A program made the translations under genes and the position numbers. A DNA stretch of 63,832 nt, filler included, from Platydemus manokwari (lineage: Eukaryota): the NCBI GenBank assembly GCA_037951405.1. It is 6 parts of 6 records of this genome, joined end to end, with 100 filler letters (N's around TTAATTAATTAA, not from the genome) between each part and the next. Parts side by side here need not be neighbours in the genome. Positions count along the whole stretch, not along the records: positions 51,472 to 63,832 come from JBBMOY010172232.1; 5 more parts are not named here. One strand, written 5' to 3'. Positions within the stretch are counted from its first letter, which is position 1. Each line of letters begins with the position of its first letter. Below, piece after piece: positions 1 through 63,832 of the stretch. The notes under the pieces were generated by a model, which was not told the DNA's origin, ran no database searches, and saw only the letters and a program-made list of their open reading frames with translations.

Positions 1-3000
1 TATGCATTCCAAATCTAGACTCTGTGCATTTCTTTAAGATTATAAAATAATGGTTTAATAATTATTGTAATATTTCAAATTTAAAAAGTACGTCAGCTTG
101 CTAGAAATTATGCTTCCATAATTTATTATACATAACAACATTATTTATTGTTAATTCATGACTTCGTCCAAAATTAGTATCTACTACCCAACTTATTATG
201 GTGGTGCATTTCATACTAAGAGTACACGCTTTCTGCACTACTTAAAGATAATCTGAAATTAATCATTGGCTTTAAGTATTCAGAGTTAGATTATGCTTTT
301 TTTATTTCTGAAATAATTCATTTAGTTAGATAATAAGCCTACATATTTTTGAGTTAATTCATATTTTTTGAATTGACATGTTTTAACATTTAGTATATGC
401 AAATCGTTTCTTGCGATGCCAACCATTTATATTGTTCTGTGGAAATATGGACCTTTTTACTTTTATCAAGTGATTTTATAAAATGTCCTCAACTTTAGAT
501 AACGTATACAAGCCATATAAATGTAGCCATTCAATCCCAAACTTCTCTCTCTCAACACACACAAATACATGTATGTGAAGTAAATATTTCACAGACTGAT
601 ATTTGATATCAAAAAGAGCTTGCAATTTTGAGTCTTCTGTATCTATTACACATAAGCTCCAACACAGTCATTGGATTAATCTTCATTAATTTTCCTTATA
701 ACGATGATTCTAAAGTCATTCGTTACCTTAATCAACAATTCTTAATGATAACCAAAAGGCATTGTATTACCTAACTTAACTTAATATATTGTTATCATAC
801 TTATGAAATAAATGAAAAGATGTGGATTTTGTACCAATAAAAGTCCTGAACATTTGAAATGTACACTAATTCGATTAACTCATTAAAAATTAAGGTATCA
901 TTAGTAGTACTGCGAAATATGGACAAGTTTTCATCATAATTTTTAATAAAATATGTGGACACGTGTTTCAAGAAATTTTAATGTTTAAATAAAATGTATT
1001 TTAAAAATAAAATAACTTTATAAATGAGTATCATTTAGGAAATTTATATAATTTACAATTATTTTATTCAAAGATGTTAAGGTTTAATACACGGAGTTAG
1101 AAAAAATATTTTAAGAAGCATTTGCATGCCATTAATGATACAGTTATTGCACTATTTCAATTCGATGTAATATCAGCAGTTAGTTCTTTAAAAGTCTCAA
1201 TAAATAAATTTAATTACTTTTATTTTACCTTTCCTCTTATGAAAATTATTTAAAGTATTTTTTATCGATGATACGAAAAATAAGTTTTTATAATTTCACA
1301 AGCCACTACTTTTAGAATTTTGTTTGAATATTATTACACATAATTTATGCCATTTTGAAAATCTGTAGTAAATTTTGAGTTTTATGGATATTCTTATACG
1401 GTAATGAGGTACTTAGAATATATTTTTTAATCTAACCTGGTATTATGTTTCCTTTTCGGTATTGAATTAACAATTATTTAAATTCTATGATGAATAAAGT
1501 AATTTAATTTAAATTGAATTAACTGTCAGTTTATCCGAATTAATAATGAAATATATTTAAGTATAGAAATTAATAACTTTTGAAAATATGAATTATATGC
1601 CTTTAATTATTGTTGAAGTAAGTTTTCTGTTTAATAAATTTTGTATCACGAAGTGGAATTGTTTTCGAATTTGCGAAAACCGAGATTTTCGTTATTTTAA
1701 TTTTCGGTCATTTTTTTCAAATTATTTTGTAGTAACACAACTTCACTTTTAATTTTTCTTTTATATGCACTAAGTTTCTTGGGTTAGCTTAGAAACCTAA
1801 ATTTAGAACTCTAAATAAATATTGGACATGATAGCCTGCAAAATATTCACAAAATTTATATACTTATTAGTGCCAGTTATTTGAGGTTCTATGAAAACCC
1901 AAACTCAAAAATTATTTAATTAGATCAATATTTATTAAAAGCAAATAAAATTATAAATAAAGTCGAAATAGTATGGCTGAATATTATATTTTGTACATGT
2001 TAATAGGCCCAATTCTGTATTTGTATTTAACGTTTTATTTTAACATAATGGTTGATTTATCATAATTTTATTATGCTTTTGAATAAGTTTTAAATATAAT
2101 CTGAGTTGTAAAGCAATCTTTACAGTTCGTGTTTTTTCATTTTGAATCTGTAAAACATTAAAATTAGTTAAAAATTCTTTATTGTCACTGAAAAATTAAA
2201 ATTGCAAATATATGATTCAGACTTTGAATATTATAGCTTGGTTATTTCTATGGGGTAGAAGTTAGCTGAATTGTATCGCTGAAATAAGAGAAACGAATGT
2301 ATTTGCTATTCTAAAATAAATTTACGTTTTTAATAAACAGCTATAATTTCGATCTTTGGATTATACGTAATTAGAGGATTCAACACACTTTTTAGACACT
2401 TCCTAATTTGATTGAGTTTTTTAAAAATGCTGCTAGGACTAAGATATAGATGAATAAATTCCATCAGTACCTGGCTTTTAACAATGGTAAATTTTAGGTT
2501 GCAGGTTAACACATGTGTTTACTTCAACGTTGTTTTGATAATTTCCATCTTTTCATAATAATTTAAATTCTTCAGATTTGCAACTCAATTAAAATTGTCG
2601 TTTTGTAGCAATCTAGCTCCCATTATTTGTTTCATTTTAATTTCATCGCTATTAGTTTTAAAATCAAATTCTTTTTCTAAAAACATTAGTTTTCCTAATT
2701 GCTTTTGTATCGATTATGCTTCTTTATCGAATTGTAGCATCCAGTAATTATTTATTATAAATTTTATTTCCTACGAACTGATCTAATTTATTCGATATTT
2801 TTTTTATTTATAAACTTTTACAACGAATTTCTGAACTTTGCCTAACCCTAACTATAATTTATAGACTGCCTTATAATTGTAACGGTTCAATTTACAATAT
2901 AATTCTAAATATTAAATTTATGAGATGTTCGAGAGTAATGATAAAGATTTTACTTTGTAAATAAACGTAGCCTTGTTCTATGTAAACTCGGTGATGAGTA

Positions 3001-6000
3001 GACAGAGTTCGCGATTAACTAGAGTTCGGTTGTTTAACTAGAAAGTATAAACCCACTAGATGTTGGCTTATCATTAAACTGAAAAATAAATGTAATATTC
3101 GGATTAAAACGATAAATGTATTTTTAATTAAAGCACTGAACTGGATTTCGTCGCAGAAACAGTTATTGAGATTATTTATAATTATAAAATTCATTATGCG
3201 GGGATTCTATTTTGTAATTGAGTACCAACTTGACTTGAATAACAATTAGTAAACTTGAGATTTTGTGGATAAATCTTGCATAACTATTTTCTTCATAAAA
3301 TTTCTTGACCATGAATCACTCTTGTTTCAAATTTGATTCTGAATTATGTGATCAGAATGTTATGATTAAAAAAAAATTTGTGACCAAATGTTCTTTCGTT
3401 ATTAAAATCTATTACATGGTAGTATTTATAATTTTCTTATTTGACACTGTCTTTGTTCGTTAGTTTTGTCATCTCTGTGTAATTTATTGCATACCGATGG
3501 TATTATTATTAACACATTTATTTTTAATTGCTTGTATACATTTTTATGTAATTTAATGAATTAAAATTTTTATTTTTATATTATTCTAATTTTAGAGACT
3601 AATAATTGTTCGATACTTTAGTTGTATTCATTATAAATCGTGCATACAATTTAATTCTAGGCATTACTATCTCTTTCAATGTTTAAGGTAATTTTATTTT
3701 TATTTTGCTTTGATGATTATTAGTTATATTGTTGCTTCGGGTTTGTATAATCGAAAAAGTTTAATTTTTGTTAGCACAAAGCAGACTTTTGTTGAGTAAA
3801 ACAAAACATATTTAAATTTTAGAGTTCCTAAAGACTTATGTTCGTACTTATTTATTTATTGAACAATTTATTTCATTTTATTCAAATACTTTATCCGCGT
3901 ACGAGGGAGCTTATTCAACAAATTCTTGTAATACTTCATCTATGCGCTTGGATTTCTAAAACTAAAAGCGAGACAATTTTATTTATAAAAGAACAGTCAT
4001 GTAAATCCAAAAAATATTATGTCCTTTTAGTGTGGCAGCTGACTCGAAGCAAATAATTGGAAAGATTCAATTAGATTTGCAGGTTTTAGTTGAGTAATAT
4101 CGATTAATCGTATTTAATTTAATAATAACATCGCAATAAGCCAGTTTCTTTAAGCTTAATTTGAATTTATTTGAGTATTTAGGAACTGACATGTTTATTA
4201 ACATAACTTTCCCACAGCAAACAACGACCTTTACTGTAAAGCATCAAATAAATCATCTTCACACAAAATTCTACAAAATCATTTTAGGAACAAAGAATTT
4301 ATCACAAGGAAGTCATCACCAAAAAGATAAAACGCTGTTAAATTGCAAACCAAATGCCAATTCAATGTATTATCAGTTTTTGTGTGTTAATTGATGTATT
4401 GTGTATTGATTTCCATTTGTTATAACTATCTAAACCTTATTAAAATATTTTGATTTGAGACTTTTCTTATTTCTTCGATGTCATTGGTCGACTCTAAGTA
4501 ACATTTCTTTTTGTTGATATTTATATGTTTTGACGTTGTCTGCCTATTTTGATTTATTATTATTTTTTTTTATTAATTTTTATTATTATTATTTTTATTA
4601 TTATCAGCCTCGAACATTTTATTTGTTGAACACTATCGCAACTTATATGTTTAATACTTAATTTTCGCCTATAACTAACAAATTCGTATGAAAAAGAGGC
4701 GATTTACTTATTAAATTTTTCTCTTTAAAATGGCACCAATTTCATTATCGATAAGGTGGTGAGGTAATAAATATCAAATTTTATGTATGATGTTAGTAGC
4801 CCTATATTATAACAGAACAGATATTTTATTTTCACAATACCCCGTGAATAAAAACATGGTACGAACGACATATACACTTGGGAATTGGTGATTTATAAAC
4901 TCATTCGTTGTATTGAGGCAAAGTCAAATTTAATGTGGTGTTCATTTACTCGATAAAAAATGTAACGACCAAATGTAGATTTTGATAATTTTAAAGGCAG
5001 GGAACGCTTACTAGGCATATGGTCTTATTAGTATATATTTGACATATTATGTAGGTTGGATTCTGCAAACCATTTTAGTGGTTTTGGTATATTATCTGGC
5101 CAGTGAATTAGTTAATCTTCTAACTCATAATATCGAAAATTGTCTTACATAATTTGTGCAAATACTGCTTTGTTACTGTTCTGTAAACAGTTCGGTTCAG
5201 TTCCTACCAAATGTATGGGTTTTCCTGTAGAGTATTTTGTAAAAATAATTATTTTTAATTATTGAGGGGAATTTCAGAATTATTCTTTATTCCATCAATG
5301 GAATATATTTATTCATAAATAATTTTAAATTAGGGAAGTATTTTTTATACTTGCTTTTTAATATATTATCTATTAAATTTATAGCACAAATTTTGTAAAT
5401 TGGTCTTTATTATTTTCTCCCGAGTTTTCAATATAGAAATATTATGGTTTAATGGATGGTTTTTTATTATTTCTGTCATTGGTGCCTCTCCATTGTCATC
5501 TTAATGTTATTCTATGTTTTCGAGTGAGTGTAATTATTCTTGATGATTATTATTGATGATTAATATTATATTATTTTGTCGCATTTTTCCATTATCGTAA
5601 TTACTTTTCAATCAAATATTATAATTATTATTTTTATTATCACTACCTTTTTTATGAAAATATAAACGACAAAGAAAGAGATCAAAGTCAAATGAGGAAT
5701 TATACAATATACAGCAAAGAGATAAATAAAATCTATGTTTTTGACATATCCCCAACATTATGATCGATTACCAATATTTTTTTGTGATTTGAAATCTTCC
5801 TTTTTTATTTTATTTATCTGTATAATCCAGGTTTTCTTTCGTCTTTATAAAAACACAATAAATTGTCTTAATTATCAAAGTTAAATAATAATTTATTGAT
5901 TTAAATATAATTGACAATTTTTTCATTTAATCAATTATGGGTCGGCGTTACATGCGTTAAGATACATATTGATCATTTATTTAAATTTATCAAACGTCCT

Positions 6001-8659
6001 TATAGAACTCCGACTGTCGATTTTATTTAATAGCACAAATTCAACGCATATTTAATTTTCTTGGGAGGATTATCAATAATTTAACATTTAATTAGCTGTC
6101 TTGGTAAAATGATCATGGATAAATCGATTAAATTCAGGTTGACGCTTGTGAATTAATTAGAAAGTTTTGTCTTATTAACCTTGGAATGTTTCTTGTGATT
6201 TCAATGAAACAATGGTGGATGAATTCTGATTTGATTATTTGCGTTTAAACAATTCTGACATTAATTTTCTCATTTTAAAATTTGTGATATTTTATGTGTA
6301 TTTATGATTGTAAAAAAATTAATTACATGCTAATGAACCTCTGTTTTATTTTATTATCTTATTACTAAATTTATTCTATTTTTTCTTTATCCACTTTGAT
6401 TTTAAATTTTTTAAATAATTCTAATAAATATTTGCGGAGTTTTCAAATTATCGCTCATGAAATAATGTTTCTAATGTTATTTGATAGACAGTACGATTTC
6501 GTTTTTGCTTTGTCGATGTGTTTAAAAGTTGATGTGCTTTTGGTTTATTTTTTAAACTCATGGGAACTCGAGAAACAAAAATGAAATGAATAATGGGAAT
6601 AATTTGATGTTATAGATATTATTTATACTGATGTGATGTACTCATGACGGTTTGGATCATAAATAGACGTATAAGCTATTATGAGTCCATATAAATAATT
6701 TCGGAATTATATTGAATTTTATTTCTTTAATATAAACACTCAATTTTATTATCACTGTTTGTGATATTATAAATCCCCTAGAGTTCTAACATCATAACAT
6801 TATTCTTGTTTTTAATAACTATTTTCATCTCGATCGATGTTTGAAAATCTATTTATATCAAAAATATTCCTTCCCGATTATGAAATAAATTATTAAATTG
6901 GAATTGTCTGTAAAAGGGTTTTATTGTTTTCTTTGATTATCACGAATATTTTATTTGTTGTTATTTGATTATCGATAGAAAATTTATTGGGGTTGTTCTA
7001 ATATTAAATATTTTATTCCCTCAATCCATATCTAAATTGAGGTTTACAGATTTCACAGAATAAGATAATAGATATATAAACTTATTTTATGTACAAGTTA
7101 ATCTACTCAATTGAATATTCTGTCAGATTGTCTAATTCCTAATGCAATTTTCTTTTTCATGTTCAAATAAGAATAACTTATGATGCTTATTTGTCTATCT
7201 GGTATACCTGTTTCGTTCTATATTCTTAAGGTTTGCATTCTGATTGAAAACTTTAAATTTCTTCCAATTTCTTTGTTTGAGATTAGAGATGTTTATTTTA
7301 GGCGAATTTCCAAAAGCTACTGACTTTTTACATATCATTAACATGCATGAGAGATTCTCTTACAGTTGATTATACTAGTTTCATGGTACCCAAATTTTTC
7401 AATAAGGGTAGATGTAATAACAAATAACAATCTAATTAATTATCTATGTTAGAATTTTTTGTCTCTGAAACTTTTAATCTCACCCTGAAATCTTAAGCAT
7501 GAAGACTAGTGAATGTTTTCAATAACATAACTGGTAAATAAATCACAACTTCTGTAGCAATTGAAAGGTACGATGTTATTATATTTGATTTGATACTTGT
7601 TAGTGACCAGCAATGATGATACTCATTTTATATAACTGTTATGTTTAGAGTTTATCGTTATTTTATAATACTCATCAAAGTTTTTTCTCGTTGACGCCTG
7701 AACACTATCTCTGCCTGATCGGTCACAGCAATTCTTTATTTGACCTACTGCTACTAATTATATCTAAGATTTTGTTGTTTCTTCGCGTCGACCGTTAAAT
7801 CATTTGTATAGAGAAAAGGAGGTAATGCTTTATTATATTTTTATTGTAAATCTTTTTCCTCACTATACATTTTACTGCTGATTTAGTTATGGTTTTATTA
7901 TATTTTATCATTCTCAATTTATTATTCAACAACTTTCTTTAACACAAAAAGATGACGAAAATATTAGCAATTATGGCAGTTTATAAATATTTGCTTATAT
8001 AAATTATTACTTTATACAATTAACGAAGTCAAACAAATTCGTAGTAGAAAAATATACTGAAAGAATACGATATGAAGCGAAATTATAATATAATGACATC
8101 ATATAAATAGAGTATAACAACTACAAGTTGGGCTTGGCAAAAACCGTACTTTGAGTAAGCCATTCTGAGTGGGCACGAAATTCTAAGATAACTTTATCAA
8201 AAATTATGTTGAGGGAACATAAGTTCAAATAAAGTTACGTTAATACGAGAACCTAGAAATTCTTTTGAATACCTTGGTTCAGAATCTACTCCTGATTAAT
8301 ATCAAACTAAAATACATTTGCTCTGATTATCGTACTGCTAATACCAAAAATATCTTTGACAATACTTCCAACCCAGTACAACTACACTTGTTGCAGGGCT
8401 AGCTACTTTACAAAAAAATCACTTTACATTTTATAATCTTTGGTTGAATAGGCGAAAATAAAGAGTTAACTCACTCTTATGTACTTATTTGAACCATGTA
8501 TACTCCTTCTGTTTAGATCCTATTATTCATACTTATTGGATCATAAGCGTTCTATTTATTTATTTTAGTTAGCGGAAATAGACGATAACTATTATTGTAA
8601 ACTTTGAATTACCATAATTGTAATTATTAATTAACCTTACAAATTAATATTCTTTAATA

Positions 8660-8933
8660 ATTTAATTTGACCTTACAATAATATTCAAATTTGGCTCTAT
8701 TACTCTGTATTCACTTATTTTACTTTTCGATAGCCAGTTTCCTGATACACATTATATAATACTTTAGTGGCATTTATTCTTTCTGTTCGAGCCTTCGGAC
8801 ATTCTTCTAGATGCACTAGACAGTATTTTTTTCGTAACTGCGGTTTAACACAATCAAACTCTCCTATGGCTGTGGTTCCGGTTTTATTAATAGGGCACAT
8901 CATCATGATTATTATTAACAATATAATGGGCAT
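8660..8933 (-). pseudogene. N-terminal fragment of a chuvirus-like envelope glycoprotein (copy A)
   Basis: Hydrophobic leader MPIILLIIIMMMC, then FDC-x8-CLVHLEEC...YQ...KVK and, after frameshifts, RAKFEYYCK. Same Cys spacing as the start of the copy at 17316. Confidence 0.6.
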
Positions 8934-9960
8934 TAGTGTTCCAAATTCTACATTCGGTATTCCCTTGGCTTGGATGTTTTAAACTTACTAGTTTCTTTTA
9001 ATAATCCTTTCCAGCCAAAATGCCTATTCATCCATGGCTTGACATATTTCTAATTGTAACGCCATATAGCTTTCGCACCATAAAGGTTATGGCTATCTGA
9101 GCCTTTACTGTGCCCGTAATTATTTCGATAAAACTTTTAATTTTTTCTTTGTCATCCTCTTCATCTGAAATTAAGTATTTGATCTGTGCTTTCACTCGTA
9201 CTAATTCAGTTGGTTTTGTTGGGTTTTGGTACTTATATGTTTGTATTCCCAACACCAGTGAGTTCTTCAGATTGATCTGACTTAAATTCAAAGCAACCCT
9301 CTCGATTATCAGTCTATTTAATAAATACAATATCTTATTTACTATATCAAATTCCTACAAACTAAATTATTATGAAAATATAAACTAAGACGTAAGACGA
9401 TTTGATATGAAAATTCCTCTATTGAACTTAAAACAATATTACAGAAATTTCCAATAAATTTCAATCACCAATGATTAATCAATTAATAATTCGGATCAAC
9501 AAACAAATTAATTATATAACACCAAAATAAATTTGACTCAAACGATTTTAAGGTTAGGGAGTAGTTAATTCGAATTTGACGAATCAACCTATATATTAAT
9601 ATTTTAAAGAGATATAGATTTTAAGATATAATTACAACTTTGGTAGTTTCCGCACCTTCGAAGTTATTCTTTCTCTTTTCAGTACGCAGTTTTGTCAACA
9701 GTCTTTCAGAAGTTGTCTATGGATTTTCTTTTTCTGATTCAATCTCCTCCTAGCGATGAAAACGGTCGTCGGCAGTTTGATTTAATTGTATATTAAGTTT
9801 CAGAACCTTTTACTATTTGAATTCCTGCGATTCAAGATATTCTTGATTTTTATGTTTAGATGTTTGTGTTTAAGTTTTTGTGCGCGAAAAATAATGATTT
9901 TAGGTGCCTATTTATAGTATTTTAGAAGTGGAAAATTCGCTTTAGAAATTTAAAATATTT

Positions 9961-10060
9961 NNNNNNNNNNNNNNNNNNNNNNNNNNNNNNNNNNNNNNNN
10001 NNNNTTAATTAATTAANNNNNNNNNNNNNNNNNNNNNNNNNNNNNNNNNNNNNNNNNNNN
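9961..10060. other. Artificial contig spacer (N-run, TTAATTAATTAA, N-run)
   Basis: 100-bp N block with an all-frame stop linker. Same design at 18976-19075, 32552-32651, 42410-42509 and 51372-51471. Confidence 0.97.
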
Positions 10061-10974
10061 TATTAAAATTTTAATTATAACATTTTTTTTAATAACATTA
10101 TAAAAATATTTTTAATTATTTTAATAAATCCTCACAATATTTATGGAAAATTCCTTATCATTTTCAAACATAATCGGAGTTATCACGAGCATAATATTAA
10201 TATAGATACCCTTTATAACCTCGTACATTCGTATCTAGATAGATATCTAGATTGAATCAAAGTTTAATATTTTTAATGTTCTGACTGCAACACTGTCTAT
10301 CCGCTTCTCTTCTGCTCATTCTGACTGCGTATCGACATGATATTCCAGGATTTGTGATTAAGTTATATGTTTTTCTTCTTCTTCACTATTGATCTTGTTT
10401 CCATCACGGTTAGGTTTTTATTTCGGAACAGCAGTCGAATTCGATTTGTTTGAGATAAACAAGCTTACACAATGAATACTGGGAAATTATATTTTATTGA
10501 ATTATGTGTTTAGGTACGCTGGGATTATTAGTGAATTAATTTAGGATTGAAATTAACTAGCAATATTCTTGGTCTATTCTGGGTCTAGCAATATTCTGGG
10601 TCTATTGATATTTTTACTCATTTTTTATCAAGATTCCAGATGAAGATGTTTGAAGTCTTAATTTAAAAAAACGTCGTCATCAATATTTCATGGATTATAT
10701 GTGACAGAATCGATTCAAACTATTAGAAGGAAAATAATTAAAAAGGGGCATAATCATGGCTAAAACAAATGGATGTGATTTTGGATTTTCCTTATGTTTA
10801 AATATATTAATTTTATTTTTTTAATTATCAATAATAACAGGAGTTTCAAGCGTGAAACTAGTAATAATATATTTTTATTAAGAATAATAACAAATAAACT
10901 ATAAAGATATATCAATTTAGTTCTTGTTTTCAAAATAGTTCTAAAATTTTGTTTTAATTAATTAATAAACTTAA

Positions 10975-11720
10975 TTTCACTAACTCATTATCACAAAATC
11001 TTTCCAATATATTTTCTTCTTTTAAATCCATCAATTTAAAAGTTATGGGTTTGGTTTTACAAACCTCTTAATGATAAATATTTCTTCAGAATATTTTGTA
11101 TTATATCATTTTTCAAATTTAATTTTATATTTATAAATTCTCAACCAATCTAGAATTTTAAATTTTGGTTTACCATTTAAATTATTATTAAAATTATTCC
11201 ATTATTCAATTTTTTATTTAATTATTTAAGGGTTTTTACTTGCTTCAATAGGACTAACACCAATATTTGTATGTCTTTTATTATTATATTTATTAACAAC
11301 ACTTTGCTATAAATAATTATCCCATTTATAACTGCAAGTAGTCTTAAAATGTTTCCACATAATATTTTTCAAAGTTCTAATAAATCTTTCTGCAAAAACA
11401 GTTTTACCTTCATTTTCAGTATGATATAAAATGATTTTATTTTCATCACAAAAATTTTTAAAAAATTTAATTCTAATTCCAGATTCTTTAGCAAACGATA
11501 TATATTTTGGAATTCTTTTGTCTTTCTTAGAATGACTTTCAAGGGCTTTCACCAAAGTTTCTTGTTTTTTATCTTTCATGAAAGTACACCAACCATATCT
11601 TGTGTATAAATCAATAACAACGAAAATAAACATAAATTTTGTAGCTTTTTTAGACATTATAACTAAATCTGCACTATGGGTATTGCTATTTTGATGTTTC
11701 AAGAGAAGATTTTCTTTTTC
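10975..11720 (-). pseudogene. Polinton/Maverick retroviral-like (rve) integrase
   Basis: ADLV...VVIDLYTRYGW...AERFIRTLK...W, continuing past a stop as KYNNKRHTNIGVSPIEA and YSEEIFIIKEV...KLMDLKEENI, the typical Maverick integrase C-terminus. Confidence 0.88.
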
Positions 11721-12146
11721 TTAAAATTTATTTAATATAAAATCAAATTCAATAATATAAAACTTAATTCAATATAAATTAAATTCTCCTAATTCAAATT
11801 AAATTCAATTTGATATACCCGTTTTTATAAAATCTTTGATTTTCCTTGTATTCTTAATATACATTGCAACGAGTTCTTGTAATATTTATCTGCATAAAGC
11901 TCTCTTATTCTTCTGTCTTATATAACTTCTATATATCTTCTATATATCGTCTATATATCTTCTCTATATCTTCTTTATATCCTATTTATATCTAATCTTC
12001 ATCTTTTTATCTTATTTATATATTTTCTATATAGTATCAACATCTTTCTATTTATTTTACTTAATTTTCAGTAATTTATCTTCTCAGAATTGAGTACAGA
12101 TGCGTGGTCGCCATGTAGGAGCGGTTACTTCGCTTGTAATTGGATA

Positions 12147-12597
12147 GGAACAAAAGATAAGAAACCATGTAGTAATGTAAAAACATAAACAGCAAGTACA
12201 TCAACTAATTATTTAGCATTTAAGCCATTCAATGATATTGATAATAATGGATTATATACAGGAGATGACAGAAAAAGCAAGAAAGCATATGTTATACCTA
12301 ATACAGAAAGAGAACGTTATAATGAACTTGGCGCTTAAGGTATTACAAGAAAGTATATATGAATCAGTCAACTATGAGGCTTTGCTATCTGCGGATCACT
12401 TTAAGAAGGCAAATTAAGGGTATGTTTTATTGTCTATACGAAGTTTCCAAGAGATAGGACAGGTTTTTGCGTTTCTTCTTAGAATATACTGCATAATAAC
12501 AATGATTAATATAATATTTTCATCTACAATTTCGGCTAAAACCTTGAAGGATGTTTTCAGATCTTCTTGGCAAGCGATGTGCTTCATTATTGGTAAA
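12147..12597 (+). pseudogene. C-terminal ectodomain plus transmembrane fragment of a chuvirus-like glycoprotein (copy B)
   Basis: 12147-12306 aligns at DNA level with 18620-18777. It continues KARKHMLYLIQKENVIMNLA...SFQEIGQVFAFLLRIYCIITMINIIF...WQAMCFII, which resembles the membrane-proximal and TM region. Confidence 0.7.
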
Positions 12598-12680
12598 ATA
12601 TCAAAAGGACATAGAATTTTTAAAAGTAGATGGTCTTACCAAATATTTTCAATACATCTACAAACGACTGACCCTGAAAG

Positions 12681-13280
12681 TTACCTTGTAAACATATCAA
12701 ATTCTTCAAAATAAAATACCACTCTCTCCGACTTCTTATTAGATTCGAGACCAATATCCAAAGCTTCTTTTACAGACAATGATTTCGGAATGTCTTTCTC
12801 CACTACTGTTGTCATTGCCTTTTGAGAAGCCAGGATGAAAGGTGATTCGTTATATTTATTGACCAATTGATTATCGAATAAATCGTCAGTGATTATCTTA
12901 TTGATAACTTCTTCAGAAAAATTTTCTTTGAATAAATTAGTTAAAAATGTTTCTCCAATCTCGAGTAAAATATTTTTATCTTTACAATGTTCCATGGATC
13001 TCATAAGTAGTATGTCATCGCTTTGTTTGAGAGCCAAGTTGGCCAAGCTAAGAAGTGTCTGATCAGATACAGGAGTTAACTCAAAATTATCAAGAATTAA
13101 TTGAATCAATTGAATGTTTTCTTCTTTGATTAAATCCGGCAGTAAATATTGATGAAAATCAATTTTCAAAAGTCGTTTCTCGTTTTGACTAAATGATTTA
13201 ATAAATCTAATAAAATCAATAATTTCAATGTCTTTCATTGGTAAGTACTTTTTATCTTCGATTTCAACCATATTTTTCAC
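12681..13280 (-). CDS. Helical-repeat/ankyrin-like protein (exon or decayed gene)
   Basis: 199-aa ORF with NKYNESPFILASQKAMTTVVEK, similar to an ankyrin repeat. An upstream in-frame NLEI*IVKNMV suggests decay; possible AAG|GTAACT donor near 12685. Confidence 0.45.
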   Translation of the reverse strand: MKNMVEIEDKKYLPMKDIEIIDFIRFIKSFSQNEKRLLKIDFHQYLLPDLIKEENIQLIQLILDNFELTPVSDQTLLSLANLALKQSDDILLMRSMEHCKDKNILLEIGETFLTNLFKENFSEEVINKIITDDLFDNQLVNKYNESPFILASQKAMTTVVEKDIPKSLSVKEALDIGLESNKKSERVVFYFEEFDMFTR

Positions 13281-14229
13281 AATTTAAATTTCTAGATTTC
13301 GGTCATCAGTGGTTCTTAATAAAGTATTTAATAAAAAATCCTTTTCATCTAATTAATTATATATTTTTAATAAATAATATATTATCATACAATATAGGAA
13401 TTTATATATTATATTATATAAGTTTATAAAATTAATTTTATCAATTTGATACTCCGAGAACATCTAATAAATTAAAGCATCAAATGAACCAAATTGAGAA
13501 ATATAAAAATTCAATCAATCGAGTCCGATTCATTTATCAAGGTGCTGTATTCTCAATAATTTATAGTCCCAGTGTTTATCCAGAAAATATTCCTAACTAA
13601 AAACATGACACCTTCAATATCTTATTTTTAAACGCAAACGGAATTATATTTTCATCAAATATTTTTTCTTATAGATTTTTTTATAGATTTTACATAATTA
13701 CTTTACAGATTTTTTTGTTCTGTTATTGATGTACAAGTTTAGTGAGATGAAATTCTAAATAAAGAAAAACGGAATTGCAGCTTGAAACTATCGTTTAAGC
13801 ACTTAAAACTTTTACATCCCTACACAACCATAGAAATCAGCTATTCGTAGTGAAGATAGTAAACGACAATTTGAAAAAAGGGCATAGCTAAGAAAAAAAT
13901 TCAGAGATAAGGATCTATATTTATTGCAGCATAATTTGCGTTATTGTATTAAGTAATACTTATCAAGGAATTTGGAGTCAGAGTTTCATTAACTGTATAG
14001 AACTATTCAATACACGTTATTAATTTGATCTAATATATAAAGAGAGTTGAGATATTTTTTATTAATTGTTAAAACATAAAAATATTATTAAAATATCACG
14101 ATTCAGTGTGTAAGCTCTGCTTGTGCTTGAAATAGATTTTATTCTTTGCACACAAATTGAAAAAGATAGTAAAATAATCGAATTAGAAAATTGTAATGCA
14201 CCATTATACAAAATGAATGAGGGAATTGT

Positions 14230-14650
14230 ATAAATGTGTTTATACCTATAAACCCCTATGATTTGAGACAAGAAGTTTTTGATTATTACTTCAATGAATA
14301 TGATATGACCGGACACAGGTAGAACGATTTCAGAGGTTGTCATTGTATTTAAAATCATACACGTTGCAAATATTTCAAGGATTACACTTTAGTGAGATTA
14401 AGTGAGATTGTAATACATAAAATTAGTTGCGGAATTAAATAGAAAATTAGTTATGGGGATGATGTACATGAATTTTATATAAAACAGTGTAATGATAGAC
14501 ATCAAATATTTGAAGAAACTATACGAGAATATTCAATGGCATTAAACAAATAAGTAATTAATGCTTTTTGAAAAAATGAATCTGTTGAAGGGCGTAAGAA
14601 AATGATTATAGGTTAATTTAAAAGGGGATAATACCCTTATTACAGGTTCA
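14230..14650 (+). pseudogene. Ty3/gypsy-like gag capsid fragment
   Basis: Frameshifted RLSLYLKSYTLQIFQGL...YGDDVHEFYIKQCNDRHQIFEETIREYSMALNK*VINAF...FKRG, matching the retrotransposon gag R-x-Q-x3-E-x3-EY motif. Confidence 0.65.
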
Positions 14651-15861
14651 ATAGCATTTGCAGAATATGAAAATTTAATGAGTTATTTCATATATCTAAT
14701 CGAGTTGAAATAATTTGCGAATCAAATAGTTTGCCAAATCGTAATATGAGTTATTGGATACCTAGAAATTATCCATTAGTAAGCACAATAACATTTAAGG
14801 GAGATAAAAAGGAGATACATCCCACCACTGTTAAAAATAACATAGTGGCTAAAGATGATGAGTAAAATTTTGATATTAATATGATATGGGAATAATTAAA
14901 CAAAGTGTTAACGCAATTTCAAATGAAGGACGATAATGTTAATCAGGAAATGAATAACTAAAAAGAAAAAAAAGAAAAATTAATAGGGATAAAGAATTAG
15001 ACACAAAAATAAGAGTAAAAATTTTGTGGAAAAAAGCAGAACAGATATATTTAAAAAAAGGAAAAAGAGGAATTAAAAGGAAAATTAGAAGAATTAATGT
15101 TTAAGGAAATATTTCACGATCGAATAAAAAAAGGGAATTTTGACATTATGATCAAAAAGAGAAAATGAAAAGTAGGGAAGATAAGTTGAAAATATTAGAC
15201 AGGCTTTTAGAAAAAATTCGTACATAAACTCAAGTGAAAATAAAGAAAACGCATTGTACTCAAGTAGTAAAAATTATAATAGATCTTGCATAATGAAGAC
15301 ATTAAGACGAAAAGTCGAAAAAGTACAACAAAATGTTAGATATGAAAATTTTGAAAAGATTAGAGAAATGATAAGAGAAATACAATTACAAGCAAGAGAA
15401 CCAAGAAAGTTAACAGATTAAGATTACATTAAAATGTTGTGAAAAAATAATAAGGATAAACACGGAATTACAAAAACCGTTTAGATTAAGCATTTGGACA
15501 TTTAAGGGAAATAAGGATCATAAAATAAAATTCCCAATACATGCATGGACAAACGTTAATAAACTGAAGAAAACAATAACACAGCAATTACATCAAAAAT
15601 ATGACATAACAGCAGAGAATATGATAATATTATGTAAACCAAAGGAGTTAGAAGATAATGAATATTATGATCCGGATAGTCTCTGAATTCATTCCAGTAA
15701 AAAAACGAGAATATAATTGAAGTCAATAACGAAAAAAAATGATTAGAATAATAGGGAAATTTGTATGTTATCTAATAGGAAAACTGTTGCGCGAGATAAG
15801 AGAAAGAAGGTACTAGTGATTTTAAGACGACGGATAGTCATTCCGTTATTTTGGCACCCAA

Positions 15862-16033
15862 ATTTGATTATGAGGAATTCAAAATGGATAATGAGAAATT
15901 TGAAGTTTAGTAAGAGGAATCTAAAATTGATATTGAAAATTATCTAAGATTTGATTATGAGGAATTCTAAATGGATAATGAGAAATTTGAAGTTTAGTAA
16001 GAGGAATCTAAAATTGATATTGAAAATTATCTA
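15862..16033 (+). repeat. Tandem duplication, 87-bp unit x2
   Basis: atttgattatgaggaattc...gaaaattatcta occurs at 15862 and 15949, nearly identical. Confidence 0.95.
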
Positions 16034-17315
16034 CGATAATCTAGAACAAATGAGGGGTTAGACTTAATTAAGACCCATATTTAAGGAAGATGAAATAATC
16101 TCAGTGAGTATAGTAAGTCGGACAAACAAAATTACACAATTAACACAATCTCCTAGGATAAATATAATATAAATATAATAAGCTGTCAAGAGGGAAAAAA
16201 CCAAGAAAACGAAATAAAAAATTAAATAGAAGTAAAAAATGATAAATTGAATAGCCACTAAACTAGTAGAAATCCTAAAAGTGAAAAACAGCAACAGTTG
16301 AATATCTAAAATATGAAATTCATCTAAACTGGCCATTAAAAAGAGAATTAACTAAAGGAGGATCATATAAAATAGATGTATGGATGTTAATAAGGAAAAA
16401 AAGATAAAAACAGAAGTACTCATGAATAATGAGCAAAAACTGGAATATTACTAAACATGTGCAAATAAAGAAAAAAGGATAACGGCAATCATGAAAACTT
16501 GGGAAGGAAGAATTAGTAGAAAAGAAGATAATATTAAATTACCATAGTGGTTATTAGGAGCATTTGTATATCAATTAAAAAGAAAATTAAAGAAAAGGAA
16601 GAAGAAGAAAAATTTCGAATAAGTTGAATTGCATCAATCAAGTGGTTTAAGAAATGGATATCACAAAAACATGAATAATAAAACAGGAAAAAATACGTGG
16701 TAAGATGATAGTGGTAAGAGATAGTATGAGCAAATGACTAGTAAGTAAAGACAATCAGTACATAGAGAAGACAGAAGTGTTAAACAGCTATAGTGACGGA
16801 TTGGGAGACAAATAGGTTAATCAAGAAACATAGAAAAGTAAAACAATCAAAGAGAAAAATAGAATAATATTTCATAAATAGAAGAGAATGTGAACCAAAC
16901 AAAATATTTATGAAATATAAACAATGGACTTTAGTAAAAATATAAATTTTGAAAGATATGTTCTGGGAAAGACCAAAAAATATAGTAATAGTTAACATAA
17001 ATGTACAAAAGAAAAATATACGAAGAATAATTCCTTGAAGACATGCAAATTTGAACGTATGTTGAGGGTATAATGCAAAAAACAGTAAATGTAATGAATA
17101 ACCAAATAATCAGTAGAGATAAAGGAGAGGAATTGATACTAAATGAATATTAAAATGAAATTAATCAAAGTCATCGATGGACTAAATTAATACAATCAAT
17201 TTTAGAACGAATATATGAAAATGAGAAACTAATAATAAAAAAGAGATAAACAATTAGAAAACATCCGCTTAAATAAAAATCTAAATATATCACCGTGGTT
17301 CAAACGTTATTAACA

Positions 17316-18780
17316 ATGTATTTAGTAGTATTACTGGGTTGTGTAGATACATGAATAGACGGTTATTAATGCTGTAATCTACAAATGGGACACAAATACT
17401 TATTATTTGACATAGATAAATGTCTGGGGGCATACCCAGTAAATTTAACAAAATCTTTAGCTAAGGAAATGTATGTGTACCAAAAGTCCGAATTTCTAGT
17501 GAAAAGGCCAGAGAATGTAAAATAATATTTCAAAAATTAACATTTAATTGATGGTTATCAGTAACATATACAACAATATTAGAACCGGCATGAGCATCGG
17601 TGCAGAAATATCAACAGAGAAAAAATACAGACAAGCATTTGAAAAATGTACATATTACACATCACAAGTATATGCAATAACATTAGGAAAAGGAATTACA
17701 AGACAAACAATAGAACCAGGAGGATATTTTAGGGATCAGAATATTTTAGGTGTGGAATAAGGTGCTCGAAAATGTAGTAGTGCTAAAACATTATATCTCA
17801 GAGTTACGAGAATCTCAATTAACATGTGACGCACAAACTTAAAAAATCACAAGGTGAATAAATTGTGAACATGGAAAAGAAATATGTGACATAGGAATAT
17901 CATTAATCATGTATAAGGTAAACCCATATCAATGCTCATTACTTAAAAAATCACATCCAATAAGTGATAAAATGTTAAAAGAAACAAAATTTGCATAGAG
18001 TTAGTTATTCGATTGTAATTGAGAAACATCTGAATTGAGTTTGAAAGAAACATCTACAGTATGTATGAGTGAAGAAGAAAAAAGTGCAATGAGATTAATA
18101 CATAAAGGATATGATAAAAGATGTGCTCAAGTGGCCATAGTATCAAATTATAAGAGAATATACTTAAGCAAAAATGAAATGAAAGATGCTAAAAAGGCAG
18201 TGAATAAGTTGGATGTGAAACTGGCACAATACTTTAACATTAATTTGGACTATTTTTATCACTTAGCTCATGAAATAATGGGAAAGGTTTATATAAAATT
18301 AATCTTGAATTTCTGTAAGCTTAGTAGAGAAATATTAAAGACCAAATTAGCATTAGCCATAACAAATATTTAACGAATAAGCAACATTTGATCTAGTTGT
18401 AGGATATGTTATCTACACCTTTAAGGATAAAAACGTCAAAATTTAGTAGTAAAAAAACATGAGCATTATTCCAACAAAATGTCAATAATATATAATAAAC
18501 AAAACACATTCATGCAGCCGATTACGAGAATCATACTAGGACATAATTATAAGACGTCACATTATCGCTTTTCCAAACGCAATGGTTTCTATATTTCGAT
18601 CGGTCGATGGAAGAAGGCTGGAACAGATGATAAGAAACCACGTAGTAATGTAAAAACATTAAGAGCAAGTAGACCAACTTGAAATTTGGCATTAAAACAA
18701 TTGAATGATATGGATAATAATAGATAATATACACTAGAAGACAGAAAAGCAAGAAAGCATATGTTATACCTAATACTGAG
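17316..18780 (+). pseudogene. Chuvirus-like (class III fusion) envelope glycoprotein ectodomain (copy C)
   Basis: Colinear blocks across frameshifts: IDGY*CC...FDIDKC...YVYQ...ARECKI; KLAQYFNINLDYFYH...VY...NFCKLSREILKTKLALA; VVGYVIYTFK; TFMQPITRII; KARKHMLY. Order and Cys pattern fit chuviral G proteins as recalled. Confidence 0.72.
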
Positions 18781-18975
18781 GGAGTTTGAAACAGAATGAA
18801 GAAACAATAGAGAAAGTGATTCGAGATCAATGGGTTCTGAAGTACGGAGCACCAAAAGAAATACATGTAGATTGCGGTAAATGTTTTGAATCACAGAAAA
18901 TCAAAGAGATGGCTTTTAGAATGGGGACGGATATAATATTTTCCAGTCCATATCACCACAATACAAATGGATTGA
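18781..18975 (+). pseudogene. Ty3/gypsy integrase core fragment
   Basis: WVLKYGAPKEIHVDCGKCFES...FSSPYHHNTNGL (rve core); truncated by the contig end. Confidence 0.9.
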
Positions 18976-19157
18976 NNNNNNNNNNNNNNNNNNNNNNNNN
19001 NNNNNNNNNNNNNNNNNNNTTAATTAATTAANNNNNNNNNNNNNNNNNNNNNNNNNNNNNNNNNNNNNNNNNNNNAATCTTTATTACCAAGAAAATAAGA
19101 ATACAACATTTTTGTTAACATAGACATAAGGTATATTCACACAAAACTTTCAGACAA

Positions 19158-20117
19158 TTATTCTTCTGCCTCCATCTGAGTTAACAATTGCCTAAGATCG
19201 TTGTCAAATACACTCATGGTTGTTGGTTTCGAATGAATTTCAATTGGAAAACTTGGAGCTATCAGTGACGGAAAAGGTAGATTATTTGGTAATTCATTTT
19301 CGACATCCCAGTAATCATTAAAATTTAAAAACAGAATTATCGCGATGTCTACGCAATAAAACATATTCGTCATCCTCAAGCTCGAAAGGTGGATTTCTCA
19401 TCAAGAATTTTGGTTGGCAAATAAATGTCTGATTGAATACTACATTTCAGTAAATTTAGGTTTGCTTGTAGGTAAGTACGGATTTTCCGATTTTACGGGA
19501 GAAGTACTCTTAAATAGAGGTTCATTAAATTCATGCAATTTTATACGCCTTTCAATTGCACCTCTATGCTCAATAGTTATTTTCGGTAAAGATGATTCCC
19601 ATTTATTGGTAGTAATGATTCTTGGAAGAATCATTGGTAATTCAGCATGACTATACTTTGCATTGCAGGAATAAGGACGTTCTAAGTAGATCATATGAAT
19701 TATGTCGGTGGCATGCATTCCTCTCAGACTATAATCATCAAAAACAACACTATTAGTTACATTAGGATCCTCTGATATTTTATTTAAATTTTGACTACAG
19801 GTAGCCAAAACAGGTATTTTAAAATGATGTAATGAAAAATTAGTTTCGCCAATTGTGGTAGGAACTTCAAAAATATGAGTAAGATTATCCCATACATTAA
19901 TTAGAGGTAGAGTAAATAATGTATACAACTTAGCTACTGATTCCCCAGCATGGTTAGCTAAACTTCCGCTAATCGATTTACGTTTCAAAGTATATTCTTT
20001 TGGTTCAGGATTACGTAGTAAAGTCATTGCATCAGTTTTATTGGAACGATCATATGCTTTTCTAAACCCTTCGATCCAACAAATGTTACTAAATTTATTG
20101 TAGAGAAACTCATCCAA
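19158..20117 (-). pseudogene. Endogenous CRESS-DNA-virus-like Rep, SF3 helicase domain with C-terminal extension
   Basis: Degenerate Walker A (HIFEVPTTIGETNF), Walker B (VVFDD), B' region (CNAKYSHAELP), motif C (PRIITTN) and Arg finger (AIERR). AATAAA on the minus strand at 19080-19085. Confidence 0.8.
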
Positions 20118-20307
20118 CAGGTTAATTCTAATAGTCGCGTTTATACTATTAAATCTTACAAAATTACCTATTCTTCTATTTCAAGTTTACTTATGAAAAA
20201 TAGTATTAATTTATTTCAAACATTTATTCGTAATAATTCTTTTAGATTTCTCATCGGTAATTAATGTTTATCATATGACTTGTCTGCGAATTTAAGTAAC
20301 TTTATTG

Positions 20308-20360
20308 CAGGGGTGGCCAACCGGTCGATCTTGAAGCCAATTTTAGTCTATCGCGTGAGA
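20308..20360 (+). mobile_element. hAT-like terminal inverted repeat remnant
   Basis: CAGGGGTGGCCAACC resembles hAT/Charlie termini; partner end not found. Confidence 0.4.
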
Positions 20361-21559
20361 TGTTATTCAAATAAAAAGTCGATCTTACGTACTCCTCTGC
20401 TATATTATATTTAACAATTCTAATTAACGACCGATGAACTTGTCTAAAAGGATTTCAAAGGTAACAAGGTACTGAAGAATTTATTGACGAAATTTAGTTT
20501 TTCCGCTGTGCATTGGTTTTCAATAATTATTTTTAACGCATTAAAAGTAAAAAACTAATACAACTGGTAATAAGTTCAATGATAAGATCAATAAATGTCA
20601 TTAGATTGAGTTACTCACCAGTGAAAATAATTTGTTCAAAATATTCAATGAAACGAATCGTTAATTATTCGGATCAACAATTTTATATTTCGTAAAACTC
20701 TCGATGATTTACAAATATCAACTTTTCCAAACCCAAATCAATACCTTAATTGGCATAATAATAAACACAAACAAACTTTAATTTTCTCATGACTTATCTT
20801 CAAGGTCACTGTTGTTTTAATTCATTAATTTAACTTCAATAATATATTTATTCTTTTCAAATGAAAAATGAGTGACAAAATTTCAAAATTGTAATGAAAA
20901 ATTAATTCATTGGTCATTCAAAGAATGGAAATTAATGTCAGTATTCATTGAACAAAACAAATGTTTTTCACTGACCGATTTATATTGCGATTGACTCATT
21001 CATGAATAAGTTAGCTTGATCTTTCTTGTTTAAAGTATTTGGGGAAGTGAATCATTATTTGCATTGGAAACGAATATCTCACATGTCAAAATGAAAATGT
21101 TTGCTCACAAATAACAGAACAAATCAATGCTTAATCCGAAACGCGAAAACCACTAAATTCTATTTTAAAATTTTCGATTGTAAAGAAATTTAAATTTGGA
21201 ATAAGTGGAGGAAATATTTAGATATTTAACTGGAATATAAGATGAAGTTCAAATAAAAATTTGATGTTTTGTAATTTGAATCTCCCGCTTATGGTGATGA
21301 TCTTTTTGGAATATTCTCGACGTCAAACGAATTCAGCTTCATCTTGGGCGAATAGAACTGCTGTTGAGGACAAACATAATTCTATAATTAAGTTGGTTTT
21401 CGATGTCTTTTAATGGGTTTGTTTCATCTTTCTCCAGACCATCAATTCCATACTCATCGTACTATCCATTGATTTCCTTCGATTTCAGTCGGCGAACTTT
21501 AATGACGTATTTTCTAATTCCAATAATTTCTTTATCGATTTTGATGTTTTGCTATGCAC

Positions 21560-21687
21560 TCCATAACGTTGATGAATTGTCTAGTAGAGAGAGATATTCT
21601 CGAGCTGTTGACAAGCGAACTCGTCCTTGTATTAATGAAAATGGTGGATATTTTGAAAATAAAATTCGAAAATGGAAGTCTTTATAA
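21560..21687 (+). pseudogene. Tc1/mariner transposase C-terminal scrap
   Basis: KRTRPCINENGGYFE matches the R-x3-CI-x2-NGG-x-FE terminus. Confidence 0.65.
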
Positions 21688-24600
21688 AATGAGACTTGGG
21701 ATATTCGATGTTGACAAGTGCTGAATTTATTGATCTACTGTTTGGATATTTTTGTTAGGATTTTCAATCGGTATTATTATTGATTTCAGTCGAGAAATTC
21801 TAATCATTCTGCTATTGTATCAATATTAATAAATTGTTCTTTCAGTTTCAGAAATGTATGAAATATTTAGACCAAAACTCATGGAAAATTTAACCCTTGA
21901 AACCCTTTTTAAATTGTTTTCCCAAGATAATATTCATATTTAGTGATAAATAAGATAACTAAAGAGCCAGCAGAAGATTATTATTTTCGCTGTTCAACGA
22001 GATACACGAATAATGCAGATATACCAAGTATCTACAAGGACAAACACAAACCTACAATAGCTCTTTAATTATCCTGTGAAAAGAAAAGAGAACAAACATC
22101 TCTATTCAATTACAAACCAAAATTATACCAAAAATCTGACCACTACTTTTGAACATTTTCAGTCTCATACTGATTATTACCACTTTGTGTTGTAGCCAGT
22201 TGCAGTAAGTCCCAATCGATCATTGACAATCTCAATTGTTAACCCAAGTTTTCCAGTCTCGATTATCATATATGAGATGATTTACTGAAACGATTTGAAA
22301 TATATAGCACAGTTATTATTCCATAAGATGACTTTACTTATCACAACAAGAATAATCAATTAAAACACTGAGTACATTTTCGATTCGTTTAAAAAATTTT
22401 TTAGAGAAATAAAATAAAATTTAATGTTCTTCTACTTCAGATTCTTCTCAAGATTTGTGATCTAAATATATATAAAATCTAAAACAGTTGGAACAACCAG
22501 TAAAATATATAGTAAAATTGATGAACTAATCAGTGGTTGAGATCTATTGAGGATTGATTAAGGACTTGTAATCACAATGTTCCAATACCAACTGACCGAT
22601 TTTCTAACAAAAGAAGAAAAACATTATTTAATCATTTTCTAAAAACAAAAATCTATAATAAAAATCTGGTATATATTTTTATTACTTTTCTCATCGATAA
22701 TGAATAATAAAAAGTAATATAATGTCTTCGCCATAGATAATAAGATAGTATCTCTCAATCCAGAATTGATATTTTTATGCTGATAATGCTGAAAATGTTC
22801 ATTATTCGGATTCGATGTATAAAGTGAAAATTACTGGCAATACTGGCACGATAAATTCATTCATTTGTGAAAAATATCCTGTCATGGAACAAAAAATTTA
22901 TCTGTTACTCGAATGGTGAATGTAAATATTGATCAAAACTGCAGGCAGTTATAATAAACCATAATTTGTGATTCAAGGTCAAGTAGAAAGGATGACGAAA
23001 CCAAAACTAATTGATGAGTTGCCTGTTTGAGTGGCCACCGCTTTAATTGACAAACTAACGTTATGCTTTCACCGATTTTGTTGCCCACTAAATTCAATGA
23101 ACTCTGAAATTATCAGTTCCAATAAATGTCAACACAAAATTTATTTTCAATAAATAATCGTGATGTAAAAATAATACCTCTTCAGATGAATATGCTTATA
23201 ATTAAAAAATTATAATAAAATTTTATCCAATCAAATTCTAGATAAATTGTGGAAAATCAATCAAATTTACAGATTGTATCAAAGATCAATACAGATAATT
23301 TAGAGACGAATACTCAAGGCTTCTATGTAATCCGTACTGAAGGTAGAGAAGATCTCAATCTAGTTGATGTAACAGAGAATATACCAAATATAATGCTATT
23401 CTAGTCATTGTAATATTTTTTTCTTCCAGGTTACATAATAATTCGATAAGACAAATCTAAATAAACATTTAAAAGAACATAAAGAATTATTTAATTTTAT
23501 CCATGATTACACTTGTTAGAACAGTAACGAACTAGTAAAAGTTTTAATGATAATTCCTGGTATGAAGGTAATAAGAGTGATGAAATCAAGTACCATTCGA
23601 CGAACATATTGTCCTATTAGAGAATTTAAATAAACCCATTTTTATAAGGCTTCCAATGATGGCAGATCAGTATTTTTACCGCTATTTTTATTTTATTGAT
23701 CAATTTTTTATAAGAAATGTTATTTTCAGTAAATCTATGTGATATTCATCGATATTAGCAAATAAAGCACATGTAGGATCAGTAAGTTATCGTTTTAGAG
23801 ATCATTAAAATAAAGTAACATTAACAACGTGTATATTATAAACTTCGTTCCTTACTAGAAAATCTTACAAATCTGCATGTGTATGTTGACGATTTATTAT
23901 AAATAGAAATTCGAAAAAATTTACAATGAAATTTTATAAAACAATAATTTTTTGAATAATTATAATTATAACATGATTTGGTGTCGTGACTTTTCAGTTC
24001 GTTTCTGATGTGTGTGCTTCATAAAATAGCAGCGGTTTTCATGGTGACTTCGACATTTGTATTTGATTCTGAGAATGTCTCTGGCATGGAAGTATACAAG
24101 AGAAGGGAGAGTTATAGAAAAGATGTAAAGATATAGCAAAGTTGTATAGAATATGTGAGGAAAATTCAAATTAACTAATAATAATTTTAAATAAAAATTT
24201 TAATAAAATATTTTTAATAATTTAATAAATTTTAAAATATAAAAAAGTATTTTAAAATTTAAATAGAATTATTGAATATGAATTATTTATTAAATAATTA
24301 AGATATTTTTATCTATACCTGATTAAGATTGATAATGAAATTTCTCTAGAAAAGGAATTTTAATTTGTTTAAAAATTGGTGGCATTAAATAAAAATTAAG
24401 AAAATCGTAATAATGACTTCTTTTGTTGAAACATCCATTTCAAGTGAAGTAGCTGTTACTAACTTAATATATTGAAAAGAAAAGGTGTAAATATTAATAA
24501 GGCATAACTATATCGAGAAGATAATCAATATAGATACGATATATGCGGTATAAAGAAAATATAAAGAAGAGAAAAAATTTAACTTTTTATATAGATCAAT

Positions 24601-27600
24601 ATCTTCAGAATTTGATTGAGATATTTAAAAATTAAGTGGAAACCAAAGATTTTAAACAAACTGTTGTGTGAGAATTTATAATGAATTGTAATTGGATAAA
24701 TTCCCCCTATCAGATGTTTATAAGATTGGTTTGAATGATTGTAATTAAAATATAATTTGACGTGGCGACTTTTCATTTCCTTTACAACACCTGCTTTATA
24801 AAATAGCAGGGGCTTACAATGTGTATGTGAGAATTGTTATGCATTGGATTGTTTTAATCTTTGTCTGAATACTAATATAATCATCACAATTATCTTTTCG
24901 TGTATTAAATTACTATATCGCATGAAGTACGATAAATGCGTCTCACCATCATCAAGACTTTGATAATATCTATCGATATGGATTACTATTATCGAGTCAA
25001 AAACAGTCTATATTTCGAAATACCGATGGTAATTCGTGATTGGCTTCATAGAAAAATTCTAATCTAAGCTGTTACATTTGATTTGGAAACATTGAATTGA
25101 AACATGGTTTCACAAAAAACTTTGGAAAGCCTTTTAAAATGTAAATTTTTTTGTTATTTTTATCGGATTATTTCATTTATATATGAAAGAAAAATCGTTG
25201 TCAAATCCTGGGTATAAGCTACAAAAACGTCACAGTTTTGAGTCGCAGCTTATGTGACTAAAGACCATTTCAGGTATGAATTCATGCAAATATCAAATCA
25301 TAAATAACATGCAAATAAAGATAATCTTATTTATTGACTACCATGCAAATGTGTTCGATTTGGATCCATTACTTTGATAAGAGAGGTTTTCATGCGATCA
25401 ACAGTCGAATCAATTTTCATTTATATGTTATCATTGAACAGCTTCCTGTATGTTTTGTAATTGATGAGCTACTTCAACTACAAATGTTGCAACTTATACC
25501 AATAAAAATAAAGCTCAAAATGGCATCAATGGGGTTAATATGTGCTGCAGCTTATATTCGGGATTTTATTAATATTATATTTATTTTTCGAATTTATTTA
25601 TCAGTGTCCTAAAACCTATGAGTTTGCTACGCAAAGCATTGCTTAGTATTGTTATTACTACAAAATATATAAATTTAAACTGGGATAAGAAAAAAATTCA
25701 CCGTTTTCCTTTTTTGATGAGAAAATCTATTTTTAAAATTTTCCAAACGACATGTATTTAAACCCATTAATGGAATTAAATCCAAGGATTAACAAAAAAC
25801 AAAATAGGATAAATAAATTCTGGCAACCTATCCATAGACCGGTTTTATTTTGGAAGAAATGACAAAAATAGGGCAAATTTTTTATTAAAATCTCTCCTAA
25901 AAACTTAAATTTCTGAGACACATGAATATTTACTTAAGCTGAGCTTGTTTTTTTTAATTGATGTCCTCGAGTGGTTTATTTATAAGTAATATATCTACAG
26001 AGATAATCTATTTATGAAGAGATTATTGAGTTTTATTTGTTTCTTTCGAAGATATACACACCTTTACGATAAAAGATAAAAGTGGATTAAACATATCTCA
26101 CTGAAAAAATGCTCGATATTTCTATCGATATAAGAATTGGGATTTACTTAATTCTAACTTTAATCATTCGTCAACATTTATCCCAGGATTCAGTGGTAGA
26201 TAATTAAACTGATCAAATAACATGCTAAATGCAAAGAAATACTCGACTGATTCATTATAAACCCATAATAATTTAACTGGTAAAAATATATTTTCTATAA
26301 AACCAGCACCCATTCAATTTTTCTGAGAGAATTTCTTGCAATTTTATAAAACAACATCACCAGGGAAGAAATTTCGCTGCTTTCTACGAACCGAATACTG
26401 CCAATCTAAAAATGTTGGAAAACATTGGAGCTCTAAGATTTCAGAACACCGTGCTGGGGACGAAGTAAAGAAAGAACATCAAACGAAATTATGTGTTGAC
26501 ATCAACAATAAGTGATTTAAATCCTATGTTAATTGAACTTGACAATGGTTGTGTTGGGGAAACTGTAACTGTTCTCAGTTATGAAATTTGCTTTGATATC
26601 CATTATGGAAATGCAAAGAAAATGAATCTATCCCCGGATATCACTAAGCGTATATCGTCTTATGGAAATTGAAAATTTTCCCGCTGACACCAAACACGGA
26701 AACGACACATCTAATGTTGTCAAATCACTTCTACATTCAATACACTCTTAAAAAGCAAAAATCCTATCCAACGAAATAATTGCTGATTCAGTGGAAGTTG
26801 TGGAATTTTTTTTTGTTTTCACGAACGGGCATTTTTTGTTTGACTTAATTTCTTATATTTTCTCTGTGGGTTTTTTCTTCGCGTTTACTATTCTGTCTGA
26901 AACCAACACAAATTGATGAACTGATGTCATTTTTCTACTACGTCATTCAAGCTACAATAATAAACATTGAGATTTTTTCGGAATTTTTTTTTTCTAATTT
27001 TTTTCGGAATTTTTTTTTCGATATATAATTATTTGTGAAGAAATTGTTGAAAAATAAATACTTTCAATTAATTGGAAATTGTTTTTGAAATTTCTTTTGA
27101 TGGAGCAACTTTCATTTGAATAATTGGGATGATAAATATCCGTCTCATCATTTGTTTGGTCGACGCGATTTTTTGCCTTAATTATTCCAAAATAACAATG
27201 AATTTCCATTTGTTTTTTTTTCATATTTTTAATATTTAATCATGCAGCTAAGAAATGTTATTAATAAAAATTATTTATACATATTTATTACATAATGGTA
27301 ATAGTGCTTATATTATGACGGGGCAATCAACCCCCATCTTCTCAATTTGAGCTAAAAATTTGTTTCGTTGATGATTTTTTAAATTTTTTCTGCGATATTT
27401 ATTTTATGTAATACATATAAATTCAATGAATAATTTATAATGACAGTTTGTTTAACCTTAAAGTCAATTATGATTGGGGTTATTTGATTCCCTTTAAAAT
27501 AACAATTTTCCTAAATTTACAATACATTAGAAATAAATCTGTTAATTTTAAATATTGGTTTGTAATTGTTTGTTGGTAAATTATACAAGAAATAATCTAT

Positions 27601-55312: not shown

Positions 55313-58300
55313 AGTGACGTTATATTTGTTTAAATAATTGGTTGGCTGATTAGTGTAGTTTTTTAAATAAATATTATGCCTGCATATCGCTCTCGATAAC
55401 TGACTAGTCACGAGAAAGGGTACTGTGTTACCATGAAGGAACTACTGACTTCCCACGAGTATGTTATTTACTTTAGCCAATACTTGTACGGGAAGAAATT
55501 GGAGACTTAAAAACAACTGCTAATGAAACAAATAAAACTTTAAATGAGGTTATTCAGAATTTTTAATTCTCGATAAATGCAACTCCTGGTAACATAAACT
55601 GTGCAGGTTTTTATATAAATTCAGAAGCGTTTTTAGGAAGAGATGGTAAAGGTATTAATGAAAATTTTCTACAAAGTAAAGTTCCAAAATTTAATTATTA
55701 ATTAATAAGAATTTTTAATTATTAAACATAAAGGGGAAAATCAATTAAATTTAGCTGATAGTTCTCTTATTAAATTAAATAAAAATTTCAATAATTTAAT
55801 ACATGGAAGAATTGATGAAGAAAGACTAAAAAGGGAATGAAGCTTCCCTGTTCAAGATATAGATATATATCCAGATGTTTTAAGGAAAGTAGGAATTTCT
55901 GTTCAACAATTTTTGAAAATTAAATATTTAACGGATCTTAAAGATGTACAAAATAAAAATGAATAAAATGATTCCGTAATTCAAAATAAACTTAAAACAT
56001 CGAGAAAAGGATTAAATAATTATCATTTAAAGTTGTCACCACAGGCAAACCAAATAGAATGTTTTTTATGAATTAAGAATTTTATGAATTAATTAAATTT
56101 TGTTTTATAAAATGGTAGCAAAATTAGATGCAAATTGTTATATAAATTTAAACATGGAATTAACTCATAATTAACTACAGAATCAAATTTACACCAACCC
56201 AAAGATATCATTTTTGAATATCAACAAACTTCAAATCCTATAGATATTTGTAATAAAAAATGCTACTGTTGTAGAATAAGACCATAATATAACTTTAGAA
56301 AATAATTTCTTTCCTAATTTATTTAATTTTGTGAGATTAACATAGGGAACACATAAAATTGAAAATATTGAAAGTGTTGGAGAAATATTTAGAATGTTAA
56401 ATTTAATATTATTAGATCAATCTGATGAAAGAACAGGAGAGTGAATGAATTCCAGATAAAACTAATGAAGATCAAAATAAAGGCAATAGAAGATTTAAAA
56501 GAAGAAATGCCTTTTATAATTTAAAAAAAGAAGTTCACAAGACGATTTCCAATGAAACATATATTTGGATTTTTAGAAAGCTACAACAGACCATTATTTT
56601 TGATGATGATTAAATTAACCTTAAACAGAAATATAAATGATAAGAAAATATTTTACAGAACAAAAGGGGAAGAAAAATTAACTATCAAATCATTGGAAAT
56701 TTGTATTCCTGGATTAACCCTAAATCCAGAGAACGAGCTTGAATTATTGAAAAGAATACTGATGGAATATTATGATATTCTTATGATAATAATAATTCGA
56801 ATCAATAAGATACTCTCAATGATTCAAATCTTATTTTATTGCAGTCAGTCAAAAGCAGATTTATGGATATCCACCTAAAATATAACTATTCTCAGAAATA
56901 AGGTTGTGTTATATATAATGTACATAGATTATAACAAATATGAATAATGAATGATACTTTGATTGATAAGCAATTATACAATATATGATAAACTAAGTTA
57001 AAAGTGGAAGCTTTATACCCTGAAGTAATTAAAATCAGTAGAGGGTCTAGGCACTCCATACTTCGAATAAAAACTTAAGAAATGATTAATCATTTTAGGT
57101 CTACAAACTCTAACGACTTTGTAGATTGCAATTTACTGTTTTCCAACTAATCGCCTGTCGGTGATTGATGAAACAATAACAATGACATGTATGAAAAAAG
57201 GCTTTAAAAGGGTAGAAATTCATCTCGATGCCTATCACAAAGCCCTGGTATTCTTGAAATCGACATGAAAACCGATCAGTTTCCGCTTTCAAACATGGAT
57301 GGCTGCGCTGTCACAATACGATTTCGATTTAAGATACAGAAATGGAGAGAATCATAGCAACGCAGATAGATTGTCTAGAATCAACGAGACACTATGTTCC
57401 CAGTGCAAGACGAGACATAATGAAGCAAAGATGGAAAAGCCGAAAACCAAATATTTAGCCCAAATGCAAATAAAATCAGGGATAATGCAGAAAATACAGG
57501 AAACACAGCATAAAAGATGCAGAAATAGTGGAGACATTCAGATTTCTAAATAGTGTGAACATTAGTTGTGAACATTACCAAAATATACATAATTCATAAT
57601 TATAAGAACTACCTAGTAGTCATTATCGACAGATTCAGCAAGCTGGTGAGCCTCACTGCTACATCTAAGCGAGACGAAAAGACAATCTTCCAGGTCATTT
57701 TGAACTTGTGGGTTTATTGTTTTGGAACGACAGAGAACATTATATCTGATAACAAAAACAATTTGGAAGCAAAGTTATGAGGGAAGCGTGTTTAATGTTG
57801 GGTATCAAACAAGACTTCATCTCACCATGCCTGCATCAATTCAACGGGCTAGTGGAAAGAGCTATGTAAGAGCCATGAGAAAAATTGGGCTGAATTGTTG
57901 CAAGCATATAATTCTGCATCAACGCAACAGATCAATTAACAACGAGGTTCTCGCCTTTCGAGATCATCTACGAGCGGAAGATCAATGTTCATACAGATGT
58001 GAGTCACAAGAACCAAGCTCAAAATGATATTGCAGCAGCAGCTTGAGAAAACCGATACAGGGGGAAAAGAACACATCAAGTTTTTCAGGTGGGAGAGAAG
58101 TTCTAGTTCGAGTAGATCCCCATAAGAGGAAGAAGAATAGATGCCAGTACGAAGACCCCTACCGAATCACCGTTTTAAAGTCAGACAGACAAATGGCCAT
58201 AAAATACAGACAAGTAAGGTGACTGGAACGATGGAGCAGGCTTTAAGAGGAGGCCAGTGGAGTGCTTAAATAAACAAACAAGTTGTATTTGTTTAAATAA

Positions 58301-58365
58301 TTGATTGGTGGATTAGCGTAGTTCTTCAAATAAATATTATGCCTGAAAGTGCTGATGGCGTAACT
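55313..58365 (+). mobile_element. Internally deleted Ty3/gypsy element inserted into pPolB
   Basis: LTRs 55313-55401 and 58256-58365 (AGT...TAACT), ATATA target duplication (55308-55312 and 58366-58370), PPT taagaggagg, RNase H end (LSQYDFDLRYRNGENHSNAD) and integrase pieces (VIIDRFSK). Confidence 0.85.
56110..56770 (+). pseudogene. Polinton double-jelly-roll major capsid protein fragment
   Basis: TESNLHQPKDIIFE...ITLENNFFPNLF...KIENIESVG...PMKHIFGFLESYNR...KLTLNRN...KLTIKSLEICIP resembles the Maverick MCP N-terminal jelly roll. Confidence 0.7.
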
Positions 58366-60620
58366 ATATAATTAATTCTAAATGATTCAATAGCATCTGC
58401 TAGAATATTAACATCCTATTTTAAGTTTATATATGTGTAATCCCATAATGTTTTACAATTGAATTTAGTCTAGATATCTTGAGCTCTTTTATACTCTTCT
58501 TCTGTTATTCAACTTAAATTTAATTTTGACTAAAAACATTCTATTGGTGGTAATATAGTTTCATTTAATATTTCAAATGAAGTTCTAAAATCATATGGAT
58601 AGATTCCTTTTTCTTTCATAACAGTATAATTTGAAGAAAACTCTTTTTCAATTCTATAAAATCTTCATCTGTCATTGATTTACTTATTTTATCTAAAGAG
58701 TTATGAAATATTCTAAGTGAATATGTAATCTAATACACTTATAATTAAACGAAATATAAATTTCTTCTGTTAATGATTATATTTTTTAATTTTTCTCAGA
58801 CTTTATTGCAAGTTCATTTATCACTAGATGAAAATCATATTTAGATCCATTATGAAAATATAATGAAAAATCTTTTGGCTGTCTTGCTAATGAATTACAT
58901 TCTACACATGCGGCTCCTCTATAATTGTTTTCTTTAAATAATGATCAAGATCCTTAACTTTAAATACTTGGCCAATTGTTACTCTTGAATCATGCAATGC
59001 GGAAAAAAGTTGGATCATTAATATTTATTTCTTTAAATTCCTTTTTACAATAAATACAATTAGTAGAATTATTATAATTTATTATGTCTTGTTCTTTCAT
59101 ATTAATCTCAAATTTTGTTTTTACTTTTGATCCAAATCTTTTTTCATTTTCCACAATCCATTCAATACATTCTTTAATACAATTCTCTCCTTGAAATAAT
59201 TTGCCTTTTTTCTATTAGATCAGGATATCTTAAAATTAATTTTAAATGTACATAAGAAGGAATTTGATTACTTAAGACTTTTGTTGCTTTACCTCTTTGT
59301 TCTTTTTATTGAAATATTTACACATTCTATATTAGCAACACTTATAAAAGAAACTTAAATTTGATGTTTATAATTTTTAAATTTTAAAATATTTCCAGTA
59401 TCTTTCTTACTTAACATAATTATTTTTGTTATTTCTTATACTTATACTTATAATATCTTTCATATATACCTTGTAAGCAACAGACAATAACACTAATAAT
59501 AGAAATACATATACTGGTATCCCTTTTACTAATGTACAAGCAGTAATTTTCTGTTACTGTGTGTTAGACATATTGGCTATGTGACATCCATATAGAAGTA
59601 GAAATATTATCTTTCTTAATTGACATTAGTACTTTTGCTATTTTTACCATCTTTACCACATATTTGTTGATGTTCATACAAAGTATAAACAATATTTTTC
59701 ACAAATATTTAATCTTTCATTTATCTTTATTTATAATTTAATTCACCACTAATAAATCGATTGAAATTTTTATTGATTTCATAATGAGATACTCTGTTAT
59801 TTTCTAAATATGAAAGTTTAATATCTCGAATATACCCTTCTTTCTTTGAAATATAGATTGGAAATAACTTTTAGTCTTTGATTTCTCTTACCTTTAATTT
59901 TATAAACATTTATTTTAAAATTTTTGTTCGTCTTAAATTTTTAAATCTGTTTAATTTCCGTCTATATTTAATGTCTTTAAATTTTTTATATGATGACCTA
60001 GTCTATTTGGATCTCTATGGATTGATATAAGTGAGCTAATATTGAATATGTGAAAAATTTTCTGTCATAGTTTTCTACATTTACTATGTCAATCCTTCTA
60101 AAAGGTAAAGGTATATAATTACTTCCCGATAACACATTTATCTTTGAAATGCTTATTTTTATGTTTCTCAATTCAATATATTCCAACCAATACATTTTAC
60201 TTTAATAAATCATCATCTAATTTCTGAGGAAAACTTTGATTGATTCTAACAATTTATCTTCATTAAATTGACCTTCTCCTATTTGTATTGTTTGATCTGA
60301 ACTTAATGCTATTGGAATATAATCATATTCATTTGTATTGTGATTTATATTTTGCAGAATAATCGTAAAATTTATTTGAGATTTAATATTTGAGTTTTTA
60401 TTTAAGAATTTTAAAATTTCAAGAGATTCTTCTTTAATATGGAAAATTATATTTTCAGTTGATTGAGATATTTTATTAATCTTATGGATTTTGTAAATAT
60501 CTTTCAGAATGTCATTTCTATTATCAAGTAAAGTTATTTCATTGTTAGTAGAACTTTGTTCATTAAGTTTTGCTATATGTTTATTGGATATTTCGTGGGA
60601 TCATAGAGCCTGGATGGTTT
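58366..60620 (-). pseudogene. Polinton pPolB copy 2, N-terminal part
   Basis: SGSNYIPLP...VNVENYDRKFF-x-YSILAHLY, NYRGAACVEC, FHNGSKYDFHL, KGIYPYDF, LPPIECF and DVNILADAIESFR. An apparent unrelated insert lies at about 59400-59680. Confidence 0.9.
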
Positions 60621-61233
60621 TAAACGAGATTTCACAAATTTGGTTATTTCGTTCATTTACAAGATTTATTTTTATAAGGTTTTGATTTTATGGTTTTTTA
60701 GTTTTTCTAATTTTCTAGTTTTTAAAAAAATGTGTTTTATTCAATATGATACCATAAGTAGTAAGTAGGACCAAACCTTGAGCCTGATCCTCAAATACGA
60801 GCTCTGATTCTACTTACTACTTACAAAATTCTACAGAATTGCTGCATCGATGAATTACTTGTTAGAATTATCAATATGTACGATTGTCAATTCTCACAAA
60901 AATTACAATAATCAAAGAGTTCGATATTTTACAATATGATCAATATTAATTATGAAACCTCCAAAATTTGAAATAAAAATTAAACAATTGTGCGCTTCTT
61001 GGAAATAGCTGCAACTTTCTCTTCTTAATATACGTAGAGGAAATTAAACTTCAATCAAGATATTTTTCATTATAAAAATAATTTTATAATAATTTATTCA
61101 ACTTTTATAACTTTAAAAATAAATTAAAGATATAAATAAATAAATAAAATAATGGTGTATTGAAATTATTCAGATTTTAAAGATACTAAAAGCACAAATT
61201 TGATAAATATACTTAAATAAATGAATGATTTAC

Positions 61234-62850
61234 CTTTATTTCATTATCATTAACATTTATCTCGGCATATATTTCATAACAAGCATCAATATAATTGAAT
61301 AGTTTCACTGGTAAGCTCAATTGTTCATCCAATTTCATTGAATATGGAACATAGATATCCGTAAAAAATGGTAAAATGACTTTTAATGTTTGTGATGGAG
61401 CAATCCAAATGCCTTTTTCTGTCATACAATAAGCATCAGCTTTCCATGTTGTCATGGAATCTGGAACAGTGAGATTGATGAATTTAGTTGTTTTAGTAAA
61501 ATATGAAAATAGCCATGATTCAGGAAAATATTCTCTGATTTGTTTTTTCAGTTCAGATTTTACTTTAGGTTCTTTAAAGATTTTCCTTTCCATAAGTAAA
61601 CCCTTAATCATATCATCGTCATTTTCTAAACTATAATCTAAAGTATAAGGTCTTCTATAGTATTGGCACACAGAATTTATAACTCTCGCATTTGTTATTG
61701 ATGCAAATCCGGAGTTAGCGAAAGCTTTACTACTGTCAAATCCATTTCCAAATCGATGCCGAAAAATTCGCGTCTTATTTTGCACAGGAATACATAAAGA
61801 TTCATTACTCATGATATGTCTTGAATCGACGGTAATTTTATGATTTAATTCAATAAGTTTTCTTATCAAATATTGTAAATCAACGTTACTGGATTTTCCA
61901 AATTGAGATAGAGCTATATCACTGATTCGAACGGCACATGAAGTATTTTTCATTCCAGAATCCATTTCTAATACAACTTTGGATTTCGGAACTGATGTTT
62001 TCTTATTAAATGAAAACTTTCCACCACCAACATGAGAACAATTCGATAGACCATCAGATATTTCAATTGAATCAGCTACAACTTCTTGATTAGAATTAAT
62101 AAAATACACAACAATATGTACATCAGGTCCCATATGTTTCGATAAAGGGATTTCAATTATTCGTTCAAATATGCTTAGCTTTTCGTATTTTTTTACAATA
62201 TTTGGTTTTTTATTTGAAACAGTGCCAATTGGCTCATTTCTGGAATAATACAACTTTAGACCCCTTTTGGAACAATCCCAATTTGTCCATCCAAAATAAC
62301 ATTGGCAATCGTTTCCATATTTACAGTATCCATGTTTACAATAATAAGGTTTGATGCATTTGTCACAACTATTCCCTTTCCATCCTATTTTGCAAATACA
62401 TCTATTTGGTTCAACACAAGCTCCATTTACACAATCATCATCACAAATTGGTTCTCGACAATTATTACCTTTCCATCCAGATTTACAAACAATTGAATGA
62501 TCATCTCTACAAATATAATGACCTAAGAAGTCATCTCGAGACTCACATTTAGTCGGAACTGAAGGAACTCTAAGCATAGTAATGATTTGACCACGAGAAA
62601 ATATTTGTGTATATAAATCGATTGTTGATATATCATAGTTGGTTAAAATGGATAAATTAATTTGACCTGGACATCGAATGGATTCAGTAATTGGTTGAAT
62701 CTGAAGATAATGCTTATCTACTGAATTCCAATTTGATAAAGTTTGATAATTGGTTGGATCAGCCATGTGATTATTGAGATTACCTAAAAAATAATAATTA
62801 AATTCTAAAGCATTAGAGTTTACTATTAAATTTGAAGATAATCTTATCAA
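61234..62850 (-). CDS. Alpha-2-macroglobulin/TEP/CD109-family exon with an inserted DSL-EGF-EGF module
   Basis: A2M motifs SRGQI, VVYFI...EVVADSI, IREYFPESWLF, VPDSMTTWKADAYC and PFF...PYS. The Cys-rich insert CESRDDFLGHYIC...GWKGNNC...GWTNWDC is in frame. Donor AAG|GTAAAT at 61233; 5' boundary uncertain. Confidence 0.9.
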
Positions 62851-62903
62851 TGTATATTATCAAATTTCAGTCAAATTAAGATCATTTATTTCAGTAATAC
62901 ATA

Positions 62904-63832
62904 AGTTACATCACTGACACTTGTAGACATAATGTTTATTTAAAAACTGAACTAATCCGCCAATCAACTATTTAAACAAATACAACGTGTTTGTTTATTT
63001 AAGCACTTTACTCGTCTCCTCTTAAGTATTGCTCTATCGTTCCAGCCACCCTACTTGTCTGTATTTTATGACATGAGAGAATTGAATCTCCATTTGTCTG
63101 TCTGACTTGAATACGGTAATTCGATACGGACCTTTGTACTAGTATCCATTCTTCTTCCTCTCTTTTTGCTAGCCGGTTCGATTGATGCTGGTATGGTGAG
63201 CTGAATTCATGTTTGATACCTAATTTTGAACACGCCTATCACATTAATTTGCCTCCAAATTGTTTCCCGTTTTCTGATAAAATGCTCTTTGGTTTTCCAA
63301 AACGATAAATCCACGAGTTTAAGATGTCCTAGAAGATTGTCTTTTTCGTCCTGCTTAGATGTAGCAGTGAGGCTGACCAGCTTGCTGAATCTGTCGATAA
63401 TGACTACTAGGTACTAATTGTAACTATGCATCATGTATATTTGTGCAATATTCACTACGATTTGCTCATGAAACTCAGAGGCTAACCGAGGGAACAGAAA
63501 CTCCTTAGTTCTGAATTGATCAATCTTTCTCTTTGCACATATAATACATTCTTTCAGGATCTTTTTGATGGTGTTGAACATGTAGGGCCAATAAAAACTG
63601 TCGTCCAAATATGAAAAGGTTTTCTTCGAGTCTAAGTGGCAGAGTTCCTTGTGAATTTTCTTGACAAAATGAGCGGCAAACTTTTTTGGTATTATAGCAG
63701 CGAACCCCTCATCTTTCTCTAGCATCAGCGTATTGTTGACCACCATTAGTTTATCTTTATTAGGCTGAGTCAAAAGTTATTCATGTTTTTTAGTTGTTTA
63801 AAGTTTTTGTTTTACCAAATCATTTAAACATA
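62904..63832 (-). mobile_element. 3' end of a Ty3/gypsy element (same family as 55313-58365)
   Basis: H2C2 integrase (HKELCH...YWP...CIIC), rve remnants, PPT, and a 109-bp LTR at 62904-63012 that aligns with 58256-58365. Confidence 0.9.

Follow-up and report, generated by a model that had tools for sequence, protein, structure and literature searches.

The planarian element Burro/GYPSM1, as described in the available part of Arkhipova and Yushenova (PMC6431247, where Grohme 2018 and Jurka 2007 are cited as sources), encodes gag, a Ubi/SUMO-like domain, BCL2, env, protease (PR), reverse transcriptase (RT), RNase H (RH) and integrase (IN) in one frame. According to the same text, its env matches mononegavirus fusion glycoproteins, and decayed copies with stops and frameshifts occur in Dugesia japonica. 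With mosquito chuvirus-like glycoproteins as baits, Chary and Hayashi (PMC13524379) reported that gypsy elements of many phyla carry a gB-type env; the portion of that paper available to us gives the order GAG-ENV-POL for Nematoda, Bryozoa and Platyhelminthes, includes nine flatworm elements, six of them in Schmidtea mediterranea at 1-215 copies, and argues for an ancient association between env and gypsy elements. Chuvirus-like glycoproteins are also carried by the Anakin BEL/Pao elements of mosquitoes (Dezordi et al., available part of PMC7642597).

In this study a window of 63,832 nt of Platydemus manokwari DNA, made up of six joined pieces, was analysed. The feature described here sits on the piece at 10061-18975, which is 8.9 kb long, has a G+C content of ∼27% and is crowded with element fragments. 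Our analysis suggests that it is, with good probability, what remains of a dead gypsy retrotransposon of the Burro-like type, namely its 5′ two-thirds, with pol expected to have followed env. The AT-rich DNA and the Burro-like order are in keeping with a flatworm host. It likely represents a known kind, the enveloped Burro-like or gB-type gypsy elements of flatworms and other animals, and the window copy is likely an ordinary dead one. By description it resembles Burro/GYPSM1 in its gag, its probable ubiquitin/SUMO-like domain, a following env akin to mononegavirus-type fusion glycoproteins (in Burro placed between gag and pol), and the occurrence of decayed copies. It differs from Burro (a giant element with long LTRs and a 4,873-aa ORF) in being compact, with ∼1,030 codons from gag to env, and in showing no CCHC, Bcl-2, BIR or MATH signal. 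Its env type and gene order are those of the GAG-ENV-POL HSV/gB-type "ancient errantiviruses" of PMC13524379, and of the features of that class a 5′ gag, a class III env and no pol between gag and env were found; however, the errantiviruses in the available part of that paper are intact with pol, whereas the window copy is broken inside env. Anakin, as far as its available description goes, has an env of the same broad family on an LTR retrotransposon, but is a BEL/Pao element of insects, whereas the relatives of the window copy combine Retrotrans_gag with the order RT-RNase H-integrase. No match to the Pao family was found in the window pieces or in the relatives, and the window gag matches Retrotrans_gag-type relatives.

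The window copy adds to a described class a dead member whose family has no near match among the proteins found. The class would gain a compact Burro-like family, and a layout of gag, ubiquitin-like domain and env would prove common to many unannotated polyproteins in public assemblies. A literature search for Bcl-2, ubiquitin-like domain and gypsy env together found nothing related.

A decayed class III env

The env occupies 17289..18784 on the plus strand and is identified as a decayed class III (chuvirus/gB-type) fusogen by Pfam family PF24664, collinear profile matches, hydropathy and fold matches. With X placed at stops in the translation used for the Pfam scan, positions 17768-18781 matched PF24664 at 28.9 bits (cut-off 27, E 3.7e-7); a long six-frame Pfam scan missed this env, and shorter pieces detected it. 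The env profile of the relatives described below matched collinearly over 17307-18781 (profile positions 5-518 of 653), and the leader is hydrophobic, with a hydropathy of 2.19 at 17289. The env breaks off at about 18785, near profile position 518 of 653, and its membrane anchor is missing. With 11 stops among the 338 codons of its main frame, the gene is dead; there is also a frame change near 17500. The window copy yields no functional protein and cannot serve as a source of envelope in trans.

A structure model of the env piece (pLDDT 64, pTM 0.37) gave nine matches to viral structures at E up to 0.001, with 14-17% identity and low TM-scores. Eight of the nine are glycoproteins of chu-like or related negative-strand RNA viruses, and one is unnamed. 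Against the PDB, herpesvirus gB chains hold the first four ranks at non-significant scores, and in a VIA search the long helix alone was matched (Z at most 5.7). A class III fusion glycoprotein had been placed at 17316-18780 by the sequence-only reading, and the comparison with viral fusogen profiles and folds, through both the PF24664 match above cut-off and the chu-like glycoprotein structures, bore this out.

Gag and the region between gag and env

A decayed gag (retrotransposon capsid) remnant lies at 14310..14709 on the plus strand, identified with a profile built from the gag domains of four relatives and with shuffled sequences. Positions 14455-14709 scored 18.8 bits, the top of 2,550 window pieces, against a best score of 1.7 in the reversed-window control, and 0 of 2,000 shuffles reached this score; the earlier placement of a gag capsid remnant at 14230-14650 is upheld by these values. 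A weak 5.2-bit piece in a different frame was found at 14310-14408. The same profile gave the other gypsy gag of the window 5.7 bits, and this preference of a profile from env-bearing relatives for the window gag supports a Burro-like source. Decay is again evident, with six stops in the 110 codons of 14380-14709 and no CCHC knuckle left. A Pfam scan of the gag gave no match, and a word-based protein search with the gag piece found nothing.

Gag and env are separated by a decayed, purine-rich accessory region (14710..17288, plus strand) with a purine fraction of 0.61-0.69. Within 14700-17300, profiles for PR, RT, RNase H and integrase gave no score above 3.3 bits, under those of the reversed controls; the same profiles detected a gypsy remnant elsewhere in the window, at 45-48 kb. 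The sequence-only reading had described ∼2.6 kb of purine-rich decayed sequence here, without pol motifs, and to that extent it was accurate; it had also called the region novel, which is not wholly the case, as the region probably holds a ubiquitin-like domain common to the relatives and Burro.

This probable domain, with a helix before it, lies at 15399..15686 on the plus strand and includes a 90-codon open frame (15414-15686). A ubiquitin-like profile of the relatives, from segments chosen by eye, had its best window match at 15399-15665 (9.0 bits, against 6.9 in the control), a score reached by one to two of 2,000 shuffles. Atlas leads for this part were ubiquitin-family clusters at 0.85-0.88 only (under 0.9). 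A single-sequence model of the frame was poor (pLDDT 58.5), its fold search gave a best Z of 4.8 and no E under 0.001, and neither a Pfam scan of this part nor a word-based protein search with the frame found a match. Closer to env, no Bcl-2-like signal was found at 16700-17320, a heavily decayed stretch. The region also contains a tandem duplication of 87 bp at 15862..16037 (no strand assigned), with copies 97-98% identical.

Relatives of the env

A full HMMER search (phmmer) with the env returned 33 proteins, 22-42% identical and with a best E of 2e-30, the 42% value being on a short piece; no close member of the element's family was among them. Searches for DNA around the relatives gave nothing usable, and the only locus returned (L001) was rejected, a bacterial gene having been matched on the opposite strand. 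A Pfam domain scan covered the 16 longest of the 33. PF24664 was present in all 16, a pol domain lay before env in none, and a Pfam gag mark preceded env in three. Ten have a protease after env, of which five have RT and RNase H too and four of these also integrase. The remaining six comprise three that stop inside env, one that ends in a protease-like motif (by eye) and two (P0003 and P0026) that stop just past the anchor. The cluster members P0034 and P0037 have the order env-PR-RT-RH-IN. A helical and ubiquitin-like segment between gag and env is common to five relatives (by eye), one of which has a weak Pfam ubiquitin match (E 0.019), and in four a weak Bcl-2-like segment just before env was found (best E 2.4e-5, below cut-off). 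In a PDB sequence search only the protease of the relatives was matched.

The order of gag, probable ubiquitin-like domain and env in the window is that of the nearest polyproteins. Since the relatives carry pol after env, its lack between gag and env is as expected. The window copy's own pol and LTRs are unseen and the search gave no close member of its family, so the full layout is taken over from relatives that are 22-42% identical. The source element would have encoded one long polyprotein, with gag, accessory domains, env, protease, RT, RNase H and integrase, to be cut by the element's own protease, and a gB-type env would have allowed particles to fuse with neighbouring cells and thus to spread between cells. 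Stops and frameshifts may later have built up in the copy, and its 3′ part may have been lost at the junction described next.

The env break and the adjoining integrase

Directly beyond the break, joined mid-domain to the broken env, is an integrase core piece at 18789..18974 on the plus strand (PF00665, E 8.7e-6), which runs to the contig end at 18975, ∼190 bases past the break. It was considered as the element's own pol and rejected, since it shares 98% identity with P0039, a pol that lacks env, but just 31-36% with integrases in eight proteins of env-bearing elements; in an integrase tree, the set of the piece and the env-bearing set were split at 100/100. By these comparisons the piece comes from a younger, unrelated element of a different, env-less gypsy family. 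The junction would then have arisen either by nested insertion with deletion or when the assembly joined sequences at a high-copy repeat. It was spanned by none of the eight listed contigs (of 5,428) from run X1; as X1 may derive from the same sample as the window, it is not independent of the window.

No LTR-like repeat was found in the window, where the 3′ end of the main element is missing, and the window contains no tRNA. Because the copy is broken inside env, with just ∼190 bases of contig beyond the break, an absence of pol is unreadable here. The sequence-only reading of a non-autonomous element without pol is thus not sustained, the lineage's pol following env and the copy being broken inside env near the contig end.

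A second env piece and an antisense open frame

A second env piece (profile positions 461-616), with the membrane anchor, lies at 12138..12714 on the plus strand, 6,472 bases upstream of the main copy and in the same orientation; PF24664 was matched at 30.1 bits on 12138-12606. It supplies the tail that the main env lacks, has one stop in 153 codons and is 85% identical to the main env over ∼160 bases. No protease was found after it (best 1.8 bits), at a place where the protease of the relatives begins 18-298 residues past env. Tail to tail with it is an open 200-codon frame on the minus strand (12681..13283) with a weak ankyrin-like lead: Atlas gave ankyrin clusters at 0.96-0.97 but a recognition of 1961, under the mark of 2300, and no Pfam ankyrin match was found for this frame.

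These findings could point to a non-autonomous unit of ∼6.5 kb without pol, made of gag, ubiquitin-like domain, env and the antisense ankyrin-like ORF, and present as an old tandem repeat. Such a unit would be a derivative of the Burro-like lineage and would come near to what the sequence-only reading had in mind. Its 6.47-kb period would run through env tail, antisense ORF, a 940-base gap, gag and env, and it would be replicated by the pol of a partner. We consider this unlikely. The second env, its tail followed by the antisense ORF without a protease, fits such a unit, an X1 contig (12273-12797) bridges the env tail and the ORF end, and the frames of P0003 and P0026 likewise end just after the membrane anchor. 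Against this, the two env pieces look different in age, because they are just 85% alike and are unequally decayed (11 stops in 338 codons against one in 153), and the antisense ORF has no stop in 200 codons, for which the chance is ∼0.0015 at the stop rate of the main env. The ORF was tied to no relative found, fragments of elements lie side by side across the contig (another integrase fragment at 11307-11720 among them), no LTR-like repeat was found, and pol domains follow env in 12 of 18 long relatives. If the unit were real it could, when intact, provide env-less gypsy elements with capsid and envelope, and it would represent an enveloped retroelement system in split form; a narrow literature search found no relevant paper on such a system.

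Linkage of gag and env, and origin of the env

Gag and env could also derive from different elements that came by chance to be nested on the same strand. Unrelated fragments abound on the contig, and the 2.6 kb between gag and env is spanned by none of the eight listed X1 contigs (of 5,428), yet such nesting is very improbable given that the plus-strand purine bias is continuous from gag through env (0.60-0.69 across 14501-19000, against 0.505 for the window), that gag is matched best by the profile of env-bearing relatives, and that order and spacing fit the relatives, with 1,028 codons from gag to env here and env starting at residue 790-1,345 in P0001, P0016 and P0026. The proposal that the gag and the class III fusogen of chuvirus/gB type, which share a strand, belong to one gypsy-type element likely holds.

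The sequence-only reading suggested that a gypsy element had captured a chuvirus glycoprotein independently and within one lineage; this is the least credible origin. In its favour, the best viral folds (nine at E up to 0.001) are chu-like or related negative-strand RNA virus glycoproteins, and the window env, which falls among the retroelement relatives in the env tree, on the side of P0001, P0003, P0005, P0010 and P0037 (support 98), has a long branch (1.68). Against it, a long branch is expected from decay, the 14-17% identity to viral proteins falls far below the 22-42% (E to 2e-30) to retroelement envs, and gypsy elements with this env are published for many phyla, with an ancient association argued in the available part of PMC13524379.

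The summed depth in X1 peaked at 937 over gag, 2,164 over the ubiquitin-like part, 1,185-3,939 over env and 145,766 over the integrase piece, values that are not copy numbers. In the same run, a single contig links gag and the ubiquitin-like part with zero differences.

Composition of the window and a third env piece

Five N-run linkers (9961-10060, 18976-19075, 32552-32651, 42410-42509 and 51372-51471) split the window into six separate contigs, so that neighbourhood across a linker is not real. A third env piece, at 8694-9097 (-), matched positions 5-80 of the env profile with 52.7 bits and lies on a different contig from the main gag-env element. Directly before it, the profile search gave a weak Bcl-2-like signal (10.2 bits vs 6.3 for the reversed-window control), an arrangement like that in Burro, the planarian gypsy-like element. 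Among the proteins related to the window env, P0010 is an env-pol gypsy polyprotein whose NCBI entry reads hypothetical protein from a Flavobacteriaceae MAG; it is probably animal DNA binned with the bacterial MAG.

Other elements and open frames

A separate decayed gypsy element at 44267-48633 (+) retains gag, protease, RT, RNase H and integrase, with env absent. Other matches include an integrase core at 11307-11720 (-) (PF00665, E 8e-5), whose continuation, judged by eye, appears Polinton- or Ginger-like, and a weak double jelly-roll capsid-like match at 56525-56878 (+) (PF21738, E 0.0028), which is perhaps a Polinton remnant. An open frame of 246 codons at 19440-20180 (-) gave no match in a Pfam scan; judged by eye, it may resemble the helicase portion of the Rep protein of small DNA viruses. 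Surrounded by decayed DNA, an open 200-codon frame at 12681-13283 (-), for which no relatives were found, may be ankyrin-like, as a weak lead from the Atlas protein clusters hints. In an unbroken 547-codon frame at 61213-62856 (-), DSL and EGF repeats are joined to alpha-2-macroglobulin pieces (A2M_BRD and A2M), an unusual combination. Inverted gypsy integrase remnants (~57565-58329 and 62939-63458) flank this frame, which is possibly element cargo.

Follow-up and report, generated by a model that had tools for sequence, protein, structure and literature searches.

The analysed window, 63,832 nucleotides of joined Platydemus manokwari DNA, probably contains one exon of a flatworm-wide subfamily of secreted alpha-2-macroglobulin (A2M)-type thioester proteins, whose MG5 domain bears an arm derived from Delta/Serrate ligands that would serve to bind a protein partner. 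The preliminary description of this DNA could not say whether such an architecture was already annotated in flatworms. We find it in many flatworm proteomes of the protein databases, filed under automatic names ("Delta-like protein", "DSL domain-containing protein"), while searches of the literature on macroglobulin/thioester proteins, DSL/Notch and flatworms returned no description of the fusion. The Platydemus sequence is one more member of this database-visible family, with only a fragment of its gene present.

Exon and macroglobulin core

On the minus strand, an open reading frame (ORF) of 545 aa extends from 62850 to 61213. At ~31% GC, stops should make up ~8% of random codons (an estimate from base composition), so an open frame of 545 codons is not due to chance. 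Comparison with homologs, including tblastn, confines the similarity to relatives to ~62784 to 61231 within this ORF, and the exact limits of homology coincide with consensus splice signals: a polypyrimidine-AG acceptor (AG = 62785-62784) and a donor AAG/GTAAAT (GT = 61233-61232). The exon delimited in this way (62783..61234; 1,550 nt) comprises 516 full codons (62781..61234) and corresponds to about residues 526-1081 of homologs that are ~2,000 aa long. When 11 homologs were compared by tblastn with the piece of the window at 51472-63832, the exon was the sole matching interval. Encoded in it are MG5, MG6 (including a bait-like region) and the greater part of MG7. The parts are as follows:

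61234..62783, minus strand: internal coding exon of an A2M/TEP-family gene (ORF, splice signals, homology limits)
62566..62730, minus strand: N-terminal half of MG5, ending in the '..FSRGQIITMLRV' strand (alignment, AF2, structural alignment)
62458..62547, minus strand: DSL, N-terminally truncated, CESRDDFLGHYIC...CKSGWKGNNC (Pfam DSL, phmmer, fold)
62365..62445, minus strand: EGF1 of the short-loop Delta/Jagged type, 6 Cys (alignment to EGF1 of DLL4, JAG1 and DLL1)
62272..62358, minus strand: EGF2, 6 Cys (alignment, fold match)
62176..62271, minus strand: linker back to MG5, predicted to be disordered (pLDDT 42-43 at exon aa 179-199; 16% identity)
61918..62175, minus strand: C-terminal half of MG5, SIFERII...MGPDVHIVVYFI...EVVADS...AVRISD (Pfam A2M_BRD, phmmer)
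61537..61917, minus strand: MG6 segment with the variable bait-like region, RIFR at 61759-61770 (pLDDT, identity, position)
61234..61536, minus strand: end of MG6 and most of MG7, REYFPESW...LTVPDSMTTW... (Pfam A2M PF00207)

The uninterrupted A2M/TEP frame with an in-frame cysteine-rich insert, as originally described, is thus borne out by the Pfam matches to DSL, A2M_BRD and A2M, and the lack of an intron around the insert by the single exon. Both macroglobulin models exceed their Pfam cut-offs. A2M_BRD is matched at ORF aa 229-311 over profile positions 55-134 only, from which we conclude that the insert splits this domain; A2M (PF00207) scores 61.7 bits at ORF aa 445-527. In phmmer, the C-terminal half of MG5 aligns with human A2M residues 500-803 / 526-829. 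The N-terminal half is modelled by AF2 at a pLDDT of 84-91, and VIA alignment places it on MG5-MG6 of C3, C5 and CD109 (Z 11-14.5), with the AF2 model of the exon superposing on MG5-MG6-MG7 of CD109, TEP1, C5, C3, A2ML1 and A2M (Z 11-14.5). Sequence and fold comparisons each point to A2ML1, A2M and CD109 as the nearest relatives of the core with a solved structure. Identity to the closest relatives is 53-59% over the whole exon; the segment covering the end of MG6 and MG7 is 57% identical to one homolog (P0001) that goes on into GCGEQ/TED/RBD.

The bait-like stretch lies between 'GFASITNARV' and 'REYFPESW', which is the position of the A2M bait region, and pLDDT drops below 50 there (exon aa 313-347 and 361-420). 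RIFR had been put forward as a furin-like (RxxR) site; conservation of the motif fails already at the closest relative, and we rejected this assignment. The proposed search for a downstream GCGEQ motif gave no GCGEQ/TED exon in the 12.4-kb piece (51472-63832), either by tblastn with the 11 homologs or in a six-frame scan for GC[GSA]E[QN]. Since the motif is kept in P0001 and in most full-length homologs, its absence here reflects missing sequence and is no demonstrated loss.

Identity of the inserted module

The cysteine-rich insert in MG5 measures 62272-62547, in agreement with the first estimate of about 62270-62550, and consists of 92 residues with 16 Cys arranged as 4+6+6. As judged from sequence comparison and structure prediction, it is a module derived from a Delta/Serrate ligand and composed of a truncated DSL, EGF1 and EGF2. 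The four Cys of the DSL part correspond to Cys3-Cys6 of the ligand domain, and Pfam DSL matches ORF aa 101-134 at profile positions 13-46 of 46, with 33.6 bits against a cut-off of 24.2. For EGF1 (ORF aa 141-164), the models EGF_DL_JAG (18.7 bits) and JAG1-like_EGF2 (16.7 bits) stay under the cut-off of 27; the homolog P0010 exceeds the cut-off for both. In EGF2, a family-specific 'G-N/D-D-C' replaces the 'P-W/F-x-C' of the ligands, and the fold matches DSL-EGF1-EGF2 of Serrate (7alt) and DLL4 (4xlw). The suggested Delta/Serrate DSL-DOS region accordingly stands as to type, DSL-EGF1-EGF2, on Pfam, phmmer, fold and tree, but needs correcting in that the DSL is truncated and holds four of the six Cys.

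Could the stretch instead be made of generic EGF repeats, with the DSL call a false positive arising from Cys spacing? The EGF_TEN, EGF_PEAR1L and EGF_2 models do match it as well, and fibrillin, WIF-1 and teneurin appear in the phmmer search of the insert against PDB, though further down a list headed by DLL4, JAG1, DLL1, JAG2, Serrate and Delta (E 1e-13 to 1e-17). However, the DSL score passes the Pfam cut-off in Platydemus and in most homologs scanned, and the module bears the RDDxLGHYxC signature. A structure model of the insert alone reached a pLDDT of 91.9, and its top 26 Foldseek matches, at an rmsd of ~2 Å, were all DLL4/JAG1/DLL1/JAG2/Serrate/Delta (E 5e-11 to 1e-6), separated by a >100-fold E-value gap from the first family other than DSL ligands (HHIP, E 4e-4). 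The tree unites the A2M inserts (support 87/87) and sets inserts plus DSL ligands apart from generic EGF triplets (95/88). Tree and fold matches lead us to reject a generic EGF identity, which we regard as hardly credible.

The flatworm family and the state of the Platydemus copy

The same MG5 insertion occurs in ~20 trematode, cestode and monogenean species. It is found at the same point in Paragonimus, Calicophoron, Dicrocoelium, Schistosoma, Opisthorchis, Fasciola, Fasciolopsis and Trichobilharzia, and likewise in Rodentolepis, Hymenolepis, Taenia, Echinococcus, Mesocestoides, Schistocephalus, Dibothriocephalus and Protopolystoma. A TED-less, GC-rich variant (P0015) stems from a coral-reef metagenome sample and was left out of this taxonomic range; automatic naming has labelled one Schistosoma homolog CPAMD8. 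Mean pairwise identity amounts to 52% in the module, 27% in the MG5 halves, 18% in the bait-like stretch and 16% in the linker, which makes the module, on sequence identity, the best-conserved part of the region. Within the module alignment, the columns of Cys, Gly and Trp do not vary.

Most full-length homologs checked combine GCGEQ with a hydrophobic, signal-peptide-like N-terminus, and homologs also carry a C-terminal receptor-binding (MG8) domain. No internal transmembrane segment was seen in the full-length homologs checked; the only transmembrane-like stretch outside the N-terminus sits at the C-terminus of a truncated Taenia solium model (P0019). The earlier claim of a secreted thioester-family protein hence holds for most full-length homologs, while the piece itself includes no thioester exon. 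EGF2 or the thioester is gone from several paralogs, so neither is indispensable across the family. In Schistosoma mansoni, a 222-kDa macroglobulin, Smp_089670, is present in egg secretions (PMC3201919) and, judging from its size, is probably an ortholog; the S. mansoni protein has also been tried as a vaccine antigen. The helminth genomes consortium described the A2M family in all platyhelminths, with an expansion in tapeworms.

Whether the Platydemus copy belongs to a living gene deserves separate consideration. It might be a dead gene fragment, a relic exon among transposons: it lies between inverted copies of a retroelement of very high copy number, one of which ends 156 nt upstream, and no other A2M exon occurs in the 9.7 kb downstream or the 1 kb upstream. 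Yet the depth of the exon in the DNA run is that of low-copy sequence (20-100) and not repeat-like, its 516-codon frame is intact at a GC3 of ~20%, and neither any of the 16 Cys nor the module's invariant Gly and Trp has been lost. In the trematode and cestode orthologs checked, the gene is interrupted once at most, which makes a lone exon odd; these orthologs contain no intron in the corresponding part (the Opisthorchis gene is intronless), and the inferred exon borders consequently have no parallel in them. On the other hand, homology ends exactly at a consensus acceptor and a consensus donor, and identity to the closest relatives is 53-59% throughout the exon. Searches for sequencing runs yielded one DNA run and no RNA run with this sequence; genomic contigs of that DNA run span both exon borders, with no spliced form among them. 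Taken together, we consider a dead fragment unlikely. What does speak against a living subfamily member is that the piece shows one exon and no signal peptide, thioester or receptor-binding domain of the gene, which can thus be taken as only putatively intact.

Possible roles of the arm and known counterparts

How might such a protein work? To go by its homologs, the core most likely acts as A2M, A2ML1 and CD109 do: in the secreted protein, a protease would cut the variable bait-like stretch, a conformational change would follow, and the thioester, encoded on exons outside the piece, would join the protein covalently to the protease. A loop of MG5 carries a rigid module of Delta/Serrate descent with eight predicted disulfides, arranged as a DSL devoid of its first disulfide loop, EGF1 and EGF2, and followed by a putatively disordered tether of ~30 aa. 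Most likely, this module is a protein-binding arm under strong purifying selection. No partner class of DSL domains is known other than Notch-type EGF repeats; the arm lacks half of the canonical Notch interface.

The macroglobulin might nonetheless present DSL-EGF1-EGF2 to worm or host Notch as a working ligand or a decoy, and could thereby link Notch signalling to the sensing of proteases, or block this signalling. The module is of the DSL-ligand type by sequence, fold and tree, and is strongly conserved. However, C2/MNNL, the second half of the Notch interface in the 4XL1 and 5UK5 complexes, is absent: Pfam finds no match to it in the ORF, and an MG5 strand directly precedes the DSL. No family member has the first DSL disulfide loop: all A2M-type homologs scanned match Pfam DSL at positions 11/13-46 and hold 4/6 Cys, whereas in canonical ligands (e.g., P0018, P0027, P0042, P0134, P0052, P0113 and P0106) the match starts at position 1. 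Moreover, soluble ligands generally cannot provide the pulling force for Notch activation; one would therefore expect no more than a decoy or an inhibitor. Secreted DSL proteins without an anchor do exist, as exemplified by C. elegans DSL-1 (PMC3415683).

The binding face itself gives a mixed picture. At the positions of the Jagged-1 residues F199, R201, R203, D205 and F207, which contribute to the Notch-binding face (PMC3415683), the Platydemus module has K/E/R/D/L, that is, 2/5 are kept; the further DSL-face residues G208, H209 and Y210 (PMC3415683) are kept as well. Among 25 A2M-type sequences, the R203 equivalent is R in 13 and the D205 equivalent D in 12, the F207 equivalent is L in 17 (a conservative replacement, as in Platydemus) and F in seven, with Phe in cestodes, and the equivalents of F199 and R201 are variable. 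In EGF2, G-N/D-D stands in place of the ligands' Pro-Trp (hJAG1 P279/W280; PMC3415683). Given the truncated DSL, the lack of C2/MNNL and the alterations at F199/R201/F207 and in the EGF2 Pro-Trp, a Notch-binding surface can only be inferred; what was initially taken for the receptor-binding region of Delta/Serrate retains the module type, but neither C2/MNNL, nor the EGF2 Pro-Trp, nor F199/R201. A Notch ligand or decoy is thus possible, but doubtful. We deem it decidedly unlikely that the conserved arm of a protease trap secreted by parasitic flatworms engages Notch-family or other EGF-repeat receptors of host or worm with protease capture switching its presentation. If true, extracellular proteolysis and Notch signalling would be joined directly, in a way not described before, and the protein would be a possible host-manipulation factor.

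Turning back to the preferred reading—a protein-binding arm on an A2M-type core—parasitic flatworms secrete A2M-family proteins abundantly as protease inhibitors, and in one subfamily of these we find a strongly conserved module of Notch-ligand descent. Should the arm bind Notch or another EGF-repeat receptor, the interpretation of these "protease inhibitors" would change. Should it not, the family would still illustrate neatly how a signalling module can be reused when inserted into a loop of an MG domain.

Compared to canonical A2M-type protease traps (A2ML1, A2M, CD109), the exon has the same order of MG5, MG6 with bait, and MG7, its relatives likewise go on into GCGEQ, TED and receptor-binding domain, and the full-length homologs share the hydrophobic, signal-peptide-like N-terminus and the lack of an internal transmembrane segment. 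Unlike the canonical type, they hold a Delta/Serrate-type module of ~92 aa and a tether of ~30 aa in MG5, at a point where alignment gives insert-less A2Ms ~5 residues, and with 1,700-2,150 aa and an extra C-terminal extension they surpass the canonical ~1,450-1,500 aa. That canonical A2M and CD109 are without the insert, as previously stated, was confirmed by alignment and structure comparison, and the same is true of C3. Accessory domains are tolerated by the MG scaffold in other members, too: C3/C4/C5 have ANA in MG6 and C345C at the C-terminus, and CPAMD8 has a C-terminal Kazal. Here, both domain and site differ (DSL-EGF, MG5), and Pfam detected no Kazal, ANA or C345C in the homologs scanned.

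With Delta/DLL1/DLL4 and Serrate/Jagged, the module shares 37-45% sequence identity over DSL(C3-C6)-EGF1-EGF2, the fold (rmsd 1.7-2.1 Å, ~98 positions), the RDDxxGHY signature and the GWxG motifs. In contrast to these ligands, it is a loop insertion anchored in MG5 at both ends, and it has no further EGF repeats, transmembrane segment or cytoplasmic tail. Further counterparts are the secreted DSL/DOS proteins of C. elegans, DSL-1 and OSM-11 (PMC3415683), which, like the flatworm proteins, are soluble and have a partial Notch-binding apparatus. Yet DSL-1 and OSM-11 are small and stand alone, whereas the flatworm module, known from sequence, rides on a putative protease trap of ~220 kDa.

Exon limits and the macroglobulin host protein

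Mechanical ORF calling yields a 545-aa frame on the minus strand (62850..61213). Similarity to all relatives, however, starts only at ~62784 and stops at ~61231 on that strand, and since these homology limits coincide with splice signals, we read 62783..61234 as a single internal exon comprising 516 full codons. GC content is 31% in the exon (GC3 20%) and 23% in the DNA downstream; with such a composition, stops would make up ~8% of random codons, so that an open frame of this length is not a product of chance. Pfam profiles were run on the ORF, with a curated cut-off of 24.2 bits for DSL.

Features of the exon and its product
62785-62784, minus strand: acceptor (polypyrimidine tract and AG), coinciding with the homology start
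61233-61232, minus strand: donor GT (AAG/GTAAAT), coinciding with the homology end
62272-62547, minus strand: Cys-rich insert, 92 residues, 16 Cys arranged as 4+6+6
ORF aa 101-134, minus strand: DSL (Pfam, 33.6 bits against the cut-off of 24.2)
ORF aa 229-311, minus strand: A2M_BRD (Pfam, profile positions 55-134 only)
ORF aa 445-527, minus strand: A2M (Pfam, 61.7 bits)

As the half-match to A2M_BRD shows, a macroglobulin domain is interrupted by the Cys-rich stretch. AlphaFold2, applied to the exon product with an alignment of A2M-type homologs (A1), gives a model that is confident at exon aa 20-170 and 200-290 (pLDDT 74-94) and disordered at aa 179-199 and over most of aa 295-420. It superposes on MG5-MG6-MG7 of CD109, TEP1, C5, C3, A2ML1 and A2M (E 1e-13 to 1e-9, Z 11-14.5; Foldseek, VIA-align), with 108 residues aligned to C3 residues 422-623 at an rmsd of 2.2 Å. 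By sequence, the nearest solved proteins are A2ML1 and A2M for the part after the insert, and A2ML1, A2M and CD109 for the C-terminal part of the nearest relative. Together, the Pfam, fold and sequence matches place the host protein in the protease-inhibitor branch of the thioester-protein superfamily, with the insertion in MG5. The preliminary description, which proposed an A2M/TEP protein carrying an in-frame DSL and two EGFs at about 62270-62550, is borne out by domain search, phmmer, fold and tree. Its furin-like RIFR site (61759-61770) did not survive comparison: the closest relative does not share the motif, P0004 reading ISQYSF at this place, and the segment is missing from trematodes and cestodes in A1.

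Ligand ancestry and distribution of the insert

In a phmmer search of all PDB sequences, the top of the list for the insert is taken by DLL4, Jagged-1, DLL1, Jagged-2, Serrate and Delta (E 9e-17 to 2e-13), with alignments extending through DSL, EGF1 and EGF2. A model of the insert alone, built on its own alignment (A2), reaches a mean pLDDT of 91.9. Its first 26 Foldseek matches are DSL ligands exclusively (E 5e-11 to 1e-6), followed by the EGFs of HHIP as the next family (E 4e-4), and it fits Serrate (7alt) and DLL4 (4xlw) with an rmsd of 1.7-2.1 Å over ~98 columns at 37-45% identity. In a maximum-likelihood tree, 18 A2M-type inserts fall into one group (support 87/87), and these together with 11 canonical ligand modules separate from 6 generic EGF triplets (95/88). 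As its alignment has just 96 columns and its outgroup is small, this tree indicates affinity rather than a donor. Judged by sequence and predicted fold, the arm, i.e. the DSL-EGF1-EGF2 stretch inside MG5, is derived from a Delta/Serrate-type ligand.

How widespread is this arm? HMMER, run exhaustively over 1.84 billion representatives, returned numerous proteins 1,700-2,150 aa long whose alignment covers, in a single stretch, the DSL/EGF module together with the MG5 half. Named matches comprise trematodes (Paragonimus, Calicophoron with several paralogs, Dicrocoelium, Schistosoma species, Trichobilharzia, Opisthorchis, Fasciola, Fasciolopsis), cestodes (Rodentolepis, Hymenolepis, Taenia, Echinococcus, Mesocestoides, Schistocephalus, Dibothriocephalus) and the monogenean Protopolystoma. 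In all carriers of A1 the insertion point is identical, after the 'xRGxxx' strand, whereas A2Ms lacking the insert have ~5 residues there; the MG5 insert is thus a trait of the family rather than a one-off. Most full-length members start with a hydrophobic stretch resembling a signal peptide and contain GCGEQ; they also bear a C-terminal extension. They contain no internal transmembrane segment, the sole TM-like stretch being the C-terminus of a truncated Taenia solium model (P0019). In multi-paralog species (Dicrocoelium, Fasciola, taeniids), some paralogs have lost the thioester (no GCGEQ in P0111, P0031, P0116 and P0036) or EGF2 (P0016, P0025, P0043, P0116, P0147), every such copy keeping the truncated DSL.

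Mean pairwise identity by region (n=13 flatworm sequences)
DSL-EGF1-EGF2 module: 52%
MG7: 41%
MG5 halves: 27%
Bait-like region: 18%
Linker after the module: 16%

Even without its 16 Cys, the module retains ~42% identity by our arithmetic, which we take as strong evidence that selection acts on the arm itself. The Opisthorchis viverrini gene (L003 501-6374) encodes its 1,957-aa protein in one uninterrupted 5,874-nt ORF, and the Rodentolepis nana gene (L002 501-6949) holds residues 1-1152 in a single block; these orthologs are interrupted at most once, whereas the window gene is apparently cut by long introns. From such single-block genes it follows that the insert has no flanking intron in three lineages; signs of exon shuffling are absent. 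The same insert occurs in P0015, a GC-rich (58%), intronless, 1,330-aa A2M-type protein without a TED domain (L001 1349-5341, a Logan contig of ERR14224704, a coral-reef microbiome sample; PMC13083261). Should its source lie outside the neodermatan flatworms, the insert would have an older origin or a wider distribution than the named matches show.

Public protein sets contain the architecture with automatic labels: 'Delta-like protein' in R. nana, 'DSL domain-containing protein' in H. diminuta and E. canadensis, and, for other carriers, 'EGF-like domain-containing protein', 'alpha-2-macroglobulin', 'CPAMD8' or 'Murinoglobulin-2'. The helminth genomes consortium paper, a glycoproteome study, a predicted host-parasite interactome and a vaccine screen discuss the flatworm proteins as alpha-2-macroglobulins only, as is the case for S. 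mansoni Smp_089670, a 222-kDa protein of egg secretions (PMC3201919) that may be a DSL-bearing ortholog, its size being fitting. The full-text literature searched held no mention of a DSL insert in flatworm A2Ms. What we describe is an uncharacterised, database-visible A2M subfamily, to which the window contributes one partial member.

State of the gene in the window

Neither further A2M similarity nor a thioester motif, including the GCGEQ anticipated downstream, was found in 9.7 kb downstream or 1 kb upstream; of the A2M gene, this piece contains the exon alone. It is flanked by LTR retroelement copies.

Flanking retroelements
57565-58345, plus strand: integrase-to-3'-end part (Integrase_H2C2 and rve matches)
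62939-63773, minus strand: integrase-to-3'-end part (Integrase_H2C2 and rve matches)

The two copies are inverted, 74-87% identical and broken in frame, and one stops 156 nt short of the exon on its upstream side. A further piece, a 64-nt terminal fragment, lies at 55319-55382. Searches of sequencing runs matched one DNA run and no RNA run. In that DNA run, contigs span both exon borders, and the depth of the exon is 20-100, far below the summed depth of the retroelement stretches (10^4-10^5, up to 285,000), which marks the element as one of a very abundant family. Could the exon be a relic? The frame is intact, every invariant Cys, Gly and Trp is present, and splice signals sit precisely where homology ends; all of this speaks against a relic and renders it improbable. 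On these grounds, the exon very probably belongs to a live gene whose long introns are filled with transposons.

One contig of the run connects 62807 to 63652 via 30 other letters (depth ~11) and may represent an allele or second copy minus most of the upstream retroelement fragment. Another, over 61224-61545, differs at 61268, 61480 and 61496 and has a depth of ~40 against 10-17 in neighbouring exon contigs, a hint that the exon has a nearly identical second copy or allele. An 81-aa ORF (54069-54314, minus strand), with no Pfam match at E<=0.01, contains '...ILYIDTDSCII...', which resembles the YxDTDS motif of family-B DNA polymerases and would presumably suggest a Polinton/Maverick-type or similar relic.

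The arm compared with Notch ligands

What might the arm do? Beyond its domain architecture, ligand ancestry and conservation, which the data document directly, family knowledge of A2M, A2ML1 and CD109 suggests that the protein would be secreted, that a protease would cleave the bait, and that conformational trapping and then thioester linkage would follow. The arm would most likely be a binding module standing out from MG5 on a flexible return tether. Notch binding by the arm is possible, though rather unlikely. Soluble ligands act without pulling force, making a soluble decoy or adhesion role more plausible than an activator role.

Of the Notch-ligand module initially proposed, the DSL/EGF ancestry stands, but the Notch-binding region is structurally incomplete. 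In canonical ligands (P0018, P0027, P0042, P0134, P0052, P0113, P0106) the Pfam DSL match runs from position 1, whereas in all A2M-type proteins scanned it begins only at position 11-13, the first Cys pair thus being absent. As DSL disulfides link consecutive Cys (PMC3415683), exactly one disulfide loop has been removed. The window protein also lacks the C2/MNNL domain of ligands, with an MG5 strand immediately before DSL. At the equivalents of the Jagged-1 face residues F199, R201, R203, D205 and F207 (PMC3415683), it carries K, E, R, D and L. Among 25 A2M-type sequences, the first two positions are not constant, R203 is matched by R in 13 and D205 by D in 12, and F207 is replaced by L in 17 and kept as F in seven, mostly cestodes. 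In EGF2, the A2M family has 'G-N/D-D' throughout where ligands carry Pro-Trp (hJAG1 P279/W280; PMC3415683). With its truncated DSL, missing C2/MNNL, partial face and altered EGF2, the module is ligand-derived, yet without roughly half of the known interface.
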